Of a stretch of DNA of 43,215 nucleotides, positions 1 through 43,215 are shown one piece after another. Position 1 is the first letter of the stretch. The number at the start of each line of letters is the position of its first letter. The translations under genes were made by a program, and so were the position numbers. Origin of the DNA: a virus. The stretch lies in the UHGV virus genome UHGV-0324072; one strand, 5' to 3'. Under the pieces are notes generated by a model, which made no database searches, had not been told where the DNA came from, and was given only the letters and a program-made list of their open reading frames with translations.

Positions 1-612
1 ACCGAGAGCGTAAAGCATAAGCTGCTTGTTTTCTTTCGCTTCGACGCGATGCCGTCCTGTTTTAAGGTCGCCGATAATGAGCATCGCGGAGTTACTTTCA
101 CCTGTAAAGCCTTCTATAACCGCCACTAAGTCGGCTGTCCCGAATGTCTCTAAATCATCCTCCTTACCTTCTTCACTCTCAGCAGGTACTTTGTAGCCCG
201 GATGCAATACCTCAGTAAGATTGACACGCATTTCCAGCTTGGCGTAAGTCGCTACATCGATAATCGCTTTGCAGTAGTCGGTGTACTTGCGAACCTGTTC
301 AATCATGTCAGCCGTAATCAGTACCGCGCCTTTCATAGGGCTGATTAACGCCTTAATCTGGCCTTTTCCTTCGTCCAGTACATAAGCGCCGACTTCACGT
401 TCTAATGGCAACGCAGTGCCTTTGATGTACTGGTTAAGGTGTATCTCGGCTATGGTGTGCATTGCCGTGCCTAATATCGCAGCTTTACCGGACGTGTCAG
501 GAATATCCTTTTCACAGGCCAGTGATGCGGCGCAGGTTAACCACTTTTTAGCACCTGACGGTGACAGTAAGGCGTGTACGTCGTTATTGCCGCCGCGTTC
601 TTTTAGAATCAT
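1..612 (-). CDS. DUF2800-family PD-(D/E)xK (Cas4/RecB-like) nuclease, N-terminal part; ORF runs off window start and continues in frame at 42547..43215
   Basis: ATG at 612 (RBS GGAGAG upstream); translation MILKERGGNNDVHALLSPSGAKKWLTCAASLACE...; no stop before position 1; family call from motif memory. Confidence 0.6.
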   Translation of the reverse strand, partial: MILKERGGNNDVHALLSPSGAKKWLTCAASLACEKDIPDTSGKAAILGTAMHTIAEIHLNQYIKGTALPLEREVGAYVLDEGKGQIKALISPMKGAVLITADMIEQVRKYTDYCKAIIDVATYAKLEMRVNLTEVLHPGYKVPAESEEGKEDDLETFGTADLVAVIEGFTGESNSAMLIIGDLKTGRHRVEAKENKQLMLYALG

Positions 613-956
613 CGTAAACTCTCCAAATACAAGTTTAATGCCTGTAGCTGTTCTTCTGTGGGGATGAAAGAATCATCACGATGTAAGTCGCTTAACTGTT
701 GCAGCATTCCTGCGAACTTACGTCTTGCGTCAACAGTGGCCATGTGATGCTTTTCGCTTTTGTATATTAATGTTTTCGGGTAATCCTCAAGTCTTCCAGA
801 CGATTTATTCACGCGGAGTGCTCGAGCTTCATGCGCAATGTGGATGTACTTTTTGCCGTTTTGTAGCACAGTAGCTACGCCGCTGTTCTTTCTGCGGTCA
901 CCGACGGTGTAAACCTTGTCACCACTACGCAGATTAAGCCACCATTTATCCGTCAT
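609..956 (-). CDS. hypothetical protein (115 aa)
   Basis: ORF track 609..971; ATG at 956 overlaps upstream stop (ATGA); stop overlaps start of nuclease gene. Confidence 0.5.
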   Translation of the reverse strand: MTDKWWLNLRSGDKVYTVGDRRKNSGVATVLQNGKKYIHIAHEARALRVNKSSGRLEDYPKTLIYKSEKHHMATVDARRKFAGMLQQLSDLHRDDSFIPTEEQLQALNLYLESLR

Positions 957-1225
957 ACCCGGTTCTCCCACTGGTCAATTAAATGTCGTGTCTTGTGGTC
1001 ACAATGCATCGCCCAGCTATACATCGACTCGAAGACATAAAAGTCACTTTTAACGAATGTCGTGCGCTTAATCTGCGACAGGTGACGGCCTATATCTTTC
1101 GGCTTCGGTACTTTGCCGAGGTAGGCCATCTCTTCCATCTGGTGCGCGCCGGACGGCGCACGCAACAGCCACAACGCCTCTGTGTTACCCCGTCGGTCAA
1201 TACCTCGGTAGAGTTGGTAAATCAT
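953..1225 (-). CDS. hypothetical protein (90 aa)
   Basis: ORF track; ATG at 1225 with GAGGG RBS; coupled to downstream gene. Confidence 0.5.
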   Translation of the reverse strand: MIYQLYRGIDRRGNTEALWLLRAPSGAHQMEEMAYLGKVPKPKDIGRHLSQIKRTTFVKSDFYVFESMYSWAMHCDHKTRHLIDQWENRV

Positions 1226-1268
1226 ATTACGACCCTCTGTTAAAGCGGCCCGGAGGCCGCCAGATAAA

Positions 1269-1769
1269 TTATTCTTCTTCGAAATACTTGTTCTTAATCG
1301 CCGTCAGGCGTTTCAGGTATTCAGCCAGGTCTTCGTCTTTAATCGCGGCAATCTTCATTTTCTTACCGGTGAACTCCTCCAGCAGTTCATCGGAATCGTC
1401 GCACGCAGCATCGCTAGGACCCTCGTTAATTGCATCGTCGATAGTCTGAATCTGGTCACGAAGAGACTGGTAATCGACCTCTTCTTTCTCTTCTTCTGGT
1501 TCTGGAGTCGGCTCCTCTACTTTAGCTTTACGCGGCTTGCGTTTCGGCTTCTCTTCTTCTGCTGGTTTAGCGTCAACGATGTCTTCACCTTCAACAGGGA
1601 TTTCTTTTGTTGCTTCTTTTTCGCACTCAGCTACCGCTTCTTTGGTATACACTACCGTCTCTACTTCTAACGGCGCTGCAACTTGTGCTGACTGTTTCGC
1701 ACTGTTCGCAGCAATCAGTTCATGTGCAACTACGAAACGTTCCAGTAATTTTAAGAATTGTTCTAACAT
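1269..1769 (-). CDS. acidic hypothetical protein (166 aa), first gene behind promoter at 1801..1829
   Basis: ORF track; ATG at 1769 with strong RBS (rc GAGAGGAGAGAAACAA); Glu/Asp-rich. Confidence 0.55.
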   Translation of the reverse strand: MLEQFLKLLERFVVAHELIAANSAKQSAQVAAPLEVETVVYTKEAVAECEKEATKEIPVEGEDIVDAKPAEEEKPKRKPRKAKVEEPTPEPEEEKEEVDYQSLRDQIQTIDDAINEGPSDAACDDSDELLEEFTGKKMKIAAIKDEDLAEYLKRLTAIKNKYFEEE

Positions 1770-1800
1770 TTGTTTCTCTCCTCTCGTTTGGTATGGGCTA

Positions 1801-1829
1801 ACTATAATAGCGAACTATTCACATGTCAA
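1801..1829 (-). promoter_or_regulatory. sigma70-like promoter (minus strand): -35 TTGACA, 17-bp spacer with ATAGTTCGCTAT palindrome, -10 TATAGT
   Basis: rc of 1801..1829 reads TTGACA-N17-TATAGT; same architecture at 38774..38802 and 42333..42361. Confidence 0.55.
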
Positions 1830-1893
1830 TGGGCTTTTCTAAAATAATTAATATGGTACTATTCACATATCAACTGACTAAGGAGTAATTGAC

Positions 1894-2109
1894 ATGCAAC
1901 CATCTGAACTAGGCATCCGTGTAGAACAACGCCGCAAAGAACTCGGCATCTCCCAGCGCCGTTTGGCGGCCCTGACCGGCGTTTCCCAGGGCGCGATTAA
2001 CCAACTGGCACTTGGAGTAACTCAGGACGTCCGCCCGGCAACGCTGTTCAAACTGGCGGAAGTTCTGGAAGTAGACGCCAAGTGGCTGGCGTTAGGTGAA
2101 GGGGCTTAA
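1894..2109 (+). CDS. XRE/Cro-type helix-turn-helix transcriptional regulator (71 aa)
   Basis: ORF track; ELGISQRRLAALTGVSQGAINQL HTH-like segment; RBS AAGGAG 9 nt upstream. Confidence 0.6.
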   Translation: MQPSELGIRVEQRRKELGISQRRLAALTGVSQGAINQLALGVTQDVRPATLFKLAEVLEVDAKWLALGEGA

Positions 2110-2124
2110 AGCCCCTTTCTTTTT
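2101..2124 (+). terminator. rho-independent terminator after XRE gene
   Basis: GGGGCT-taa-AGCCCC hairpin followed by TTTCTTTTT. Confidence 0.55.
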
Positions 2125-2126
2125 AC

Positions 2127-4361
2127 CTATTCCAAATCCTCCTCTGTCACCACCAGCATCTCATTTGGTTCGTATAGTGTCTTCGGCCTTAATCTATCCC
2201 CTATTCTTTCGGGTATACGATATGTTCTCGGTACTACTTCGCCGTTAGCATCGCAACCAAGCATTAGTTCTCCATCTTTCAACATTTTATCAAGATGGGT
2301 GTTAGTCACAGAGAAGTCACCGGAACGAGCCACTATCTGCTGCTGAGTAAAACCGCGACCTGTGTCATCTGACTGTTGCAGGTCTTCCAGTGCCGAAAGT
2401 ATTGACTCCTTCCTTACTTCATCCCTGCCGCGTTTAACTTCTTCCTTTACTTTTTGCTTACCTTCTTTCGTCAACCCTTCTTCCCGCTCTTTCTCCTCGT
2501 CAGTTTTGAACGGCTCGAAACCCCACGGCATCAACACAAGCGCCTTGTGTGGTTCAGGAAGGTCCAGGTTTACGATTGTGCCGTATTCTTCTGTGCCCCC
2601 CAGGAACTCAACCGCACGGTACTCTTTCGGCGGCGGAGCTTCGCGGAACTGCACAGACTCCAGCACCATGCCAACCGTTTTCTGTTGAGGACCGTGCTTA
2701 AATTTCGAGTGGTATACGTTTATTTGACGGTCGGTTGCACGTTCGATTGTCAGTTCCACGTCAACACCCGCATACAGCGCCCCACTGCCGCGTGCTTTCT
2801 TTCCGCCCTTCTGCGTATGGTGGACAACGCCTACTGCGGCTTTAGTTGCATCGCGTACTTCTTTCAGAATGGCGATAACTTTACCCATGCCGATTGCTGT
2901 TGATGAACTGTTCTCGTCGAACTTATCAATCGTCAGTGCCAGGGTCTGGTTAAGGGTGTCGAACGCAACCATGCCAATTGGCTCGTCGCCAGCAGTTTCG
3001 CGCATTAACTTAATCAGGCTTTTAAGTTTGCCGACTTCGCCCATATCGATGACGTGTACATAATCTTTACCTTCCCCGCCATATTTAGCCGCTAGTGCAT
3101 CAATACGGGTGCGTGTAGCTGCGCCACCCTCACCATCAATATAGAAATGGTGGCAACGCTGGGTATCCGCCCCCGCAAACCTGTACCCGGCGGCGCTGAG
3201 GTACATCATCCCCAGCGTATAGAACGATTTGTACGTGCCAGATTCCCCGACGATATCCCAGATACAATCCGACGGCATGTACCCCTCAACGACGAAATCA
3301 GCCTTTACCGGCTCCGGTAACTCGTCCCCCTCTGAGTCCTCCTCTGAGTCCTCGTCGTCTTCCAGGTCGTCGAGGCTGCAAGTTACTGGGTCCTCGTTCT
3401 CTGTGCGGTGTAGTTCTTCAATCTCTTCTTCCGGTAAATCAGGCAGAGCCGCACGAATGCTGTTAATGCTGATAGGTTGCTTGTCTACGTTAAGCTCGTC
3501 TGGCAGGCCGCACATACGCAGGGCCAAATGCTGTCGGCGGTTAAGCTCGGTGCAAGCGCCGTTGTTTGTATGCTGGCAGACAAAGCGCACTTCTTTACCG
3601 TCGAGCATTATGCTGGTGGAGCCCTTGCCTGTATGCAGATGTTCGTTAGGGCATGGCACTTCGTACCCGCGCCCGGAAGATAAAGCGTCAAGGCCAAGCT
3701 CGGCTTCGCAGAAGTGTGCTATATCCGCGTTAAGCCCATGCTCATCAGCGGCAAGTGTTTTAGCCTCACGCTTACGCAACCCCATCTCTTCGGCTTTCTT
3801 GATGTACCGCTCGGCACGGATAACACGCCCTTCTGTAACCGTTATCTTCGACTCTTTGTGCGGCAGGTAGATAAGGCGGTTGCCATCTTCCGTGCAGTGG
3901 TCGCGCAACGCTTCGTCTATTTCTAACTCTGCACAAATAGCACGTTGCACCATCCACGCGTCGTTAGAGTTAAACGGCGTGCGAGCTGGAACCAGAACGC
4001 GGAAAGCGTAATCTCCGTTTTTACACACATGCTGATGCGATGCCGTTGTATGCAGAATATTGAAGAACGGTGCGTTCTTGAATTTGCGGGTAAGGTCGCG
4101 GTACTGAGTACGGTTGAGATGGTCAAAATCGAACTTAACCACACTGTCTTCCAGAATAGCGTTCTTACGGCGACCGCCAACAGGCGCAATAGCTTTCTGT
4201 TTAATCTTGGCCGCGTCGTACTCTTCCTTAGTCCATGACGGGTCCACGGATAAACGCTTCGATGTATCGCAGACATACTCCACAAACTGCTCGAGCGGCA
4301 TCTCACGCGCTACAGGGTTTTTATCGAATGTGTTACGCAGCGTTGCAAAAACAATATTCAT
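2127..4361 (-). CDS. DNA primase/helicase fusion (N-terminal primase-polymerase-like region, C-terminal RecA-fold replicative helicase)
   Basis: 744-aa ORF; Walker A-like GESGTYKSF, RecA/DnaB-like helicase segment; Cys/His-rich zinc-binding-like central region; C-terminus VVTEEDLE. Confidence 0.7.
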   Translation of the reverse strand: MNIVFATLRNTFDKNPVAREMPLEQFVEYVCDTSKRLSVDPSWTKEEYDAAKIKQKAIAPVGGRRKNAILEDSVVKFDFDHLNRTQYRDLTRKFKNAPFFNILHTTASHQHVCKNGDYAFRVLVPARTPFNSNDAWMVQRAICAELEIDEALRDHCTEDGNRLIYLPHKESKITVTEGRVIRAERYIKKAEEMGLRKREAKTLAADEHGLNADIAHFCEAELGLDALSSGRGYEVPCPNEHLHTGKGSTSIMLDGKEVRFVCQHTNNGACTELNRRQHLALRMCGLPDELNVDKQPISINSIRAALPDLPEEEIEELHRTENEDPVTCSLDDLEDDEDSEEDSEGDELPEPVKADFVVEGYMPSDCIWDIVGESGTYKSFYTLGMMYLSAAGYRFAGADTQRCHHFYIDGEGGAATRTRIDALAAKYGGEGKDYVHVIDMGEVGKLKSLIKLMRETAGDEPIGMVAFDTLNQTLALTIDKFDENSSSTAIGMGKVIAILKEVRDATKAAVGVVHHTQKGGKKARGSGALYAGVDVELTIERATDRQINVYHSKFKHGPQQKTVGMVLESVQFREAPPPKEYRAVEFLGGTEEYGTIVNLDLPEPHKALVLMPWGFEPFKTDEEKEREEGLTKEGKQKVKEEVKRGRDEVRKESILSALEDLQQSDDTGRGFTQQQIVARSGDFSVTNTHLDKMLKDGELMLGCDANGEVVPRTYRIPERIGDRLRPKTLYEPNEMLVVTEEDLE
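2130..2147. repeat. 18-bp exact repeat TTCCAAATCCTCCTCTGT (second copy 42550..42567), encoding C-terminal TEEDLE of two replication proteins
   Basis: identical nucleotide strings at both gene 3' ends. Confidence 0.8.
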
Positions 4362-4486
4362 TTCTTTTTCTCCGCACGTTCTAAGGCTTCCTGCATACGG
4401 CGCATTGCGCGGTTCATCTTTACCGGTGCGAAGAAGTCAGCGCCGTGTTTCTGGCGGCGTAGCTGTGGAACTATTAACTTTGTCAT
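4358..4486 (-). CDS. small basic protein (42 aa) translationally coupled to primase/helicase start
   Basis: ATG at 4486 with AAGGA RBS; stop overlaps primase ATG (ATGA); below the 60-aa track cutoff. Confidence 0.35.
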   Translation of the reverse strand: MTKLIVPQLRRQKHGADFFAPVKMNRAMRRMQEALERAEKKK

Positions 4487-4526
4487 TGTATAATCCTTAT
4501 GCTTACTTTGATGATTTGTACTTTAG

Positions 4527-4558
4527 CCCCGACGTTCTGGCGTTGGGGTTTCTTTTTA
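4527..4558 (+). terminator. plus-strand hairpin plus T-run inside a minus-strand gene block
   Basis: CCCCGACG-ttctgg-CGTTGGGG then TTTCTTTTT; T-run only on plus strand. Confidence 0.3.
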
Positions 4559-4846
4559 CCGTTTAGCCAACCCTTCCAGCAAATTTTTATACTCTTCAAA
4601 ATATTCCTCGACCAAATCATCGCCGAAATAGAAGTCGATATACTCGAGATTATCTCTTACGTTAAGCGATGCCGACATGGTGCTTAGTTGGCGTAAGCTA
4701 ATTAGCTTCATTTCTGTTTCTACGCAGAAAGGCCGGTAGGTATCAAGATGGCAAGAGATATTGAAGCATAAAGCGAACTCTCCGGCCACGGAGTGAACCA
4801 TATACACTTCGTTTTCTGCTTTATTGTGGAAAATTACGCCTTTCAT
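4556..4846 (-). CDS. hypothetical protein (96 aa), coupled to AlpA-like regulator gene
   Basis: ORF track; ATG 4846 overlaps stop of upstream gene (ATGA). Confidence 0.5.
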   Translation of the reverse strand: MKGVIFHNKAENEVYMVHSVAGEFALCFNISCHLDTYRPFCVETEMKLISLRQLSTMSASLNVRDNLEYIDFYFGDDLVEEYFEEYKNLLEGLAKR

Positions 4847-5025
4847 TTCACGTTCTCCTTAATCCATGCTTCGACTTTATTACGGTCAAATGTTCCCGGT
4901 AAACGGCGGCCCATAACCTTAATACAGCAGTCAGGGAATTTGCCGCTGCGCAACCAGTTATTAATGGTCTGACGTGTCACCCCGATACGCTCGGCTACCT
5001 CATTCTGTGTCATGTAATGTTGCAT
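4843..5025 (-). CDS. AlpA/excisionase-family HTH DNA-binding protein (60 aa)
   Basis: ATG at 5025 (RBS AGGGGA); MTQNEVAERIGVTRQTINNWLRSGKFP typical AlpA-type HTH; track start is an upstream alternative codon. Confidence 0.55.
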   Translation of the reverse strand: MQHYMTQNEVAERIGVTRQTINNWLRSGKFPDCCIKVMGRRLPGTFDRNKVEAWIKENVK

Positions 5026-5056
5026 TTTTATATCCCCTGTTTGTTTAGTGAAACCG

Positions 5057-5085
5057 AGTATAGGATAGCGGGAATGTAAAAGCAA
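5057..5085 (-). promoter_or_regulatory. candidate sigma70 promoter for AlpA-like operon (TTGCTT-N17-TATACT, minus strand)
   Basis: rc of 5057..5085. Confidence 0.4.
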
Positions 5086-5122
5086 CCAATCCCTGCAATA
5101 TTTAATCTTTACAAAAAAGTTA

Positions 5123-5152
5123 TTGAAAGTTCTTGACACATGTTTGTATAAT
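5123..5152 (+). promoter_or_regulatory. candidate sigma70 promoter (TTGAAA-N18-TATAAT) facing a 350-bp ORF-free region
   Basis: TTGAAA 5123..5128, TATAAT 5147..5152. Confidence 0.45.
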
Positions 5153-5159
5153 GGTTTTG

Positions 5160-5380
5160 GGACTTGTATATATTACGGAGTTGACGAACCCTCCCCGAGG
5201 GATTCGTCAACCCCTCCCAGACAGCTGAGATGCTTGCCTTGTGGTTTAAGGATAAGTGTATCTAAATCTCATTTAAAGAAGTAACCCGCTGAAATATCTA
5301 CTGTTTCTTAATGTGCCGTAGATTCGCAACCGTAAAAATGTAACGATTATTGGGCAGGCCCTAAGCCTGCCCTTTAGTTA
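5160..5380 (+). ncRNA. candidate small non-coding RNA between promoter 5123..5152 and terminator 5353..5380
   Basis: no ORF over 11 codons on plus strand; 13-bp stem-loop 5181..5210 near the 5' end; GGGCAGGC-ctaa-GCCTGCCC plus TTTAGTT terminator at 3' end. Confidence 0.25.
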
Positions 5381-5444
5381 CCAAGTAATAAGAATAAAGG
5401 CACAACAGTTTCGAAAGAATCACAACGGCAACGTAACTATTCTC

Positions 5445-5473
5445 TTGCACACCACAACATAATAGGATACTAT
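5445..5473 (+). promoter_or_regulatory. early promoter, class TTGCAC-N17-TACTATTCA
   Basis: TTGCAC 5445..5450, TACTAT 5468..5473. Confidence 0.5.
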
Positions 5474-5507
5474 TCACTTATCGAAACGAGACAGAGGAGT
5501 GAGGGTT

Positions 5508-5699
5508 ATGTTTAAGAAGGGTCAGTTGGTTAAAACTAAACGCGGATGGCAATATGTATTAGTGTTGCAGGACGAGAGCGAGTATGACGAGGATAATCTG
5601 GTTGACGTATGGGGTCTGGTAAGAAAGAAAACTGGGTTCGCCTCCCGCGATAATTTAGAACTCATCGGCAACAATTTTAAATTCAAAGGGGCGAAGTGA
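5508..5699 (+). CDS. hypothetical protein (63 aa)
   Basis: ATG 5508 behind GAGGAGTGAGGG RBS; track start at 5499 is GTG. Confidence 0.45.
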   Translation: MFKKGQLVKTKRGWQYVLVLQDESEYDEDNLVDVWGLVRKKTGFASRDNLELIGNNFKFKGAK

Positions 5700-5935
5700 T
5701 GCAAATCATAATTACGGATAACACAGTTGCCTACGAAAAAGGTGGCGACAATACTCTGGAAAGAATAGGCGTAAATATAGGTGACGTTTTTGATGTGCTT
5801 GGTACTGTATCAGGCGGTTGGTGGATTAAGGTTGGACACAACAAAGTGCCAGTAACTAAGGCCGAAGCGGAAATATACACAACGGCATCGAATCATGATG
5901 CTCGTGCCAACGACTCTGAGGGAGGTTGCCGTTAA
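5699..5935 (+). CDS. hypothetical protein (78 aa)
   Basis: ATG 5699 overlaps upstream stop (TGATG). Confidence 0.45.
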   Translation: MQIIITDNTVAYEKGGDNTLERIGVNIGDVFDVLGTVSGGWWIKVGHNKVPVTKAEAEIYTTASNHDARANDSEGGCR

Positions 5936-6126
5936 TGAGAATTCGTATAACTGATGTTGATTATGTGGACCCGCGCGATGGTGACGATTTGCCGCTTAGT
6001 TACTGGGGCGTTGCAGTAGGAGATGAGTTTGAGGTTACACACGCCGGTTCCGCTATGTTCATTATTGAACGTGACGCGGGGTATGTAGTTGTGTATGCAA
6101 GTGAATGCGAAGTTCTGGAGGACTAA
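5935..6126 (+). CDS. hypothetical protein (63 aa)
   Basis: ATG 5935 overlaps upstream stop (TAATG); RBS GAGGGAGG. Confidence 0.45.
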   Translation: MRIRITDVDYVDPRDGDDLPLSYWGVAVGDEFEVTHAGSAMFIIERDAGYVVVYASECEVLED

Positions 6127-6129
6127 GTT

Positions 6130-6273
6130 ATGAGAGAAGCATTCGAACGATGGGCCGTAGTCGAGGGTCTGCCGGTTAACAAGGGTTCGAAGAAAGAGTA
6201 CCTGAACGTTAAGACGCGTCTTGCGTGGCGGGCGTGGAAAGCTGGTGCGCAAGCTGTGATGAATAAGGGGTGA
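6130..6273 (+). CDS. small hypothetical protein (47 aa)
   Basis: ATG 6130, GGAGGA RBS about 10 nt upstream; fills gap between tracked ORFs. Confidence 0.35.
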   Translation: MREAFERWAVVEGLPVNKGSKKEYLNVKTRLAWRAWKAGAQAVMNKG

Positions 6274-6276
6274 TTT

Positions 6277-6516
6277 ATGGGCGAGTGGATTAAGTGTAGT
6301 GAGATGCTGCCAGGTAATGGGTATACAGATAAAGAGTTCCTGGTGTATGAAACGTTAAATAACGCAGTTCAACACGATTATTACATCGTTCCTGATGACG
6401 GGAGAAAGCCTTTCTGGAATAACTACGATAAGTACGTGACGCACTGGATGCCGTTACCCGAGCCGCCAGAAGTGTTATGTTATACTGTAACAATAGTTTG
6501 GGATTTTACTGAGTGA
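6277..6516 (+). CDS. DUF551-like phage protein (79 aa)
   Basis: ORF track; C-terminal THWMPLPEPP motif recalled as DUF551 signature. Confidence 0.45.
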   Translation: MGEWIKCSEMLPGNGYTDKEFLVYETLNNAVQHDYYIVPDDGRKPFWNNYDKYVTHWMPLPEPPEVLCYTVTIVWDFTE

Positions 6517-6518
6517 CC

Positions 6519-6555
6519 TACGCTGCTACACAGCAGCGTATCATTTTTCTCATTT
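6519..6555 (+). terminator. rho-independent terminator
   Basis: TACGCTGCT-acac-AGCAGCGTA then TCATTTTTCTCATTTTTG. Confidence 0.55.
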
Positions 6556-6633
6556 TTGTTCTATTTCACCAAACGCAACAATCGAAGCGACTATTGCGGG
6601 AGACGCAACAATACAAACACCAATAAAATTTAC

Positions 6634-6662
6634 TTGCACGCTGGGATAGAATAGGCTACTAT
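6634..6662 (+). promoter_or_regulatory. early promoter, class TTGCAC-N17-TACTATTCA
   Basis: TTGCAC 6634..6639, TACTAT 6657..6662. Confidence 0.5.
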
Positions 6663-6691
6663 TCATTTACACAAACGAGAGGAGAGATAAT

Positions 6692-6961
6692 ATGGTACAG
6701 AGATATGAGGTAAAAGCGTGGGGCCTGCCAGAGCCTGAGATGGCTGAGTACGCATACGGCGATTATGTAGAGTACGACAGCTATAAGGAACTGGACGACT
6801 ATTACCAGGAACGTCTAGCCGACGCCGACAAGGAAATAGAAGGGCTTGTGTCGAGACTGGCAGAAGTAAACGCCGAGCTACAGAAATACAAAGACCAGTA
6901 CCCTGATTACGTCGAGTGCGCGAACTGCGGGTCGGTTACACATGTGGAGGGGGTGGAGTGA
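6692..6961 (+). CDS. hypothetical protein (89 aa)
   Basis: ORF track; RBS GAGGAGAG. Confidence 0.5.
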   Translation: MVQRYEVKAWGLPEPEMAEYAYGDYVEYDSYKELDDYYQERLADADKEIEGLVSRLAEVNAELQKYKDQYPDYVECANCGSVTHVEGVE

Positions 6962-7254
6962 TGTCGTTAGCAACTGACATCCTGAAACGAAGCGGCCTTG
7001 CGCCGCTGTCACCGAGAGCGAAGACACGTATACACAAGCGTCGCCGTAACGTGCTGTACCCAGAGATACAAGAACGGCGTAAAGCTATCCGCGCCTGTGG
7101 ATTCCAGAACGGAAAGGCCGTGAATCTCGGTGAGTTTAAAACAAAGGAACGCGCAGCTATCGCGAACCGGCTATTTAATTACTGGAAATCGCTGGGGTAC
7201 GATGATATTCCGACGAAACCACAGAGACGACAATACATCTGGAGACATAAATGA
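6961..7254 (+). CDS. basic hypothetical protein (97 aa)
   Basis: ATG 6961 overlapping upstream stop; track start 6916 is an alternative codon. Confidence 0.45.
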   Translation: MSLATDILKRSGLAPLSPRAKTRIHKRRRNVLYPEIQERRKAIRACGFQNGKAVNLGEFKTKERAAIANRLFNYWKSLGYDDIPTKPQRRQYIWRHK

Positions 7255-7691
7255 CTACTATCGCGTTTGACGGAAAGACAATGGCCTGTGATACCCGTGT
7301 TGTGTGCGGGAGTAACTGTTACAACACAGACACAAAGATATACGAGAACGAATTTGTTGTTATTGGGGCGGCTGGCGATGCAGGGGTTGGTATCCTTTTA
7401 GTGGAGGACGATAGTATTTTAGTGCCTAAGCACTACGATTTTGATTTCTCTGCCTTGGTGTGGGTTAAAGACATCGAAACGTTGTGTAGGGTGGAGTTCT
7501 ATAAATCTTGGGATTGTGCTCTTAGTTTGGTTATTCAGATTGCGGACAGCTTTTCCGCCGTTGGTTCAGGCGCCCCTTATGCCCTAGCGGCTATGGAATG
7601 TGGGTATTCGGCGCAAGGTGGTGTAGCAGTTGCATCGAAGTTCTACCCTGACACCGGCGGCAAGATTATTACCAAACAACTATTAGGATAA
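7251..7691 (+). CDS. HslV/proteasome-beta-like N-terminal nucleophile (Ntn) hydrolase (146 aa)
   Basis: N-terminus MTTIAF (Thr directly after Met) and AVGSGAPYALAAM resemble HslV TTIV and IGSGGPYAQAAA; ATGA coupling to upstream gene. Confidence 0.45.
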   Translation: MTTIAFDGKTMACDTRVVCGSNCYNTDTKIYENEFVVIGAAGDAGVGILLVEDDSILVPKHYDFDFSALVWVKDIETLCRVEFYKSWDCALSLVIQIADSFSAVGSGAPYALAAMECGYSAQGGVAVASKFYPDTGGKIITKQLLG

Positions 7692-7750
7692 TTCCTAACC
7701 GTGCTATCCTCCAGTTACTGCATACTTAATACGCACCTGGAGGGTTCATC

Positions 7751-8059
7751 TTGGATAAATTTACTGAAACAGTGACTGGGTGGCTTCTGGCAGCCGCACT
7801 AGCTGGTGGGGTAATCGGACTACGACAACATAAGTCCGCTATTTCCGGCCCTATCGACGGATTCTGCTTTATTGCAACTGGCTTCACTTGCGCCGTATTT
7901 GGCGCGCCTCTCGCCGCTCAATGGTTCGGTATTACCGGAGAGCGCGAGATAGCTGGCCTCGGATTCATCATCGCAATTCTCTGGATGCCCATCTATTCCC
8001 GTCTCTCCGGTATCGTCGCCGGAGAATACATCGCACGTCGAGGAGGCACAGATGAATGA
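7751..8059 (+). CDS. putative holin (three predicted transmembrane segments)
   Basis: TTG start 7 nt after GGAGGG; hydrophobic stretches GWLLAAALAGGVIGL, FCFIATGFTCAVFGAPLAA, IAGLGFIIAILWMPIY; sits upstream of endolysin. Confidence 0.45.
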   Translation: MDKFTETVTGWLLAAALAGGVIGLRQHKSAISGPIDGFCFIATGFTCAVFGAPLAAQWFGITGEREIAGLGFIIAILWMPIYSRLSGIVAGEYIARRGGTDE

Positions 8060-8324
8060 ATTATTCTGGTTCGGCGGTATGCTGGCAATCGGAGGCACAT
8101 CGCTGTTTAATGTATATCACCCCAGCGTGGATGACGGATTATTTGGCCGTGTGCTATATATCCTGACCGCTATTGTCTGCGCCGCAGGATGTATCCACCT
8201 GTTACAGGGCAGCATGTCTCCGACGCTGCCTGAGACATTAATCACATTAGTTGCGCTGCGCCAGATTCGTCAGACGTGGCTGTCATACGGAGGACATAAG
8301 CGTGTCTCGAAATATTTCAGATAA
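8052..8324 (+). CDS. membrane protein, putative second holin/antiholin (two transmembrane segments)
   Basis: ORF track; ATG overlaps end of holin gene. Confidence 0.4.
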   Translation: MNELFWFGGMLAIGGTSLFNVYHPSVDDGLFGRVLYILTAIVCAAGCIHLLQGSMSPTLPETLITLVALRQIRQTWLSYGGHKRVSKYFR

Positions 8325-8414
8325 TGGACTTACCGCAGATAAGCTGCGCGAGGTTTTACACTACGACCCCGATACCGGAGTTTTCGCGAACCATAAATTA
8401 CGGGAAGGTGCTTT

Positions 8415-8900
8415 ATGAGAAACATTAGCAACAATGGCATCAAATTCACCGCCGCGTTCGAGGGATTCCGCGGAACTGCGTATCGTGCTACGCCAAATGA
8501 GAAGTACCTGACTATTGGGTACGGTCATTATGGGCCAGACGTAACGCCAGGCAAGACCATCACCCCGGGACAAGGCCTCCTGTTACTGAATCGTGATATG
8601 GCTAAGGCCGTAGCTGCGGTTGACGCAGCAGCACACCATTCATTGACACAGGCACAGTTCGATGCAGTGTGCGACCTGGTATACAACGCAGGTGCTGGTG
8701 TGATTGCTGCTACTACCGGCACGGGTAAGGCACTGCGTTCTGGTGATATTGCAACGCTGCGGGCTAAGCTGACACTGTTCATCAACCAGAACGGCAGACC
8801 GTTACTTGGTCTGCGCCGCCGTACTGCCGGTCGTCTGGCGCTGTTCGACGGTAAACCGTGGCAAGAGGCAGAGGCTATCGGGCGCGCGGTGAAAGGTTGA
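8415..8900 (+). CDS. endolysin, GH24 phage lysozyme
   Basis: FEGFRGTAYRATPNEKYLTIGYGH catalytic Glu-Asp-Thr lysozyme motif; RBS GGAAGG. Confidence 0.85.
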   Translation: MRNISNNGIKFTAAFEGFRGTAYRATPNEKYLTIGYGHYGPDVTPGKTITPGQGLLLLNRDMAKAVAAVDAAAHHSLTQAQFDAVCDLVYNAGAGVIAATTGTGKALRSGDIATLRAKLTLFINQNGRPLLGLRRRTAGRLALFDGKPWQEAEAIGRAVKG

Positions 8901-8964
8901 CACCTGAGACTAATCCGACGATACTTAAATCACCTCCTGTTCCATACCTCTGCTCTCCAGTTTT

Positions 8965-8998
8965 ATCCCGGCCCTGACCCAGCCGGGATTTTTTTTAT
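8965..8998 (+). terminator. rho-independent terminator after endolysin
   Basis: TCCCGG...CCGGGA hairpin followed by TTTTTTTT. Confidence 0.65.
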
Positions 8999-9018
8999 CT
9001 ATTTTCTGCAATGACTAG

Positions 9019-9047
9019 TTGACTATTACCTACGACCCTATTATATT
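9019..9047 (+). promoter_or_regulatory. sigma70-like promoter TTGACT-N17-TATATT
   Basis: TTGACT 9019..9024, TATATT 9042..9047. Confidence 0.45.
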
Positions 9048-9080
9048 TACTCCATCGACAACGAGAACGGAGTAGAGAAG

Positions 9081-9278
9081 ATGAGTAACGTACAGACAAT
9101 CGCAATAACCGAGGAACTTGAAGCCAAATGTATCGCATCAGTTATAGGGAATGGTTCGGTGGAAAAACTACAGATGAGGGCCGCTGCGGGCTACATACGC
9201 AGGGCTAATAGTGCGATGAATGATTCCTTACGTAAACGTTACCTCATGAAAGCGTTAGAAATTCTGGAGAATAAGTAA
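9081..9278 (+). CDS. hypothetical protein (65 aa)
   Basis: ORF track. Confidence 0.45.
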   Translation: MSNVQTIAITEELEAKCIASVIGNGSVEKLQMRAAAGYIRRANSAMNDSLRKRYLMKALEILENK

Positions 9279-9427
9279 TGAAAATCACAGATATTGAGGC
9301 ATTCAAAGACGCACAACTGATGGCACGTATCGCCGTTAGTAACCTTAGCAACAGCATCCCGGCAGACGCGTTCTGGTTCGCTGCGATGCAGACACTTAAA
9401 GCAGCATATGCAGGAGAGAAGAAATGA
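9278..9427 (+). CDS. small hypothetical protein (49 aa)
   Basis: ATG overlaps upstream stop (TAATG) and downstream start (ATGA). Confidence 0.35.
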   Translation: MKITDIEAFKDAQLMARIAVSNLSNSIPADAFWFAAMQTLKAAYAGEKK

Positions 9428-9621
9428 AAGTTAAAGCAGCTAAAATTCTCTGGTTACCCGCCCTTGACTATGTCACAGAGGGTAAAGTGTATGATGTATA
9501 CAACCCGACAGCTACTGGTTTCGGTTATATAGACTCCGACGACGACTGCCATATTTTCATAGACTTTGGTAACGATGACGGTGATGGTTTCCACGGCGTT
9601 AAATGGGAGGTTGTAGAATGA
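9424..9621 (+). CDS. hypothetical protein (65 aa)
   Basis: ORF track. Confidence 0.45.
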   Translation: MKVKAAKILWLPALDYVTEGKVYDVYNPTATGFGYIDSDDDCHIFIDFGNDDGDGFHGVKWEVVE

Positions 9622-9776
9622 GCGAACAAGGTCAAGTAAGCCAACCACTACTGGTAGGCCGTAAAGTCAGCCACACCCCGTTCCCGACACGCGAGGAACT
9701 GATGAAACGTAACAGTTTCCCTGGGCCGGACAAGAACAAGTATCTCAATCGCATGTGGGGAGAGCGTAAAGTATGA
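9618..9776 (+). CDS. small hypothetical protein (52 aa)
   Basis: ATGA overlaps at both ends. Confidence 0.35.
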   Translation: MSEQGQVSQPLLVGRKVSHTPFPTREELMKRNSFPGPDKNKYLNRMWGERKV

Positions 9777-9997
9777 CTAATAACGAATATGAAAAAGCAT
9801 GCGTCGAATCCGCGACCGGTGAATCTGAAATAGCGTGGATTGACACCCACATCGAACACCACTTACGGCAGGTGGATAATCTTATGGAACGCCGCCGTGA
9901 GCTGATTAGCCGCTTCAACATGAACAAGGGGCGCGCTATTTCTGACGATTTCGATGGGGATTACCGAAATGGCGATTTTTATGAGGGAGCCGAATAA
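9773..9997 (+). CDS. hypothetical protein (74 aa)
   Basis: ORF track. Confidence 0.45.
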   Translation: MTNNEYEKACVESATGESEIAWIDTHIEHHLRQVDNLMERRRELISRFNMNKGRAISDDFDGDYRNGDFYEGAE

Positions 9998-10296
9998 TGC
10001 CTAAAATCACAATTGCATCGCTCGAGCGCCGTATTATGGTGCTTGAGTCGGAGAAACAGACGTTAGGCGGGCAACTGTCAATTAACGGTGAGTTTCAACT
10101 GGAGGCGTATAAAGAACTTCTAGAGGCGTTTAAAGAGCTACAAGCCATCGCGTCTGACATAGAAAATATGATTGGATTGTTGCAATCCGGGGAGTGGGCC
10201 GAACACTGCACTAAATCGGCGTTAGGAAAACGGCTTGAGACGGAGATTACTGACATGCTGAGTTGTCTTGTTGAGGCGCCAGATGAGCACGCCTGA
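9997..10296 (+). CDS. hypothetical protein (99 aa), coiled-coil-like
   Basis: ORF track. Confidence 0.45.
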   Translation: MPKITIASLERRIMVLESEKQTLGGQLSINGEFQLEAYKELLEAFKELQAIASDIENMIGLLQSGEWAEHCTKSALGKRLETEITDMLSCLVEAPDEHA

Positions 10297-10465
10297 GCCG
10301 GTAGTTATCGATGGCGTCCTGTGGAAACCTTACTCGGTTAACCACATCGACGCCGATGGGAAGAAGTTCAGTTTCTACATTTTTGCGATTAGCCGCGAGC
10401 ACGCTGCGTGTGTAGTAGACGATATACGAGAAACGGCGTGGCTTGGCGATGAGATAGTGGTGTGA
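10283..10465 (+). CDS. hypothetical protein (60 aa)
   Basis: ATG 10283 in frame of track ORF 10268..10465. Confidence 0.4.
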   Translation: MSTPEPVVIDGVLWKPYSVNHIDADGKKFSFYIFAISREHAACVVDDIRETAWLGDEIVV

Positions 10466-10552
10466 GAGCATGAGTCTTGAGGTTGTTATAAGTCTGGTTG
10501 GTCTTAGTTACTTCATTGGGCTATTGGTCGGTTTTCTGTGGGGTAGATACTA

Positions 10553-10723
10553 ATGTTCAGCGACATCAACGCAGCAATCGAAGAAGCAATCTGGCGCCGT
10601 TACAACGGCGAGCAACAGCGTCACTTCTGCCTGGTGCAACGTGGTAACATGGTCGCCGTGGTGCAGGACCGCGATAACAAATATCCGAATGCGATGTGGA
10701 CAACGAGGAATTTCTTAGGATGA
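10553..10723 (+). CDS. small hypothetical protein (56 aa)
   Basis: ATG 10553; plus-strand frame in gap between tracked ORFs; ATGA coupling to next gene. Confidence 0.35.
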   Translation: MFSDINAAIEEAIWRRYNGEQQRHFCLVQRGNMVAVVQDRDNKYPNAMWTTRNFLG

Positions 10724-10956
10724 TTACCAGCATTCCTAACCTGATTAAAGAATATGGCACGATGGCCGAGACATGCCGACAAACCGGCATCAACGAAATG
10801 ACTATTGCTAAGTACAGCAAAGATGTTAACTGCGATCGCCACGTAATTTTTAACAACCGTCTGATGACGCACGTTAAGACAAGCCCGGTGTTATTCACGC
10901 GCCGGGGTATCACTAAAACAGAGCAACGCATTGCTAAAGAGGAGAGTGGGGAATGA
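10720..10956 (+). CDS. hypothetical protein (78 aa)
   Basis: ATG 10720 in frame of track ORF 10696..10956. Confidence 0.4.
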   Translation: MITSIPNLIKEYGTMAETCRQTGINEMTIAKYSKDVNCDRHVIFNNRLMTHVKTSPVLFTRRGITKTEQRIAKEESGE

Positions 10957-10982
10957 GACTACTAGTCTTTCCGAATTCCTGG

Positions 10983-11010
10983 GCTATCGCCGTAGCTATC
11001 GCCGTAGCTA
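10983..11010. repeat. tandem direct repeat GCTATCGCCGTA x2 plus partial third copy
   Basis: copies at 10983..10994 and 10995..11006, then GCTA. Confidence 0.7.
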
Positions 11011-11070
11011 ACGACCATTACGGCGGCGACGGTAAACGAGCGCCACGCCACGGCCTATATAACTGATACA

Positions 11071-11094
11071 AGCCCTCTACGGAGGGCTTTTCTG
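11071..11094 (+). terminator. rho-independent terminator upstream of terminase genes
   Basis: AGCCCTC-tacg-GAGGGCT then TTTCTGT. Confidence 0.5.
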
Positions 11095-11187
11095 TACATC
11101 CCGCCCAATCCCCTTATATAATCCCTTTAGACGCGTAGGGCGCGTCTGGTGCGCTCTGATGGTCAGACGCATATGCAAGGGGATTCT

Positions 11188-11733
11188 ATGAAGCTGAAAC
11201 TTAAGCAGCCATCGCCAGAGGTGGTACAAGCTGCACATGAAGAAGCTGTTAGCGCAAACCGTCGCCGTAAACGACCGCGCGGTAAACAGAGCATTTATCA
11301 ATCATCCCGTAATTCCGCCGCGTTGTGGGACCCGGACTATTGCGATGCATTGATTCGTTTCTTCGACCGCACGTCGTGGGAGCTTGTGCCAACGTCTAAG
11401 GGTGACGAACGCCCACTGATTCAGGATAAACCACCGTCACTGGCCCGCTTCGCCTTACACATCGGAGTCACTATCCCGATTATTAAGCTTTGGCTGCGTG
11501 AGATTCCCGCATTTGCAGAAGCCTGGGAGACAGCACAGGCGCTGGAAGATGCTTATTTCACTGAGACAGGGGCCGCCGGTATCTCGGCTACGTTTGCTGC
11601 CGCTAAGCTGGGCCTCGGCAAAGAGAAACCAGTCGAATCCGCCGAAGAAACAGCACCGACTGAGATTATTTTCAGTGTTGCAGAGCCTGTAGGTAAAATC
11701 GTAACAACGAATATGGGCGAGGCAGAGGAATGA
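11188..11733 (+). CDS. putative terminase small subunit
   Basis: ATG 11188 (RBS AAGGGGA); basic N-terminal region; immediately upstream of and overlapping terL; called by position. Confidence 0.45.
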   Translation: MKLKLKQPSPEVVQAAHEEAVSANRRRKRPRGKQSIYQSSRNSAALWDPDYCDALIRFFDRTSWELVPTSKGDERPLIQDKPPSLARFALHIGVTIPIIKLWLREIPAFAEAWETAQALEDAYFTETGAAGISATFAAAKLGLGKEKPVESAEETAPTEIIFSVAEPVGKIVTTNMGEAEE

Positions 11734-12980
11734 GTATTCAGCTATCCGCACCACAGGCGCTGTTCCTGAATTGTGATAACAAGTACAAAGCTTATGTCGG
11801 TGGGTTCGGCAGCGGAAAGACATTCGTAGGCTGCCTTGACCTGCTTACGTTTATGCTCAAGCACCCTGGTACGCGCCTGGGCTACTTCGGCCCGACATAC
11901 CCGGCCATACGTGACATCTTCTACCCGACATTCGAGGAAGCGGCTAACCTCCTCGGCCTCGATGTGCTGGTTAAATCCGGCGACAAAGAGGTCGTTGTTA
12001 CGCGAGGCAAGACGGTGCTCGGTACGGTTATCTGCCGTTCAATGGATAACCCCGGCTCGATAGTTGGTTTCAAAATCGCTGCGGCGGTCGTGGATGAACT
12101 GGACGTATTGAGCCGTGAGAAAGCCGAGCTGGCGTGGAACAAAATCGTCGCCCGTATGCGTCTGGTTATCCCGGGCGTAATTAACCACATCTCCGTCACC
12201 ACGACACCGGAAGGGTTCAAGTTCGTCTACTCCAAGTTCAAGGAGAACCCGACACCGAGTTACTCTATGGTGCAGGCATCAACTCATGAGAATGCGAGGT
12301 TCCTGCCGCCGGATTACATTAGCTCGCTAACAGAGACTTACCCGGCGCAACTGATTAACGCGTATCTGAATGGTGAGTTCGTCAACCTGACATCCGGCAG
12401 CGTGTATTACGCCTATGACCGCCGTAAGCACCGCAGCAAAGAGACAATTCAACCAGGCGACACTTTGTACATCGGGCAGGACTTCAACGTTACGAAGAAC
12501 GCAAGCGCCGTGTATGTACAACGTAAAGACGGCTGGCACGCGGTAGCAGAACTGAAGGGCCTGTTCGATACGCCGGACACCGTGCGCGTAATCACCGAGA
12601 AATGGAAGTCGCAAGGCCACCGCATCGTCGTTTACCCCGACGCCAGCGGCAAGAACCGAAAAACCAACTCAGCGTCAATCTCTGATATTGCATTACTCCA
12701 GCAGGCTGGGTTCGATGTTCGCGCTAAATCAGCCAACCCCCCGGTTAAAGACCGTGTTTTAGCCGTGAATACCGCGCTGGAAAAAGGTAAGCTGTGGATT
12801 AACGACCACTTATGCCCTGAGATAGCGAAGACGCTGGAGCAGCAGGCATATGACGATAACGGAGAGCCAGCTAAAGACGGCATCATTGACCATATGGCAG
12901 ATGCGCTCGGCTATCCTGTAGTTTACGAGATGCCGGTGGTTAAACCCGTAATCAACATCCCGGTGACTTTCGCACTTTAA
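11730..12980 (+). CDS. terminase large subunit
   Basis: Walker A GGFGSGKT near N-terminus; 416 aa; ATGA overlap with upstream gene. Confidence 0.8.
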   Translation: MSIQLSAPQALFLNCDNKYKAYVGGFGSGKTFVGCLDLLTFMLKHPGTRLGYFGPTYPAIRDIFYPTFEEAANLLGLDVLVKSGDKEVVVTRGKTVLGTVICRSMDNPGSIVGFKIAAAVVDELDVLSREKAELAWNKIVARMRLVIPGVINHISVTTTPEGFKFVYSKFKENPTPSYSMVQASTHENARFLPPDYISSLTETYPAQLINAYLNGEFVNLTSGSVYYAYDRRKHRSKETIQPGDTLYIGQDFNVTKNASAVYVQRKDGWHAVAELKGLFDTPDTVRVITEKWKSQGHRIVVYPDASGKNRKTNSASISDIALLQQAGFDVRAKSANPPVKDRVLAVNTALEKGKLWINDHLCPEIAKTLEQQAYDDNGEPAKDGIIDHMADALGYPVVYEMPVVKPVINIPVTFAL

Positions 12981-12992
12981 GAGGATTATTCA

Positions 12993-14462
12993 ATGTTAAC
13001 TATGCACGGTCAGAATCAGGGTGTTAAGACAAAACACCGGGAATGGCTGCATCACTTCGATAAATGGCAGAAGGTGCGCCACGCACTGGAAGGCGACCTT
13101 ATTCGCTACCTCCGTAATGTAGGGAAGAACGAGCCAGACCCTACCTACGCAGCCCAGCGCCAGGAAGAATACGAGAACGGTGCTATCTGCTACAACTTCA
13201 CAAAACGTACCCTGGCCGGGATGGTGGGGTCGGTGATGCGCAAAGACCCTGAGCAGATTATCCCGCCTGAACTGGAGTACCTGTTACGCAATGCTGACGG
13301 TTCCGGTGTCGGGCTGTGGCAGCACGCGCAGGACACTTTGATGGAGATTGATTCTGTGGGTCGTGGCGGGTTGCTGGTGGACGCCCCGGAGACAGCCGCG
13401 GCAACGGCGGCAGAACAGAACGCGGGGTTATTAAACCCGGTCATAGCATTCTACACCGCTGAGAACATCATCAACTGGCGACTGACTCGCATCGGTTCTG
13501 TTAACCGTGTGACGATGGTTGTGTTGCGCGAGGTATGGGAATACTCGGAACCGGGCGCAGAGTTCGAAACAAAGTTCGGGGAACAGTATCGTGTTCTTGA
13601 CCTGATTGAGGGCCGCTACCGCCAGCGCATTTACCGCTTCGATGCCGAAGGTGGCGCTCAGGACGAAGTAATCGAAATCTTCCCGGAACTTGGCGAACAG
13701 TTACGCGGCAAAATCCCGTTCACATTCATCGGGGCAAGCAACAACGATGCGACCATCGACGATGCTCCTTTGCTGCCGTTGGCTGAGCTTAATATCGGGC
13801 ATTTCCGCAACAGCGCGGACAATGAGGAGTCGAGCTTCGTTGTAGGCCAGCCCACGCTGTTTATCGCCCCCGGCGAGAACATGAGCATGGAACAGTGGAA
13901 AGAGGCCAACCCTCACGGTGTGCGCATGGGGTCGCGCTCAGGCCATAACATCGGTTACGGAGGTAATGCGTTTCTTGTCCAGGCGGGGGAGAATAACCTT
14001 GCCAAGCAGAACATGCTGGATAAAGAGAATCAGGCAATCCAGATTGGCGCACAGCTTATCACCCCGACGCAGCAAATCACCGCAGAATCGGCCCGCCTGC
14101 AACGCGGCGCTGATACTTCAGTTATGGCGACAATCGCGCGTAACGTAAGCATGGCGTATACAGACGCGTTGCTCTGGGTAGCTGCGATGCTCGGATTGCG
14201 TGAAGGCACAGAGGTTGATTTCAAACTGAATATGGAGTTCTTCCTGCAACCGATGACCGCTCAGGACCGTGCACAGTGGATGGCGGACATTAACGCCGGT
14301 TTGCTACCCGCCACTGCTTACTATGCTGCGTTGCGTAAGGCGGGTGTAACTGACTGGACTGACGAGGATATTCAGAACGCTATCGAGGATGCGCCTCTGC
14401 CGTTAGGTGCTGTTACTCAGGTGGCAGGGGAGATTCCGCAGTCGGTGCAGCAGCAGGAGTAA
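12993..14462 (+). CDS. portal protein
   Basis: 489-aa ORF directly after terL; RBS AAGAGGA; called by position and size. Confidence 0.65.
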   Translation: MLTMHGQNQGVKTKHREWLHHFDKWQKVRHALEGDLIRYLRNVGKNEPDPTYAAQRQEEYENGAICYNFTKRTLAGMVGSVMRKDPEQIIPPELEYLLRNADGSGVGLWQHAQDTLMEIDSVGRGGLLVDAPETAAATAAEQNAGLLNPVIAFYTAENIINWRLTRIGSVNRVTMVVLREVWEYSEPGAEFETKFGEQYRVLDLIEGRYRQRIYRFDAEGGAQDEVIEIFPELGEQLRGKIPFTFIGASNNDATIDDAPLLPLAELNIGHFRNSADNEESSFVVGQPTLFIAPGENMSMEQWKEANPHGVRMGSRSGHNIGYGGNAFLVQAGENNLAKQNMLDKENQAIQIGAQLITPTQQITAESARLQRGADTSVMATIARNVSMAYTDALLWVAAMLGLREGTEVDFKLNMEFFLQPMTAQDRAQWMADINAGLLPATAYYAALRKAGVTDWTDEDIQNAIEDAPLPLGAVTQVAGEIPQSVQQQE

Positions 14463-14467
14463 AGAAA

Positions 14468-14487
14468 AAGGCCCCGCTAGGGGCCTT
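14468..14487. terminator. bidirectional hairpin terminator AAGGCCCC-gcta-GGGGCCTT
   Basis: perfect 8-bp GC-rich stem between convergent genes. Confidence 0.6.
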
Positions 14488-14491
14488 AGCT

Positions 14492-15145
14492 TTAACGTAT
14501 ATTAGCCGCACATTTACGCACAACCCGAGGTATCGCCTCTTTCAGTTCACCCCATGTATTAACGGCCTCCATGTCAAGAAGTGTCACCAGAGCTTTCTGG
14601 ATGTCACTTCGCAACTGATTGGTCTTCGCATCCTGAGAGTCCCATGTATCGAAACCCGTTACGTCGCGGATATCTACGGATTCCTTTACCGCTTTAGCCA
14701 CCTGTATGAAGTGTCCACTGTGGCCAATTCTTCCCTCCGTGCGCTCAATCATTCGACTAACGGCAGCGTTAAGCTCGACAAAGCTCACCGCGCCAATGTT
14801 TCGTAGTTCTACCTGCCGTTGTGTGATAAAGCGGTCGATAACGAGGAAATGGAAATAGGCGCTGTATTGCTCAGCAATATATACTGCCAGATGGAGACAT
14901 GCAAAGGTGCGACCGTTTCGGCCTTTCGTCGCCCTTATGGCATTCTCGATTCCGAGTTGTTTTTCGCATTCCTCCTTGAAAATCTTGAAGCCATCCGTTG
15001 CCATGACCTGGCGAAGCTCTCTTGCCCCCATGCCGTTGTCTAAACGCCAACGGTTCATCTGGTCAACCAGCTCGTTTACGTTAATAAAGTTTTCACGGTC
15101 AAAAGTGATTTCTCCATAAGGGAACTCTAATGTTTGCAGTTTCAT
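14492..15145 (-). CDS. KilA-N domain protein (217 aa), reverse-oriented insertion
   Basis: KGRNGRTFACLHLAVYIAEQYSAYFHFLVIDRF resembles the KilA-N core; ATG 15145 with AGGAG RBS. Confidence 0.5.
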   Translation of the reverse strand: MKLQTLEFPYGEITFDRENFINVNELVDQMNRWRLDNGMGARELRQVMATDGFKIFKEECEKQLGIENAIRATKGRNGRTFACLHLAVYIAEQYSAYFHFLVIDRFITQRQVELRNIGAVSFVELNAAVSRMIERTEGRIGHSGHFIQVAKAVKESVDIRDVTGFDTWDSQDAKTNQLRSDIQKALVTLLDMEAVNTWGELKEAIPRVVRKCAANIR

Positions 15146-15172
15146 GCGTATTTCTCCTGTTTAAGTGTACGT

Positions 15173-15202
15173 TTAAATTCTACATTTGAATGTAGAATTT
15201 AA
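15173..15202. promoter_or_regulatory. perfect 13-bp-arm palindrome (candidate operator) upstream of KilA-N gene
   Basis: TTAAATTCTACAT-ttga-ATGTAGAATTTAA; overlaps candidate minus-strand promoter TTGATT-N18-TAGAAT (15177..15206). Confidence 0.5.
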
Positions 15203-15287
15203 TCAAGCTCTTTTTAACCTTAAATGTGTATGATTATGCCAATACGTTACCGACTGATATGATTGTCATATCGAAACAGGAGGGTAT

Positions 15288-16331
15288 ATGAGCTTACTGA
15301 CATCTCTAATCAGCCACCAGATTTGGCTGCAACGCGCCGCATCCGGTGAAGTAAAAGACCTCGCACCATTCATTCAGGAAATGCGGGACGAAATCAAACG
15401 GCAGGTGCTGTTATTCGGTGACGACGGTCGCAGCACTGCGCGACTGAATAAACTGTTACGCGACCTGGAAGAAGCACTAACCGGTATTACGGGTGGCTGG
15501 CAAACAAAGCTAACAGACGACCTTAAGGAACTGGCGGCGTACGAGGCTGAGTGGAACGTAAAGACACTGACCGCCAACGTAGACGCGGAATTTGTTACGC
15601 CTACCGCTGAGCAGGTATGGGCCGCTGCCGAGTTTCAACCATTATCATTGAGCGACAAGCCCGTTGATTTCACCAAGCTGATGTCTGGATGGGGCGAAAC
15701 GGAAGTAGCACGTCTTGTAACTGGAGTTAAGATGGGCTTTGTGCAAGGTCAAACCACACGGCAGATTGTTAAGAATGTTGTTGGCGCTGGTGGACTAGCC
15801 GACATCTCAGAACGTAACGCGACTACGGTAATCCGCACCGCGCTGTCCCACGTATCCAACGAGGCCCGTAACGAGACGTACCGCCAGAACGACGACATCA
15901 TCGAGAAATATGAGTGGGTGTCAACTTTGGACAGCCGTACCAGCACGATTTGCAGGGCCAGAGACGGAATGACGTGGGAAATCGGTAAAGGCCCGATGCC
16001 ACCAGCCCATCCTAATTGCCGAAGTACCACTGCACCGGTAATCAGTTCAGAGTTCGACTTCCTTGATAAAGGCGCAAAACGTGCGGCTAAGGGTGCGGAC
16101 GGCGGTACTCAGGTAAGCGCAGACACCACCTATTACGAGTTCCTGAAACAACAACCAGCATGGTTTCAGGACCAGGCGCTCGGTCCTGTTCGCGGTAAGA
16201 TTTTCCGTAACAGCGGTATATCGCCGGAAGAGTTTCGCGTAATATCTGTAGATGGTTTCGGGAATCCGCTCACGCTTAAGCAGATGGCGGAACTCGATAA
16301 ACGTGTTGCTGATTATCTGAAAGGGGATTAA
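15288..16331 (+). CDS. head morphogenesis / minor head protein
   Basis: 347-aa ORF after portal; RBS AGGAGGG; called by position. Confidence 0.55.
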   Translation: MSLLTSLISHQIWLQRAASGEVKDLAPFIQEMRDEIKRQVLLFGDDGRSTARLNKLLRDLEEALTGITGGWQTKLTDDLKELAAYEAEWNVKTLTANVDAEFVTPTAEQVWAAAEFQPLSLSDKPVDFTKLMSGWGETEVARLVTGVKMGFVQGQTTRQIVKNVVGAGGLADISERNATTVIRTALSHVSNEARNETYRQNDDIIEKYEWVSTLDSRTSTICRARDGMTWEIGKGPMPPAHPNCRSTTAPVISSEFDFLDKGAKRAAKGADGGTQVSADTTYYEFLKQQPAWFQDQALGPVRGKIFRNSGISPEEFRVISVDGFGNPLTLKQMAELDKRVADYLKGD

Positions 16332-16792
16332 TGACGGGCTTTTTCAAAGTAACTGATGTGCCGTCACGTCGCGTAGTCCAGTACGCTCGTGTGTCTGGCT
16401 CCGGTGAGAACGTAACCTACGTTGAGGATGAAAGTGTACTAGGTACACCTGTAGACGAGATGCCGTACGCAGACAAGACAGGTATCGCACTCTCTGCTGC
16501 TGGTATGCTTTATGAAATTCCGTATCTGGCTGACGCAGGCGATGTGTATTTCTCTGTACAACCGCAGGACGTTGAACTGGCAGATGGCAGCGCAACTATC
16601 ACTGTCGAAGTTAAGGCGGGTAAATCCCCCTATGCACTGGCCTGGTACAAAGACGGCAAGGAAGTAGTAAACGCGCCCGAAGAGGCTTTGTCTCTGACGG
16701 TTAACGCGGTCGGTGAATACTTCGTTAAAGTTACCGATTCCGATGGTGTAGCGGCCGTCAGTAAAGCAGCGAAGGTCACTAAGCCAGACTGA
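16331..16792 (+). CDS. Ig-like domain protein (153 aa)
   Basis: ALAWYKDGKEVV...GEYFVKVTDSDG Ig-like strand pattern. Confidence 0.45.
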   Translation: MTGFFKVTDVPSRRVVQYARVSGSGENVTYVEDESVLGTPVDEMPYADKTGIALSAAGMLYEIPYLADAGDVYFSVQPQDVELADGSATITVEVKAGKSPYALAWYKDGKEVVNAPEEALSLTVNAVGEYFVKVTDSDGVAAVSKAAKVTKPD

Positions 16793-16795
16793 TAA

Positions 16796-16816
16796 AAGGC
16801 CCCATTACGGGGCCTT
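16796..16816. terminator. bidirectional hairpin terminator AAGGCCCC-attac-GGGGCCTT
   Basis: between convergent genes 16331..16792 and 16822..17025. Confidence 0.6.
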
Positions 16817-16821
16817 AGTTT

Positions 16822-17025
16822 TCAACGGAATTTTGTGTTTAAATCCTGCTCATGGACAACCCTCAGAACAGTGTCATAATCCCCGTATCTTCCAGGTTCA
16901 AATATATCTAATGCCTTGTAAGCAGACATTGCGTCAGGGAAAACCTGCAGAACCTTTTTAACCCGGCACAAGTCACCGTCGAACTCTTCATCGAACTCTT
17001 GAACTACTTCGCAAATTGCATACAT
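16822..17025 (-). CDS. hypothetical protein (67 aa), reverse-oriented insertion with own promoter
   Basis: ATG 17025, RBS AGGAGG; promoter 17053..17081. Confidence 0.5.
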   Translation of the reverse strand: MYAICEVVQEFDEEFDGDLCRVKKVLQVFPDAMSAYKALDIFEPGRYGDYDTVLRVVHEQDLNTKFR

Positions 17026-17052
17026 TTTTCACCTCCTGTTTAAGTTAACTGA

Positions 17053-17081
17053 ATAGTACCCTATTATATTGGGGTGTGCAA
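17053..17081 (-). promoter_or_regulatory. promoter TTGCAC-N17-TACTATTCA (minus strand)
   Basis: rc of 17053..17081; 31-bp core almost identical to 26174..26204. Confidence 0.5.
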
Positions 17082-17133
17082 ACTATTTATTTACGTATTC
17101 CAGTTATTCCTCCGAATTGTAAATGTTGGAATA

Positions 17134-17149
17134 AACTATTCGAATAGTT
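17134..17149. promoter_or_regulatory. perfect 16-bp palindrome AACTATTCGAATAGTT (candidate operator)
   Basis: self-complementary; overlaps TTGACT (17148..17153) of a candidate plus-strand promoter. Confidence 0.45.
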
Positions 17150-17182
17150 GACTTTTCACTAAAAATATGATAAGCTCCACCT

Positions 17183-17383
17183 GAGCTTGTGAAGTATGAA
17201 CAAGCGACCGCGGCGCGGGCAGGTAACGGAGCGGGACGTAAGTCCTGAGTGTAGTTACGCTGACGCGTTCGGAAGGGCCATACTCTATTGCTTGTGTAAA
17301 AAGTAACTGGTTTACTGAGATTACGCCGTTTCTATGTTTAAATGATAAGGACTAGCGCCCCGCTTTATGGCGGGGCTTTACTT
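17183..17383 (+). ncRNA. candidate small RNA or leader transcript, ending at terminator 17357..17383
   Basis: about 200 bp with no ORF over 37 codons, between candidate promoter (TTGACT 17148 / TAAGCT 17171) and GCCCCGC-tttatg-GCGGGGC plus TTTACTT. Confidence 0.2.
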
Positions 17384-17400
17384 ATCGAGAAAGGGGAAAC

Positions 17401-17787
17401 ATGAATCTTAAAGCAACTGTCGTAGCAGGAGCATGTTTCATCATCCTGGTTTACACACACGGCATCTACCAGTATCGCAGCGGATGGAACGAAGGCCGGG
17501 CTAATCTCGTTTCGCAGCAACAGCAGAAAGCACAGGCTGAGTTAGCGAAGAAAACACAACGGCAGCAGCAGGATGAATCGAAGGCCGCCGCCGCTGACAA
17601 CGAAGGCAAGACGAAATCAGAGGTGATTACCCGTGAAGTCGTTAAGTACATTAAAACGCCTGGTCGCAGCGTGTGCACTTTTGACCCTGAGCGCGTGCAG
17701 CTCAAGTCCCGCGCCGTCGCCAACGCCAATTCCATCCCCGGATACGACGATGATGCAGCCGCCGTGCAAACTGGCGCAGCCAAGTAG
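17401..17787 (+). CDS. i-spanin (Rz-like)
   Basis: N-terminal transmembrane segment TVVAGACFIILVYTHGIY then Gln/Ala-rich coiled-coil region; contains the embedded o-spanin ORF. Confidence 0.55.
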   Translation: MNLKATVVAGACFIILVYTHGIYQYRSGWNEGRANLVSQQQQKAQAELAKKTQRQQQDESKAAAADNEGKTKSEVITREVVKYIKTPGRSVCTFDPERVQLKSRAVANANSIPGYDDDAAAVQTGAAK

Positions 17788-17896
17788 CGACGCTGATGAG
17801 GATTTGGCCGTCGACGTTCAGAATGCTGAATGCGTACGGCAACTGAGACTGAAAGTGTTCATGTTGCAGGATTACGTGAGGAATATTCTGGAATAG
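17633..17896 (+). CDS. o-spanin (Rz1-like lipoprotein), +1 frame, overlapping 3' end of i-spanin
   Basis: signal peptide with lipobox LTLSAC, proline-rich PAPSPTPIPSPD, Cys residues. Confidence 0.55.
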   Translation: MKSLSTLKRLVAACALLTLSACSSSPAPSPTPIPSPDTTMMQPPCKLAQPSSDADEDLAVDVQNAECVRQLRLKVFMLQDYVRNILE

Positions 17897-17978
17897 TTGC
17901 CTTGCATGTTGGAATAATTTATTCTTGACATGTAAATCCGGGTGGCCCGGGTTCCAACGTCCAGGGGACATACTGACT

Positions 17979-18680
17979 ATGAATCGTTTTTTACGTTATC
18001 CGTTCCAGGAAGAAGCTGGGGCAGAAGATAAAGCTGGTGGCGGTGACGCGCCGAAAATGTTCACCGCTGAAGAAGTTCAGGCGCTGATTGAGAAAGAAGT
18101 TGCCGGGCTTAAGGCTAATCAGGAAGCATTGTTGGCGGAGAAGAAAGAAGCCGCTCGCAAAGCAAAAGAGGCCGAAGAAGAACGGCAGCGCGCGCACCAG
18201 GAGGCGTTAAAAGCCGCTGGTAAGATGGATGAGTTCGAAAAGACGATTCGTAGCCAGTACGACCCTGTGTTAGCCGAGAAAGACGGTCGCATCTCCAGAA
18301 TGGCAGAGCGTATCCTCGGCAGCGAACGTAAAGCGGTGCTAGGCTCTTTCGCGGGTGACTTTATTACCCCAGAAGCAGTGGACATTCTTGCGCCGTTCGT
18401 TAAGACTGAGTTCGAAGGCGATGATGTGGTTACTAAGTTTGTTGGTGCAGACGGTAACGTAATCACGACTGACCCGGAACAGTTCCGCAAATACCTGCGC
18501 GAACACAAGGCGTTTTCGCATTTGATCAAAGCAAATGCAGCTTCCGGCGGCGGGGCTTCCGGTAGCAAAGGCGGCGGGGCCGCACCAGCATTTAAAGACA
18601 TGAGTGAAGCAGAGCGTTTAGCCCTGTATAAATCGAACCCTGCCGAATTTGAACGGCAACTTAAAGCCCTGAGGAAATAA
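17979..18680 (+). CDS. putative scaffolding protein
   Basis: ATG 17979; Ala/Glu/Lys-rich helical protein directly upstream of capsid gene; called by position. Confidence 0.5.
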   Translation: MNRFLRYPFQEEAGAEDKAGGGDAPKMFTAEEVQALIEKEVAGLKANQEALLAEKKEAARKAKEAEEERQRAHQEALKAAGKMDEFEKTIRSQYDPVLAEKDGRISRMAERILGSERKAVLGSFAGDFITPEAVDILAPFVKTEFEGDDVVTKFVGADGNVITTDPEQFRKYLREHKAFSHLIKANAASGGGASGSKGGGAAPAFKDMSEAERLALYKSNPAEFERQLKALRK

Positions 18681-18682
18681 TA

Positions 18683-19732
18683 ATGGCAATTACCACTATC
18701 GGCGATATCGTAACTGGCAACATCCCGGTCCTGGCGTCTTATATGACCGAGGACCCGGTAGAAAAAACCGCGTTCTTCCAGTCTGGTATTCTGACCCCGA
18801 CCCCATACGCCGCCGAGATTGCCCGCGGCCCGTCCAACGTCGCTAATATTCCTTTCTGGAAAGCGATTGATACCTCTATCGAGCCGAACTACTCGAACGA
18901 CGTATACCAGGACATCGCCACCCCGCGTAACGTGCAGACCGGCGAGATGATGGCGCGCGTTGCGTACCTGAACGAATGTTTCGGTCAGGCGGATTTGACC
19001 GTTGAACTGACCAGCCAGAACCCGCTGCAATCCGTAGCGTCACGTCTGGATAACTTCTGGCAGCGTCAGGCACAACGCCGTCTGATTGCTACCGCGCTCG
19101 GGCTGTACAATGACAACGTAGCCGCTACCGACGCATACCACGAGCAGAATGACATGGTAATCGACGTGTCTGCTACTCTGGGCTTCGATGCGGGCGCGTT
19201 CATCGACGCTACCCAGACTATGGGCGATGCTCTGATGGGCAACGGCGGTGAAGTGCTGGGGGCTATCGCGATGCATAGCTTCGTTTATGCGCAGGCACGT
19301 AAGCAGCAGCTTATCGACTTCATCCGTGACGCGGACAACAACACCATGTTCGCCACCTACCAGGGCTACCGCGTGATTGTTGACGACAGCATGACCGTAG
19401 TCGGCACTGGCCCGACCAGTAAGTTCATCTCCATCATCTTCGGCAACGGCGCTATCGGTTACGGTGAAGGTTCTCCGTCCAACCCGCTGGAATACGAGCG
19501 CGAAGCGTCCCGCGGCAACGGCGGCGGCGTTGAAACCCTGTGGACCCGTAAGACCTGGTTGCTACATCCGTTTGGTTACAGCTTCACCAGCGCAGTAATC
19601 ACCGGTAACGGCACCGAGACTGTCGCACGTTCTGCTTCCTGGCAGGACCTGGCGAACGCCTCCAACTGGAACCGTGTGGTTGACCGCAAGCACGTACCGA
19701 TTGCCTTCCTGGTAACTGGTGTCGGTGCTTAA
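18683..19732 (+). CDS. major capsid protein
   Basis: 349-aa ORF after scaffold; strong RBS; followed by a terminator; called by position. Confidence 0.65.
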   Translation: MAITTIGDIVTGNIPVLASYMTEDPVEKTAFFQSGILTPTPYAAEIARGPSNVANIPFWKAIDTSIEPNYSNDVYQDIATPRNVQTGEMMARVAYLNECFGQADLTVELTSQNPLQSVASRLDNFWQRQAQRRLIATALGLYNDNVAATDAYHEQNDMVIDVSATLGFDAGAFIDATQTMGDALMGNGGEVLGAIAMHSFVYAQARKQQLIDFIRDADNNTMFATYQGYRVIVDDSMTVVGTGPTSKFISIIFGNGAIGYGEGSPSNPLEYEREASRGNGGGVETLWTRKTWLLHPFGYSFTSAVITGNGTETVARSASWQDLANASNWNRVVDRKHVPIAFLVTGVGA

Positions 19733-19746
19733 GGTTAAGCTATAAT

Positions 19747-19776
19747 CGAGAGGGACTTCGGTCCCTCTTTTCATTT
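19747..19776 (+). terminator. rho-independent terminator after capsid gene
   Basis: GAGAGGGAC-ttcg-GTCCCTCTT then TTCATTT. Confidence 0.6.
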
Positions 19777-19791
19777 ACTAAGAGGTAAATT

Positions 19792-20091
19792 ATGGTCAAG
19801 ACCGGAAAAGGCTTGCCGCGCAGCCTTCAGAATGTCGATTTCGGCGACTTTGATATCCCAGTCACGCCTGCTACTACCAGCGTAGTTGGTGGGGTTAAAA
19901 AGTCAGCTACTGTAGCCGCACCTGCGGCGGTTACCGCTGGTAAAGGAGCGCAGTCCGCCGCGGCACCGACTAAGGGAGAGTTCGACGCCCTTGTAGCGGA
20001 GTACAACAAACTCCGAACCGATGTTACCGCGCTGCGCACTACCGTAGCAAATCTGTTGACTGCGCTTAAAAACGCAGGAACCGTAAGCTAA
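19792..20091 (+). CDS. hypothetical structural protein (99 aa)
   Basis: ORF track; RBS AGAGG. Confidence 0.45.
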   Translation: MVKTGKGLPRSLQNVDFGDFDIPVTPATTSVVGGVKKSATVAAPAAVTAGKGAQSAAAPTKGEFDALVAEYNKLRTDVTALRTTVANLLTALKNAGTVS

Positions 20092-20103
20092 AGGAGCTTA
20101 AAA

Positions 20104-20454
20104 ATGGTTGATGTAATCAAACGTCGTATTACCGGTGTTTCTGATGATTCTCCTGCCGATGGTCAGGTTGAAATCGATATGGCGAATATCTCGCCAGCGT
20201 CTTTTTCTACCGCGCTTGCGGCTACCACCGTAACTGCGGTGGGGCATACTATGACTCTTACCGTAGTGGTAACTGGCGGTCTGGAGCCGTATTCCTACCA
20301 GTGGTACAAAGATAACAACGCCATCGACGGAGCCACCGCAGCTACCTATGCGAAGGCGTCCACTACTACCGCAGATTCAGGCACGTATAAAGTGGTTGTT
20401 CACGATGTGTATGGTAATATTATCTCCAGCAGCACCGTAGCAACTGTGTCTTAA
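20104..20454 (+). CDS. Ig-like domain protein, candidate capsid decoration protein
   Basis: YQWYKDNNAIDGATAATYAKASTTTADSGTYKVVV Ig-like pattern. Confidence 0.45.
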   Translation: MVDVIKRRITGVSDDSPADGQVEIDMANISPASFSTALAATTVTAVGHTMTLTVVVTGGLEPYSYQWYKDNNAIDGATAATYAKASTTTADSGTYKVVVHDVYGNIISSSTVATVS

Positions 20455-20490
20455 TACAACGGCCCTTCGGGGCCGTAATAAGGAAAGGTC

Positions 20491-20670
20491 ATGGCAGATA
20501 ATTACGTAATCCGCGAAAAGTATACCCACGTTGATATCGTTGACGGACAGGTGATGCCTGTTCGCGGTGTGGTAGAAGCGGATGAACTGGTTGCAACCCA
20601 ACCAGACAATGAAGAAGCGCACAACAACGGCGGTGGTACTAAGCGTCGTCGCCGTAAGTCAGAGGAATAA
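20491..20670 (+). CDS. small hypothetical protein (59 aa)
   Basis: ATG 20491 behind AAGGAAAGG; below track cutoff. Confidence 0.35.
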   Translation: MADNYVIREKYTHVDIVDGQVMPVRGVVEADELVATQPDNEEAHNNGGGTKRRRRKSEE

Positions 20671-20673
20671 TTT

Positions 20674-21186
20674 ATGCCGCTAATCGTGGAAACTGGGGTG
20701 ATCGTCCCAAATGCCGACAGTTACATTAGTCTGGCTGACGCCCGCGCGTTAGCGGCTAATTATGGCCTTGAGCTGCCGGAAGACGATACCGCAGCAGAGG
20801 TGGCCTTACGCAACGGTGCTACTTATGTAGGGCTTGCAGAACCGCAGATGTGCGGTCGTCGAGTATCCGCCGAACAGTCTCTTGCATACCCCCGCACCGG
20901 CGTTACGTTAAACGGGTTCCCTGTCGCGAACAATGTAATCCCGAAACAGGTTATTCTTGCGCAGGTAATCGCTGCCGCTACATATGGCGATGGCACCGAA
21001 GTCCGGGCTAACTCAGACGGTCGCGCCGTGCAGACTGAGCGTGTCGAGGGTGCGGTAACAGTGACCTACTTCAACAATGGCAACAGTGGCGCTACGACCG
21101 CGGTTACCGCTGCTGACGACGCTTTACGCCCGTTATTGTGTGGCGGTCTTAACAATGGTTTCTCGTTTAACGTGTACCGGGGTTAA
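20674..21186 (+). CDS. putative head-tail connector/adaptor protein
   Basis: position between head and tail genes. Confidence 0.35.
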   Translation: MPLIVETGVIVPNADSYISLADARALAANYGLELPEDDTAAEVALRNGATYVGLAEPQMCGRRVSAEQSLAYPRTGVTLNGFPVANNVIPKQVILAQVIAAATYGDGTEVRANSDGRAVQTERVEGAVTVTYFNNGNSGATTAVTAADDALRPLLCGGLNNGFSFNVYRG

Positions 21187-21188
21187 AA

Positions 21189-21803
21189 ATGGCGAAGACT
21201 AAATCAGAGATATTCACGCTAATCGGTTCCGAGCTACCGGACAACACGACCGGACTTATTACGCCTGCGAAGTTGCGCGGGGTATTAACCCAGATGGCTG
21301 ACTCACCTATTTACGCCACTCCGGGTGTTAAAGAGGTTGAAGTTCTCCGCGCTGCGTCGACAGTAGCGCAAGCGCCTACCGCAGTAGATACGGCGTTGCA
21401 GGTATCGTTCGGCTCTGCTCAGGGTAGTGCATCTGACCCGGTAATGATTAATGCTGCGGGGCTGGTTACATTCAACACCGCGGGTAACTACGCCGTTCGC
21501 ATCAAGTTACAGGCGGGGCGCACAGGGGCCAGCGGCACGTCCATCCTGTTATCGCGCATTCTTCTTAACGGAGCTCAATACGGCTCACCAGCTGCCACGA
21601 AACTGGTAAGCGCCGATGTAACAATCCCGATTGAATCCCGCGTCGTTATTAACCCGACCGCAGGCCAGACGTTTGCCGTTCAGATTATGCGGGATAGCGC
21701 CGGGAGTAACTTCGGCGGCGTATACCCGCAAGCGGCTACGGTAACTGCAGGGGGCACAGCACCATCTGCGCTACTGGTTATTTCGAGACTGGAGGCTGCG
21801 TAA
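21189..21803 (+). CDS. hypothetical structural protein (204 aa)
   Basis: ORF track. Confidence 0.4.
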   Translation: MAKTKSEIFTLIGSELPDNTTGLITPAKLRGVLTQMADSPIYATPGVKEVEVLRAASTVAQAPTAVDTALQVSFGSAQGSASDPVMINAAGLVTFNTAGNYAVRIKLQAGRTGASGTSILLSRILLNGAQYGSPAATKLVSADVTIPIESRVVINPTAGQTFAVQIMRDSAGSNFGGVYPQAATVTAGGTAPSALLVISRLEAA

Positions 21804-21934
21804 TGCGTAAAATAATTAATATGTGGATTAACTCTGATTTTTTGTGGAAGTACGAATTTTTGGTATCAGTGTTTGCGCTGGTATCAACAACAGCTCTAAT
21901 TATATTTTTAGCGGTTTGCGGGGAGTCAACATGA
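21803..21934 (+). CDS. small hydrophobic protein (43 aa)
   Basis: TAATG start overlap and ATGA stop overlap with neighbours; LVSVFALVSTTALIIFLAV hydrophobic segment; AT-rich region. Confidence 0.3.
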   Translation: MRKIINMWINSDFLWKYEFLVSVFALVSTTALIIFLAVCGEST

Positions 21935-22290
21935 GCACCGCTTTCAGCAAACGTATGCAGGGCGTGGGTACACGCCTGCTAACCAAATTCGGTAGCACGG
22001 TAGCTCTGGTTCGCGCTGGCTCGAAAGTGTGGGATGAAGTTCTCGGTGAATACGTCTGGTCTGCGGATGAAGCGCTGCCGTTGAAGGCCGTTCCGGTTCC
22101 GGTAAACGCTGGACTGGTAAACGGTACGACGATTCAGGCCGGTGATGTGATTGTTAAAGCCGATTGCAGTGTCGTTCCGAAGATGGAAGACAAGGTGCAA
22201 TTCGACGGCGGGCAATGGTCTGTCGTAGCCATCGAGAAGAAGATGGTTAATGGTGATGTCGTGGCATACTTTATTCAGGTGAGAAAATGA
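21931..22290 (+). CDS. putative head-tail joining protein (119 aa)
   Basis: ATG 21931 in frame of track ORF 21844..22290. Confidence 0.4.
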   Translation: MSTAFSKRMQGVGTRLLTKFGSTVALVRAGSKVWDEVLGEYVWSADEALPLKAVPVPVNAGLVNGTTIQAGDVIVKADCSVVPKMEDKVQFDGGQWSVVAIEKKMVNGDVVAYFIQVRK

Positions 22291-22787
22291 GTTTCGCGCT
22301 TGATGTCTCTAAGTTCGTGGAAAAGGCGAAGAAGAACCCCGAGAAGGTGATGCGTCAGGTGTCTATCAAGCTGTTTTCCGCTATTATAAAGGCGAGTCCG
22401 GTAGATACAGGCCGGTTCCGAATGAACTGGATGGCCTCTGGCAGTACCCCCGCTTCCGGTACAAGCCGCGGTACTGACCCTAGCGGGGCGAACGCAATAA
22501 GTGCCATGGTTTCTACCGTGTCTGGTTTACCCGACTGGAGCGAGTTCACCTTGACAAATAATCTGCCGTATGCGGAAGTTATAGAGTTCGGGGGTTACGC
22601 TACCGGCTTCCATGGCCCTAAGCGTCCTTCTAACTTAGGCTCTAAATTTGTTGGGCCATTGAGGCCGAAAGCACCCAGCAGAACAACCACAGACGGGTAT
22701 TCCCTTCAGGCCCCGCAAGGTGTTGTCCGGGTTAACGTTCAGCGGTTCAATAAACTGCTGGAAGAAGAAGCGAGGAAGTATAAATAA
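22287..22787 (+). CDS. HK97 gp10-like neck/tail-completion protein
   Basis: DTGRFRMNW motif resembles HK97 gp10 family. Confidence 0.45.
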   Translation: MSFALDVSKFVEKAKKNPEKVMRQVSIKLFSAIIKASPVDTGRFRMNWMASGSTPASGTSRGTDPSGANAISAMVSTVSGLPDWSEFTLTNNLPYAEVIEFGGYATGFHGPKRPSNLGSKFVGPLRPKAPSRTTTDGYSLQAPQGVVRVNVQRFNKLLEEEARKYK

Positions 22788-23200
22788 TGGGCTACTTTGA
22801 GGACTTAACCAAAGCGTTTGATGTGCCGCTGGTGGCCTTCGGAACCACCAACGGCATCAAAGTCGCGCTTGAAAACATCGACGCGCCGACGTCAACCGAT
22901 ACGCCGTATCTTGCAAGTTACATGTTACTGGCGGATACCGAGCAGGCGGATTTGTTCTTCACGGAACAACGCTCTGGTATTTATCAGGTCGACATTAACT
23001 ACGCATCGGCGAAAGGTAGCGCGGAAATCAATAAAATGGCAGACTTACTTAACACGGCGTTTAAAGCAGGTAAGTCATTTTCACGTAACGACATCTGCGC
23101 CGAGGTTCAATCGGTTAGCCTGGGGCCGCTGATTGTAGAAAACGGATGGGCCAAACGGCCATTGTCAATTAACTTTATAGCATTCACCAAGAGGCTGTGA
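22787..23200 (+). CDS. putative tail completion protein (137 aa)
   Basis: position. Confidence 0.35.
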   Translation: MGYFEDLTKAFDVPLVAFGTTNGIKVALENIDAPTSTDTPYLASYMLLADTEQADLFFTEQRSGIYQVDINYASAKGSAEINKMADLLNTAFKAGKSFSRNDICAEVQSVSLGPLIVENGWAKRPLSINFIAFTKRL

Positions 23201-23202
23201 AT

Positions 23203-24369
23203 ATGGCTACAACTCCTTTTAAGGGCGCGAATACCGCGCAATTCTATGTGGCGGAAGTGACCCCGGGTGTAACACCGACTAACCCGGTCTGGTCACCATT
23301 ACGTAACACGGGCGGTGTTCCTGCCATTACCCGTGACACACTGACCTCCAACGAACTCGACGGCAGCCGTGAAACTACATCCATCCGCACCGGTAACAAA
23401 CAGGTTAGCGGTGAATACGCAATTGAGCTTAGCTCTAAAAGCCAGGATGACTGGTTGGCAGGTGCTTTAGGCTCTACGTGGCGATCCGGTGTTTCTCTGC
23501 CAGGACTATCGATCACCGTCGCACCCGCGGGCAAGACGTTCACACGCGCTACCGGCAGTTTTATCACTGACGGAGTTGGGGTAGGCGACCTGATTGCGTT
23601 TACCGACTTAACAGGCGATAACGCAAAACCATTTATTGTTACCGCAGTAACGGCTACCGTTGTTACTGGTGCAGGCATCCAACACACCCTGACCACCGAG
23701 ACAAAAACTAGTAAGGCTAAAACTGGCGACACGCTGGAAACCGGTAACACATGTAAGACGTTCTCTATTCTCACCTGGTACAAAGGACAGTGCGGCGGGA
23801 CTTACGCATACACACTAACCAAAGGTGTGGAAGTTTCCGGTTTCACCGTTGAGCAGGCCGTTAACGCGATGGTTACAGGTAGCTTCCCGTTCATCGGGCG
23901 CAGCCAGGAGATTCTTACTACGCCGCCGTCTGGTTCCAACTTCTCCTCTGTCACGTTTGGTGATGAGCCATTCTCCTCGGTTGACGTTTCTGTGTTTGAC
24001 GGCTATACGCCGTTGCGTTGCGACAGCCTGACCATCACCAACGACAACAGCGCATCCGCGCAGTTCGAACTCGGCAACACTAACGTAGCGTTTGTAGAAC
24101 GTAACCGCGCGGCTAACACCTTCTCCATCTCCGGCAAGCTGTATGACATGGCGATGATTCAGAAGTTTATCAACGAGCAGCAGGTAGAGATTAACTCTAT
24201 TCTGGCGGGGGTAAACGGGGCTATGTCTTTCAGTTTGAAACGTGCGGAGCTTACGGCAGTTACCCCAGAGATTGGCGGACCTGAGTCAATCACTCAGTCC
24301 ATTGAAGGCCAGGCTACTGGCAACCAGTACCAGTCGTCTATTGTTATTCAGCGTATCACCTACGCATAA
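23203..24369 (+). CDS. major tail protein (tail tube)
   Basis: ATG 23203 (RBS AGAGG); about 390 aa, Thr/Gly-rich; followed by a strong terminator; called by position. Confidence 0.55.
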   Translation: MATTPFKGANTAQFYVAEVTPGVTPTNPVWSPLRNTGGVPAITRDTLTSNELDGSRETTSIRTGNKQVSGEYAIELSSKSQDDWLAGALGSTWRSGVSLPGLSITVAPAGKTFTRATGSFITDGVGVGDLIAFTDLTGDNAKPFIVTAVTATVVTGAGIQHTLTTETKTSKAKTGDTLETGNTCKTFSILTWYKGQCGGTYAYTLTKGVEVSGFTVEQAVNAMVTGSFPFIGRSQEILTTPPSGSNFSSVTFGDEPFSSVDVSVFDGYTPLRCDSLTITNDNSASAQFELGNTNVAFVERNRAANTFSISGKLYDMAMIQKFINEQQVEINSILAGVNGAMSFSLKRAELTAVTPEIGGPESITQSIEGQATGNQYQSSIVIQRITYA

Positions 24370-24373
24370 AACT

Positions 24374-24398
24374 AAGGCCCCGAAAGGGGCCTTTTTTA
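24374..24398. terminator. bidirectional terminator AAGGCCCC-gaaa-GGGGCCTT plus T-run
   Basis: perfect 8-bp stem followed by TTTTTATT. Confidence 0.65.
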
Positions 24399-24629
24399 TT
24401 ACTCATCAATGTTACTCCTGTACTCCCGTAACTTTTCCAGACTTTCAATTGCTTCCGCTAAGTCGGTTCCGGTGTCCTTGTGTCCACGTAAACCCATGCA
24501 CAATAGCTTCTTCAATGCGTGCTGTAACGCCGGGTCGCGGATGTCGAAAGCGCGGAGCACATCATAAACGTCTACTGTCATAGTGCTGCCGTGAGTATTT
24601 GTCATTGTGCGGTTGTATTTTGAAGTCAT
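24399..24629 (-). CDS. small protein (76 aa), possibly DUF3310-like; third gene of reverse cassette
   Basis: ATG 24629 overlaps stop of upstream gene (ATGA); VYDVLRAF...QHALKKLL motif recalled from DUF3310. Confidence 0.4.
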   Translation of the reverse strand: MTSKYNRTMTNTHGSTMTVDVYDVLRAFDIRDPALQHALKKLLCMGLRGHKDTGTDLAEAIESLEKLREYRSNIDE

Positions 24630-25756
24630 CCCAGCATCTCCGGTGAAATAGTTAAACGTGCGACCTCGCCATATTCGGCGCTATAAGTAATTACGTTTGC
24701 GCTACGCCCAGACATCCATCCGCCGCGCGAGGCGTAGGCGTCTTTCGCCGCTAAGGTGCGGTGTTGCTCAACAATCATGTTACGGCTTTCTACAATCTTC
24801 TGGTGGTGCAGGTGGCCTACGTGGGCGTAGCTGTAAACACTCTCGCCGAACGCTTTACGGAACTTGGCAATCATAACCGGTTCGATAGCGTAGAATCGTG
24901 CTTTATGCCCGTGATGGAAGAACAGCGTCGTTTTGCCGTGTTGCACCATCTTGTAAACATCCGGCGACGTATCAACAATCACTCGGCTGTCGTTTGAGTA
25001 TAAAACCGTGAACATTTCGGCAAGCCATACGGAGCCAACAGGGTCGTGGTTACCTTGAACGATTAAAAGTTTTACTGTGTGATGCTTAACCAGCGCCATA
25101 TCAACAACACGGCGGACCATACGAATCATGTAACGTACCAGTTTCTGATAGCGAGTATCCGCATCTAATACATGGCGCGACTCGGGGGTAACGGCATCAA
25201 GACTATCGAAGTGTGCGAAGTCCCCAAGCAGGTTAATAACTCCTGTTCCTGCATCCGGTGCTTTCTGAAACGCCGCGTCGAACCACCGAGAGAACAGGTC
25301 TTCTGCAATCTTCATGTCCCAGTCGTCGCCGCTCTCATCGGCCCATGCCAGCATACCGAGATGGAAATCAGATACAGTGTAAAGATTGAGTAGCTTGTCG
25401 TCACGTTTGGCGCGCGCCGCTTTAACAGGCGCAACGGGCGTAATCTCTGACTTCATGCCCTCTATTACGGCTTTCATCAATTCAACCTGACGTTCGGCGT
25501 CGGTATCAGTCTTAACCCATTGCAACTTAGTGTTGCCGAACTCGTCCACAAGTGACGACGTTCCTTTAATCTTGTAGCCGTCTGGCACAAGGTGGCTAAC
25601 GTCGCGCCCGTGGCCCACGCCTTTCTTAGCCAGCTTCGCTTTACGGATACGAATTACGCGGTCTGAGATGCCGTATTTACGGGCGATATCTACATTCTTC
25701 ATACCGGCGTTCAATTCTTCCTGCAACTGTTCGTCGGTTATTTTCTTCCGGGCCAT
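24626..25756 (-). CDS. N-terminal HTH fused to calcineurin-like (Mre11/SbcD-type) metallophosphoesterase
   Basis: phosphoesterase motifs in order: SDFHLG, LGDFAHFD, QGNHD, FFHHGHK, GHLHH; N-terminal KNVDIARKYGISDRVIRIR HTH-like segment; RBS GAGGA. Confidence 0.6.
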   Translation of the reverse strand: MARKKITDEQLQEELNAGMKNVDIARKYGISDRVIRIRKAKLAKKGVGHGRDVSHLVPDGYKIKGTSSLVDEFGNTKLQWVKTDTDAERQVELMKAVIEGMKSEITPVAPVKAARAKRDDKLLNLYTVSDFHLGMLAWADESGDDWDMKIAEDLFSRWFDAAFQKAPDAGTGVINLLGDFAHFDSLDAVTPESRHVLDADTRYQKLVRYMIRMVRRVVDMALVKHHTVKLLIVQGNHDPVGSVWLAEMFTVLYSNDSRVIVDTSPDVYKMVQHGKTTLFFHHGHKARFYAIEPVMIAKFRKAFGESVYSYAHVGHLHHQKIVESRNMIVEQHRTLAAKDAYASRGGWMSGRSANVITYSAEYGEVARLTISPEMLG

Positions 25757-25820
25757 GCTTATTCCTCGTGCTTAGGATTTGTCCTATTTAACCACAGTGG
25801 ATTCCTTTAAATAAAGGCAA

Positions 25821-26147
25821 CTATTTACTTTCTGCGCCTATCGCCCACCCTGTCATTACCATTTGCAGACGGGTGGCTGTCAGTAGGCTATAGAAAGCAT
25901 CTCCGTTTTTCTCTACCGAACGTATCACTGTGTAGGTTACGGCCTGCGGGGGTAGGTCCGATTTACCAACCTCTACAGCGGCCTCACACTCGCGAACCGT
26001 AGAGTCCTTAAATGCCTTTACGATAGTAGGGTCAGCTTTCTCAAGCACACCAGAAGTCATAAGAACAGATTCAGTAAATACCTGTTCGCACGGGGACCCA
26101 AAAGTAGCAAAAGGCATAAACCCCAGAGCTAATACTAATTTACGCAT
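25821..26147 (-). CDS. secreted/periplasmic protein (108 aa) with N-terminal signal peptide; first gene of reverse cassette
   Basis: MRKLVLALGFMPFATFG signal-like N-terminus, two Cys; RBS GAGGA; promoter at 26176..26204. Confidence 0.5.
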   Translation of the reverse strand: MRKLVLALGFMPFATFGSPCEQVFTESVLMTSGVLEKADPTIVKAFKDSTVRECEAAVEVGKSDLPPQAVTYTVIRSVEKNGDAFYSLLTATRLQMVMTGWAIGAESK

Positions 26148-26175
26148 AATTATTTCCTCAGTAAGTTACAGGTGA

Positions 26176-26204
26176 ATAGTACACTATTATATTGGGGTGT
26201 GCAA
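26176..26204 (-). promoter_or_regulatory. promoter TTGCAC-N17-TACTATTCA (minus strand) driving reverse cassette
   Basis: rc of 26176..26204; near-identical to 17053..17081. Confidence 0.5.
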
Positions 26205-26271
26205 GTAATGTGATAGAATAATTTTGCGCCTAGTGTCGCACACGAAAAGCGGGTGGTTCCCGTCTGGCGCA

Positions 26272-26298
26272 TTAACCTTAACCCGTAACCTCTTAACC
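26272..26298 (+). repeat. four closely spaced (T)TAACC direct repeats in leader of tail chaperone gene
   Basis: TTAACC TTAACC cg TAACC tc TTAACC. Confidence 0.6.
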
Positions 26299-26311
26299 AA
26301 AGGATTAAAGA

Positions 26312-26728
26312 ATGAAACTTTCTGATTTTTATTTTGCCGACCGCCACGCCGCCGGTACTAAAATGCCTATCCTTCTGCCCAGTGGTAAAGATTCCGGTGA
26401 ATGGTTGCAGGTCATCGGCCCCGATTGTGACGCTGGTGTTCGTGCGGGCCGTGCCTACACAACGGCAATTCGACGCCTTACGGAAGAACTTGCGCCATTA
26501 GATAAAGAGTGCGAGGCGCTGAATAACTGGGCGCGCTATAATGATGAGAAGGGCTGGCGGGTGATGGACCTGAACAAGCAGCTTGCCGTGGAAATCGTCA
26601 CCGGTTGGTCATTCGACGAACCATTCAGCAAAGAGGCGCTTGCTAACCTGTTAGACCAGTACAGTGGGTTGGCAGAGGCCGTAGTTAAGCATCACACCGA
26701 TAGCCGTGAGAAACTCTCGGAAAAGTAA
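26312..26728 (+). CDS. tail assembly chaperone (lambda gpG-like)
   Basis: 138-aa ORF directly upstream of tape measure gene; RBS AAAGGA. Confidence 0.5.
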   Translation: MKLSDFYFADRHAAGTKMPILLPSGKDSGEWLQVIGPDCDAGVRAGRAYTTAIRRLTEELAPLDKECEALNNWARYNDEKGWRVMDLNKQLAVEIVTGWSFDEPFSKEALANLLDQYSGLAEAVVKHHTDSREKLSEK

Positions 26729-27090
26729 AAGCGCTGTATGAATTTGCGCAATGGTGCTTTGTCGACCGCCACAAACGTAAGCAATTCGACGACATCGCGG
26801 CGGGCCACCAGGCGGCTTTGATTGCAATGGGCGTGATTAAAGAACCGCAGATGAAAGAAGCGACGGGGCCGGAATGCCCCGTTTCTCTTATCGACGTGTT
26901 CGAGAAATACCGTGCCATTAAATTCCTACAGCGCGAAACAGATGATACTATCGTTATAATCCCGCGCGATGCGCTCAAATGGCAAGATTTGGTAGCGTTT
27001 CGTTATGTCGCCGGTTACGGCATAAGTTTGTTCGAAGCCGAGGTTATCATGGGCTTAGACGGAATATTTGAGGGCAGAGAAGATGGCTGA
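26710..27090 (+). CDS. -1 frame extension of chaperone (candidate gpGT-like frameshift product)
   Basis: -1 frame opens at 26710 and runs to 27090; GGAAAAG slip-like heptamer (26719..26725) directly before the G stop codon; T-frame stop overlaps tape measure start. Confidence 0.4.
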   Translation, partial: ETLGKVKALYEFAQWCFVDRHKRKQFDDIAAGHQAALIAMGVIKEPQMKEATGPECPVSLIDVFEKYRAIKFLQRETDDTIVIIPRDALKWQDLVAFRYVAGYGISLFEAEVIMGLDGIFEGREDG

Positions 27091-29395
27091 TACGGCTTCC
27101 CTAATTGCCAGAGTAAAAACAGAAGGCGCTGATGTAGCCGCTAAACAGCTTGACGCTATGGCGGCATCCGCAGACCGTGCGGACACATCCGTAAACAAAC
27201 TAACGCCGGATGTTAATAAAGTAAACTCCGCTACGTCTAAAGCGGCTTCTGACGGTTTCGCTAAATTCCGTAACGCCGCCGGGCAGGTAGGCTTCCAGGT
27301 GCAGGACATGGTCGTCCAGTTGCAGTCCGGCACGTCTGCATTCGTAGCAATCGGGCAACAAGGCTCTCAGCTTGCGGGTGCTTTCGGCCCTGGTGGCGCG
27401 GTGCTTGGGGCCGTAATTGCTCTTGCGTCAGCAATCGGTGGTGTCCTGTATAAATCGTTAACCGAAGCAGAAGGCAGTTCAAAAGACCTCGAAGCCGCGC
27501 AGAAACAGTTAAAAGATACTTTCCAGCAAACGGCATCTGGCTCTCTCGAGCTGACAGACGGCCTTATCCAGCTTACCCAAATCAGCAGAGAGGCGGCAGA
27601 GACTCAGCTTGCTCTGGCTAAGGCCAACGCGGACCTTATCGCGCAGCAAACAGCTAAAGCCGTTCGTGAGGACGCAGAATCGTGGGAAACATGGAAAGCA
27701 TCCACGGCATCGGCGATTAGCCAGTACGATGCACTGACCTCTAAGGGTGCTGATGTAGGTGACACGTTAGAAAAACTCGGTGGTACTTACGAGGGTAACA
27801 TCGTAGGCGTCAACATGCTGGCGCAGAATATCGCGGAGCTTAGCAGTAAGTTCGGAGTTAACCGTGACCAGGCGCTGGAGATGATAGCGGCGCAGAGTGC
27901 GTTTAACAAAGAGCCAACCGCCGAGAATGCCCGTCGCATCGCCGATGTGTTTACCGACTGGCTCGGTAACACAAAACAGTTGAACCCGGAACTTATCCGC
28001 CTGACGGACAACGCCAACAAGAACGCCACGGCACTGGAGAACGCGGAGAAGTCAGCAAACGCGGCGGCAGAGGCCCAAAAGAATCTTGGTCGCAACGTCA
28101 ACTCAACCACGCAGAGATTCCAGGAACAGAACGAAGCTATCGTCAAAAACCAGCAAATCGCCATCTTAAGCGACCGTGAGCGTATCCGGGCGCAAGCTGA
28201 ACTTGATAAACAGGCGTTCGCTAAACGTGAAGCCGTCACCAAAGAACAGATAGCCGCGTATAATGCGGCCCGCGACGCGGAAGCGCAGCAAGACATCGCC
28301 CGCATTGACAAGACCGAGAAAGAGAAGGCCGACCGCGAGGCTAAATCGAACGAGGAACGTCTGGCGGCACAAGCCAAACGCGAAGAAACAGCGGCACAAC
28401 GTCAGAAAAAAGCGGCGGAAGATTTCCTGGCTACTGTCGACCGCACAACCGGAGACGAAATTTCACGTATCACAGCGGCAGAAGAACAGAAACTGGCGAA
28501 ACTTGAAGAGTTCAACCGCGCCGGAACGATAAGCCAGCAGCAGTACGAAAACGCCAAAACTCAAATTATGCTCACCGCCGAGCAGGCCAGACAGGAAGAA
28601 CTGGATAAGAAAAGAAAAGAGCAGCAGGAAAAGCAGCAGAAAGGCGACGACTTCATGGCCCAGATTATAGGTCAGAACGCCGCTGAGCTTGAGCTTCTCG
28701 ACATCCAGGAACAGCAGAAACTGTCGGTAGCAGATAAGTACCGCGAGCAGGGTTTGATTAGTGAGAAGCAGTACCAGGCGGCGCTTAACGCCATCAATGA
28801 GCAGTATGCTACGAAGCGTGCCGACGCAACGGCAACGGCCTTCGGTAACATGGCTTCAAACATCGGTTCGGCTTTGGGCGAGGCTTCTGGCGCGTATAAG
28901 GCATTCGCTATCGTACAGGCCACTATCGCCACGTACACCGCGGCTATCGAGGCGTACAAGTCCACAGCGGCTATCCCTGTAGTTGGTCCGTTCCTGGCTC
29001 CTGTAGCTGCCGCCGCTGCCGTTGGGGCGGGTATGGCGCAGATTTCCGCTATCAGGTCCGCACGTGAACAGGGCGGACAGTTATCAGCCGGGCAGGCTTC
29101 CACCATCGCTGAACGTGGTAAACCAGAAGTTATCATGCCCGCTGGTGCGTCACGTGTACGCACCGCACAGCAGATGAAAGAGATTATGGGACAAAACGGG
29201 TCTTCTTCCGGCCCATCTAATGTTACCATTGTAAATAATACATCGAGTCAGATTGGCAACGTATCCACCGAGCAGGATGATGAAGGCCGTCTGCGTATCA
29301 TCATAGAAGAGCAAGTTGCTGCATCTTTGCAGAACAGCAACAGTAAGATTAGCAAGGCCCGCAAGGCCACAAGAAACGCGCCGGGGTTTAAATAA
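27083..29395 (+). CDS. tail tape measure protein
   Basis: 770 aa, Ala/Gln/Glu-rich helical; ATG 27083; longest tail-module ORF. Confidence 0.8.
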   Translation: MADTASLIARVKTEGADVAAKQLDAMAASADRADTSVNKLTPDVNKVNSATSKAASDGFAKFRNAAGQVGFQVQDMVVQLQSGTSAFVAIGQQGSQLAGAFGPGGAVLGAVIALASAIGGVLYKSLTEAEGSSKDLEAAQKQLKDTFQQTASGSLELTDGLIQLTQISREAAETQLALAKANADLIAQQTAKAVREDAESWETWKASTASAISQYDALTSKGADVGDTLEKLGGTYEGNIVGVNMLAQNIAELSSKFGVNRDQALEMIAAQSAFNKEPTAENARRIADVFTDWLGNTKQLNPELIRLTDNANKNATALENAEKSANAAAEAQKNLGRNVNSTTQRFQEQNEAIVKNQQIAILSDRERIRAQAELDKQAFAKREAVTKEQIAAYNAARDAEAQQDIARIDKTEKEKADREAKSNEERLAAQAKREETAAQRQKKAAEDFLATVDRTTGDEISRITAAEEQKLAKLEEFNRAGTISQQQYENAKTQIMLTAEQARQEELDKKRKEQQEKQQKGDDFMAQIIGQNAAELELLDIQEQQKLSVADKYREQGLISEKQYQAALNAINEQYATKRADATATAFGNMASNIGSALGEASGAYKAFAIVQATIATYTAAIEAYKSTAAIPVVGPFLAPVAAAAAVGAGMAQISAIRSAREQGGQLSAGQASTIAERGKPEVIMPAGASRVRTAQQMKEIMGQNGSSSGPSNVTIVNNTSSQIGNVSTEQDDEGRLRIIIEEQVAASLQNSNSKISKARKATRNAPGFK

Positions 29396-30795
29396 TGAGC
29401 GACTTATATTTCCCACGTAGCCTTAAGCCGGTGGTATCGAAAGGCTACTCAATGACCAGACGCAACAACGTCTGGAGTGTAGATTTAGCCGGTGGCGGAG
29501 TGCGTCAAGGCCGTGACACGTATTATGATGTGTTCCCAATAAGCGTAACCCTGATTACATCTGCACTAGGGCGACAGGCGTTCCTGTCGTTCCTTGAGAA
29601 AGTGGACGGCGGCGCGTCAAGTTTCTGGATGGCGCATGACTTCGGCATGGGTATTGAAGATTATCAGGTAACCATCACGTCCACCATCGCGGAGTCCACC
29701 GAAGACGGCATTAACTGGACGATTACTTTCACGGCAACCGCCGAGAAATCCCCGTTCCAGGACCAAGAGAACCAGTGCCTGATTAACAATCTTCCAGATT
29801 TGTACGGTTGTTACGGGGATTGTCTGGGTAGTTTCCTGAAAATATACGCGAACTACGAGACTACGTTCCCGCGCATCTGGAGCAATGAAGGGCCTGCCGG
29901 GCATCCACCGATTAACCTTCTGGCGTCGACTCTTGATAGCCGCATTGTTTACGACGGGCCACAGGTTTACTACATCAACCGAAATGGCAATCTTGTGCAG
30001 TCCGCCACTAATGAATGGCCTCTTACGTTTATCGATGGAGTTGCTGTTGGGCGTGTACCACCGGAAAAGGCGGCTACCAATGTGGTAGAACATTCTAACA
30101 ACTTACTATCTACATCATTTTCACGTACCAGAACAACAACTACGGCGAGTTCTTTGAAGTTATCCCAAGAAACTTATGCCGCTAAATTAACCGCAACGTC
30201 GGTATCAGATAACCATTATATAAACAAGAGGGTGGCTCCCGCACCGGGAACAAGGTATTCTCTTAGCGTTATCATGAAAGCAGATGAGTACCAGTCGGCA
30301 GCGGTAGTCATCGGCAACCGAGCCGCTTTAGATAATTTCCAGTATGCCTATGTTGACTTAGCCTCCGGCTATTTGATATCAGGCGACACCTCAAGGTCGT
30401 TCGTAAGCAATCTTGGTGGTGGGTGGTATCACGTTTCAATGTCAGCGGACACTAACGACTCCGGCGGATTGATTTATTCGCAGATAAACATGTTGTCGCC
30501 GTCTAACTCCCTCACCTTCATGGGGGATGGTGTCAGCGGCTTCAATGTGGCTCTAATTCAATTGGAGGCATCGCCATTTGCCACATCGCCAATAGTAACC
30601 GATGCGTCACCGGTAACCAGACACACGGCATCGGCAAAAGTAGCAATGAATGGCGCAACAAGCATCGACATTATGTATTCCGACGGCTCTGTGGTAACTG
30701 TTCCGGCAGTTGGCGATTACGCCTCCATACCCCAAGCGGATTCGGCGTGGGGTAGTAAGTACATCACTCGTATTGATTTTAATGTGGACGGTTAA
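29395..30795 (+). CDS. distal tail protein with C-terminal extension (candidate carbohydrate-binding module)
   Basis: first gene after tape measure; C-terminal half has lower-GC, Ser/Thr-rich composition. Confidence 0.45.
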   Translation: MSDLYFPRSLKPVVSKGYSMTRRNNVWSVDLAGGGVRQGRDTYYDVFPISVTLITSALGRQAFLSFLEKVDGGASSFWMAHDFGMGIEDYQVTITSTIAESTEDGINWTITFTATAEKSPFQDQENQCLINNLPDLYGCYGDCLGSFLKIYANYETTFPRIWSNEGPAGHPPINLLASTLDSRIVYDGPQVYYINRNGNLVQSATNEWPLTFIDGVAVGRVPPEKAATNVVEHSNNLLSTSFSRTRTTTTASSLKLSQETYAAKLTATSVSDNHYINKRVAPAPGTRYSLSVIMKADEYQSAAVVIGNRAALDNFQYAYVDLASGYLISGDTSRSFVSNLGGGWYHVSMSADTNDSGGLIYSQINMLSPSNSLTFMGDGVSGFNVALIQLEASPFATSPIVTDASPVTRHTASAKVAMNGATSIDIMYSDGSVVTVPAVGDYASIPQADSAWGSKYITRIDFNVDG

Positions 30796-30798
30796 TTT

Positions 30799-31314
30799 AT
30801 GAGCCAGGAATCTGTAGAAGCCGCCTATCGCCGTAAGCTGGCCTCAAATCCCGACGGCGAGATGGACTACATCACGTTGCAAATCAGCCACCCGTTGTTG
30901 TCAAAGACGTACTATCTTGTTCGTGGGCTACAGGAACTCACGGCAACACTGGAGACAGGCGAAATTATCACGTTCGAGCCAACCCCGATGGAGGCGTCGG
31001 GGGCGGCTAACAACAGTGATATGGACCAGACGACTACGTTTACTTTACCGGATATTCTCAATCAACTTGACGATGAGATGGATAAAATCCCGATGAGTAA
31101 CACCGAGTTGCCGAAATTCCTCTTCCGCCGTTACGTCAGCACTGACCTGTCTTATCCGGCTGACGGTCCTGTCGTGTACGAGTTACAGGCCATCAACCAG
31201 GAGAAGGGCGAGTTCTCCGCGGATGTCGGTACACCTATGCTGAACCAACGAAGCACTGGTATACTGATGACACCTAAAGAGATACCGTTATTACGCGGCC
31301 TGTTGACCACATGA
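30799..31314 (+). CDS. minor tail protein (lambda gpL-like position)
   Basis: position. Confidence 0.4.
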   Translation: MSQESVEAAYRRKLASNPDGEMDYITLQISHPLLSKTYYLVRGLQELTATLETGEIITFEPTPMEASGAANNSDMDQTTTFTLPDILNQLDDEMDKIPMSNTELPKFLFRRYVSTDLSYPADGPVVYELQAINQEKGEFSADVGTPMLNQRSTGILMTPKEIPLLRGLLTT

Positions 31315-31676
31315 ATATTAACGACTACACGGGAATACCTTACGACTTTCGCAAACGCAATTGCTGGCACCACGTTCGCATTGTCCGCGCGGATGCGGGG
31401 TTAGAAACTCCGGCGTTCGACGTTACAAGCCCGACTGCAATTAACGAAGCGTTTGACGAAGGCCACCGTGACACGAAGGGGCTTACTAAAATAGATATGC
31501 CTGAAAACTTCTGTGCGGTGCTTATGGGGTATCGCCGCGGTGGTCGTATCGTGTGGCACGCTGGAGTTTACTTCGACGGGATGGTCAGCCATTGCGAGCT
31601 TGCCTCACGTCAGGTACGGCTCGACAGGCTGGCGGACCTCAGAGACACGTACACGGAGATTGAATTTTGGCGATAA
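31311..31676 (+). CDS. NlpC/P60-family tail assembly protein (lambda gpK-like)
   Basis: Cys...His...His pattern NCWHHVRIV, HAGVYFDGMVSHCE. Confidence 0.55.
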   Translation: MNINDYTGIPYDFRKRNCWHHVRIVRADAGLETPAFDVTSPTAINEAFDEGHRDTKGLTKIDMPENFCAVLMGYRRGGRIVWHAGVYFDGMVSHCELASRQVRLDRLADLRDTYTEIEFWR

Positions 31677-34234
31677 TCCTGCACTACACGCGAAACGCTG
31701 ATGGCGCTTTCAACCGTACAAAACACGTCGGGATGCCGATGGAGTTTGTCGTTAACCGTATCCCGGACGGCGTTCCGGTACGCGTCTATCTTGGCGAGAT
31801 TGGTGATGATACTGATGTTACAGACGACTTCGACGCGCTCAAAGACGAGGACGCCGTGTACCACATTATTGAGGGCGCTGGCGGCGGCATTGGCGACGCC
31901 ATCGGGAGTGTATTCAGTTTCATCCTTAAGCCAATCGCCAAATTGTTCGGGCTAAACACAGCGGCTAACGCTAATTATTCCGCTACCAACAATCAGGCTA
32001 CGTCGCCTAACAACAGTCTCACCGACCGCTCAAACAAGCCACGACCTTATGAGCGTTCCTATGATATCTGCGGGACAGTGCAGACCATCCCCAATGACCT
32101 GATGCAGACATATAAGGTGTTTAATGCCGCGGGTGCGCTTATTGAATATGCGTACTATGACGCCGGTCGAGGGTATCTGCATATTGAGGAAGACGGTGTA
32201 ACTGAGGCAGATACCCGAATCAGCGAGATAACTGGCTCGTCGGTGACGGTGTATTCTCCTTACACTTCGCCGAATAACACCAGCACACCACAATTGCATA
32301 TCGGCGACCCTATAGACCAGAAATTGTACGTTACATTTAAAAACGCCGATGTCGATGGCGCTGTTCTTCCCGCCCCTAATGATATCGCTATAGACGTGCA
32401 GGACTACACTGTCCAGCGGCAGGGAACAACCGGCGTTGTAGTAGGCGATGACGCTGGTTTCGATGAGTTTTTGGCGGTCGGGGACCTGGCATACTTCGAT
32501 AACGTATATGCAGATACAACCCCAGGGTCTTTGGGTAATGAGGTTAACCTGGACGGGAGGTACACGGTTCTTTCGGTTAGTGAAACCACCCTTATTGTGG
32601 ACGTCAGTACAAATCAATCAGTATGGAACCAGCTAGGGGCGTCTGTGTGGTTTATAGGTGAAGAGGGTAACCATCTTATAGGCCCGGCGGACACTTACGC
32701 GGCTTCTCTCTCTGAATGGGCGTACATCACCCGCGGTACTGTCGACCGTGTTGTAGCCAATGTCGCCGCCAGCAACGGCATGTATAAATACAACGGCGAC
32801 TATAACCGCGCTTCAGTGACAGTCGAACTGCAATACCAGATGGTTGATGAGTTGAAACGGCCCGTAGGTGATATATTCACCGTACAAGGAACTTTAACAG
32901 GCAGGAACACGGATTACACTGGGATAACTCTTTACGGAAGTTTACCAACTGCTTCCAGATTCCGCGCCCGTATGCGTCGTGTTTCTGACACCGATAAAGA
33001 TTTTGAGGGTACTGTTAGCGACGAGGTTACTTTCACTAACCTGTACGGACAGTCTCTGGACACAACACCGCACTACGGCAACCGCACTACGGTGCACTGT
33101 GCCCGTAAACAAACCCCACGTGCAGCCGAGGTGTCAGAACCGGAACTGCGCATGATTGCTACCGAGATGTGCTACAAATACTTAGGTAACGGCGTATTCG
33201 ATACGGTAATGACACCGAACACTCAGGCCGTGCAGTCGCTAATCAGGCTGGCGCGTGACCCTGTGGTGGGTAATCTGGAACTGACAACGGCAAATATGGA
33301 CAAGTTACTTGCCGTGCAGGAAGAAATTGAGTCGTATTTTGACAGTGAATTAGCCGGGCAGTTCTGCTACACATTCGACGACTACGACACAACCATGCAA
33401 GACATCGTTCAGACCATCGCGGAAGCCGTGTTTTGTACGGCATACCGTAAAGGTGCTGATATTATGCTGCGATTCGACCGTCCTGTTGCGGGGCCTGAGA
33501 TGGTTTTCACCCACCGCAGCAAAACGACCGGTACGGAGAAATGGACGCGCACGTTCAACGATTCGACAACCTACGATAGCCTGTCGTTCTCGTACATTGA
33601 CCCGGATACAAACGTACAGGAGACGATTTATATCCCGGAAGAACTCGGCGCGAACACCGAGGAGTACGAATCGAAGGGTGTACGTAACTATCAGCAAGCG
33701 TACTGGCTGGCGTGGCGTCGCTACCAGCGCAATGCGTTAAGTAAAGTTGTCGTAGAGTTCGAAGCTACCGAAGAAGGCGCTCTAGCTACTCCCGGCGGCG
33801 TAATCAGCGTGGTTAAAGGCTCCCGCATCGCGCCGCAGGATGGTTATGTTGTCGCCGTTAATGGGCTTACGCTTACGCTGTCGCAGCCGGTTACGTTTAC
33901 TCCTGGTGATGACCATTCCATCATTCTTAAGAAGCGCGACGGCTCTGTGCAGAGTATTTCTGTTATCAAAGGAAGCCACGACCGCGAAGTGATTATGCTC
34001 TCCGCGCCGGAGGAGGCAATCTACACGGGGAATAGTGCGCTAAAAACTGAGTTTTCATTCGGCAACGAAGCAAGGCATAATGCTCAGAAGATAGTTGTTT
34101 CTTCAATCGACCCCGGCGACGACCGCACGGTCAAGATTACGGGCTACAACTATGATGACGGATTCTATAAATACGACGGCGTCGCGCCATACGGCAGCGG
34201 TTTCTCCGACGGATTCAGCAATGGTTTTAATTAA
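31667..34234 (+). CDS. central tail tip / host specificity protein (lambda gpJ-like)
   Basis: 855 aa; position after gpK-like gene; start codon uncertain (TTG 31667, or ATG near 31733). Confidence 0.55.
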   Translation: MAIILHYTRNADGAFNRTKHVGMPMEFVVNRIPDGVPVRVYLGEIGDDTDVTDDFDALKDEDAVYHIIEGAGGGIGDAIGSVFSFILKPIAKLFGLNTAANANYSATNNQATSPNNSLTDRSNKPRPYERSYDICGTVQTIPNDLMQTYKVFNAAGALIEYAYYDAGRGYLHIEEDGVTEADTRISEITGSSVTVYSPYTSPNNTSTPQLHIGDPIDQKLYVTFKNADVDGAVLPAPNDIAIDVQDYTVQRQGTTGVVVGDDAGFDEFLAVGDLAYFDNVYADTTPGSLGNEVNLDGRYTVLSVSETTLIVDVSTNQSVWNQLGASVWFIGEEGNHLIGPADTYAASLSEWAYITRGTVDRVVANVAASNGMYKYNGDYNRASVTVELQYQMVDELKRPVGDIFTVQGTLTGRNTDYTGITLYGSLPTASRFRARMRRVSDTDKDFEGTVSDEVTFTNLYGQSLDTTPHYGNRTTVHCARKQTPRAAEVSEPELRMIATEMCYKYLGNGVFDTVMTPNTQAVQSLIRLARDPVVGNLELTTANMDKLLAVQEEIESYFDSELAGQFCYTFDDYDTTMQDIVQTIAEAVFCTAYRKGADIMLRFDRPVAGPEMVFTHRSKTTGTEKWTRTFNDSTTYDSLSFSYIDPDTNVQETIYIPEELGANTEEYESKGVRNYQQAYWLAWRRYQRNALSKVVVEFEATEEGALATPGGVISVVKGSRIAPQDGYVVAVNGLTLTLSQPVTFTPGDDHSIILKKRDGSVQSISVIKGSHDREVIMLSAPEEAIYTGNSALKTEFSFGNEARHNAQKIVVSSIDPGDDRTVKITGYNYDDGFYKYDGVAPYGSGFSDGFSNGFN

Positions 34235-34246
34235 AGAGGACTCTAT

Positions 34247-36178
34247 ATGTCAAGCGGATGCGGTGACGTTTTAAGCCTGGCGGATTTACAAACCGCCAAG
34301 AAACACCAAATTTTTGAAGCCGAGGTTATCACCGGTAAAGCTGGCGGTGTAGCTACGGGTGCTGATATCGATTACGCGACAAATCAGGTTACAGGGCAGA
34401 CTCAGAAGACGCTCCAGGCCGTGTTGCGTGACGCCGGGTTCAGACCTGCGCCATTCACATTCGAAACAGGTGGGACTTTGGGCGTTAACGACGCTGACCT
34501 GGCGGTGTTGTGGCCAGGGCCATCAGGCGACGGCAACTATTATGCATGGAAAGGCGCCCTGCCAAAAACCATCCCGGCATCTTCAACCCCGGCGTCTACG
34601 GGCGGAGTAGGCCAGACCGCATGGGTTGCCGTTAGTGAAGCTGCATTGCGCCGTGATTTGGCCCTAAGCACTGGCGCAGGGCTAGTCGGTACGTCTTCGG
34701 GTCGCACAGTGCAAGGCGAGGTTGACCATTTCAAAATAGGGTATATGACACCCGATGATTTCGGCGCGGTGGGTGATGGTGTTACCGACGACACCGCGCC
34801 TTTGCAACAGGCTATTGACTATTGCTCAAGCAACGGTATCGCGTTAAGAATCCCCGCAAAATCTTATGTTTGGAATGGCGGTATTATAACTTCACCCGTA
34901 ACAATAATCGGTGACAGACGTCCTGATTACAATCTTAGCTCCAATTCTATGTCTAACGGGTCTGTTATAATTGGCAATTTAAGATTTTCCGCAAGCCAGG
35001 TGATTATTAAGTCACTTGGTGTGCGTAGGCCTACAGGCTCCCCCGGAGATTGTCTGGTGTTATCGACCGATAACTATGCTGGTGGGTCTTGTATTGTTCA
35101 AGATGTAGTTGCCGCGGGCCTTTCCGGTTCGGACACGTACCACAGCGTTCTTGTTGAAGGCTACGATTCCGCGCATGTATCTCAAATAACTGGCGGTTAT
35201 AATCTTTTTGGCCTCGCGATTAAGTCAAGAAACGTTGTTGCCAGAGGCGTAATAACCGTAAGCTGTGATACTGGCGTTATCATTAAATCTGATAGTGAGT
35301 TCAGCACGGCAAAAAATGTGGTGCTGGACGGGCACATTAATGTCGGTAATGGTGTTTCTAGTCAAGGTGTTTGGATTCACAGCACAACCGCACAACTTGA
35401 GCGTATTACCTGCGCAAACTTACAAAGCATCGATTCCGCTATACATATGCGGATTAAGTCCGAAAACGTAGCTAATGACGTGCAAATTGTTGGGGCAAAT
35501 TATTCAGGATCTACTTATGCGGATGTGCTCGTCGAAGGCACTTCGGCTGGCACGTTGTACAATGTTAGTTTAGATAGTATAACCGCAGTAAATAGCCAGA
35601 AATTTATGGCTGCAGGTTTCTGTGAACAACTGATGGTAACAGGATTCTATGGGTCCCTGAAACCTGGCGCTCCCGCCGATACTGCGTTTGAGGTTAGCGC
35701 CGCCGTAGGGCTTTTTAGCGGGTCAAATATCCAACTAGTCCGTCAATACCGCAGTGACCTAATGACAATGAATCTCGGTAACAGTTATCTTAATAATAGA
35801 TTATCATCTGTTAAGGCGAAAGTAATAGGAAACGGCAAACCTAGGCCGGGGTATAAAGAACAGAATCTTAGCGGCGCTGCGGCTACAATGATTGTTGGCG
35901 ACAGTTTGGGGCCCTCTGGTGTTGTGTCTGTCACCGCGATATCCGCCGGCATGTCATTCAGCAGTATTGCTATTAATGACGACTATGGTCAGCCGGTTAA
36001 GCCAGGTTTTCTTCTAATAATCCGAAACGCATCCGCTATCTCGTTCGTTATGAACCATAATCCAGGGTCTGGTGGAATCGCAAATAACGGGGCGGTTGGT
36101 AAGACCATTGCGGGCGGAGACACTATAATGTACGTTTTTGACGGGGCGAATTGGCGTCAGACTCCATCAATAACATAA
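34247..36178 (+). CDS. tailspike protein with pectate-lyase-type right-handed beta-helix
   Basis: MTPDDFGAVGDGVTDDTAPLQQAIDY beta-helix entry motif; 643 aa; RBS AAGAGGA. Confidence 0.7.
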   Translation: MSSGCGDVLSLADLQTAKKHQIFEAEVITGKAGGVATGADIDYATNQVTGQTQKTLQAVLRDAGFRPAPFTFETGGTLGVNDADLAVLWPGPSGDGNYYAWKGALPKTIPASSTPASTGGVGQTAWVAVSEAALRRDLALSTGAGLVGTSSGRTVQGEVDHFKIGYMTPDDFGAVGDGVTDDTAPLQQAIDYCSSNGIALRIPAKSYVWNGGIITSPVTIIGDRRPDYNLSSNSMSNGSVIIGNLRFSASQVIIKSLGVRRPTGSPGDCLVLSTDNYAGGSCIVQDVVAAGLSGSDTYHSVLVEGYDSAHVSQITGGYNLFGLAIKSRNVVARGVITVSCDTGVIIKSDSEFSTAKNVVLDGHINVGNGVSSQGVWIHSTTAQLERITCANLQSIDSAIHMRIKSENVANDVQIVGANYSGSTYADVLVEGTSAGTLYNVSLDSITAVNSQKFMAAGFCEQLMVTGFYGSLKPGAPADTAFEVSAAVGLFSGSNIQLVRQYRSDLMTMNLGNSYLNNRLSSVKAKVIGNGKPRPGYKEQNLSGAAATMIVGDSLGPSGVVSVTAISAGMSFSSIAINDDYGQPVKPGFLLIIRNASAISFVMNHNPGSGGIANNGAVGKTIAGGDTIMYVFDGANWRQTPSIT

Positions 36179-36182
36179 AACT

Positions 36183-36205
36183 AAGGCCCCGTTTGGGGCC
36201 TTTTC
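36183..36205. terminator. bidirectional terminator AAGGCCCC-gttt-GGGGCCTT between tailspike and replication module
   Basis: perfect 8-bp stem flanked by T-rich tracts. Confidence 0.65.
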
Positions 36206-36206
36206 T

Positions 36207-36344
36207 CTACTCTTCCGATAACTTCTCCAGCACAAACGCCAGTTGCGCATTAGCGGCATCTCTCTGTTGCCGTAGGCGTAGAACCTCCTCTTCGAGTTCC
36301 TTGATACGTTTTTGCAATGCTGGAATCGGGGCTATGATGTTCAT
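36207..36344 (-). CDS. small coiled-coil protein (45 aa) coupled to end of SNF2 helicase gene
   Basis: ATG 36344 overlaps helicase stop (ATGA); MNIIAPIPALQKRIKELEEEVLRLRQQRDAANAQLAFVLEKLSEE. Confidence 0.35.
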   Translation of the reverse strand: MNIIAPIPALQKRIKELEEEVLRLRQQRDAANAQLAFVLEKLSEE

Positions 36345-37765
36345 TTCTTACCTCGTCTCTTCATGTAGTTAAGCAACTCTTCCTGTACCGATTTCTTCTC
36401 GTCGGTACGCGCGGCAACAACCTCGTCCAGCGTGTCTTTAGCGACTATGTGATAAAGGAACACCGGGCGCTCGTGCCCAGCTTGTTTCTGGCGAACAGGG
36501 CCGATGCGCTCGACAACCTGCAAATAGTGCTCAAGATTCCAGCCTTGTGAAATAAACGCCAGATGATGGCCGCCGTCCTGTAAATTCAAACCATGCCCGG
36601 CTGACGCAGGGTGTACGCATAAGATTTCTATTTCGCCGCGGTTCCACGCTTCCATCTGCTTATTACCCTTCGCGCCTTTGGAAAACGCCTGCGCCTGTGG
36701 GAATCGCTTAAGGATGCGCTCAAGTTCGTGCTTGAACTGATAGGCGACCAGCAACGGCGCGCCCTGCAACTCCTCCACAATTGACTCCAGCGCATCCAGT
36801 TTCGTATCGTGCACTTTCTCCCAGTCTTTCGTTGCTTCTCCGTCTGGTCCGGATACATACACGGCACCGGATGCAATCTGCAAACACTTCGACGTCTTCG
36901 CCGCCGCGTTAGCCGCTTCGACTTCCCCGCTCTCCAGTTCCGCAAATAACTTCTCCTCCATATCTATGTACGCCTGACGCGCTTTCTTCGGCAGGTCGAT
37001 TTCAACAGGTACGATAACCGGCGCTTCGCATCCGAACCACTCAGCGGCGTCAATCGTGAGACTGATGTCCTTCATCTTCTGGTGGATTTCAGTATCCGCA
37101 CCCGGGCGGGCGTGGTATTCGCGCGCCATAGCAGATTTGCCTTTCTGCACCGAGTTAAACCAGCGGTCGGTGAATGCCGTGTACGAAGAACCGAGGCGCT
37201 CGCCCGCGTCGATAAACCAGTTCTGTCCCCACAAGTCCTTGAGGCCGTTAGGCGATGGTGTACCTGTCAGGTTGATAAAACGCTTAACCTTTCCGAACGC
37301 CACTCTACTAAGCGCCTTCGCCCGCTTGCTGCCGCCTGAACGGCTGCGGAATGACTTCAGTTTCGTGCTTTCATCGGCAACGATAACGGTAAAAGGCCAG
37401 TCGTCTTTGCCGTAGTAGTCAATCAACCACTCTATTACCTCATAGTTCGTGCACACCACGTTAGCGTCCGACTCCAGCGCCGCGATGCGGCGCTTCTCTG
37501 AACCGGTCGCGTCTACGACACGCAGACATGGGAAATTCCACTTAGTTTGTTCCGCCGGCCATGTGCCTGATGCAACGCGCAACGGGGCGAGGATTAACAC
37601 GCGGTCCTCTTCTGTAAGCTGCCCGTTGCGGAACAGTCGGTTTAATGTCCACAGTACGCTGCCAGTCTTCCCGGCGCCCATGCTCGCCCAAATATTACAG
37701 CGATGGTGCCGCAACATGAACGAAGTCATTAGCTTCTGGTATTCGCGCCTTTGAAACTTACTCAT
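36341..37765 (-). CDS. SNF2/DEAD-box superfamily II helicase
   Basis: Walker A-like SMGAGKTG, DEAD-like VIVADESTKL, helicase C-terminal domain segment. Confidence 0.75.
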   Translation of the reverse strand: MSKFQRREYQKLMTSFMLRHHRCNIWASMGAGKTGSVLWTLNRLFRNGQLTEEDRVLILAPLRVASGTWPAEQTKWNFPCLRVVDATGSEKRRIAALESDANVVCTNYEVIEWLIDYYGKDDWPFTVIVADESTKLKSFRSRSGGSKRAKALSRVAFGKVKRFINLTGTPSPNGLKDLWGQNWFIDAGERLGSSYTAFTDRWFNSVQKGKSAMAREYHARPGADTEIHQKMKDISLTIDAAEWFGCEAPVIVPVEIDLPKKARQAYIDMEEKLFAELESGEVEAANAAAKTSKCLQIASGAVYVSGPDGEATKDWEKVHDTKLDALESIVEELQGAPLLVAYQFKHELERILKRFPQAQAFSKGAKGNKQMEAWNRGEIEILCVHPASAGHGLNLQDGGHHLAFISQGWNLEHYLQVVERIGPVRQKQAGHERPVFLYHIVAKDTLDEVVAARTDEKKSVQEELLNYMKRRGKK

Positions 37766-38552
37766 TTACGGCCCCCATGAACGCCTTTATAAATTCAGCG
37801 GCTACTTGCGGGACGATAGCATTGCCGTAACCGCGCAATCGTCCCACTCTGGCGGGTACCCCATTAGCCAGCGGGAATGTGCTGGGTTCAACTGGCCTGA
37901 ATTTTCCATCCCGGCATCCGAGCCAGTCAGCATCTGACCAGAACCCGTTAGGCGGATTGGCTGTGTCAGAGATGCCTCTGTTTGCAGATTGTGGCCCCCG
38001 TTCCTGCCCTGATGGCCTGCTCCCGCCGAGTTGTTCGCACACGGTGTTGGCCAGTTGCTGCGCTCCGAAGAACAATCGATTCCTTTTGTGCGGTGCGCCG
38101 ACGCTACAAGCTGGGAGTACGGCAAACCCGACGGCGTAGTCTTCTCTTTCCAGGTGAGTTTGTAAATCGCACATCCACGATTTTGCAATTGCTGCCGCAA
38201 CCTGCTCCCCAAAGATGACTGGAGGGTGGCACTCGCTGATGAGGTCGAGGAGCACAGGTGCGAGGTGTCTCTGGTCGAACTGTCCGAGTTGCTTTCCTGC
38301 CGTGCTAAACGGTTGGCAAGGCGGACTTCCCGTCCATATAGGCGTATCTTCAGAAACTCCCGCAAGTCTGAGCGCGAGAGGCCAGCCGCCGATACCCGCG
38401 AAAAAATGACACTGGGTGAACCCGTCAAGGTCTTCTGGTCTAACTTCGGTAATGCTTCTTTCATCTACAACTCCAAAAGGTATGTGACCCTGTTTTATTA
38501 ATTCACGCAGCCACGCGGCTGCGCCTTTATCCCATTCGTTGTAATAGTTCAT
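37758..38552 (-). CDS. DNA (cytosine-5)-methyltransferase, compact; conserved motifs split between two frames
   Basis: motifs [34 protein letters not shown] and X GNAIVPQV in this frame; motif IX-like [10 protein letters not shown] lies in overlapping ORF 37802..38464. Confidence 0.55.
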
Positions 38553-38740
38553 TTTGCCACCAGAACTAACTCTTTACGCCCGAACGCCGTAATATTGCCG
38601 GTTACATCTTCGATAACCAGTTTACCGTTCGACTCGACGAACACTGTATCAACGGCAACAGGACGACGGGTCTTAACGTTGAAAATCATGTCGCCTGGTA
38701 CGATGTCACGTGCAGGTTTGCGGTCATATTCGTGTTTCAT
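38549..38740 (-). CDS. hypothetical protein (63 aa)
   Basis: ORF track; ATGA coupling to methyltransferase gene. Confidence 0.45.
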   Translation of the reverse strand: MKHEYDRKPARDIVPGDMIFNVKTRRPVAVDTVFVESNGKLVIEDVTGNITAFGRKELVLVAK

Positions 38741-38770
38741 TTCTCAATTCCTTATATTGTTGGTGTAGGA

Positions 38771-39058
38771 CTAACTATAATAGTTCGCTATTAGGTCGTC
38801 AACCTGTTTAAACGAACCAACGACAAAAACATTTGCACCACGTTTACGCATCCGCTCGTGCTCTCGTATCTGGTGCGGGTCTGGCTTCGTGTTTTCGTCT
38901 TTCTTAACCTCGACGAACCAGACGATGCCGCCTGGGAGAATTACCAGCAGGTCGGGGGCGCCGGAGCGCCCCTCATAAGACAGCTTACGAACGAGGCCAC
39001 CAATGGCCTCGAATCGCTCTTTTGCGTATTTCTGGATGCACCCCTCAGGCGTACTCAT
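38771..39058 (-). CDS. VRR-NUC domain nuclease (PD-(D/E)xK)
   Basis: GAPDLLVILPGGIVWFVEVKK motif. Confidence 0.7.
   Translation of the reverse strand: MSTPEGCIQKYAKERFEAIGGLVRKLSYEGRSGAPDLLVILPGGIVWFVEVKKDENTKPDPHQIREHERMRKRGANVFVVGSFKQVDDLIANYYS
38774..38802 (-). promoter_or_regulatory. sigma70-like promoter TTGACG-N17-TATAGT with palindromic spacer (minus strand), embedded in 3' end of VRR-NUC gene
   Basis: rc of 38774..38802; spacer contains AATAGCGAACTAT. Confidence 0.5.
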
Positions 39059-39139
39059 CTACGCACCCCTATCGTTTCGTGTGCTCAATCCCGCAGCGTG
39101 GACAGATTCGGCAGTCTTCTTCATAAAACCAGTAAATTT

Positions 39140-39271
39140 TCATTCCAGCACCCACATATAAATTGCGATGAATATACCCAATACGGCAACCATCATGCCG
39201 TACTGACCCTCATGACAGTAAACACCGGCGGCGAATCCAGCCAGTACCGCGATAATCAGTTTACTTGGCAT
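39140..39271 (-). CDS. small hydrophobic membrane protein (43 aa) overlapping 3' end of polymerase gene
   Basis: ATG 39271; MPSKLIIAVLAGFAAGVYCHEGQYGMMVAVLGIFIAIYMWVLE. Confidence 0.3.
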   Translation of the reverse strand: MPSKLIIAVLAGFAAGVYCHEGQYGMMVAVLGIFIAIYMWVLE

Positions 39272-41441
39272 AACGCTTCATCTCCGCACCTTCTGCTACA
39301 AGAGGGAACCCCTCAGCCCACTCCGGTAATTCGCACATCAACCGCTCAAGCTCTGCAACATTGTATTCTGGCGTATCTGGTGTTTCGCAGATAATTTCGT
39401 CGTGTACGTGAAGCACAATAGGATAGCCGTTTGCTTCAACGTTCAGCAGTGCATTGGCCAGCAAATCACGGCACAGCGCCTGAGTACAGTTTTCCACGAG
39501 TTTACCAGAGTAGGTGTACTGGAAGCCCCACTGACGGGTTAACTGGTTCTCCCCCTGGTACTTGATGCGTACGTTAGTAGACACTTTTCCATCTTCGTCT
39601 GTTTCTTTCGACACGCTTAACCCGACGCCCGGATAAGACATAACGCGACCCGACGGCAACGTCATGCGCAACCACCAGCCGGCGACTTTGTTGCCGTTGT
39701 TGTCTGTCTCTACGTTGCGCGAAAACTTAACCCCCCTAGGCCCCGCGGTGAACTCTTTACCTGGATTGCGGATAGCGGCCATAGCTGCGTCTTCAATATC
39801 TCGCCAGAAAGCTACTGTTTCAGGGTGTGACTCTCGCCACATACGCTTGATAGCGTCACAGGTACGCCACACTTTCTTATCAAGAATATACGATGGTCGG
39901 TCATCCTTCTCCCCGGGTCGCGGCGGTCGCTTGGCTTCCTGAATACGTGCCCATTCATAGCCGCGTGCAGTAGCCGCCCAGATGTGGTCCGGGAAAGTAC
40001 CGTCCATTGTTTTTGACATATCAACAAGGTCAAGTCCGAGGTTCTTAGCAAACTGAACGAAAGCGCCAACACCACCAGCGTAGCCGAGGCCAAGCTCGCA
40101 GGCTTTACCAATCTGGCGCAAGTCTTTGCGTTCCTTCTTAATGTAATCCGGCTCCATGCCGAACATCTTACCCGCGGTTACACAGTAAATGTCCAGCCCG
40201 GCGCGGAACGTATCTAGCGCGGTTTCTTCGCCTGCCAGCCACGCAAGCCCCCGACCTTCAACGTTAGAGTAATCGGCGACGACAAACTTTTTTCCGGCTT
40301 CCGTGATAATGCAGCTACGCACCGTCGATGCCGTTAGCTTAGCGACATCGAAACGGCGATGCGCGCGGCCCTTAAGTAACGCTGAAATACCTTTATCCAG
40401 TTCATCATCGTGATAGTACCCACGCGCGAGGTTCTGCGGCTGAAATCCTTTACCGGCAAATCGTAATGTACGCTTGGCTCCGCCGTACTGAATGCAACCA
40501 CGACGGCGGTCGTCCGACGAGCGCCCTAACAGCAGCGGGTTATATTTCGTTGACGCTGTGGACGCGGCCCCGAGGCGCATTTCGATAATCGTGCGTGCGT
40601 CGTCCGGTAAATCATCATCCGCCAACAGGTCGTTAAGCGTAGACTTCTGCGCGTTGTGGATGCGGTGCGCTGGTGCAAGTTCACGCAGAATCGGCAGGAA
40701 GTCTTTACCAGTAAGCGAGCCGCCGTATTTGCGCTGTGCTTCTTCCTGTAGCTGGGCCTTGTGTTTTTCCACGGCTTCAATCGCGGCTTCCGCCAGCGTC
40801 ACATCAACCTTAAACCCACGGTCGTTAATCAACTGGTCCAGTTCCAGTACACGGTCTTCGAACTCGGAGTTGCCCCAACGCGGCAGCTTATGGAAGACTT
40901 CACGCATCGCAGTGATGTCGCTCACGGCGTACCTGATGAACATCGCCCACTCGTCAGGGTGAGTTTCTGCGGTGTAGCGGCGGATTTTGTAGTTCTTCGG
41001 CGTCGGTTTAGAGAAACGCTTAATCAGAGCCTTGCCGCGTTTATCTTTCGCGTTGTCTGCAGACACGCCCAGCACTTCGCACAGCGCATCAAGTGAACCC
41101 GGCAGCGCGTGACGAAACGCCCAAATCATCGTATCAATGGTGTTGCTTACGGGAATATCAAAGCCCCAGCAGTGTTTCATGATGAGCCTGTCGAACATTG
41201 AGCCGTTGTGCCACACCATCTTAATACGACTGTTCGGCTTAACCAGGCGGCGCAGTGCGCGGTGCAAATCACCCGGCATGTCGCTGCCGTCGGTGCAATC
41301 CCATACCCGCACAGGCTCGTCGTCAAAAGCATATGTGCAGATAAGCACTTCGGTAGTCGGGTGTTCGGCGTAAGCGTAGGAGCCGACTTTCTTTAAATCG
41401 GCTTCGGAGAATGTTTCAAAGTCCAGGTATAAGTAGCTCAT
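39261..41441 (-). CDS. DNA polymerase I-like (family A) with 3'-5' exonuclease domain
   Basis: Exo I LYLDFETFS; Pol A motifs DYSNVEGR (A), RQIGKACELGLGYAGG (B), VLHVHDEIICE (C); ATG 41441 with AAGGAAAAAG RBS; track start 41495 is TTG. Confidence 0.85.
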   Translation of the reverse strand: MSYLYLDFETFSEADLKKVGSYAYAEHPTTEVLICTYAFDDEPVRVWDCTDGSDMPGDLHRALRRLVKPNSRIKMVWHNGSMFDRLIMKHCWGFDIPVSNTIDTMIWAFRHALPGSLDALCEVLGVSADNAKDKRGKALIKRFSKPTPKNYKIRRYTAETHPDEWAMFIRYAVSDITAMREVFHKLPRWGNSEFEDRVLELDQLINDRGFKVDVTLAEAAIEAVEKHKAQLQEEAQRKYGGSLTGKDFLPILRELAPAHRIHNAQKSTLNDLLADDDLPDDARTIIEMRLGAASTASTKYNPLLLGRSSDDRRRGCIQYGGAKRTLRFAGKGFQPQNLARGYYHDDELDKGISALLKGRAHRRFDVAKLTASTVRSCIITEAGKKFVVADYSNVEGRGLAWLAGEETALDTFRAGLDIYCVTAGKMFGMEPDYIKKERKDLRQIGKACELGLGYAGGVGAFVQFAKNLGLDLVDMSKTMDGTFPDHIWAATARGYEWARIQEAKRPPRPGEKDDRPSYILDKKVWRTCDAIKRMWRESHPETVAFWRDIEDAAMAAIRNPGKEFTAGPRGVKFSRNVETDNNGNKVAGWWLRMTLPSGRVMSYPGVGLSVSKETDEDGKVSTNVRIKYQGENQLTRQWGFQYTYSGKLVENCTQALCRDLLANALLNVEANGYPIVLHVHDEIICETPDTPEYNVAELERLMCELPEWAEGFPLVAEGAEMKRYAK

Positions 41442-41593
41442 TTCTTTTTCCTTAAATCCAGTGCCTTCGTTTCGCTGAGTCTTATTTTCATACAATCACG
41501 GCAAATCCACACATGCCTGTACCCGGCGCGGTACTCATCCGCGTACCACGGAAGCGGTTTCATATATCGGTATACGTGCTTACAGAAAAACAT
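41438..41593 (-). CDS. small Cys-rich protein (51 aa) coupled to polymerase start
   Basis: ATG 41593; stop overlaps polymerase ATG (ATGA); C-x3-H...C-x2-C pattern. Confidence 0.3.
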   Translation of the reverse strand: MFFCKHVYRYMKPLPWYADEYRAGYRHVWICRDCMKIRLSETKALDLRKKK

Positions 41594-41613
41594 GATTTTC
41601 GACCCTTAGTAAA

Positions 41614-41633
41614 AAGGCCCAATGAAGGGCCTT
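41614..41633 (-). terminator. hairpin AAGGCCC-aatgaa-GGGCCTT, candidate attenuator between SSB-like and polymerase genes
   Basis: followed on minus strand by a T-run (rc of AAAAA 41609..41613). Confidence 0.4.
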
Positions 41634-41652
41634 AGTTAAATTGATTCAGATA

Positions 41653-42279
41653 TTAACGGCGGCGACGTTCGCGGCGCGGTGCTTCATCTTCTTCGTCGTC
41701 TTCCAGGTCGTCGACGCTTGCAGCAACTTTAGAGCCTCCAAACGCTTTACCTTCGCCAACGTACTTAATTGCCAGCAGGTTAACGCCGAGTACTTTATAT
41801 TTCTGGCTGAACCAGATTTCAACGCTTACGTTAGCGACGCAGCCACTGTACACCTGTTCACCTTCAATCTGTTCGCCTTCTACATTGAAGTCTGGTTCTA
41901 CCTGAGTTTCGCCTTTTTTAGATGTTACAATCAGAGGTTGTTTCTGCGCTTTCGCTTTGAAGTAGAAACCTTCCGGGAAGTCTTCAAACGGATTGTCGCG
42001 CTCGGCGATGTCCTTAATCGCGCATTTATCCATGTGCTTGCCTTCGCCGTAGTTTGACTTCATCCATTTCTCTGCGGCGGCTGCACCCAACGCTTCTTCA
42101 ACCACAGCGTAAACGGTGTCGTAGAGCGCGTCGATTTGAGCATGGTCAGACGGCAGGATGATAGTTGCGCTGTACTGGCCTTTAGTGATTGAGCCGTCGT
42201 CGTTTTCACGGTCTTTTTCGCGTTCGAATACGTTAACCCATGCAGTGTTTACTTTACGCAGATTCAGTTTAATGCCCAT
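41653..42279 (-). CDS. putative ssDNA-binding protein (DUF2815-like)
   Basis: 208 aa; acidic DDLEDDEEDE tract near C-terminus; first gene behind promoter 42333..42361; family call from memory. Confidence 0.4.
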   Translation of the reverse strand: MGIKLNLRKVNTAWVNVFEREKDRENDDGSITKGQYSATIILPSDHAQIDALYDTVYAVVEEALGAAAAEKWMKSNYGEGKHMDKCAIKDIAERDNPFEDFPEGFYFKAKAQKQPLIVTSKKGETQVEPDFNVEGEQIEGEQVYSGCVANVSVEIWFSQKYKVLGVNLLAIKYVGEGKAFGGSKVAASVDDLEDDEEDEAPRRERRRR

Positions 42280-42332
42280 CTTGATTTCTCGCTTTTAAGT
42301 TTACTCCGGGAGCTGCCCGGCCAGTGATTAGA

Positions 42333-42361
42333 ACTATAATAGCTAACTATTCAGGTGTCAA
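42333..42361 (-). promoter_or_regulatory. sigma70-like promoter TTGACA-N17-TATAGT with palindromic spacer (minus strand)
   Basis: rc of 42333..42361; spacer contains AATAGTTAGCTAT. Confidence 0.5.
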
Positions 42362-42550
42362 ATAAAATTTCGCAATACGGACTATGTTCTCGAAATCATT
42401 CATATCAACGGGTTCGAATTCATCCTCCACATGGTTGTATCGCACCATCGTGCCGTTCAGGAACGTAAACGATTCCGAATGGATATAACCGCCCCAGCGC
42501 CATATCATCACAAAATCTTTATCTGTGGGCATTTCATTTACTTGAATCAT
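42347..42550 (-). CDS. hypothetical protein (67 aa)
   Basis: ATG 42550 (RBS AGGA) overlaps stop of nuclease gene (ATGA); track start is an upstream alternative codon. Confidence 0.4.
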   Translation of the reverse strand: MIQVNEMPTDKDFVMIWRWGGYIHSESFTFLNGTMVRYNHVEDEFEPVDMNDFENIVRIAKFYLTPE

Positions 42551-43215
42551 TCCAAATCCTCCTCTGTTACCTGATTCCACTCAGGACGTTTGTCGTCTGC
42601 CGTTGCGACACATGGTGCGCCTGGCTTACGGGTAATGAAGTCTTTCAGTTCTTCTTCCGGTATGACTTTAACAGCTTCGGTAGGTGACATGAGCACTTCT
42701 TTAGTCAGCTTGTCGCCGTAGAGTTCTGTTACTTTCTCCGCGTCTTTCCATGCACGATTACCCGGGCGGCCTTCAACCAACTTGTAACCAGGAACTTTCT
42801 TACCTGAATGCAACGCGGCCGCCATAGCTTTCTCAACCTTGTCGATGTGCTGGCGCAACAGCGGCAACTTCTCATACTCAGCTACGAGTTGCTCCGGCGT
42901 CAGTTCCAGCACAAAGTCGTCTTCCAGTTCTTCCGCCAGTACAGAATTAACCGTCTTTGTACGCGCAGCGCATTGTTCAGAGAACCGGCACCACTGACAA
43001 CCATCTACCGATGGCTTGAAGTCCGACGCTTTCAGGTTCTTCTTGCCACGGAAATACGCATCAAGCGCTAACAGCGCGCGTTTCTGTGCGAACTTAGCGA
43101 ACAGTTCCAGTCCTTCAACCGAGATGTCCCACTCTGTCGCGCCCCCAGCGTAAGGCTGGAAGATGACCAGACGAACGGTTGTTATGTTATAACGTCTCTT
43201 GAGTCGACGATAAAC
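42547..43215 (-). CDS. DUF2800-family nuclease, C-terminal part; ORF enters from beyond window end and is in frame with 1..612
   Basis: open frame from 43215 to stop at 42547; Cys cluster CQWCRFSEQC (Cas4-like Fe-S motif); ends VTEEDLE. Confidence 0.6.
   Translation of the reverse strand, partial: VYRRLKRRYNITTVRLVIFQPYAGGATEWDISVEGLELFAKFAQKRALLALDAYFRGKKNLKASDFKPSVDGCQWCRFSEQCAARTKTVNSVLAEELEDDFVLELTPEQLVAEYEKLPLLRQHIDKVEKAMAAALHSGKKVPGYKLVEGRPGNRAWKDAEKVTELYGDKLTKEVLMSPTEAVKVIPEEELKDFITRKPGAPCVATADDKRPEWNQVTEEDLE

Follow-up and report, generated by a model that had tools for sequence, protein, structure and literature searches.

Overlapping genes at 17401-17896

The window, which is the whole stretch of 43,215 nucleotides that was analysed, is a Kagunavirus genome (Guernseyvirinae; K1G-like coliphage). 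It carries two overlapping genes on the plus strand between a Hoc-like decoration gene and the scaffold gene, inside the head-gene module. The first gene (17401-17787, plus strand) starts with ATG and encodes a putative i-spanin of 128 residues. The second gene (17633-17896, plus strand) starts with GTG, lies in the +1 frame relative to the first and encodes a putative o-spanin of 87 residues. The overlap between the two is 155 nt, and the o-spanin gene continues for 109 nt beyond the i-spanin stop. The i-spanin ATG is preceded by the Shine–Dalgarno sequence AAAGGGGA at 17389-17396 (plus strand), of which AAAGG is invariant in alignment A2. The o-spanin GTG has its own strong Shine–Dalgarno sequence, GAGGTGAT, at 17620-17627 (plus strand), inside the i-spanin gene and 5 nt upstream of the start codon. 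This site is kept as GAGGTGAT or GAGGTAAT in Kagunavirus-type loci and is an annotated RBS in phage Shashou.

The N-terminal transmembrane domain (TMD) of the i-spanin spans residues 5-23 (17413-17469; ATVVAGACFIILVYTHGIY), which is the best 19-residue Kyte–Doolittle window with a value of 1.72. A second hydrophobic segment is absent by hydropathy, and the protein thus has the single TMD expected of a spanin of this kind. The periplasmic part is abundant in Ala (16), Gln (11) and Lys (10), and a Gln/Ala-rich helix follows the TMD up to about residue 63. AF2 run without an alignment places residues 3-63 in a helix with pLDDT values of 75-90; this model is confident for residues 1-63 only, and the C-terminal half, with pLDDT below 50, was neither interpreted nor fold-searched. 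In alignment A1, the C-terminal half is a separate conserved domain, ITxEVVKY..PGRxVCxFD..AxxNAN, and the periplasmic Cys92 inside it is nearly invariant. The i-spanin matches phrog_2536 ('Rz-like spanin') over its full length with an E-value of 5e-57, and diversity in the part that belongs to the i-spanin alone is.169/.099/.386 at codon positions 1/2/3, a position-3 excess in the i-spanin frame.

The N-terminus of the o-spanin, MKSLSTLKRLVAACALLTLSAC, fits a PROSITE PS51257-style lipobox rule with Cys22 (codon 17696-17698). The signal comprises an n-region with K2, K8 and R9, an h-region LVAACALLTL and the lipobox LSAC, which fits [LVI][ASTVI][GAS]C. The +2 residue is Ser and not Asp, as outer-membrane sorting demands. 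Both this lipoprotein-signal call and the TMD call of the i-spanin are rule-based. The mature part is 66 residues long and has a Pro-rich linker, with eight Pro among its first 25 residues; no hydrophobic segment is found by hydropathy outside the signal peptide. The conserved C-terminal domain, PPCK..SSDADEDLAxDVQNAECVRQLRLKVF, contains Cys45 and Cys67 (full-length numbering), both of which are kept in every o-spanin sequence compared. Residues 9-86 match phrog_1267, labelled as an Rz-like spanin, with an E-value of 3e-21. When the whole window was scanned in six frames with the same lipoprotein rule, three ORFs were returned, of which the o-spanin alone is strong, and the scan gave no other credible lipoprotein ORF or spanin candidate in the genome.

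These features agree closely with an earlier note on this DNA, which had described an overlapped spanin pair at 17401-17896. The observation itself is confirmed: the ORFs lie exactly as placed, and they match Kongari 2018, the announcement of phage Schulenberg and the annotation of Shashou. The N-terminal transmembrane helix of the first protein was correctly called, as were the signal peptide, lipobox, Pro-rich segment and Cys residues of the +1-frame ORF from 17633 and its extension past the i-spanin stop. The note had also given the i-spanin a Gln/Ala-rich periplasmic coiled-coil; that description suits about residues 27-63 and does not extend to the C-terminal half with its different conserved domain.

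Predicted promoter and structured leader

Upstream of the pair, we found a predicted sigma-70 promoter of the extended -10 type at 17149-17177 (plus strand), composed of TTGACT, a 17-nt spacer ending in TGa, and TAAGCT. Relatives in Kagunavirus and in Jerseyvirus share its conserved -35, TGn and -10 elements, and the pattern has no other match in the window. From this arrangement we infer that the promoter would drive the leader and the spanin genes.

The promoter is followed by a leader RNA of about 200 nt at 17186-17385 (plus strand) that is both conserved and structured, with a minimum free energy of -73 kcal/mol (z = -2.6) and an invariant motif, TTCGGAAGGGCC, at 17268-17279. Compensatory changes occur in 9 of the 36 consensus pairs, and 98.5% of the alignment cells are paired, compared with 33-53% when the partners are slid. 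The leader has no Rfam match at E <= 1 in a scan of 16700-18100, in which the single match is a meaningless snoRNA at 18036, and ARAGORN detects neither a tRNA nor a tmRNA in the window. The 3' end of the leader is a G+C-rich hairpin at 17357-17385 (plus strand; GCCCCGC-TTTATG-GCGGGGC, then TTTACTTAT; -17.9 kcal/mol, z = -3.6), which ends 16 nt before the i-spanin start. Its stem varies by compensatory changes among relatives (CCCTGC/GCAGGG, CCCAGC/GCTGGG, CCCGGC/GCCGGG and CCCGAC/GTCGGG), and it resembles an attenuator or intrinsic terminator whose U tract is weak. A long-range helix joining the leader's 5' end to sequence past the terminator is doubtful, because the Jersey-type sequences can form a local hairpin there instead and the compensatory cells amount to a single clade split.

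In relatives, 17196-17306 within the leader is annotated as a 36-aa ORF. We rejected this ORF as a gene because its reading frame is disrupted in 14 of 38 sequences that still keep the nucleotides. Five of the 29 Kagunavirus-type sequences carry a frameshift in it, and all nine of the Jersey-type sequences lack it.

Holin–endolysin cassette and probable transcription units

The other lysis genes lie upstream in the window. Two overlapping holin-like genes at 7751-8324 form a putative 'holin/antiholin' pair. The first (7751-8059, plus strand) encodes 102 residues with about three TMDs by hydropathy and matches phrog_2359 (9e-30), and the second (8052-8324, plus strand) encodes 90 residues with about two TMDs and matches phrog_2508 (1e-33). 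They are followed at 8415-8900 (plus strand) by a 161-residue endolysin, a muramidase of the T4-lysozyme type (PF00959 Phage_lysozyme, 8e-27; phrog_7 and phrog_33703), in which hydropathy reveals no N-terminal TMD or SAR segment. A canonical intrinsic terminator at 8965-8997 (plus strand), with an 8-bp stem followed by T8 (-13.8 kcal/mol, z = -3.2), sits 65 nt past the endolysin stop and is predicted to end the holin–endolysin unit. A minus-strand gene of 217 residues, called 'amidase' in PHROGs, was considered as a third lysis locus and was not counted, because its sole domain evidence is a sub-threshold KilA-N match.

The spanin genes lie downstream of the holin–holin–endolysin cassette, with 8.5 kb between the endolysin stop and the i-spanin start, and this interval holds three further terminator-like hairpins and two genes on the opposite strand. 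That the lysis functions occupy two transcription units can be soundly inferred and is well supported by the sequence, because of the terminator after the endolysin, the three hairpins, the two opposite-strand genes and the conserved spanin promoter. The earlier note had likewise set the spanins apart from holin, antiholin and endolysin at 7751-8900, and this separation is borne out by the distance, by the phrog and PF00959 matches and by the published arrangement (PMC6763661). Its placement of the cassette in an 'early array' is unsupported: the one Kagunavirus RNA-seq study that we found assigns the lysozyme gene to the 'middle' class, together with the head genes.

Regarding expression, the spanins would most likely be transcribed from their own conserved promoter through the structured leader with the terminator hairpin at its end. 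It is possible, and we propose it tentatively, that the leader is a previously undescribed cis-acting RNA that gates the spanin genes, in which case these would be more than plain members of the late head operon. Read-through, by antitermination or attenuation, might then time the expression of the spanins, and perhaps of the head genes, independently of the holin–endolysin unit. Alternatively, the leader might be a stable small RNA.

Conservation and public records

The spanin region is 99.5% identical to that of phage vB-Eco-KMB35. By tblastn, the i-spanin is 63-68% identical to Jersey-type loci and the o-spanin 64-67%, and both reach up to 99% identity to Kagunavirus-type loci. The pair is conserved throughout Guernseyvirinae and Dhillonvirus, and in Dhillonvirus, too, it lies between the genes for head morphogenesis and the scaffold. 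The +1-frame lipoprotein ORF is kept in 80 of 80 related IMG/VR viral contigs despite a strongly divergent N-terminus, in which the lipobox reads LSAC, LASC, LNGC, LSGC, ITGC, MSGC, LTGC and others. This count is made up of 70 loci recognized by a corrected lipoprotein pattern, seven by the first pattern and three by eye; the last three are Kagunavirus-type loci in which a Glu in the n-region or an SSNADEDL variant broke the automated rule. The spanin region is matched by 495 phage records, many of which carry a spanin annotation. The o-spanin is shortened to 47 residues in many GenBank records.

Assignment to the Jersey spanin family

We compared the pair with the anatomy of two-component spanins (Summer 2007; Kongari 2018). 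All of the expected parts are found: a TMD in the i-spanin, a lipobox in the o-spanin, overlapped adjacency and periplasmic Cys in both, among which Cys92 of the i-spanin and Cys45 and Cys67 of the o-spanin are candidates for intermolecular disulfides. The 'Jersey' overlapped family comprises Jersey, SETP3, K1G, K1H, K1ind1-3, HK578, SO-1 and others, whose genes overlap by 155 bp and whose o-spanins have Cys45 and Cys67 as constant residues (Kongari 2018, PMC6139136); the window shares the overlap and both Cys, and both subunits are similar in sequence. We are therefore confident that the two ORFs together encode the two-component spanin of a Kagunavirus siphophage and belong to this family. 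Their function as spanins is probable from the targeting signals, the architecture and analogy. The literature searched contains no experimental tests of any Jersey-family spanin.

The relation to the best-known spanins is one of class and not of sequence. In Pfam and NCBIfam scans of both proteins, nothing rose above the curated cut-offs, and the matches below them are to DUF2514, LysC/P2_Rz1 and generic lipoprotein signals. The top Pfam match of the i-spanin is DUF2514 (17.2 bits; cut-off 26), and neither protein matches the lambda Rz (Phage_lysis) or Rz1 families at E <= 1 in Pfam. The o-spanin scores 12.1 bits against LysC PF23793 (cut-off 27) and 17.3 bits against NF038368 P2_Rz1 (cut-off 27, E = 0.004), a weak resemblance to the P2 o-spanin family. 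Membership of the lambda or P2 (LysB/LysC) sequence families was rejected because no score reached a curated cut-off, and the same scans give no match above cut-off to experimentally studied spanins. The label 'Rz/Rz1-type' in the earlier note thus stands for functional class and architecture and fails for the sequence family. A unimolecular spanin of the T1 gp11 type was also rejected, as the o-spanin lacks a C-terminal TMD and the TMD is on the separate i-spanin.

We also considered that the pair might have no part in lysis and be a moron of the head module, serving superinfection exclusion or receptor blocking while the outer membrane is disrupted by other means. Lipoproteins such as Cor and Llp are examples of such functions. 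The distance of 8.5 kb from the lysis cassette, the moron-like layout with its own promoter, leader, terminator and flanking direct repeats, and the lack of above-threshold similarity to tested spanins or of a tested family member in the literature found would all suit this explanation. However, spanins are defined by just this anatomy, in which overlapping frames encode a TMD protein and a short Pro-rich lipoprotein, both with conserved periplasmic Cys, and the pair is universal and not sporadic in Guernseyvirinae and Dhillonvirus. The genome has no other spanin candidate, the weak P2 Rz1/LysC resemblance points to lysis, and the T4 spanins show that adjacency to holin and endolysin genes is unnecessary (Kongari 2018, PMC6139136). 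A role outside lysis is therefore very unlikely.

The start of the o-spanin also had to be weighed, since a 47-aa ORF from ATG 17753 would yield a small soluble product, lacking a signal peptide, instead of a lipoprotein. This ORF is annotated in RefSeq/GenBank for Golestan, Bas74, Jersey, skrot and others, and phrog_5672, an Rz-like spanin profile of length 47 that was built from such calls, matches residues 41-87 of the o-spanin at 2e-30. Nevertheless, ATG 17753 lacks a Shine–Dalgarno sequence (ccggatacgacgatgATG), whereas GTG 17633 has GAGGTGAT. The frame upstream of ATG 17753 is open in all 80 relatives, with a hydrophobic segment and a lipobox Cys; SETP3 has ATG at the codon equivalent to GTG 17633; and in the Dhillonvirus PaulFeyerabend no internal Met occurs from the lipobox to the conserved PPC motif. 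Miscalled start codons are, moreover, a general problem of o-spanin annotation (Kongari 2018, PMC6139136). We regard the shorter product as extremely unlikely to be the real one; GTG 17633 is the correct o-spanin start.

Substitutions within the overlap track the i-spanin frame, and the o-spanin signal and linker are therefore only loosely constrained. This pattern, together with our own estimate that 51 stop-free codons in an alternative frame arise in about 9% of random sequence, could suggest that the i-spanin ORF alone is real and the +1 ORF an untranslated chance frame, but that reading is refuted for practical purposes by the clear +1 coding signature past the i-spanin stop (diversity.162/.091/.365 at codon positions 1/2/3, a position-3 excess), by the high conservation of the protein encoded there, down to Dhillonvirus and Klebsiella phages, and by Cornellvirus, which encodes the same protein almost without overlap (8 nt).

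Proposed mechanism and significance

As a spanin pair modelled on lambda Rz/Rz1, the i-spanin would be seated in the inner membrane in an N-in/C-out orientation, and the o-spanin would be lipidated and Lol-sorted to the inner leaflet of the outer membrane. The subunits would form disulfide-linked homodimers, and the C-terminal domains of the two proteins would bind across the periplasm. After the endolysin has been set free by the holin and the murein has been broken down, the spanin complexes would fuse the inner and outer membranes as the last lysis step.

The spanin pair and its position away from holin and endolysin are already published for K1G-like phages, and our result is correct but ordinary. 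It reproduces from raw sequence a family catalogued in 2018 by the Young laboratory and a gene arrangement that a genome announcement had given before, and little is at stake. The practical value is as an annotation check: Guernseyvirinae records, including those in RefSeq, often have a 47-aa o-spanin or none, and phrog_5672 is a family of shortened o-spanin calls without the signal peptide. Among the elements described here, the structured leader alone might represent new biology. Should it control read-through, it would offer a way into how the last lysis step is timed apart from holin and endolysin in a virulent siphophage.

Comparison with known systems

The closest system is the Jersey family, which shares with the window the 155-nt overlap, the +1 frame and Cys45/Cys67, as well as an i-spanin whose long first helix precedes a conserved segment that is not helical. 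The i-spanin of the window is 63-98% identical to those of Jerseyvirus and Kagunavirus members. The lipobox is LNGC in Jersey and LSAC in the window, and the start codon is ATG in SETP3 and GTG in the window; otherwise nothing substantial differs. Shashou (MK931440, CPT annotation) has genes of 387 and 264 nt with a 232-nt offset and an RBS for each gene, as in the window, and its o-spanin is annotated 'Contains N-terminal lipobox'. The differences are at strain level only, with 93% DNA identity and the lipobox LASC. Schulenberg (MK931438, CPT annotation) also shows only strain-level sequence differences, and its announcement describes holin/antiholin and endolysin genes apart from the spanins (PMC6763661).

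The lambda Rz/Rz1 pair is of the same functional class and is built alike: the inner-membrane partner is a type II protein whose periplasmic domain is helical, the outer-membrane partner is a short Pro-rich lipoprotein read from the same DNA in the +1 frame, and periplasmic Cys are present. However, sequence homology is not detectable, the window pair is overlapped and not fully embedded, and, unlike in lambda, it lies outside the holin–endolysin cassette. The mature o-spanin of the window is also longer, with 66 residues and a conserved helical C-terminal domain. Upstream of the lambda lysis genes, the pR'-6S RNA-tR' layout resembles the promoter, leader and terminator of the window.

PseT.3/PseT.2 of T4 are likewise encoded at a distance from t (holin) and e (endolysin) (Kongari 2018, PMC6139136), although their architecture is separated, their sequences are unrelated and their genomic context is different. 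Finally, Cornellvirus (FSL_SP-031, Shemara and VSiA) carries homologues of both spanins at the corresponding place in the genome. Its overlap is only 8 nt, which is 'separated' under Kongari's criteria, and its i-spanin is without the C-terminal tail, which in the window is encoded by the overlap region.

Probable spanin genes and their products

The window covers essentially the whole genome of a siphophage of the K1G-like type, in the genus Kagunavirus (subfamily Guernseyvirinae). Its region 17101-18200 shares 99.5% identity with Escherichia phage vB-Eco-KMB35 and 99.4% with phage SonjaBuckley_Bas74, and is matched by 495 phage records, mostly Salmonella Jerseyvirus and Escherichia Kagunavirus. 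Two overlapping plus-strand ORFs lie here exactly where the earlier note had placed a spanin pair: the i-spanin at 17401..17787 (ATG start, 128 aa) and the o-spanin, in the +1 frame, at 17633..17896 (GTG start, 87 aa). The overlap is 155 nt, and the o-spanin continues for 109 nt beyond the i-spanin stop. The two ORFs very probably form a two-component spanin; our confidence is not higher mainly because a literature search turned up no experiment testing a member of the Jersey spanin family, the overlapped family to which such pairs belong.

The i-spanin has a single hydrophobic segment (residues 5-23), in agreement with the N-terminal transmembrane helix claimed earlier, and Ala, Gln and Lys are abundant in its periplasmic part. 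AlphaFold2, run without an alignment, gives one unbroken helix over residues 3-63, comprising the transmembrane segment and a Gln/Ala-rich stalk (pLDDT 75-90), and no confidence past residue 63. The proposed Gln/Ala-rich coiled coil thus holds for the first periplasmic helix only. The conserved part is the C-terminal half, where an alignment of ten i-spanins shows the motifs ITxEVVKY, PGRxVCxFD and AxxNAN and a nearly invariant Cys92.

In front of the o-spanin GTG, at a distance of 5 nt, stands GAGGTGAT, which matches the Shine-Dalgarno consensus at eight bases. In the N-terminus, MKSLSTLKRLVAACALLTLSAC, a basic n-region and then a hydrophobic core lead up to the lipobox LSAC; this sequence satisfies a PROSITE PS51257-style rule, which predicts Cys22 as the lipidated residue. 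The mature protein would have 66 residues: a Pro/Ser/Thr-rich linker comes first, with 8 Pro among 25 residues, and Cys45 and Cys67 are also part of it. All of the features that had been attributed to this frame, from signal peptide to proline-rich segment and cysteines, are therefore present. The +2 residue is Ser, from which the established +2 rule predicts that the o-spanin is sorted to the outer membrane.

The o-spanin reading frame is more than chance

Four independent checks agree that the o-spanin lipoprotein ORF is not a product of chance. When all six frames of the 43-kb window are scanned, three ORFs pass the same lipoprotein rule, and the two besides the o-spanin are weak and lie inside other genes. 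In 80 related loci taken from IMG/VR via the i-spanin alignment, the +1 frame keeps, without exception (80/80), an ORF in which a start codon is followed by a hydrophobic stretch and a lipobox Cys. The N-terminal part is strongly divergent among these loci, yet the Cys is retained, in lipoboxes that include LSAC, LASC, LNGC, LSGC, ITGC, MSGC, LTGC, TVAC and LCSC. The GTG and its Shine-Dalgarno sequence are retained in Kagunavirus-type loci, and SETP3-type phages have ATG at the equivalent codon.

Nucleotide diversity per codon position was compared across 11 genomes of Kagunavirus, Jerseyvirus and related phages. In the i-spanin-only region (.169,.099 and.386 at positions 1, 2 and 3 of the i-spanin frame) and in the extension after the i-spanin stop (.162,.091 and.365 in the o-spanin frame), diversity is distributed as is usual for coding sequence in the respective frame. 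Within the overlap, substitutions track the i-spanin frame (.222,.185 and.350), which is compatible with an o-spanin whose signal peptide and linker are constrained in character and not in sequence. Finally, Cornellvirus relatives encode the same two proteins with an overlap of only 8 nt, so the o-spanin exists independently of the overlap.

Family assignment and annotation

In PHROGs, the i-spanin matches phrog_2536 (Rz-like spanin) over its full length (5e-57), and the o-spanin matches phrog_1267 over residues 9-86 (3e-21) and also phrog_5672. Neither protein matches the Pfam families of lambda Rz or Rz1 at E <= 1, and matches to DUF2514, LysC and NCBIfam P2_Rz1 are weak, all under the curated cut-offs. 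Because these matches are absent or below cut-off, the pair is classified from its sequence as a putative spanin by class and architecture, without detectable kinship to lambda Rz/Rz1 or P2 LysB/LysC. The description 'Rz/Rz1-type' is apt in the former sense and not in the latter. With this qualification, the observation of the earlier note is confirmed and its interpretation supported.

Many GenBank/RefSeq records (Golestan, Bas74, Jersey, skrot) reduce the o-spanin to a 47-aa ORF whose start is the ATG equivalent to 17753, a version that lacks the signal peptide and lipobox. This ORF occupies 17753..17896 in the window, and 5838-5981, 3654-3797, 1775-1918 and 1873-2016 in the homologous loci L001, L002, L012 and L013, respectively. 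The records of wksl3, ER23 and Tsm2 omit the o-spanin, and phrog_5672 (profile length 47) derives from the shortened form. The GTG at 17633, taken as the start in the earlier note, is the right one.

Probable transcriptional separation from the lysis cassette

The lysis cassette ends a rightward run of small ORFs, and 8.5 kb separate the endolysin stop from the i-spanin start. On the plus strand, two ORFs with matches to holin families, 7751..8059 (phrog_2359; about three hydrophobic segments by hydropathy) and 8052..8324 (phrog_2508; about two), are followed by a T4-lysozyme-type endolysin at 8415..8900 (PF00959, 8e-27), whose N-terminus has no hydrophobic segment by hydropathy. These matches uphold the assignment of holin and endolysin genes to 7751..8900. 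Their placement in an 'early array' is unsupported. RNA-seq of vB_Eco_K1B4, the only such Kagunavirus study found, assigns the lysozyme gene, like the head genes, to the 'middle' class; the spanins go unmentioned there.

A canonical plus-strand terminator (8965-8997; 8-bp stem, then T8) lies 65 nt past the endolysin stop and is followed by a promoter-like site (9019-9047, +). A second terminator (11071-11096, +) and promoter-like site (11093-11122, +) lie ahead of the terminase genes, before that for the small terminase, and a hairpin that could serve either strand (14468-14487) follows the portal gene. Two opposite-strand genes, 14492..15145 and 16822..17025 (67 aa), lie between cassette and spanins, and a G+C-rich hairpin (17357-17385, +) directly precedes the i-spanin. 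Upstream of this hairpin is a predicted extended -10 promoter (17149-17177, +; TTGACT, a 17-nt spacer ending TGa, TAAGCT), with elements conserved in both Kagunavirus and Jerseyvirus. From these terminators and hairpins, opposite-strand genes and conserved promoter, we infer with good support that the spanin and holin/endolysin genes belong to separate transcription units.

Several further features of these regions were observed. The terminator/promoter-like pairs along the plus strand suggest several short operons and not one long late transcript. A minus-strand promoter-like site (17164-17193; TTCACA, 18-nt spacer, CATATT) overlaps the 17149-17177 promoter and is directed towards the 67-aa gene; the two may be divergent promoters with a common control region. 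The ORF directly upstream of the holin genes (7251..7691) matches phrog_1040, 'peptidase HslV family' (5e-32), with a sub-threshold match to Pfam Proteasome (E = 0.021). The gene at 14492..15145 (-; 217 aa) is an insertion that separates the portal and head-morphogenesis genes; it is absent from the close relative Bas74 and is found mainly in Salmonella Jerseyvirus (335 of 342 records). PHROGs (phrog_6095, 9e-121) and many records call it 'amidase'; this lysis label looks unfounded, the sole domain evidence being a sub-threshold KilA-N match, alongside a distant Vibrio phage homologue annotated KilA.

A structured leader upstream of the spanins

The 300 nt preceding the spanins are more than ordinary spacer DNA. 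The promoter is followed by a conserved leader, rich in G+C and about 200 nt long (17186-17385), which folds better than 200/200 shuffles (z = -2.6) and includes TTCGGAAGGGCC as an invariant motif; Rfam has no match to it. Compensatory variants occur in the terminator-like terminal hairpin (CCCCGC/GCGGGG, CCCTGC/GCAGGG, CCCAGC/GCTGGG, CCCGGC/GCCGGG and CCCGAC/GTCGGG) and in an inner GNRA-capped hairpin (GGGAC/GTCC, GGTGC/GCAC and GGGCG/CGCCC). Across 38 distinct leader sequences, 98.5% of cells are paired versus 33-53% with partners slid, and 9 of 36 pairs show both-sided changes, the structure being derived from the same alignment used to score pairing and most compensatory cells reflecting one Kagunavirus-versus-Jerseyvirus split. 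A 36-aa ORF in the leader (17196..17306), annotated in relatives as a hypothetical protein, was rejected: it is frameshifted in 5/29 Kagunavirus-type and absent from 9/9 Jersey-type sequences, and so disrupted or missing in 14 of the 38. The leader may serve in attenuation or antitermination, or may be a stable small RNA.

In Cornellvirus-type and 'pink'-type relatives (homologous loci L004, L010, L016, L017 and, from IMG/VR, L065-L085), the leader ends differently: within the last 60 nt ahead of the i-spanin start, GTGGGG..CCCCAC covaries with GTAGGGA..TCCCTAC. The CCCC can alternatively pair with a GGGG adjoining the Shine-Dalgarno sequence, which suggests a translational or attenuation switch. 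In the window, the hexamer TATTCC/GGAATA forms only two clusters in the genome (17096-17133 and 17880-17916), the second overlapping the last o-spanin codons (RNILE*), and a 19-nt direct repeat, ATGTTGGAATAAnnTATTC, occurs at 17123-17141 and 17906-17924. Both elements flank the leader-plus-spanin unit; they may be sites where a regulator binds, or may remain from the duplication of a promoter.

Proposed function and comparison with known systems

Given the targeting signals, architecture, conserved cysteines and conservation observed in the two genes, the lambda model would place the i-spanin in the inner membrane with its N-terminus in and C-terminus out, and the o-spanin, lipidated at Cys22 and carried by Lol, in the outer membrane. 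In the periplasm the C-terminal domains would come together, and each subunit would form homodimers linked by disulfides; after removal of the murein by the endolysin, the complexes would fuse the inner and outer membranes.

The pair and its arrangement are already known. The 'Jersey' overlapped spanin family comprises 27 phages, including K1G, K1H, K1ind1-3, SETP3, SE2 and HK578; the overlap of the Jersey spanins is 155 bp, versus 8 bp in FSL_SP-031, o-spanin Cys45 and Cys67 are constant, and the i-spanin consists of two helices with predicted beta strands in the linker between them (Kongari et al. 2018, PMC6139136). The genome announcement of phage Schulenberg places the holin/antiholin and endolysin genes apart from the spanins (PMC6763661). 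Phage Shashou, as annotated by the Center for Phage Technology, agrees with the window in both gene lengths and in their offset, and its record gives a ribosome-binding site for each gene and the note 'Contains N-terminal lipobox'. The order of promoter, short structured RNA and terminator, then lysis gene, then head genes recalls lambda pR'-6S-tR'. As in the window, the spanins of Dhillonvirus (HK578, PaulFeyerabend) lie between head-morphogenesis/decoration genes and the scaffold gene, so this position is old. T4 is the textbook example of a phage whose spanin genes lie apart from those for holin and endolysin.

Follow-up and report, generated by a model that had tools for sequence, protein, structure and literature searches.

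The minus-strand island that interrupts the tail genes of this Kagunavirus-type phage appears, from sequence comparison, to be a composite of three independently evolving genes, and its largest product, a 376-amino acid protein that joins an HTH to a metallophosphoesterase (MPP) domain, belongs, as an ordinary member, to a very common phage family rather than to a new three-gene system. The window analyzed is the 43,215-nucleotide UHGV virus genome UHGV-0324072. Three ORFs encoding proteins of 108, 376, and 76 amino acids make up the island, which is flanked by the major tail gene (23197-24369) and the tail chaperone gene (26312-26728), both on the plus strand, and is co-oriented with the phage replication genes. 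These coordinates bear out the arrangement given in a preliminary description of the DNA, which had taken the three genes for a single moron-type accessory system. As a reading of the whole, we tentatively favor a composite island in which a fixed HTH-MPP would act as a DNA nuclease in phage DNA metabolism, accompanied by an exchangeable partner acting on nucleotide phosphates and by a separate envelope gene.

All three ORFs are on the minus strand. The first (25821..26147) encodes the 108-aa predicted periplasmic protein, assigned to phrog_14165 (function unknown), the second (24626..25756) encodes the 376-aa HTH-MPP, and the third (24399..24629) encodes the small 76-aa protein, whose AF2 model has a DUF3310-like fold (similar to SaV and to the C-terminal domain of gp1.7). 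Good Shine-Dalgarno sequences (GAGGA) are present upstream of the first two genes, and the stop codon of the MPP gene overlaps the start codon of the 76-aa gene by four nucleotides (24626..24629, minus strand; GGGATGACT), an ATGA arrangement suggestive of translational coupling that recurs as the same 4-nt overlap in phage K1H with another gene downstream. A GC-rich hairpin at 24374..24393 (AAGGCCCCGAAAGGGGCCTT; 8 bp stem, 6 GC pairs, loop of 4) scored as a terminator on both strands and would serve both the tail tube gene on the plus strand and the cassette on the minus strand. Read on the plus strand its T-run is strong, the minus-strand T-run (AGTTTTAT) is weaker, and in K1H the stem is kept with a different loop. 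Upstream of the cassette, a sigma-70-type promoter is predicted at 26176..26204 on the minus strand, consisting of TTGCAC (-35, 26204-26199) and TACTAT (-10, 26181-26176) separated by 17 nucleotides. This pair is a weak match to the consensus (7 of 12 positions); a consensus scan favored an overlapping ATCACA-N17-TATAAT, and promoter-like sites in that scan were not in excess over shuffled sequences (6 observed versus 4.6 expected). TTGCrC, TAyTAT, and the 17-nt spacing are nevertheless kept in K1H, Esher4, SGPC, and SE131 (Kagunavirus and Jerseyvirus), including genomes with another first gene, whereas the TATAAT preferred by the scan is not conserved across the same comparison. With a conserved promoter, a hairpin, and the opposite strand, the cassette appears to be transcribed as a unit of its own from the minus strand, at a point where the tail operon has a natural break, which agrees with the expectation that a moron has its own promoter and terminator independent of the operon. 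The promoter, bidirectional terminator, ATGA overlap, and autonomous transcription proposed in the preliminary description are thus upheld.

The 376-aa protein belongs to phrog_704, labeled 'DNA repair exonuclease' (PHROG E = 9.6e-162) and annotated in hundreds of genomes, so that the gene combination, initially described as unrecognized, contains a familiar member. An N-terminal three-helix HTH (aa 8-43; 25628..25735, minus strand; helices 8-16, 21-28, and 32-43 in an AF2 model with a pLDDT of 80) is fused to a catalytic domain (aa 119-370; 24647..25402, minus strand) that carries the five metal/catalytic motifs of the calcineurin-like series: D130-x-H132, G178-D179-x-x-H182, G235-N236-H237-D238, H281-H282-G283-H284, and G314-H315-L-H317-H318. 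All five are invariant or nearly so in alignments of 10 and of 128 sequences, the latter at ~40% identity, which argues that catalysis is under selection and leads us to predict a catalytically intact enzyme; the proposed fusion of an HTH to a phosphoesterase with Mre11/SbcD-like motifs holds. The Pfam models PF00149 and PF12850 scored below their gathering thresholds (21.9 versus 27 bits and 17.3 versus 21.5 bits, respectively), a few homologs carry a precomputed PF12850 match, and the model shows the alpha/beta-sandwich MPP fold. Taken at the level of profiles and predicted structure, the protein would be classified in a divergent subfamily of calcineurin-like metallophosphoesterases. Sequence searches of the PDB matched the HTH only. 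The N-terminus has weak matches to GerE/LuxR, FixJ, and EsrB as well as to phrog_836, 'late transcriptional activator' (E = 7e-4), and homologs carry precomputed HTH_1, HTH_50, or HTH_28 domains. An N-terminal HTH is found in nearly all homologs, one exception being a Campylobacter phage protein that keeps the MPP domain and lacks the HTH. In the literature we found no biochemical or genetic data on any member of the family and no experimental basis for the 'DNA repair exonuclease' annotation; studies of gene essentiality (phage Tn-seq, CiPGr) deal with phages outside this group, and the BASEL paper does not discuss the cassette. A role in the virion was rejected, in line with the preliminary description, as the Pam1 homolog is missing from the virion proteins that mass spectrometry identified.

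By fold, the HTH-MPP is nearest to Mre11/SbcD and PolD-DP1, the same neighbors that are reported for Bxb1 gp47, and a Rv0805-type cNMP phosphodiesterase ranks second in Foldseek. Mre11/SbcD has a Rad50/SbcC ATPase partner and a C-terminal capping domain adjoining the MPP core. The 376-aa protein has no such capping domain, and an SbcC-like partner, which the preliminary description had found absent, is not annotated in the 97% identical phage Bas71; the large ORFs of the window encode a polymerase, an SNF2-type helicase, and an AAA_25 helicase-primase. Archaeal PolD DP1 is a 3'-5' proofreading exonuclease whose large subunit is absent here, and the phage polymerase is of family A with its own 3'-5' exonuclease domain. 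Because such a polymerase needs no editing partner, the idea of an editing exonuclease by analogy with DP1 is weakened. The stand-alone MPEs of cluster A mycobacteriophages (Bxb1 gp47, L5 gp54, and A10ZJ24 Gp48) differ in length (~255 aa), in the absence of an N-terminal HTH or beta-hairpin module, and in the location of their gene among replication genes, and gp47 is in addition a recombination directionality factor. Bxb1 gp47 is a replication-linked phage exonuclease, and A10ZJ24 Gp48, a homolog of it, breaks down DNA in vitro as well as the host's DNA in vivo (PMC12287305). A profile comparison of the HTH-MPP with gp47 aligned motif III only, at 6% probability, and we therefore consider the two to be different subfamilies. 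With T5 A1, a host-DNA degradation factor, the hhalign alignment covered only 20 columns around motif III (probability 10%), and A1 itself had no Pfam match. Pseudomonas putida MPE, of an ssDNA endonuclease clade, is encoded in a repair operon with an Lhr-Core helicase and a ligase. This protein is not among the listed fold or sequence matches of the HTH-MPP, and one homolog (P0085) bears the third-party name 'Nuclease MPE...'.

The three genes have independent distributions, with 99 phage records for the 108-aa gene, 2,042 for the MPP gene (1,961 at full length), and 774 for the 76-aa gene. The first two large searches for MPP homologs returned only sequences of 85-99% identity, and the diversity of the family was reached through a profile of non-enterobacterial members. 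The HTH-MPP family spans at least 2,000 sequenced phage genomes from at least eight unrelated groups, as well as prophages. Phages in wide use are among its carriers, for example BASEL phages Bas70-76, the T1-like phages, and therapy candidates of the Klebsiella Webervirus group. Each of the six Guernseyvirinae genomes inspected has the gene at this same position, and most other phage groups carry it alone. Distant phages carry it mostly at late-operon junctions (late, lysis, packaging, and tail regions); in several it is the final gene of the late operon, and in T1-like phages and a Cupriavidus prophage it lies immediately before lysis or terminase genes, a Q-like position. Contexts in T1-like phages, S2, and Campylobacter phages had pointed to a core gene of the replication module, a generalization we dropped because seven of seven further distant contigs place the gene within or bordering a late, lysis, packaging, or tail region. 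Its recurrent neighbors act on nucleic acids or nucleotides. An ATP-dependent DNA ligase adjoins it only in S2 (after the MPP gene) and in Campylobacter F370 (before it), the S2 neighborhood also contains a 5'-3' exonuclease and an endonuclease VII, and contig L025 has a dGTP-diphosphohydrolase-like gene in the neighborhood and, as the one such case, an adjoining Tad2-like anti-defense gene. Judged by these contexts, the MPP gene would be a widespread mobile single-gene module that is usually located at late-operon junctions.

Of the three genes, the one upstream alone looks moron-like, because it is lineage-restricted, deviates in GC3, and has a superinfection-immunity gene as an alternative occupant of its slot. 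Its 99 records are confined to Guernseyvirinae, and its GC3 is 0.44 compared with 0.56-0.65 in other genes. The 108-aa protein has a predicted signal peptide (aa 1-17) with a conserved n-region, h-region, and small-residue site (TFG|S) and no lipobox, in accordance with the signal-peptide protein described initially; together with two invariant cysteines (Cys20 and Cys54), this N-terminus predicts localization to the envelope. Searches of Pfam, NCBIfam, PADLOC, and the PDB gave no match other than phrog_14165, and no homology to the known Sie, Imm, Cor, or Llp families was found. The alternative occupant in other relatives is a 59-aa superinfection-immunity membrane protein, which in SE131 matches phrog_1039, 'immunity to superinfection'. 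The moron-type label of the preliminary description thus stands for the restricted, compositionally atypical, and probably envelope-targeted 108-aa gene and fails for the MPP gene in Guernseyvirinae, where its fixed position in the six genomes inspected and a genome-like GC3 (0.57) indicate that it is neither a recent nor a variable moron. The 76-aa gene is replaced in some relatives and has a native GC3 (0.56).

We infer the substrate, the timing of expression, and the biological role of the MPP from the anatomy, motifs, fold, distributions, and slot exchanges observed, and its function is most likely that of a DNA-targeted, Mn-dependent nuclease or phosphodiesterase in phage DNA metabolism. 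In the composite island that we tentatively favor, the HTH-tethered binuclear metallophosphoesterase would be the fixed element, an active Mn2+/Fe2+-type phosphodiesterase on DNA. It would work as a stand-alone Mre11/DP1-like nuclease whose own HTH and beta-hairpin bind DNA as Rad50/SbcC or a capping domain does elsewhere, and its task would be to process replication or recombination ends or else to break down host DNA. An exchangeable nucleotide-phosphate partner, DUF3310-like in this phage and a Pnk-type HAD 3'-phosphatase with a dNMP-kinase-like P-loop protein in siblings, would occupy the translationally coupled slot and handle the nuclease products, whether nucleotides or phosphorylated ends. 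The 108-aa gene would be a separate and more recent acquisition, most plausibly an envelope-level exclusion or host-modulation factor. A more ambitious version, which we regard as rather unlikely, has the HTH-MPP anchoring a mobile unit for 'DNA demolition and nucleotide recapture', in which an HTH-targeted stand-alone nuclease directed against host or competitor DNA is translationally coupled to an exchangeable nucleotide-kinase slot for either a minimal gp1.7-like DUF3310 protein or a HAD phosphatase with a dNMP kinase and, in Guernseyvirinae, is joined with an exchangeable envelope-exclusion gene to form a compact competition island within the tail operon; if this were so, we would expect the 76-aa DUF3310-like protein to be either a nucleotide kinase of minimal size or a regulator of the nuclease.

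Other activities of the same fold would give the locus a different meaning. The MPP could be an end-healing enzyme with 2',3'-cyclic phosphodiesterase or 3'-phosphatase activity, comparable to the lambda-phosphatase-type domain of Clostridium thermocellum Pnkp. Alongside a 5'-kinase, a HAD phosphatase, and a ligase, it would then repair RNA or DNA ends cut by host nucleases such as anticodon nucleases or nicking defenses. These activities are established for the MPP domains of Pnkp and lambda phosphatase (PMC2190708, PMC3675462). Sibling phages offer a similar set: directly after the MPP gene they encode a Pnk-type HAD phosphatase (PDB matches T4 Pnk 1ltq and Pnkp1 4xrp) and then a P-loop kinase-like protein, an order that recurs across three unrelated lineages, and the ligases of S2 and F370 fit as well; however, such partners are absent from the window, the kinase-like partner is classed as a dNMP kinase, and the fold ranking does not place the MPP with lambda phosphatase, which leaves end healing a doubtful candidate. 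Less probable still is a counter-defense phosphodiesterase acting on a nucleotide immune signal (cyclic oligonucleotides or cNMPs) or another small phosphodiester, with the island as an anti-defense locus. The floating of the MPP gene as a single-gene module at operon junctions in distant phages, with a patchy distribution across families and once beside a Tad2-like gene, keeps an accessory or counter-defense role among the candidates, and the rank of the Rv0805-type enzyme and the cassette's own predicted promoter are consistent with it. A conserved DNA-binding HTH would be unexpected in a small-molecule phosphodiesterase, though, and Kagunaviruses that bear the MPP gene are broadly sensitive to the restriction-modification systems tested and variably so to Old (PMC11990801). 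The cassette also had no matches in PADLOC, a library of defense rather than anti-defense proteins. We know of no MPP-fold anti-signaling enzyme.

That the three genes act jointly as a superinfection-exclusion or host-modulation system of moron type, the view taken initially, is suggested by the common promoter and terminator, the tight spacing and ATGA overlap, and an envelope-targeted first gene with a known superinfection-immunity family as its alternative. It is nonetheless improbable: the phyletic distributions of the genes are independent, the two flanks are exchanged separately, the MPP gene is solitary in most other phage groups, and the 76-aa gene occurs elsewhere among unrelated small early genes, so that the cassette is better viewed as several genes than as one system. 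Finally, the protein might be mainly a DNA-binding transcription factor, such as a late-gene activator, with a phosphoesterase domain that senses or processes a ligand. The LuxR/GerE- or LysR-type similarity of the HTH, the phrog_836 match, and the Q-like positions speak for such a regulator, but with every catalytic residue invariant, a Campylobacter homolog that dispenses with the HTH, and the gene placed last in the late operon of several phages, it is a very improbable one. Settling the role of the HTH-MPP (replication nuclease, host-DNA degrader, end-healer, or counter-defense phosphodiesterase) would put right the annotation of a great many phage genes and would also matter when therapeutic phages are assessed for safety and efficacy.

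The slot after the MPP gene appears to be exchangeable. In sibling phages the 76-aa gene is swapped for the HAD phosphatase and dNMP-kinase-like genes, with or without HNH or Ant, and a DNA alignment with K1H revealed near-identical flanks and a clean replacement. This replacement, together with the lack of BLASTP similarity, rules out that the 76-aa ORF is a truncated remnant of the K1H ATP-binding protein. Genes for a HAD-PNKP phosphatase and a phrog_139 'dNMP kinase' are neighbors of the MPP gene in Kagunavirus K1H and Esher4, Webervirus KP1801, and Eracentumvirus S2. The 76-aa protein belongs to a large family of its own (3,585 representative clusters), some members of which are fused to a 'DNA ligase' or 'phosphodiesterase'. 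Its AF2 model (pLDDT 92), searched with Foldseek against BFVD, matched beyond its own family DUF3310, SaV-like, and 'nucleotide kinase' (gp1.7-like) proteins (TM 0.6-0.7, probability about 1.0, E = 1e-2 to 1e-1), indicating a fold shared with DUF3310/SaV-like proteins (PF11753); DUF3310 forms the C-terminal domain (residues 122-184) of T7 gp1.7, a nucleotide kinase. The 76-aa protein resembles DUF3310 in its sequence layout (h-x-h-K-K/Y-h-h ... G-x-K/R ... D-L-x-x-A) and differs by an additional N-terminal beta-hairpin. Membership in DUF3310 by sequence was rejected, as the Pfam HMM found nothing at E <= 1 and hhalign against T7 gp1.7 was negative (0.4% probability), and the likeness is confined to the fold. 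Outside Guernseyvirinae the family has no linkage to the MPP, and the coupling of the two genes may be positional rather than functional. The clean exchange of a DUF3310-like gene for HAD and dNMP-kinase-like genes offers a testable handle on the function of DUF3310-like domains. A genuine DUF3310 gene is located four genes upstream of the MPP gene in the Cupriavidus prophage.

The window is a siphophage genome of the Kagunavirus type (Guernseyvirinae), with structural genes on the plus strand from ~7 kb to 36 kb and replication genes on the minus strand. Between the major tail gene (23197–24369, plus strand) and the tail chaperone gene (26312–26728, plus strand) lie three minus-strand ORFs: a 108-aa gene (25821–26147), a gene for a 376-aa HTH-metallophosphoesterase (HTH-MPP; 24626–25756), and a 76-aa gene (24399–24629) that overlaps the preceding ORF by ATGA. 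Ribosome-binding sites (GAGGA) precede the 108-aa and 376-aa genes, and the orientation is that of the replication genes, opposite to the late operon. A megablast search with the 2-kb cassette region matched 310 phage records, including Escherichia phage LotteLoewe_Bas71 (Bas71) at 97% identity. A hairpin terminator at 24374–24393 scored on both strands. The promoter proposed in the preliminary description (TTGCAC-N17-TACTAT, 26204–26176, minus strand) agrees with the consensus at 7 of 12 positions, and a consensus scan, in which promoter-like sites were not in excess over shuffled sequences, ranked an overlapping site above it. However, its two hexamers and their spacing were the conserved elements in an alignment of five Kagunavirus/Jerseyvirus intergenic regions, and were retained even in the Jersey-like relative SE131 despite a different first gene, while the TATAAT favored by the scan was not conserved in the same alignment. 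As judged from sequence, the cassette forms its own transcription unit inside the tail genes, equipped with a promoter and a terminator that are both conserved, which confirms the preliminary observation.

The 376-aa protein belongs to phrog_704 ('DNA repair exonuclease', E = 1e-161) and scores under the Pfam Metallophos thresholds. Five MPP motifs (D130-x-H132, G178-D179-x-x-H182, G235-N236-H237-D238, H282/H284, and G314-H315-x-H317) were invariant or nearly so in both a 10-sequence alignment spanning 28–73% identity and a 128-sequence alignment at ~40% identity. The AlphaFold2 model (pLDDT 80, pTM 0.72) comprises a three-helix HTH (aa 8–43), a long beta-hairpin (aa 61–85), a helix (aa 87–104), and the MPP core (aa 119–370), with the conserved loops 137–146 and 194–200 poorly ordered. 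Alignments and model thus bear out the fusion of an HTH to a five-motif MPP, with an active site that is, at the level of sequence, intact and conserved. Because the model lacks a capping domain and the annotation of the Bas71 genome includes no SbcC/Rad50 gene, consistent with the earlier statement that an SbcC-like partner is missing, the protein was not assigned to the Mre11/SbcD family; its mode of action may nevertheless resemble that of these enzymes. Its closest structural neighbors are nucleases.

The HTH-MPP was found by tblastn in 2,042 phage records (1,961 full-length), among them Guernseyvirinae, Dhillonvirus, Drexlerviridae (T1-like phages and Webervirus), Eracentumvirus podoviruses, Vibrio and Rhodobacter siphophages, cyanophage Pam1, and Campylobacter Fletchervirus, whose version lacks the HTH. 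Genome records of Cupriavidus and Paraburkholderia contain copies too, and the Cupriavidus gilardii copy examined lies within a prophage. Sixteen distinct contexts were inspected. In the Guernseyvirinae genomes inspected the gene always occupies the tail-operon slot of the window; in T1-like phages it ends the replication operon, directly before the holin gene; and in several contigs it is the last late gene after the lysis genes, adjoined by an integrase gene in two temperate contigs. Elsewhere it adjoins lysozyme and HNH genes, lies between terminase and portal or portal and scaffold genes, sits on the same strand within another tail module, immediately precedes the terminase gene of a prophage, or, in Erwinia phage S2, belongs to a DNA-metabolism run (5′-3′ exonuclease, endonuclease VII, MPP, HAD, P-loop protein, DNA ligase). 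The HTH-MPP thus resembles neither a fixed replication gene nor a lineage-specific moron; it behaves as a conserved single-gene module that moves horizontally and sits at operon junctions. Hundreds of annotated genomes already show the family and its position, labeled with vague names, and the window adds one member.

In about half of the 16 contexts (for example, L003, L009, L004, L007, L006, L008, L021, and L027), the HTH-MPP has a holin, endolysin, or spanin gene a few genes away at most, which may reflect a simple build-up of accessory genes at late-operon ends. HNH endonuclease genes are also frequent neighbors, with (homing) endonuclease genes directly beside the MPP gene in unrelated phages, namely Pam1, Vibrio 93E33-1, SE131, and Kagunavirus 590B, NTEC3, and AV104 (for example, L007 5201–5917, L006 5241–5750, and L011 5171–5671), which suggests that it is a recurrent homing target or the travelling companion of these genes. 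In a P22-like metagenomic contig (L025 4760–12804), an accessory island between the large terminase and portal genes encodes an HTH-MPP, a dGTP_diPhyd_N protein, a gp49_66 protein, and a Tad2-like protein (anti-Thoeris sponge family).

Between the window and the related Kagunavirus phage K1H the flanks are nearly identical, and the 76-aa gene is cleanly swapped for two genes, encoding a HAD phosphatase (Pfam HAD_PNKP, E = 7e-20; PDB matches T4 Pnk and Pnkp1) and a P-loop protein (phrog_139 'dNMP kinase', E = 3e-46); the MPP stop codon likewise overlaps the start of the first downstream gene in K1H. The MPP-HAD-P-loop trio also occurs in Webervirus KP1801, Eracentumvirus S2, and phage Esher4. 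Homology of the 76-aa protein to the K1H P-loop protein was ruled out, as BLASTP found no similarity. The 76-aa family is very large (774 phage records; 3,585 representative clusters), and its members are free-standing or form the N- or C-terminal domain of 70–330-aa proteins, in which no significant Pfam domains were found; in other phages it lies among small early genes, unlinked to MPP. A very confident MSA-based model (pLDDT 92) predicts a beta-hairpin and three helices. BFVD matches within the family include fusions named 'DNA ligase' and 'Phosphodiesterase', and those past it are consistently DUF3310, SaV-like, and 'nucleotide kinase' proteins (TM 0.6–0.7); DUF3310 corresponds to residues 122–184 of the T7 gp1.7 nucleotide kinase. 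Since a Pfam HMM search and hhalign against T7 gp1.7 were both negative for DUF3310, the modeled relationship is one of fold only. Either occupant of the slot thus seems to supply components handling nucleotide or end phosphates, which supports, circumstantially, a functional link to a putative nuclease or phosphodiesterase upstream. We regard the exchange itself as useful but modest. The Cupriavidus prophage with MPP just upstream of terminase has a bona fide Pfam DUF3310 gene (L020 6503–6721) four genes upstream of MPP, in the Nin-like region, echoing the pairing of MPP with a DUF3310-like protein in the window. T7 gp1.6 (L019 307–567) matches Pfam BC10 ('Bladder cancer-related protein BC10', E = 8e-24), a family name unexpected in a phage.

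The 108-aa protein was found in only 99 records, all Guernseyvirinae, and had no match in Pfam, NCBIfam, PADLOC, or PDB. Its conserved N-terminus resembles a signal peptide, in which TFG|S is a plausible SPase I site and a lipobox is absent. The protein also has two invariant cysteines and a conserved C-terminus. The GC3 of its gene is 0.44, versus 0.56–0.65 in the MPP, 76-aa, and other phage genes. SE131 carries in this promoter-proximal slot a 59-aa two-TM protein of phrog_1039 ('immunity to superinfection'), so that a predicted periplasmic protein is exchanged for a Sie-type membrane protein, again useful but modest. The moron or exclusion role proposed for the whole cassette fits this gene in distribution, GC3, signal peptide, and SE131 alternative, and we infer such a function for it, but the proposal fits no other cassette gene.

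Gp48 of mycobacteriophage A10ZJ24, from a different MPP subfamily, breaks down DNA in vitro and, in vivo, the DNA of the host; phage replication in M. tuberculosis requires it (PMC12287305). We tentatively favor, at somewhat less than an even chance, an HTH-tethered, metal-dependent DNA phosphodiesterase of phage DNA metabolism, which would process ends or break down host DNA and would hand its products to the coupled partner. The neighbors of MPP are exchangeable and handle nucleotide phosphates. End healing by a 2′,3′-cPDE/3′-phosphatase acting together with Pnk-like partners and ligase would also draw on such neighbors and is rather unlikely; similarly doubtful is a mobile 'demolition and recapture' unit in which a nuclease and a nucleotide kinase are joined by an exclusion gene.

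A counter-defense phosphodiesterase acting on signaling nucleotides is suggested by the gene's floating occurrence at junctions and by the Tad2-like neighbor, a reading we nevertheless consider improbable. The integrated three-gene system of the preliminary description, which the shared promoter and terminator would suit and against which the independently exchanged neighbors speak, appears equally improbable, and a mainly regulatory role for the HTH protein, with its conserved MPP motifs, very improbable. An editing exonuclease is unlikely because the phage PolA carries its own 3′-5′ exonuclease domain, and nothing supports a virion component, as mass spectrometry of virions did not detect the Pam1 homolog.

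Several minor features of the surrounding sequence were also recorded. The terminator stem is identical in K1H (L002 ~3075–3095) and the tetraloop differs (GAAA in the window, TTTG in K1H), consistent with selection for structure rather than sequence. Between the cassette promoter and the chaperone start codon, a ~70-nt block (26215–26295; …GCGCCAGrCGGGAACCACCCGCTTTTC…GCGAC…TAG…GC…) is nearly invariant across Kagunavirus and Jerseyvirus. Among its short GC stem-loops is one (26242..26225) scored as terminator-like on the minus strand. The block could act as the late promoter or a 5′-UTR element for chaperone and tape-measure expression, or could insulate against antisense transcription. A 30-aa minus-strand ORF annotated in Bas71 (L001 13772–13864, ~26187–26279 in the window) overlaps the conserved promoter and this block and likely represents a spurious gene call. 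A second strong GC hairpin, GACGGGGCCGGAATGCCCCGTT (26862–26883), terminator-like on both strands, separates the chaperone ORF, annotated in K1H as a two-piece joined (frameshifted) product, from the tape-measure ORF (27068–29395).

What the first reader, a model, noticed from the sequence alone, without database searches (positions are those of the whole stretch)
26704..27090. Candidate -1 programmed frameshift (gpG/gpGT-like) at the end of the tail chaperone gene
The chaperone ORF ends at 26726..26728. The -1 frame is open from 26710 to 27090 and the two frames overlap only over 26710..26725, which contains GGAAAAG (26719..26725), one base different from the lambda G/GT slippery heptamer GGGAAAG. 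The extension ends overlapping the tape measure start, matching the conserved frameshift organisation in long-tailed phages.
Basis: partly seen in the sequence, partly recalled or inferred. Interest (0 to 1): 0.4.

Follow-up and report, generated by a model that had tools for sequence, protein, structure and literature searches.

The report
Tail-chaperone frameshift with long-range RNA helix

Summary
The window is a Kagunavirus (K1H-like E. coli siphophage).

**Frameshift.** G (26312..26728, 138 aa) and a -1 frame (open 26710..27090) overlap by 16 nt containing GGAAAAG. A slip gives a 259-aa G-T fusion ending 8 nt into the tape-measure gene. RefSeq K1H, fFiEco02, fTaEco03 and Pantoea AH01 already annotate this join, so the frameshift itself is known.

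**Slip site.** Across 30 lineages (<90% nt identity) the conserved element is A_AAG, with a stop directly after it in 30 of 31 lineages. The preceding codon varies (GAA, GCA, GUA, UCA; GGA in one relative), so it is not a full X_XXY_YYZ heptamer. T-frame coding signal begins at the stop, and no start codon is conserved.

**Helix (new here).** Five nt after the stop, an invariant block (26731..26746) pairs with 26919..26934 (15 of 16 positions). Support: compensatory changes, frozen synonymous sites (p = 1.5e-4), de novo RNAalifold and ensemble prediction, an empirical null of 164 control positions, and a second clade pairing the same 5' arm with a different partner about 125 nt away. Where the stop is displaced, the helix tracks AAG.

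I infer that the helix stimulates the frameshift. No experiment supports this, and no paper or Rfam family describing it was found.

The parts
26312..26728 (+). Tail assembly chaperone gene G (138 aa), zero frame, ends ...SREKLSEK-TAA
   Evidence: ORF list. Pfam Phage_TAC_4 E = 7.7e-9. PHROG 15027 positions 1-138, E = 8e-66.
26707..26709 (+). TGA in the -1 frame that sets the 5' limit of where the shift can occur
   Evidence: Read directly.
26719..26725 (+). Shift site G_GAA_AAG. The conserved core is A_AAG (26722..26725). tRNA-Lys re-pairs from AAG to AAA.
   Evidence: A, A, A, G and the G at 26720 are invariant in 19 non-redundant lineages. Heptamers in 30 lineages: GGAAAAG 20, GGCAAAG 3, GGTAAAG 2, AGCAAAG 2, CGCAAAG 2, GTCAAAG 1. 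GGGAAAG occurs in L043.
26726..26728 (+). Zero-frame stop TAA directly abutting the shift site. It is also the first 3 nt of the 5-nt spacer TAAAA (26726..26730).
   Evidence: TAA or TAG follows AAG directly in 30 of 31 lineages; L071 is the exception. Lambda has five sense codons between its site and the stop.
26725..27090 (+). T extension in the -1 frame (121 codons plus TGA). The fusion G(1-138)+T is 259 aa with junction ...LSEK|VKALYEF...
   Evidence: Translation. Pfam Phage_TAC_18 E = 1.1e-16. PHROG 15027 positions 138-259. Protein alignment is conserved from residue 1.
26731..26746 (+). 5' arm of the long-range helix, GCGCUGUAUGAAUUUG (T-frame codons Ala-Leu-Tyr-Glu-Phe), starting 5 nt after the stop
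   Evidence: GCGCTGT is invariant, including wobble positions.
26919..26934 (+). 3' arm, UAAAUUCCUACAGCGC (T-frame codons Lys-Phe-Leu-Gln-Arg). It pairs with the 5' arm as 8 bp, a U.C mismatch, then 7 bp. The loop is 172 nt and the duplex dG is -20.4 kcal/mol.
   Evidence: pair list. The MFE fold of 26719..26950 closes with this helix, z = -3.1. Ensemble P = 0.99-1.00 in 490-540-nt contexts. RNAalifold finds it de novo.
26862..26883 (+). GC-rich hairpin GACGGGGCCGGAAUGCCCCGUU inside the enclosed loop (codes Gly-Pro-Glu-Cys-Pro). Its role is unknown.
   Evidence: Part of the MFE fold. Covarying stem in the group B alignment. Flagged as terminator-like.
27083..29395 (+). Tape measure protein gene. 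Its ATG overlaps the end of T (ATGGCTGA), with GAGGG 8 nt upstream.
   Evidence: PHROG 1538 E = 1.5e-198.

Best explanation
Most ribosomes translating G terminate at TAA 26726 and release the 138-aa chaperone. A minority slip back one base at G_GAA_AAG, when tRNA-Lys re-pairs from AAG to AAA. They then read GUA-AAA-GCG... to TGA 27090 and make the 259-aa G-T fusion, whose T domain is needed for tail assembly, as in lambda.

The slip site is weak and non-canonical. Only A_AAG is conserved, and P-site re-pairing is partial at best. I propose that two conserved features compensate.

1. The zero-frame stop lies directly 3' of AAG.
2. A long-range mRNA helix has its 5' arm starting 5 nt after the stop (26731..26746) and its 3' arm 172 nt further on (26919..26934). 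This puts a stable duplex at the ribosome's mRNA entrance while the shift site is being decoded. Almost all ribosomes stop before entering the T region, so the long-range pairing can stay formed.

Shown computationally: the frame organisation, its conservation, the lack of an independent start, and the existence of and selection on the helix.

Inferred: that slippage occurs at A_AAG, that the helix and the stop raise its efficiency, and the ratio of products.
For: **Frameshift**
- Joined CDS in RefSeq K1H and three other relatives.
- Fused PHROG profile.
- In about 55 and then 132 loci, G ends NNA-AAG-stop with a -1 frame of about 120 codons open.
- Conservation periodicity switches frame at the stop.
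- T-frame conservation starts at residue 1 and no start codon is conserved.
- Separate 'T' CDSs are annotated from CTG in Bas75 and from TTG in Shashou. That codon is CTG in 20 of 20 group A lineages.

**A_AAG as a shift site**
- The Atkins et al. 2016 review (PMC5009743) describes Z_ZZN as the minimal -1 site and A_AAG as shifty in E. coli, which has a single tRNA-Lys. It also covers the NNA_AAG context effect and use of the site by IS1222 and B. subtilis cdd.

**Helix**
- Perfect 8-16-bp complements in nearly all lineages.
- Found de novo by RNAalifold in both clades.
- Pair counts: group A 80.6% paired against 46% or less when slid, with covariation exceeded by 0 of 500 shuffles. Group B 83.6% against 50% or less, 6 pairs changed on both sides, 0 of 500.
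- Empirical null: median best helix 10.5 at this anchor against a maximum of 7.0 over 164 control anchors.
- Synonymous sites in the arms are frozen: GCG, CTG, CAG and CGC each 20 of 20, Mann-Whitney p = 1.5e-4.
- Ensemble probability is at least 0.8 in 27 of 30 lineages, and the helix persists in 22-24 of 30 with about 500-nt context.
- Core non-Watson-Crick cells are G.U 12 and A.C 0, which points to sense-strand RNA.
- The same 5' arm uses a different 3' partner (about +126) in a second clade.
- In L071 the stop moves one codon but the arm stays 5 nt from AAG.
Against: - There is no experimental datum for this phage group: no fusion protein, reporter assay or structure probing was found.
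- Seven of the core pairs never vary, and compensatory events are few and concentrated in a handful of lineages (L014, L058, L080/L085, L068/L069). The shuffle control is known to overstate significance for related sequences.
- Both arms encode conserved peptide motifs in mirror-image register, so part of the complementarity could be frozen by protein constraints.
- Two to eight lineages (for example L046, L047, L030) do not show the helix as the dominant fold in long contexts.
- Group B shows no G.U over A.C asymmetry (5 against 5).
- Lambda's G-T shift is not known to need a downstream structure (my recollection of Levin et al. 1993, not checked here), so a stimulator is not obligatory for this class.
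- A helix closing a 172-nt loop may fold slowly in vivo.
Confidence: 0.6

Rival explanations
1. The -1 frameshift at A_AAG is real, but the long-range helix serves another purpose or none related to recoding. Possibilities are mRNA stability or protection from RNases, compaction of the largely untranslated T region, control of tape-measure translation or transcription, or damping rather than boosting the shift.
For: The helix encloses the whole N-terminal two-thirds of T, including a GC-rich hairpin flagged as terminator-like. Lambda-type G-T shifts work with the heptamer alone (recollection, not checked). No correlation was seen between helix length and the quality of the heptamer (by inspection).
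Against: The 5' arm starts 3-5 nt after the stop and 5 nt after AAG in all lineages, which is the classic spacer for -1 stimulators. In L071 it keeps its distance to AAG, not to the stop. When the 3' partner changed between clades, the 5' arm at the slip site was the part that stayed fixed.
Confidence: 0.25
2. There is no frameshift. The downstream ORF is translated on its own, either from ATG 26827 or TTG 26818, or from a codon just after the G stop as some records annotate.
For: Gene callers report an 87-aa protein from ATG 26827, and it is present in public collections. The Met is present in about 15 of 20 lineages. Bas75, FSL SP-101 and Shashou annotate separate CDSs. The Shashou announcement states there is no canonical slippery sequence (PMC6776780).
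Against: The 34 codons upstream of that Met are conserved as protein, with -1-frame codon periodicity starting at the stop. The Met is Phe or Ile in L004, L055, L016, L029 and L030. L029 has no ATG, GTG or TTG before codon 94. No SD-like sequence precedes ATG 26827. The 'start' just after the stop is CTG in this window and in 20 of 20 group A lineages. Shashou itself has GGAAAAG-TAG plus the helix.
Confidence: 0.04
3. The apparent helix is not a selected RNA structure. It would be a by-product of two conserved peptide motifs (ALYEF and KF[ILV]QR) whose codons happen to be reverse complements, or a DNA-level inverted repeat.
For: Both arms are coding and their amino acids are conserved. Six to seven pairs never vary, so they carry no covariation information.
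Against: Synonymous positions are frozen only in the arms: Ala GCG, Leu CTG and Arg CGC are each 20 of 20, while the same amino acids elsewhere in T mostly use 3-6 codons. Amino-acid replacements are compensated, for example Tyr to Leu together with Ile to Gln in L014, and three changes in L058. A second clade pairs the same 5' arm with an unrelated, out-of-register site. In the group A core there are 12 G.U cells and 0 A.C cells, which argues for sense-strand RNA rather than DNA. No control anchor reaches similar helices.
Confidence: 0.08
4. The frame change arises from transcriptional slippage or from a sequencing or assembly error, not from ribosomal slippage.
For: There is a short A run (AAAA) at the site.
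Against: The same two-frame layout is present in more than 130 independent genomes and contigs. The A run is only 3-4 nt (GCAAAG in several lineages), far below the roughly 8-9 nt that polymerase slippage needs (established knowledge; see PMC5009743).
Confidence: 0.01

Closest known systems
Phage lambda gpG/gpGT programmed -1 frameshift (Levin et al. 1993; Xu et al. 2004, as cited in PMC5009743)
   Same: Two overlapping ORFs sit just upstream of the tape-measure gene, with a -1 shift near the end of the first. The sizes are similar (140 aa for lambda G). The site ends in A_AAG. The T end overlaps the tape-measure start. G belongs to a TAC Pfam family and shows weak similarity to lambda G (E = 0.008 in a single comparison).
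   Different: Lambda uses the canonical G_GGA_AAG and has five sense codons before the stop. Here the site is G_GAA_AAG (P-site codon variable across relatives), the stop abuts the site, and a conserved long-range helix follows. Three minus-strand genes also separate the tail tube gene from G.
A_AAG (Z_ZZN) -1 shift sites: B. subtilis cdd A_CGA_AAG and IS1222 G_CGA_AAG (PMC5009743)
   Same: The conserved core is the tetranucleotide A_AAG decoded by tRNA-Lys. The 5' codon is not a slippery XXY codon. Efficiency is expected to depend on the NNA context.
   Different: The biological setting differs (phage tail chaperone), as do the 5' codons (GAA, GCA, GUA, UCA). The stop is directly adjacent, and the putative stimulator is a distant duplex rather than an upstream SD or a local structure.
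E. coli dnaX A_AAA_AAG frameshift
   Same: Lys AAG occupies the A site, a downstream RNA structure follows after a short spacer, and the host group (Enterobacterales) has a single tRNA-Lys.
   Different: dnaX has a full heptamer, an upstream SD-like stimulator and a local stem-loop. Here no local structure is conserved within 105 nt, and the 23 nt upstream are variable with no SD-like block.
Distant 3' stimulators: IS3411-type IS elements (partner 44-104 nt away) and barley yellow dwarf virus (about 4 kb) (PMC5009743)
   Same: The sequence next to the shift site pairs with a distant downstream element to form the stimulatory structure.
   Different: In those systems the loop or bulge of a local stem pairs with the distant element. 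Here the arm next to the site forms a plain 8-16-bp duplex directly with a site 115-190 nt away, both arms are coding, and the partner site differs between clades.
Burkholderia phage KL1 gp18/gp19 (PMC3483164)
   Same: The predicted g-t shift site lies immediately upstream of the stop codon of the short product.
   Different: KL1 has a canonical heptamer (GGGAAAC), and only a local stem-loop was suggested from 35 nt of mfold.

Membership tests
Tailed-phage G/GT tail assembly chaperone frameshift (lambda type) | Two overlapping ORFs immediately upstream of the tape-measure gene and downstream of the major tail/tube gene | tested here: met
   G 26312..26728, T frame to 27090, TMP ATG 27083, tube gene 23197..24369. 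One deviation: three minus-strand ORFs (24399..26147) lie between the tube gene and G.
Tailed-phage G/GT tail assembly chaperone frameshift (lambda type) | The second ORF is in the -1 frame and has no start or RBS of its own that is conserved | tested here: met
   The -1 frame is open and the +1 frame closed in all relatives. Start-codon survey and protein alignment. The annotated 'starts' are CTG or TTG at a Leu codon.
Tailed-phage G/GT tail assembly chaperone frameshift (lambda type) | A shift-prone sequence in the overlap, conserved among relatives | tested here: met
   A_AAG is invariant in 30 lineages at under 90% nt identity.
Tailed-phage G/GT tail assembly chaperone frameshift (lambda type) | Both halves belong to tail assembly chaperone protein families | tested here: met
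   PF08748 Phage_TAC_4 E = 7.7e-9 for G. PF23812 Phage_TAC_18 E = 1.1e-16 for T. PHROG 15027 spans both halves.
Tailed-phage G/GT tail assembly chaperone frameshift (lambda type) | The fusion protein is made in vivo at a low fixed ratio and is required for tail assembly | not testable with these tools
   No proteomic or genetic data were found for Guernseyvirinae.
Canonical X_XXY_YYZ tandem-slippage heptamer | Three identical bases XXX so that the P-site tRNA re-pairs fully in the -1 frame | tested here: not met
   The window has G_GAA_AAG. Relatives have G_GCA_, G_GUA_, A_GCA_, C_GCA_ and G_UCA_AAG. Only L043 has G_GGA_AAG.
Canonical X_XXY_YYZ tandem-slippage heptamer | YYYZ allows A-site tRNA re-pairing (A_AAG) | tested here: met
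   A_AAG lies at 26722..26725 in the zero-frame register.
Z_ZZN (A_AAG) minimal -1 shift sites (cdd, IS1222) | In-frame A_AAG with a non-slippery 5' codon, in a host that has a single tRNA-Lys(UUU) | tested here: met
   The register is shown. Hosts of relatives are Enterobacterales. The single tRNA-Lys is stated for E. coli in PMC5009743; it was not tested here.
dnaX-type stimulators | Local stem-loop within a few tens of nt 3' of the site, and an SD-like element about 10 nt 5' of it | tested here: not met
   RNAalifold on -7..+105 gives no consensus structure, single-sequence folds of +3..+63 have z-scores around 0, and the upstream 23 nt are variable.
IS3411 / luteovirus long-distance stimulators | A local stem next to the site whose loop or bulge pairs with a distant element | tested here: not met
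   There is no local stem. The arm next to the site pairs directly with the distant arm. It may work in a similar way, but it is not the same architecture.
Any curated RNA family (Rfam 15) | A match of the slip-site or helix region to a covariance model | tested here: not met
   No hit in 26300..27300 at E up to 1. The only hit is int-alpA-like, upstream of G.

The most novel reading that the evidence does not exclude
Guernseyvirinae-type siphophages use a previously undescribed kind of stimulator for their tail-chaperone -1 frameshift. It is a plain long-range mRNA duplex (8-16 bp, closing a 105-175-nt coding loop) that starts 5 nt after a minimal A_AAG-stop shift site. Its 3' partner has been exchanged between clades while the 5' arm stayed fixed. 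This would be the first phylogenetically supported long-range frameshift stimulator in a dsDNA phage g-t gene pair. It would also explain why annotators report 'no canonical slippery sequence' in this group.
Probability: 0.5. Interest if true: 0.6.

Novelty: new variant of a known kind. Interest (0 to 1): 0.45.

Why it matters
The frameshift itself matters only for annotation. Many records in this large, therapy-relevant phage group (Kagunavirus, Jerseyvirus and relatives) still list the T part as a separate 'hypothetical protein', sometimes from a CTG 'start'. One published genome note states that no slippery sequence exists.

The helix matters more. If it stimulates the shift, it shows that phage g-t recoding can rely on a minimal tetranucleotide site plus a distant RNA partner. 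Prediction tools that scan 50-100 nt downstream for heptamers plus local hairpins (for example PRFect) would miss this design.

The system is also tractable. It offers natural partner-switch variants and natural compensatory mutants for studying how long-range mRNA structure and an adjacent stop codon set a frameshift ratio in E. coli.

Tried and rejected
- **Local stimulator.** RNAalifold on -7..+105 gave no structure, and per-sequence folds of the first 60 nt after the stop had z-scores near 0. Rejected.
- **Upstream SD-like stimulator.** The 23 nt upstream are variable. The AGGA annotated as an RBS in Shashou lies inside the slip site and precedes a Leu codon that is CTG in most lineages. 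Rejected.
- **+1 frame.** It closes after 4-20 codons in nearly all relatives. Rejected.
- **Other slip positions in the 16-nt overlap.** None allows tRNA re-pairing and none is conserved.
- **Rfam.** Nothing covers the site.
- **Exact look-up of the 259-aa fusion.** It is absent from the protein collection, so it gave no naming information.
- **Literature.** Searches for a described stimulator, or for experiments in K1H, Jerseyvirus or Guernseyvirinae, found none. One search failed on syntax.
- **Helix length against heptamer quality.** No obvious relation by inspection.
- **Distant relatives L050-L054 (31-36% identity in G).** They end differently (for example T-rich runs) and were not pursued.
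- The expensive homology, structure-prediction and fold-search tools were not used because the answer did not depend on them.
Full report
**1. What is there**

The window is a Kagunavirus (Guernseyvirinae), a K1H/K1G-like E. coli siphophage. The 1-kb region around the finding is 99% identical to Escherichia phages 590B, BUCT789 and Bas72-76, and 95% identical to K1H.

- G is 26312..26728 (138 aa, ...SREKLSEK-TAA).
- The -1 frame has TGA at 26707..26709 and is then open to TGA at 27088..27090.
- The two frames can only be joined within 26710..26725.
- GGAAAAG lies at 26719..26725 as G_GAA_AAG.
- The tape-measure ATG (27083) overlaps the end of the extension.
- The fusion would be 259 aa.

G hits Pfam Phage_TAC_4 and the -1 frame hits Phage_TAC_18. 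PHROG 15027 is a 259-position profile that matches G at positions 1-138 and the -1 frame at 138-259. Fused proteins with exactly this junction (…EK|VK…) are therefore already in the phage protein databases.

**2. The frameshift is already known for this phage group**

RefSeq K1H (NC_027994, gp21), fFiEco02, fTaEco03 and Pantoea phage AH01 annotate a two-piece joined CDS of 776-782 nt over the homologous genes.

Other records do not.
- Bas75 and FSL SP-101 list two separate 'tail assembly chaperone' CDSs.
- phiEap-2, SETP3 and Otaku list a 'hypothetical protein' starting at different internal codons.

**3. Comparative test of the frameshift**

I collected about 140 related loci from GenBank phages and IMG/VR. 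G identity in these loci falls to about 44-50%.
- In all of them G ends NNA-AAG-stop and a -1 frame of about 120 codons is open, apart from loci cut short. The +1 frame closes within a few codons.
- In 19 non-redundant lineages, G-N-A-A-A-G-T-A-R is invariant while the flanks vary. The least-conserved codon position switches from the G-frame wobble to the -1-frame wobble immediately after the stop.
- The T-frame proteins align from their first residue (V-x-A-L-Y…W…FD-I…GH).
- That Met is Phe or Ile in five lineages. L029 has no ATG, GTG or TTG before codon 94. No SD-like sequence precedes ATG 26827.
- The codon some records use as a start just after the stop is CTG in this window and in Bas75, and TTG only in a minority such as Shashou.

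Independent initiation is therefore not the conserved route.

**4. What the slip site really is**

In 30 lineages below 90% nt identity the heptamers are GGAAAAG (20), GGCAAAG (3), GGTAAAG (2), AGCAAAG (2), CGCAAAG (2) and GTCAAAG (1). One close variant, L043, has the lambda heptamer GGGAAAG.

The conserved element is therefore A_AAG. That is the minimal Z_ZZN -1 site, known to be shifty in E. coli with its single tRNA-Lys, and used at CGA_AAG by IS1222 and B. subtilis cdd (Atkins et al. 2016, PMC5009743). P-site re-pairing is partial for GAA (G-C, G.U, A-U) and poor for GCA or GUA; this is my inference.

The zero-frame stop follows AAG directly in 30 of 31 lineages. This freezes the first T codon as GTA, whereas another conserved Val column in T uses GTC, GTT and GTA. 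Lambda, read from its own sequence, has five sense codons between G_GGA_AAG and TGA. Burkholderia phage KL1 has a predicted site abutting its stop (PMC3483164), so adjacency has precedent. I infer, without a test, that a slow-to-decode stop in the A site lengthens the time window for slippage.

**5. An unexpected conserved long-range helix**

One search also showed a second invariant block, GCGCTGT, starting 5 nt after the stop. Its invariance includes the wobble positions.

In the window, 26731..26746 (GCGCUGUAUGAAUUUG) pairs with 26919..26934 (UAAAUUCCUACAGCGC). The helix is 8 bp, a U.C mismatch, then 7 bp. The loop is 172 nt and the duplex dG is -20.4 kcal/mol. The two arms are in-frame reverse complements (Ala-Leu-Tyr-Glu-Phe against Lys-Phe-Leu-Gln-Arg).

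The MFE fold of 26719..26950 closes with this helix (-79.8 kcal/mol, z = -3.1). In 490-540-nt contexts the ensemble probability of the core pairs is 0.99-1.00.

Other lineages have longer helices with different sequences:

| Lineage | Helix |
|---|---|
| Serratia phage Otaku (L057) | 15 bp, perfect |
| L014 | 14 bp, perfect; Tyr to Leu in one arm is matched by Ile to Gln in the other |
| Pantoea phage AH01 (L004) | 14 bp |
| L016 | 16 bp |
| phiEap-2 type | 13 bp |
| SETP3 type | 11 bp |

A second clade pairs the same 5' arm with a different, out-of-register site about 125 nt downstream. This clade includes fTaEco03/K1ind-type Kagunavirus, FSL SP-101-type Jerseyvirus, Shashou, L023, L031, L046 and L110. 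Its own compensated variants include GCGUUGUUUC with GAAACAACGC in L058, and GCGUUGCU with AGCAACGC in L080, L085 and Shashou.

**6. Tests of the helix**

- **(a) De novo prediction.** RNAalifold predicts the helix without guidance in both clades.
- **(b) Pair counts with controls.** Group A (20 lineages): 80.6% of cells paired against 46% or less when the partner is slid, and 0 of 500 shuffles reach the covariation score. Pair 21/208 shows UA, CG, GC and UG. Group B (10 lineages): 83.6% against 50% or less, six pairs with changes on both sides, 0 of 500.
- **(c) Empirical null.** For the anchor just after the stop, the median best long-range helix is 10.5 effective bp and 90% of lineages reach 7.5 or more. 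Over 164 control anchors in G and T, the maximum median is 7.0 and the maximum fraction is 43%.
- **(d) Synonymous sites.** Within the arms, Ala is GCG, Leu CTG, Gln CAG and Arg CGC in 20 of 20 lineages. Ala, Leu and Arg at conserved non-arm columns mostly use 3-6 codons, while Gln is mostly CAG elsewhere too. Mean wobble entropy is 0.23 against 1.17 bits, Mann-Whitney p = 1.5e-4.
- **(e) Thermodynamics, independent of the alignments.** Mean pair probability is at least 0.8 in 27 of 30 lineages in the minimal context. The helix is the dominant contiguous partner in 22-24 of 30 with about 500 nt of context.
- **(f) Strand.** In the group A core, the non-Watson-Crick cells are 12 G.U and 0 A.C. 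This is expected for sense-strand RNA and not for a DNA repeat. Group B is uninformative at 5 against 5.
- **(g) What the helix tracks.** In L071 the stop is displaced by one codon (AAG-TTA-TAG), but the arm still starts 5 nt after AAG and pairs at the group A site. The helix is positioned relative to the shift site.

Caveats: seven core pairs never vary, compensatory events are few, the shuffle control overstates significance for related sequences, and a handful of lineages do not show the helix as the dominant fold in long contexts.

**7. Mechanism proposed**

Most ribosomes terminate at TAA 26726. A minority shift -1 on A_AAG and make G-T.

The 5-nt spacer puts the base of the helix at the mRNA entrance when GAA and AAG occupy the P and A sites. 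This is the geometry of classical -1 stimulators. The difference is that the duplex is formed with a partner 115-190 nt away instead of a local hairpin or pseudoknot. No local structure is conserved, and no SD-like element lies upstream.

Because nearly all ribosomes stop before the T region, that region is rarely translated and the long-range pairing can persist.

Confidence by step:

| Step | Confidence |
|---|---|
| A -1 programmed frameshift makes G-T | about 0.9 |
| The shift occurs at A_AAG | about 0.85 |
| The helix is a selected RNA structure | about 0.8 |
| The helix stimulates the shift | about 0.6 |

**8. Comparison with known systems**

In function and gene order this is a member of the lambda G/GT class. 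The family features that could be tested are met, except the canonical X_XXY_YYZ heptamer.
- The site works like the A_AAG sites of cdd and IS1222.
- The putative stimulator resembles, in principle, the distant partners of IS3411-type elements (44-104 nt) and of luteoviruses. It lacks their local stem and so is not a member of those architectures (PMC5009743).
- Rfam has no model for it.
- Four literature searches found no description of it and no experimental work on g-t frameshifting in Guernseyvirinae. The searchable library omits many subscription papers, including Xu et al. 2004, so prior description cannot be excluded.

**9. Verdict**

Taken alone it is ordinary and already annotated in near-identical genomes. 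What raises the interest is the conserved minimal A_AAG-stop site combined with a phylogenetically supported long-range helix at stimulator distance, whose partner switches between clades. I classify this as a new variant of a known kind, pending experiment.

Noticed in passing
window 26223..26287 (+), with L002 1524..1588, L059 1524..1588 and L141 1423..1487: A full-length but sub-threshold match to Rfam int-alpA RNA (RF02996; 31.6-32.5 bits against a gathering score of 35.8; E = 2e-4 in the window). It lies in the 5' leader of the G-T-tape-measure genes, just downstream of a promoter-like site at 26165..26193, and sits at the same position in three Kagunavirus genomes.
   Followed up: partly
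window 26862..26883 (+): GC-rich hairpin GACGGGGCCGGAAUGCCCCGUU followed by a U-rich stretch, inside the T ORF (codes Gly-Pro-Glu-Cys-Pro) and inside the loop of the long-range helix. It is flagged as terminator-like. The homologous stem shows compensatory changes in the group B alignment (columns 148-167).
   Followed up: partly
window 24399..26147 (-): The tail gene module is interrupted. Three minus-strand ORFs lie between the tail tube gene (23197..24369) and G: a 76-aa ORF, a 376-aa protein annotated as metallophosphoesterase or 'DNA repair exonuclease' in relatives, and a 108-aa ORF with a hydrophobic N-terminus. Some relatives carry a superinfection-immunity gene at this spot.
   Followed up: no
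L043 (IMG/VR 2974654489_000001) 1908..1914; L071 around 1196..1213: Two natural variants are useful for experiments. L043 carries the canonical lambda heptamer GGGAAAG where its closest relatives have GGAAAAG. L071 has the zero-frame stop displaced by one codon (AAG-TTA-TAG) while keeping the helix 5 nt from AAG.
   Followed up: yes
L001 2035..2037 (Bas75); L141 1919..1937 (Shashou); L058 1112 (FSL SP-101): Public annotations of the T part are inconsistent. Some give a separate CDS starting 6 nt after the G stop, at CTG in Bas75 and TTG in Shashou. Shashou's annotated RBS is the AGGA inside the slip site. Other records start at varying internal codons or annotate the join.
   Followed up: yes
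protein collection cluster of window 26312..26725 and 26827..27087: The 138-aa G protein and the 87-aa ORF from ATG 26827 are reported as members of one 90%-identity cluster, although they do not overlap in sequence. A fused member may bridge them.
   Followed up: no

Follow-up and report, generated by a model that had tools for sequence, protein, structure and literature searches.

The tailspike locus and its product

The window (the whole 43,215-nt stretch of viral DNA analyzed, UHGV-0324072) carries at positions 34247 to 36178 the tailspike gene of an Escherichia coli phage of the genus Kagunavirus (Guernseyvirinae). The open reading frame (ORF) shared 99.2% nucleotide identity with the Bas70 gene annotated "tail spike protein," and its product matched three Pfam families, Tail_spike_N, Pect-lyase_RHGA_epim, and Phage_depo_C, all above curated cutoffs. 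By ORF order, the gene lies between a J-like tail tip gene upstream and a convergent helicase block downstream (Table 1). The Pfam matches of the J-like gene (Phage-tail_3 and FNIII-A_GpJ) were weak, its counterpart in Bas70 is annotated "tail protein," and both its GC content (0.515) and its GC3 (0.568) are typical of the backbone. An identical gene order around the tailspike was found in Bas70, Bas74, NTEC3, P AB-2017, phiEc4, Ro145c2, and XY2, and a similar, not identical, arrangement in Henuyfy11N. Within the tailspike ORF, the other frames and the minus strand held only short ORFs of 61 to 84 amino acids (aa), and seven weak promoter-like matches were present, little in excess of the 3.2 ± 1.8 expected from shuffled sequence.

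Table 1. Coordinates of the tailspike gene, its modules, and neighboring features in the window
Feature	Position	Strand	Basis or description
J-like central tail tip/tail protein gene	31667..34234	+	855-aa ORF, directly upstream of tailspike
Tailspike ORF	34247..36178	+	643 aa; ORF listing
Module 1: N-terminal anchor, genus-wide, aa 1–65	34247..34440	+	Partial DNA matches in Kagunavirus
Module 2: Tail_spike_N-containing subdomain, aa 66–135	34441..34652	+	94–100% nt identity, Kagunavirus subset only
Invariant 29-nt linker core, end of R-DLALSTGAG	34653..34681	+	Proposed 5′ recombination site
45-nt linker tract with its own allele, aa 146–160, LVGTSSGRTVQGEVD	34682..34726	+	Three-way joint alignment
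Module 3: exchanged receptor-binding/enzymatic module, aa 161–642	34727..36172	+	nt identity to Bas77
Predicted beta-helix, aa ~170–470	34754..35656	+	Pfam PF12708, AF2 model, Foldseek
Maximum-likelihood GC changepoint	34801 (ORF nt 555)		Log-likelihood ratio 9.0–9.3
Stretch with D296, E304 (LVEGY), and D349 (IIKSD)	35132..35293	+	Conserved carboxylates, candidate catalytic
Predicted C-terminal beta-sandwich, aa ~536–640	35852..36166	+	Pfam Phage_depo_C and AF2 strands
Terminator hairpin, AAGGCCCC-GTTT-GGGGCCTT	36183..36202		Proposed 3′ recombination site; separates the convergent tailspike and helicase blocks

PF12708 (Pect-lyase_RHGA_epim; IPR011050) matched aa 170 to 358 (E value, 3.7e−9; 37.1 bits against a cutoff of 27), and the AF2 model placed regular strand rungs from approximately aa 199 to 465, consistent with a parallel beta-helix, with pLDDT values of 83 to 97 over approximately aa 171 to 420 and of 72 to 75 on to approximately aa 450. 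Phage_depo_C (PF25692) matched aa 587 to 637 (29 bits; cutoff, 25) within a C-terminal beta-sandwich whose strands were modeled with a pLDDT of ∼85. The AF2 monomer model was poor at aa 1 to 52, 131 to 163, and 491 to 533. Using Foldseek, the best matches were CBA120 TSP3, TSP1, phi29 gp12, and the tailspikes of HK620 and Sf6, all but the last with a probability of 1.0; the whole-chain TM-scores were low (0.2 to 0.33) because the query was a multidomain monomer model in which the domains are oriented differently. These matches support the fold class rather than any specific enzyme family. CBA120 TSP3, HK620, Sf6, and P22 likewise combine an N-terminal domain with a right-handed beta-helix.

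Sequence matches in the PDB, to CBA120 TSP1 and others, were confined to N-terminal aa 57 to 212; residues 92 to 210 of CBA120 TSP1 (PDB 4oj5) aligned with tailspike aa 59 to 191 (phmmer E value, 3.9e−17). No solved relative of the beta-helix was found in this PDB sequence search, and consequently there was no active site to transfer. In crystallized beta-helix tailspikes, catalytic carboxylates are located on neighboring rungs. The alignment columns of D296, E304, and D349 were at least 90% conserved across 12 homologues of the receptor-binding domain down to 31% identity, and these three carboxylates are candidate catalytic residues. The predicted fold suggests glycosidase activity, and the protein probably forms a trimer; AlphaFold-Multimer trimers have been shown for representative BASEL tailspikes (PMC11990801). 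The text of that paper contains none of the terms "halo," "depolymerase," or "hydrolase," and no enzymatic assay is reported there for Bas70 to Bas73.

Modules and joints defined by homology

The ORF very probably encodes the only receptor-binding tailspike of a Kagunavirus siphophage, a mosaic in which at least three modules are joined. Approximately 100 Kagunavirus records matched the gene only over ORF nt 1 to 185/194, with 88 to 93% identity. The codon usage of this first module is Kagunavirus-like, and the module presumably anchors the spike at the tail tip beside the J-like protein. Matches over ORF nt 1 to 440/446 were found in only a subset of the genus (Bas74 to Bas76, NTEC3, 590B, and KMB35). 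PF18668 (Tail_spike_N; TSP1/Gp66 N-terminal domain) aligned with aa 97 to 130 (34535 to 34636; 51.5 bits against a cutoff of 25), and aa 66 to ∼145 represent a Tail_spike_N-type domain with a linker, common to some Kagunaviruses only. The Module 2 region in Bas77 is homologous yet diverged (55 to 75% nucleotide identity).

The Skatevirus-like phages Bas77 to Bas80 matched ORF nt 373 to 1926 at 97%. In the sliding comparison with Bas77, identity was 95 to 100% from ORF nt 481 on, and from approximately this point to the stop codon the gene was 97 to 98% identical to the tailspikes of Bas77 to Bas80. These phages are otherwise unrelated to the one in the window; neither the gene set nor the gene order of the Bas77 backbone is that of the window, and the GC content of Bas77 is 46.8% versus 50.9% here. 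Such identity on unrelated backbones points to a recent exchange of Module 3 between Kagunavirus and Skatevirus-like phages. Most of 1,588 protein homologues have only the first 20 to 38% of the protein in common, and for homologues sharing only the N terminus, Pfam assigned the unrelated C termini to beta-helices, SGNH esterases, sialidases, and endosialidases. Judged by homology, the tailspike is a mosaic of a genus-conserved attachment end and an exchanged beta-helix module. An earlier note on this DNA had proposed that a receptor-binding or depolymerase beta-helix was exchanged onto a conserved attachment domain, and domain-wise homology, which was not uniform to any single tailspike family, bore this out. 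That note had also envisaged two parts joined at about 34850; the mosaic itself stands, but there are at least three modules, and the joint lies near 34653 to 34726.

Segment identities around the joints were compared in 12 loci. The linker core was identical at 29 of 29 positions in the window, Bas70, Bas74, NTEC3, and Skatevirus-like Bas77, with 27/29 in XY2, 26/29 in the Kayfunavirus Bas105, and 25/29 in the Nonanavirus Bas82. In the 45-nt tract that follows, Bas74 and Bas77 carry one and the same sequence, from which the window departs at 16 positions. BLASTN analysis of GenBank phages showed that the junction region is common at the DNA level to 20 phage records from Kagunavirus, Skatevirus-like, and Kayfunavirus phages; the linker hotspot is thus documented in only ∼20 GenBank coliphages. 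Exact-match scans of IMG/VR recovered neither the 45-nt linker allele of the window, nor the 72-nt linker allele of Bas74/Bas77, nor a 27-nt core. At the other end, the hairpin was terminator-like by scan, and its stems were invariant in 7/7 aligned Kagunaviruses and in Skatevirus-like Bas77, whose homology to the window stops after it. The terminator was matched at 30/34 positions in Nonanavirus Bas82.

The likeliest route of exchange would be homologous recombination between two short sequences carried by both lineages, in which the linker core and the terminator hairpin after the stop codon would serve as homology arms; the pattern of conservation at the two sites is what suggests recombination there. 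Pas et al. (2023; PMC10408124) reported that receptor-binding domains in Kagunavirus and other lytic genera are bordered by conserved DNA motifs that are candidate hotspots of recombination, with published motifs of 44, 95, and 20 nt, and the linker core and terminator fit this pattern as described there. The terminator motif is given in that study for Gamaleya-, Kutter-, and Justusliebigviruses and for single Kayfuna- and Nouzillyviruses, and not for Kagunavirus, whereas the terminator here is common to Kagunavirus, Skatevirus-like, and Nonanavirus phages and was likened to the published motif by its description rather than by sequence logos.

The composition step and its possible causes

The GC content in 300-nt windows was 0.56 to 0.60 between 34300 and 34800 and 0.44 to 0.47 between 34800 and 35900. 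The discontinuity that the earlier note had placed near 34850 was therefore present in a sliding-window analysis, with the maximum-likelihood changepoint ∼50 nt away from that position. When the codons of the ORF were shuffled, the observed changepoint statistic was reached in 0.3% of 2,000 trials (p = 0.003). When the ORF was split at nt 555, the GC content was 0.566 and GC3 0.535 on the upstream side; downstream, they were 0.460 and 0.419, respectively. The step is modest and not exceptional; an equally strong changepoint occurred in 5.8% of all 1,932-nt windows of the genome, and lower-GC stretches were found elsewhere (e.g., 4500 to 6000, at 0.416). The first 600 nt were not genome-typical, as had been supposed, but GC-richer than the genome (0.557 versus 0.509; standard deviation, 0.035), ranking among the GC-richest 7% of 600-nt windows because the coding sequence there is rich in Ala, Gly, Pro, and Thr.

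Asn (1.6 to 7.0%), Ile (2.7 to 8.3%), and Ser (5.9 to 12.4%) were all more frequent in the C-terminal than in the N-terminal part, and Ala was rarer (13.0 to 8.5%). Amino acid composition alone, at genome codon usage, lowers the expected GC content from 0.583 to 0.515 and accounts for about two thirds of the fall; synonymous codon choice makes up about one third. These shifts, together with a changepoint at the start of the beta-helix (aa ∼170 to 185) rather than at the recombination joint, could be read to mean that the step holds no evolutionary signal and merely reflects the amino acid make-up of a beta-helix versus an Ala/Gly-rich N-terminal domain. This is very unlikely, and the reading is partly refuted by GC3, which is nearly independent of protein sequence. 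C-terminal GC3 was 0.15 below the value expected from its amino acids with genome codon usage, the largest deficit among window ORFs of at least 100 aa, versus a deviation of only −0.03 in the N-terminal part; the codon usage shift that the earlier note had reported by eye is thus confirmed. Moreover, the exchange of Module 3 was shown independently by homology.

The step could instead be a fingerprint of the donor, left by a recent move from a Skatevirus-like phage of ∼46 to 47% GC into a Kagunavirus of ∼51% GC and not yet adjusted. The GC content of the receptor-binding domain (0.459 to 0.463) is near that of the Bas77 genome (0.4675), and its per-codon log-likelihood of −0.037 favors Bas77 codon usage (anchor, +0.040), a value inside the Bas77 range but beyond that spanned by Bas70 backbone genes (−0.03 to +0.129); the 97 to 98% nucleotide identity also implies a recent event. 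However, the two codon null distributions were separated partly since the table used to score each gene set had been trained on that very set, and ORF nt 373 to 555, although in common with Bas77, are still GC-rich. The GC3 of the receptor-binding domain (0.42) is also below that of the Bas77 backbone (0.487) and of the Bas77 J-like gene (0.466). Module 3 had a GC content of 0.463 and a GC3 of 0.424, and the same ranges (GC, 0.44 to 0.48; GC3, 0.39 to 0.47) were obtained for seven other Kagunavirus tailspikes with several types of receptor-binding domain (Bas74/NTEC3/XY2 type, K1 endosialidase, phiEc4, Ro145c2, and Henuyfy11N). Because these seven controls are equally low in GC, composition names no donor; with low GC the rule among Kagunavirus receptor-binding domains, it would not by itself prove exchange either. 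An unadjusted donor signature is accordingly considered unlikely, and composition as a decisive fingerprint was ruled out by the seven-tailspike control and the GC3 below the Bas77 backbone.

A third reading, given a little less than an even chance, is that receptor-binding cassettes owe their low GC3 to selection or to a pool that they all share, with the same step in every carrier that has a richer backbone. Cassettes may circulate among enterobacterial phage genera with a mean GC of ∼43 to 47%; alternatively, AT-rich or rarer codons may slow translation for folding of the beta-helix. Low GC and GC3 were seen in 8/8 Kagunavirus receptor-binding domains examined and in the homologous O16 receptor-binding domains of Bas105, Bas106, and Bas82 (GC, 0.43 to 0.45; GC3, 0.39 to 0.43), and the GC3 here is below both backbones compared (0.42, against 0.487 for the Skatevirus-like and 0.568 for the Kagunavirus backbone). 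The sample comprises only 11 tailspikes, some with related receptor-binding domains that are not independent, and a pool average is not separated from selection by the data.

Overall, the step in GC content and codon usage is very probably a by-product with two causes: Ala, Gly, and Pro abound in the N-terminal part and Ser, Asn, and Ile in the beta-helix, and a low-GC3 signature is carried by every Kagunavirus receptor-binding cassette examined. The step lies 75 to 150 nt downstream of the joint defined by homology and marks Module 3 only approximately, without revealing the donor. As the step is mostly an amino acid effect combined with a common cassette signature, composition alone is unfit for placing the joint or naming the donor.

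Probable O16 specificity, relatives, and significance

The receptor-binding domain (aa 161 to 643) shared 96 to 98% protein identity with Bas70 to Bas73, DUEC01, and Bas77 to Bas80 (range, 96.5 to 98.3%) and 31 to 34% with the tailspikes of Bas105, Bas106, Bas82, and APC_JM3.2. Bas70 to Bas73 depend fully on the restored E. coli O16 O-antigen, and infection by Bas74 to Bas82, Bas105, and Bas106 is likewise O16 dependent (PMC11990801). The near-identity to Bas70 to Bas73 (96 to 98% at the protein level) suggests specificity for the E. coli O16 O-antigen, which the earlier note had considered unreadable from sequence. Module 3 would bind and most likely cleave this O-antigen, allowing the phage to reach the outer membrane.

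The closest relatives, Bas70 to Bas73 (MarieHeimVoegtlin, LotteLoewe, NicoleGrasset, and GertrudWoker) and vB_Ec_DUEC01, shared 97.6 to 99.2% nucleotide identity across the full gene and carry the same three-module mosaic in the same position after the J-like gene, with point differences only. Among those from Bas70, a cluster falls in the last ∼250 nt, where the window is the same as Skatevirus-like Bas77 at 7 sites. Infection by Bas70 to Bas73 is not blocked by GtrABS glucosylation (PMC11990801). In Bas77 to Bas80, the gene is annotated "tail fiber protein"; the linker core and terminator stems do not differ from those in the window, but there is no relation over the N-terminal ∼80 aa, and aa 80 to 160 have diverged (55 to 75% nucleotide identity). 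The Bas74 to Bas76/NTEC3/590B group and K1 endosialidase phages (e.g., P AB-2017 and K1G-like phages) have the nt 1 to 194 anchor in common with the window (nt 1 to 440 for the Bas74 group). Kagunavirus tailspikes with other receptor-binding domains have the same terminator and flanking genes and a low-GC receptor-binding part. The C-terminal modules of the Bas74 to Bas76 group and of the K1 endosialidase phages are unrelated to the one described here, so their glycan specificities are other; phages of the Bas74 to Bas76 type are blocked when O16 bears its glucose side chain (PMC11990801).

Tailspike exchange of this kind and the same type of tailspike are already published (PMC11990801, PMC10408124), and current understanding is unchanged, with both the near-identical Bas70 to Bas73 and the general phenomenon in print. 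The locus provides a worked example in which a 1.45-kb cassette, apparently O16 specific, is shared at 97 to 98% identity across two unrelated groups of siphophages. It is conceivable, if rather doubtful, that the receptor-binding cassettes of enterobacterial lytic phages form a compositional class of their own, with a GC3 of ∼0.39 to 0.47 that is below every backbone compared. If true, this would indicate selection at synonymous sites (e.g., for slow cotranslational folding) or a common low-GC reservoir, and the linker core and terminator hairpin would be portable homology arms that define the cassette. Tailspike modularity sets phage host range and is the basis of retargeting by domain swapping; both joints were mapped here to tens of bases and could be cut points for the engineering of Kagunavirus chassis.

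Mosaic homology of the tailspike gene

All or nearly all of the genome of an E. coli siphophage (genus Kagunavirus, subfamily Guernseyvirinae) is contained in the 43,215-bp window. The tailspike ORF shared 99.2% nucleotide identity with the annotated "tail spike protein" of the BASEL coliphage MarieHeimVoegtlin_Bas70 and 97.6 to 97.9% with the tailspikes of Bas71-73 and vB_Ec_DUEC01, and the rest of the window matched Kagunavirus genomes at ∼90 to 92%. Its neighbors, the J-like gene and, downstream, a convergent block of a small ORF, a helicase and a methyltransferase, are those it has in these phages.

Megablast returned nested partial matches. ORF nt 1 to 185/194, and no more, were common to ∼100 Kagunavirus records (88 to 93% identity), nt 1 to 440/446 to Bas74-76, NTEC3, 590B and KMB35 (94 to 97%), and nt 373 to 1926 to Bas77-80 (97%), which are Skatevirus-like siphophages (46.8% GC) with gene content and order unlike those of the window. 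Sliding identity to Bas74 was 97 to 100% up to ∼nt 440 and background beyond, while identity to Bas77 was background to nt 240, 55 to 75% at nt 241 to 480 and 95 to 100% from nt 481 to the end. Nearly all of the 1,588 protein homologues in the database matched only the first 20 to 38% of the query, the C-termini of these N-terminus-only homologues being unrelated (PF12708 or PF13229 beta-helices, SGNH esterases, sialidases and endosialidases); the receptor-binding part was common to ∼18. Given the nested DNA matches and unrelated C-termini, homology to one tailspike family is not uniform along the gene, and the exchange of a receptor-binding module on a conserved attachment domain, as proposed in the earlier note, is supported by the megablast, sliding-identity and protein comparisons.

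Three homologues of the receptor-binding domain (P0011, P0012 and P0013; 54 to 72% identity) were found on long bacterial contigs, from Enterobacter asburiae (524 kb) and from E. coli (294 kb; the protein there is named "glycosyl hydrolase family 28-related"). At the N-terminus they differ from the tailspike and are longer, and they probably represent the same cassette carried by prophages.

Features of the tailspike locus and of the wider window (ORF nt counted from window position 34247)
Feature	Position	Strand	Detail
Tape-measure gene	27068-29395
J-like tail protein gene	31667-34234		Upstream of tailspike
Tailspike ORF	34247-36178	+	643 aa
29-nt stretch	34653-34681		Within coding sequence of R-DLALSTGAG
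Linker (45 nt)	34682-34726
Hairpin	36183-36202		AAGGCCCC-loop-GGGGCCTT
Tail_spike_N	aa 97-130		Pfam, 51.5 bits, above curated cut-off
Pect-lyase_RHGA_epim	aa 170-358		Pfam, 37.1 bits, above curated cut-off
Phage_depo_C	aa 587-637		Pfam, 29 bits, above curated cut-off
5′ segment	ORF nt 1-555		GC expected 0.583, observed 0.566; GC3 expected 0.568, observed 0.535
3′ segment	ORF nt 556-1929		GC expected 0.515, observed 0.460; GC3 expected 0.569, observed 0.419

Joints of the cassette

Three-way DNA alignment identified a 29-nt stretch with no differences among the window, Bas74 and Bas77, which was also found in NTEC3 (29/29), XY2 (27/29), the T7-like Kayfunavirus Bas105 (26/29) and the Nonanavirus Bas82 (25/29). 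Upstream of it the window follows Bas74, and from 34727 on it follows Bas77. In the intervening linker Bas74 and Bas77 are identical, and the window and Bas70 differ from both at 16 of 45 positions, giving three amino acid changes. The linker is a third allele lying exactly between the two joints, and implies that exchange took place there more than once. The junction region was common at the DNA level to 20 GenBank phage records (Kagunavirus, Skatevirus-like and Kayfunavirus).

On the 3′ side, the match to Bas77 continues past the stop codon into a hairpin that scores as a terminator, and stops after it. The hairpin stems were invariant in 7/7 aligned Kagunaviruses and in Bas77, and the element was matched at 30/34 positions 3′ of the tail fiber gene in Bas82 (58.5 kb; ∼3057 to 3090 of its locus, L015); at least three siphophage groups thus have this short element next to a receptor-binding gene. 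The exchanged cassette measures ∼1.45 kb and is delimited on either side by a short sequence that both lineages carry.

Fine mosaicism was also seen within the C-terminal beta-sandwich (window 35939 to 36175; ORF nt 1693 to 1929). Across nt 1693 to 1865 the window sided with Bas77 against Bas70 at seven informative sites, and at nt 1914 to 1929 it was unique at four; across nt 481 to 1524 it grouped with Bas70 at 13/16 sites.

Composition and the donor question

In a 300-nt profile, GC fell from 0.56-0.60 over 34300 to 34800 to 0.44-0.47 over 34800 to 35900. A binomial maximum-likelihood changepoint was placed at 34801 (ORF nt 555; log-likelihood ratio, ∼9), 75 to 150 nt inside the cassette at the start of the beta-helix proper. 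Codon-shuffled ORFs equaled the observed value in 0.3% of 2,000 trials; a step of equal strength occurred in 5.8% of all 1,932-nt windows of the genome, and stretches of lower GC were also found elsewhere. Using a codon table from the window's 38 other non-overlapping ORFs of ≥100 aa, amino acid composition explained about two thirds of the drop (Ala, 13.0 to 8.5%; Gly, 14.6 to 11.4%; Asn, 1.6 to 7.0%; Ile, 2.7 to 8.3%; Ser, 5.9 to 12.4%) and synonymous codon choice about one third. The compositional reading of the earlier note was therefore borne out in part: its drop toward AT at ∼34850 lies <50 nt from the changepoint, and its codon-usage shift is real, since the GC3 deficit of −0.15 exceeds that of any other ORF of ≥100 aa in the window, but the first ∼600 nt are not genome-like (GC, 0.557, among the highest 7% for windows of 600 nt; genome mean, 0.509).

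The lowest-GC stretch, 4500 to 6000 (0.416), has few long ORFs (of those ≥100 aa) and a sharp flip in GC skew (∼−0.06 to +0.30), and probably represents divergent early genes or a regulatory region. Unusually strong AT skew (+0.35 to +0.38) lies at 27500 to 29000, inside the tape-measure gene.

Composition could be taken as a donor fingerprint, with the receptor-binding domain drawn from a Bas77-like (Skatevirus-like) phage: its GC of 0.46 is close to that of the Bas77 genome (0.4675), and per-codon likelihood slightly favored Bas77 codon usage (−0.037, beyond the values seen for Bas70 backbone genes; anchor, +0.040). This origin is nevertheless unlikely to be what the composition records. The receptor-binding parts of seven other Kagunavirus tailspikes (L006 to L012: Bas74, NTEC3, P AB-2017, phiEc4, Ro145c2, Henuyfy11N and XY2), which span several receptor-binding domains (Bas74/NTEC3/XY2 type, K1 endosialidase, phiEc4, Ro145c2 and Henuyfy11N), always had GC of 0.44-0.48 and GC3 of 0.39-0.47, regardless of fold or target, with J-like genes at 0.49-0.52 and 0.52-0.61, respectively. 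The distant O16 domains of Bas105, Bas106 and Bas82 were similar in composition, and the GC3 of 0.42 lies below even the Bas77 backbone (0.487). From these controls and the Bas77 comparison, low GC3 is generic to such cassettes, and composition does not identify a donor. The generic low GC3 may stem from a low-GC pool that these phages share or from selection acting at synonymous sites.

Predicted fold, specificity and published modularity

PDB sequence matches were confined to aa 57 to 212 (e.g., CBA120 TSP1, 4oj5; E value, 4e−17). An AF2 model from a 17-sequence alignment (mean pLDDT, 73.6) predicted a regular beta-helix at ∼aa 170 to 470 (pLDDT 83-97 at ∼171 to 420 and 72-75 to ∼450) and a C-terminal beta-sandwich at aa 536 to 640 (∼85), and was poor for the anchor, the linker and aa 491 to 533. 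Foldseek matched it in the PDB to CBA120 TSP3 and TSP1, phi29 gp12, and the HK620 and Sf6 tailspikes (probability, 1.0). Together with the conserved carboxylates D296, E304 (in LVEGY) and D349 (in IIKSD), this fold suggests that the tailspike would cleave O-antigen enzymatically.

The receptor-binding domain shared 96 to 98% protein identity with those of Bas70-73 and Bas77-80, and 31 to 34% over its full length with the tailspikes of Bas105, Bas106, Bas82 and APC_JM3.2, the first three from O16-dependent phages (PMC11990801). Bas70-73 infect K-12 only with O16 O-antigen restored, prophage GtrABS glucosylation blocks Bas74-76 and not Bas70-73, and in these phages a single receptor-binding protein serves both recognition and irreversible adsorption (PMC11990801). 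From the near-identity to Bas70-73 and their O16 dependence, we infer that the window's phage would be specific for O16 O-antigen.

Pas et al. 2023 (PMC10408124) established that E. coli phage tailspike anchors track genus and receptor-binding domains track O-serogroup, in a set explicitly covering Kagunavirus and an O16 subtype, and proposed conserved DNA motifs flanking the receptor-binding domain, the 3′ one a terminator, as recombination hotspots. The very clade found here was described in the BASEL completion paper, its spread across Kagunavirus, Skatevirus-like, Kayfunavirus, Gamaleyavirus and Lederbergvirus phages being put down to horizontal exchange (PMC11990801). The base-level joints, the terminator common to Kagunavirus, Skatevirus-like and Nonanavirus phages, the division of the GC step into amino acid and codon components, and the control showing generic low GC3 add detail only to what is an ordinary, already published case of tailspike modularity.

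Follow-up and report, generated by a model that had tools for sequence, protein, structure and literature searches.

A nested same-strand gene pair of phages that probably encodes a two-polypeptide orphan C5-cytosine DNA methyltransferase

The multispecific C5-cytosine methyltransferases of Bacillus phages (SPR, phi3T and rho11s types) are phage orphans whose variable region is made of tandem short recognition modules; the number and kind of modules vary between relatives, and the enzymes are single chains that carry the modules in frame. Other C5-cytosine methyltransferases consist of two polypeptides. M.EcoHK31I is a natural heterodimeric enzyme of E. coli with the target YGGCCR (Lee, Kam and Shaw 1995, via PMC2836561; PMC3404938). 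In these reports the β gene is described as lying inside the α gene in another reading frame; the α subunit bears motifs I–VIII and X, the β subunit bears motif IX, both are required for activity, and the N-terminus of β is partly dispensable, with several alternative in-frame internal starts (PMC2836561; PMC3404938). [quoted passage not shown]

The window considered here is a stretch of 43,215 nucleotides from a viral genome (UHGV-0324072), and the features for which coordinates are given below lie on its minus strand. Frame A (37758..38552, 264 aa) is the proposed α subunit and contains the core of a C5-cytosine methyltransferase with motifs I, IV, VI, VIII and X, while frame B (37802..38464, 220 aa), the proposed β subunit, is nested wholly inside A and is +1 relative to it, since 38552 − 38464 = 88. 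The likely initiation region of B (38462..38474) consists of GGAG (38471..38474), a 6-nt spacer and ATG (38462..38464), and a frame-B stop codon, TAG (38465..38467), immediately precedes the ATG. A GGAG or AGGAG followed by ATG is found at A residues 26–40 in most relatives, at a position that varies; as read from the sequence, this region is consistent with independent initiation of B and is not a proof of it. A conserved B start at the Asp30–Glu31 codons of A was considered and rejected, the third position of Asp30 being T in 46 sequences and C in 29.

The gene, with a VRR-NUC nuclease gene on one side and a SNF2-type helicase gene on the other, is part of a phage replication module; its neighbours include a 63-aa ORF and DNA polymerase A. 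A prophage copy in E. coli is flanked by an MT-A70 methylase gene and by xis/int genes; this copy is intact and is annotated by PGAP as two pseudogene fragments. No cognate restriction endonuclease gene is present among the neighbours of the window gene or of the E. coli prophage copy, and by gene neighbourhood the methyltransferase locus is an orphan phage enzyme.

Frame A is recognized by PF00145 with 59.1 bits (Pfam cut-off 22), the match being restricted to A residues 72–163 and to profile positions 64–159 of 324, and by phrog_363 over its full length (E 2e-82); hhalign aligns it to M.HhaI with 98.4% probability across motifs I–VIII. In particular, motif I FAGIGG (38385..38402) aligns to FAGLGG of M.HhaI and motif IV PPCQPFS (38304..38324), with the catalytic Cys in PCQ, to FPCQAFS, and motif VI FGEQV (38199..38213) and motif VIII HKRNRLFF (38067..38090) align to the corresponding M.HhaI motifs. 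These four motifs are invariant or almost so in 40–76 relatives. Motif X (37779..37826, GNAIVPQVA) aligns to FGNSVVINVL of HhaI in hhalign with low significance; its GNAIVPQVA is conserved, and G243 and N244 are invariant. The alignment to M.HhaI thus bears out the five motifs that a sequence-only reading of the window had assigned to this frame. A target-recognition domain (TRD) and a clear motif IX are absent between motifs VIII and X in frame A, where both the Pfam and hhalign alignments end after motif VIII; owing to this early end, the Pfam profile detects no TRD, motif IX or motif X in A. Residues 163–205, at the place of the TRD of a canonical enzyme, are under no selection in frame A. 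The C-terminal block of A has a weak motif-IX-like match of its own to HhaI motifs IX–X (hhalign score 15.1, E 0.09), so that A might be self-sufficient.

Both reading frames exist with the boundaries given in the sequence-only reading and are open; when the synonymous codons of A in the window are shuffled, B acquires on average 6.4 stops over 220 codons (minimum 2 in 200 shuffles), against none observed. The comparison was extended to 80 diverse viral relatives with 44–73% identity in A and GC of 45–71%, and A and B are both open in 80/80, B spanning 76–98% of A, while the +2 (third) frame is full of stops, its longest reach being 34–137 codons. Across loci the same shuffling predicts 4.3 B stops per locus and B is open in all 81 loci, with 0 stops; in the unconstrained N-terminal part of B about 0.95 stops are expected per locus and 6 were observed in 76 loci. 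Ahead of its conserved part, B is kept open for about 75 codons in the window and for 42–104 codons across loci. Conversely, shuffling the synonymous codons of B in the middle zone yields an expectation of 125 A stops in 76 loci, where 0 were observed and frame C has 300. When B alone was used to find loci in bacterial genomes, 70/80 of these had an A ORF with motif I, PCQ and GNA that spans B, and B was never found apart from A among the loci examined. In the 133 loci having all three motifs, which represent independent phages, prophages and metagenomes, the motif-IX-like segment is at +1 and motif X at 0 relative to motif IV in every case (133/133). The two-frame layout is conserved in all the relatives examined (about 160 loci), with both frames open in 80/80 viral and in nearly all bacterial-genome relatives.

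Codon-phase mismatch spectra were derived from 2109 sequence pairs and are given here for positions 1/2/3 of the A codon. Selection along the gene follows the order A, A plus B, B, A plus B, A, and synonymous-site entropy agrees with it. The first zone (38244..38552) is selected in A only and comprises A residues 1–103 with the motif-II-like YYNEWD and motifs I and IV; its mismatch is 0.16/0.11–0.14/0.49–0.53, its third-position entropy is 1.4–2.0 bits, and the overlapping B residues 1–74 are unconstrained in sequence, yet kept open. The first dual zone (38067..38243) holds A residues 104–162, from motif VI to motif VIII, and B residues 75–133, which form an LQSSLxSRL helix and an LTWK..TPSG..LxAS β-hairpin; mismatch is 0.22/0.14/0.31 and conserved A codons are near-fixed at the third position, such as P110 (T in 68/76) and A140 (C in 61/63). 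In the B-only zone (37938..38066) the mismatch peaks at position 1 of the A codon (position 3 of the B codon), with 0.275 versus 0.13 and 0.12; this zone contains the one WPTP module of the window B (37967..38053), and A residues 163–205 are here unconserved and kept open. The second dual zone (37827..37937; A residues 206–242; mismatch 0.23/0.14/0.22) includes the motif-IX-like segment of B, and synonymous sites of A are fixed in it, with V221 T in 62/62, P223 C in 61/61 and G231 G in 73/74. The conserved C-terminal block of B (residues 169–210, 37835..37960) begins in the B-only zone and ends in this second dual zone. The A-only tail (37758..37826; mismatch 0.08/0.09/0.41) carries motif X, the C-terminus and the stop codon, and B terminates at 37802 with an unselected tail, TAMLSSRK, which is the out-of-frame reading of motif X. 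A and B are therefore a same-strand dual-coding pair, each open beyond expectation and under purifying selection, in agreement with an overprinted or overlapping gene, one of the options put forward earlier. The earlier frame map, in which A gives way to B at about 38060 and B to A at about 37835, also comes close to the selection map, with its B-only zone and second dual zone followed by the A-only tail.

Frame B is matched by phrog_1008 (E 2e-52) and phrog_31772 (E 3e-21), and no relatives were found by sequence search in Pfam, NCBIfam or PDB. Its protein family is very large, with 5129 hits and 9648 clusters at 50% identity matching at E ≤ 1e-3 in the protein library; the architecture is conserved, and conserved amino-acid modules recombine across phyla at GC of 45–71%. 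The B of the window has a single WPTP module; the number in relatives ranges from 1 to 6 or more. The B ORF of some contigs extends into a downstream Dam or nuclease gene. Some phage records label frame B as 'Mte8-like', a name for which the literature yielded a passing mention only, in one phage-collection paper.

The best and sole local match between the B family and M.HhaI in hhalign is motif IX, with E of 0.016–0.23 for B alone; the C-terminal block of B joined to the A tail aligns to HhaI motifs IX–X with a score of 22.4 (E 0.005). The motif-IX-like segment of B, placed on M.HhaI motif IX by hhalign, occupies 37844..37891; the sequence-only reading had assigned it to the right frame, but its coordinates (37873..37844) covered the segment only in part. 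The motif IX identity of B is weakly supported statistically, the E values of 0.005–0.23 coming from single pairwise profile comparisons. A–B–A chimeras were built for the window phage and for a Xanthomonas phage, together with C-terminal fragments; the chimera of A1–164, B (SNWPTP..PPEW) and A (GRLRGYGNA..) reached 58.5 bits versus 59.1 bits for A alone, and the C-terminal fragments had no Pfam match. As neither chimera gained over A alone, Pfam cannot confirm motif IX in B. AlphaFold2 (AF2) models of B had a pLDDT of 49.8 with a 60-sequence alignment and of 56.5 with a 131-sequence alignment, the latter being confident only in the helix (residues 76–95) and hairpin (101–123), at pLDDT 72–89; residues 18–73 are at pLDDT 40–47, and Foldseek found no significant match of the model in the PDB. 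The predicted picture of a disordered N-terminus, a small confident helix–hairpin and a low-confidence remainder fits a subunit that would fold on its partner.

Taken together, these data make it probable that the locus is a nested same-strand gene pair whose two products form one phage orphan C5-cytosine DNA methyltransferase. The catalytic core would be formed by the A chain (α), which bears motifs I, IV, VI, VIII and X and would have at the TRD position about 40 codons of unselected and probably disordered linker. B (β) would have a GGAG/ATG start of its own, in the +1 frame and 88 nt after the ATG of A; its N-terminal part of about 75 residues, unselected and presumably disordered, would run across motifs I–IV of A and be followed by the helix and β-hairpin, one variable WPTP module and the C-terminal block ending in the motif-IX-like segment. 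Like that of M.EcoHK31I, the β chain may dock on α and supply the functions of the small domain, which are target recognition and motif IX. The unconstrained N-terminus of B and the unconstrained middle of A are both kept stop-free, which argues for the production of two full-length polypeptides. We infer that B is translated independently and associates with α, that the WPTP module has a role in recognition and that the enzyme self-methylates phage DNA against restriction. A bolder reading, possible but doubtful, is that the nested B alone determines the specificity of a very large methyltransferase family of phages and prophages: tandem, recombining WPTP modules, each a recognition unit, would be read in the +1 frame of a gene that encodes the catalytic core in its 0 frame. 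How many sequences are methylated would then depend on the number and kind of these modules, and the enzyme would be a multispecific two-chain methyltransferase acting against restriction.

Among the other explanations, the strongest competitor, although improbable, regards A as a complete methyltransferase that needs no partner, its C-terminal block containing a degenerate motif IX and a minimal recognition element, and B as an independent overprinted protein with another job, for example in DNA binding, regulation or anti-defence. The region of A from motif VIII to the C-terminal block is unselected, which leaves about 20 conserved residues for target recognition, although the weak alignment of that block to HhaI motifs IX–X and the Pfam score not raised in the chimera are in line with a self-sufficient A. 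In the same way, the independence of B agrees with its having no recognisable family or fold and with the continuation of its ORF into the downstream Dam or nuclease gene in some contigs, but its best similarity to a canonical enzyme is motif IX, encoded directly upstream of motif X of A so that the canonical order is kept at the DNA level, and it is never found apart from A. Moreover, M.EcoHK31I is a precedent in which such a β chain can be needed for activity (PMC2836561). A single frameshifted chain, arising by two shifts, +1 from A to B downstream of motif VIII and −1 back to A ahead of motif X, or by one shift giving an A–B fusion, is unlikely to a much greater degree. The A to B to A switching that had been suggested on the basis of the motif order on the DNA (I–VIII in A, IX-like in B, X in A), which is indeed the one required by a canonical enzyme and is accompanied by the best alignment to HhaI motifs IX–X for the B-then-A join, is unsupported: recoding needs neither B open for 42–104 codons upstream of its conserved part nor A open through the B-selected middle, and the transitions are not sharp, with zones of 59 and 37 codons in which both frames are constrained. 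A conserved shift signal is lacking upstream of A residue 100, where synonymous sites are free; no conserved slippery site was seen, nor, by eye, any X XXY YYZ heptamer or +1 site at the window transitions. The sole natural fusion of an A N-terminus to B that was seen (P0127) joins before motif VI and would lack motifs VI–VIII. The T-run at motif I was also considered as a slippage site and rejected, as the run is not conserved and F50 and F51 are mostly TTC.

It is very improbable that B is untranslated, with an RNA or DNA element, or a codon or dinucleotide bias, accounting both for its open frame and for the conservation of synonymous sites in A. The low AF2 confidence over most of B would suit this explanation; on the other hand, variability in the middle zone peaks at the third codon position of B, a protein-coding signature, conserved amino-acid modules recombine across phyla over the whole GC range of 45–71%, and the +2 frame is not kept open. 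The two remaining options of the sequence-only reading, a pseudogene derived from an originally canonical gene by two compensating indels and sequencing or assembly errors, are refuted by the relatives and keep a negligible probability: one relative (SHAK7693) has a probable homopolymer indel, but elsewhere in the gene, whereas the same layout recurs in 133/133 three-motif loci and both frames are intact and under selection, as they are open in 80/80 viral and nearly all bacterial-genome relatives. This conservation of the layout points to a genuine split gene for an enzyme, of a type that is uncommon though already known, and not to an error or a dead gene.

To our knowledge, double-stranded DNA phages seldom have same-strand overlaps that are longer than 200 codons and in which each frame is under selection. 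The present arrangement is kept across thousands of phage and prophage genes of many bacterial phyla, though B has no Pfam or NCBIfam family, and annotation pipelines mishandle the two-frame locus, usually dropping one frame; an earlier description of the family-wide overlap was not found in a partial literature set, which is weak evidence of its absence. Recognition of the A/B pair matters for the prediction of phage methylomes and of anti-restriction capacity, and the locus is a clean natural system for the study of two proteins sharing one DNA, each disordered where the other is folded, with the exception of the two dual-coded blocks. The locus suggests that the two-polypeptide design, of which M.EcoHK31I is the one case described, is common and not an oddity. 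If B alone conferred the specificity, M.EcoHK31I would be a single representative of a widespread class, and the TRD of M.EcoHK31I may have been assigned to the wrong chain.

In comparison with the canonical enzymes M.HhaI and Dcm (PF00145), frame A has alignable catalytic motifs (I, IV, VI and VIII) and a motif X; in contrast, it is without the motif II–III segment between I and IV and has a motif-II-like YYNEWD before motif I. The WPTP modules are likened to the recognition modules of the SPR, phi3T and rho11s enzymes by their arrangement, with no claim of sequence similarity. Like M.AquI, the window enzyme is a C5 methyltransferase split in two polypeptides within the variable region; unlike M.AquI, its motif X stays in α and its β is nested and not downstream of α. 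M.EcoHK31I, which the sequence-only reading leaves unmentioned, is the closest precedent, a likeness that concerns the gene layout as described in the literature: B lies wholly within A, on the same strand and in a different frame, and its unconstrained N-terminal region (75 residues) and non-conserved start position parallel the partly dispensable N-terminus and the several in-frame starts of the β subunit of M.EcoHK31I. The differences are that M.EcoHK31I is part of a restriction-modification system whereas the window locus is a phage orphan located among replication genes, and that the window β, of 220 aa versus 264 aa, is nearly as long as α. Finally, the TRD of M.EcoHK31I is in α according to the literature, whereas the window region at that position is selected only in the β frame and carries the variable WPTP modules.

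The window derives from a Kagunavirus-like E. coli phage, to which phage NTEC3 is 99.8% identical across the methyltransferase region. The 264-aa frame A ORF (37758..38552, minus strand) overlaps the same-strand 220-aa frame B ORF (37802..38464), which is read in frame +1 with respect to A. Frame A is translationally coupled to both neighbours through an ATGA overlap with the stop of an upstream 63-aa ORF (38549..38552) and an ATGAGTAA overlap of its own stop with the start of a 474-aa SNF2-type helicase gene (37758..37765); upstream of A, this operon of replication genes includes those for VRR-NUC and DNA polymerase A. The C5-cytosine methyltransferase motifs that the sequence-only reading had assigned to frame A are borne out by alignment to the canonical monomeric enzyme M.HhaI, in which FAGIGG (motif I), PPCQPFS (IV), FGEQV (VI) and HKRNRLFF (VIII) correspond to FAGLGG, FPCQAFS, FMENV and QKRERIYM; motif X is also present in frame A. 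Alignment to the Pfam profile PF00145, suggested there as a check, is limited to residues 72-163 of A, corresponding to positions 64-159 of the 324 in the profile. A 12-residue segment at A residues 3-14 (38511..38546) resembles motif II of M.HhaI (YSNEWDKYAQE), yet precedes motif I, and the whole A family lacks the 35-residue stretch that, in M.HhaI, lies between motifs I and IV and bears II-III; by its sequence the segment looks like a permuted SAM-binding element.

Both frames are almost certainly genuine coding sequences under selection. A frame-A protein scan gave 80 diverse viral loci (44-73% identity, GC 45-71%), in all of which the +1 frame is open across 76-98% of A (223-322 codons), while the +2 frame is open for 34-137 codons at most. 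When the synonymous codons of A were shuffled with its protein and codon usage preserved, the expected number of frame-B stops averaged 4.3 per locus, against none observed in 81 loci; the deficit is present in every segment, including the N-terminal part of B (about 0.95 stops per locus expected; 6 observed in 76 loci, all close to the start). In the converse test, shuffling the synonymous codons of B in the variable middle predicted 125 A-frame stops in 76 loci, against none observed (third frame, 300).

Third-position entropy at conserved four-fold-degenerate A codons is near maximal at A residues 1-99 (1.4-2.0 bits), much reduced at many sites of residues 104-155 (0.2-1.3 bits), mostly 0-1.3 bits at residues 213-242 and near maximal again at residues 243-264 (1.4-1.8 bits). 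The same map emerges from mismatch frequencies at A codon positions 1/2/3 in 2109 blastn pairs, A position 1 being B position 3: only A is constrained at residues 1-29 (0.16/0.11/0.53) and 30-103 (0.17/0.14/0.49), which together form the zone 38244..38552, both proteins at 104-162 (0.22/0.14/0.31; 38067..38243), only B at 163-205 (0.275/0.13/0.12; 37938..38066), both again at 206-242 (0.23/0.14/0.22; 37827..37937) and only A at 243-264 (0.08/0.09/0.41; 37758..37826). Boundaries of this map fall near the switch points previously proposed at ~38060 and ~37835. The A stretch opposite the modules of B is G/R/S/D-rich and unconserved; each protein is thus free of constraint where its partner is under it, the two dual-coded blocks excepted. 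The C-terminal dual-coded block (37809..37964) has 82-88% DNA identity to Xanthomonas (L003) and Klebsiella (L004) phages otherwise unrelated to the window at the DNA level, as expected if one frame or the other constrains every codon position. As a conserved dual-coding gene the locus is unusually clear, and the finding is real.

In PHROGs, A falls into phrog_363 (E 2e-82) and B into phrog_1008 (E 2e-52) and phrog_31772 (E 3e-21). Phage fKuEco01, where B is labelled 'Mte8-like', and Xanthomonas phage PhiXhv-5, which is very distant, have annotations for both ORFs, and both frames are open in a Klebsiella Yonseivirus (A 468 aa, B 400 aa). The frame-B family is very large, comprising 5129 matches in one search and 9648 clusters at 50% identity, and no Pfam domain is carried by any of them. 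A frame-B profile identified 381 loci in bacterial genomes (Alpha-, Beta-, Gamma- and Deltaproteobacteria, Planctomycetes, Bacteroidetes, Acidobacteria, Verrucomicrobia and others); 70 of the 80 kept have a -1-frame ORF spanning B with motif I, PCQ and GNA, and the remainder comprise loci at contig ends, loci missed by the pattern and decayed copies, including two from insect endosymbionts. Frame-A continuity or motifs are lost in the Plautia stali symbiont (L142), an Arsenophonus endosymbiont (L164) and locus L160, which looks like true decay, unlike the intact pairs elsewhere. In a lambdoid prophage of E. coli ECCTRSRTH03 (L165, 3875..5077), PGAP renders an intact 400-aa A as two 'partial' pseudogene fragments and leaves an intact 334-aa B ORF (4002..5006) unannotated; the gene adjoins an MT-A70 methylase gene, between exo/bet/gam and xis/int genes. 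In phage SHAK7693 (L002, ~880-900; window ~38395..38402) an extra T in the T-run of motif I exchanges the frames, so the annotated 288-aa methyltransferase begins in frame B and goes on in A; the extra T is probably a homopolymer error. This record carries an Autographiviridae/Kayfunavirus taxonomy line, but its DNA matches Kagunavirus.

The sequence-only reading had left a pseudogene, sequencing error, recoding and an overprinted gene as options. In all 133 loci with the three motifs (133/133), the IX-like motif is in frame +1 and motif X in frame 0 relative to motif IV, and this constant layout excludes the pseudogene and sequencing error. Recoding, in which A-to-B-to-A frameshifting yields a single chain, needs neither an open B upstream of its conserved part nor an open A through the middle, yet both are kept open there under selection; the transitions are long dual-constrained blocks rather than sharp switches, the free synonymous sites before A residue 100 imply that a conserved shift signal is absent there, and no slippery heptamer was seen by eye at the transitions in the window. 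Recoding is therefore disfavoured, openness and selection in both frames support overprinting, and the sequence argues for two polypeptides rather than one chain. B has a GGAG-N6-ATG of its own (38462..38474, minus strand), a likely initiation region whose ATG comes right after a frame-B stop, and in most relatives the ATG, variably positioned at A residues 26-40, is preceded by GGAG or AGGAG, a context consistent with internal initiation. The 343-aa protein P0127 is a natural in-frame fusion of the first 93 residues of A, with motifs I and IV, to B (..QFDPGISRQSS..LQSSL..). Its contig must then carry an indel ahead of motif VI; the fusion, perhaps an error or a mutant, would be without motifs VI-VIII.

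The B protein begins with an S/T/P-rich N-terminus, an unselected out-of-frame reading of A motifs I-IV, followed by a conserved block (LQSSLxSRLxxxL...GSxxYxLTWKxxxTPxGRxxxxLxASxRRTS), one to six or more modules each beginning GWPTPxxxD, a 42-residue C-terminal block and a tail, TAMPSSRK, read out of frame from the codons of A motif X. The modules vary in number and kind even between close Kagunavirus relatives, and the same types reappear in distant phages. From a 131-sequence alignment, AF2 predicts disorder for residues 1-73, models a helix (76-95) and a beta hairpin (101-123) with confidence (pLDDT 72-89) and gives low confidence to the remainder; the model, for which no significant PDB fold match was found, would fit a subunit folding on a partner. 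In some contigs B lacks a stop and continues into the downstream gene, giving B-Dam (PF05869) and B-DUF2800/PD-(D/E)XK fusions (P0123, P0124). A ~190-aa Cys-rich insert with a weak Stc1 match (P0147), within the N-terminal region of B that is free of constraint, and a ~150-aa insert after FRPVEA in the second dual-coded block of A (P0388) may be mobile insertions.

The motif-IX-like segment previously noticed in the other frame is located in B at 37844..37891. By hhalign against a manually entered M.HhaI sequence, the sole local match of the B family places B 191-208 on HhaI 273-290 (KLHPRECARVMGYPDSYK; E 0.23), which is exactly motif IX. Trimming the alignments gives scores of 18.5 (E 0.016) for B alone, 22.4 (E 0.005) for the C-terminal block of B joined to the A tail, with motif IX from B and X from A, and 15.1 (E 0.09) for A's own C-terminal block, of which a 15-residue stretch falls on the same HhaI segment; in Pfam the B/A chimera brings no gain in score. 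Of the two frames, B is thus the better candidate for motif IX, at a suggestive level. The same nucleotides (..CTGGCTAATGGGGTACCC..) read LANGVP in A and WLMGYP in B, and their fixed synonymous sites indicate that both readings are selected.

The most likely mechanism, held with reasonable confidence, is an alpha/beta methyltransferase, in which A would be the alpha and B the beta chain of one enzyme. This kind of gene is already known from one enzyme, the natural heterodimeric C5 methyltransferase M.EcoHK31I, whose alpha chain carries motifs I-VIII, X and, according to the literature, the recognition domain, whose activity needs both chains, and whose beta chain, encoded in another frame within the alpha gene and bearing motif IX, has a partly dispensable N-terminus and internal Met codons usable as starts (PMC2836561, PMC3404938). 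No prior description of the family-wide conservation, the selection map or the modular beta frame was found in the literature searched. The window locus shares the nested two-frame layout of M.EcoHK31I; in contrast, the window enzyme is a phage orphan, its proposed beta chain is almost as long as alpha, and selection at the position of the recognition domain acts in the beta frame alone. M.AquI is split sequentially and is therefore a poorer match.
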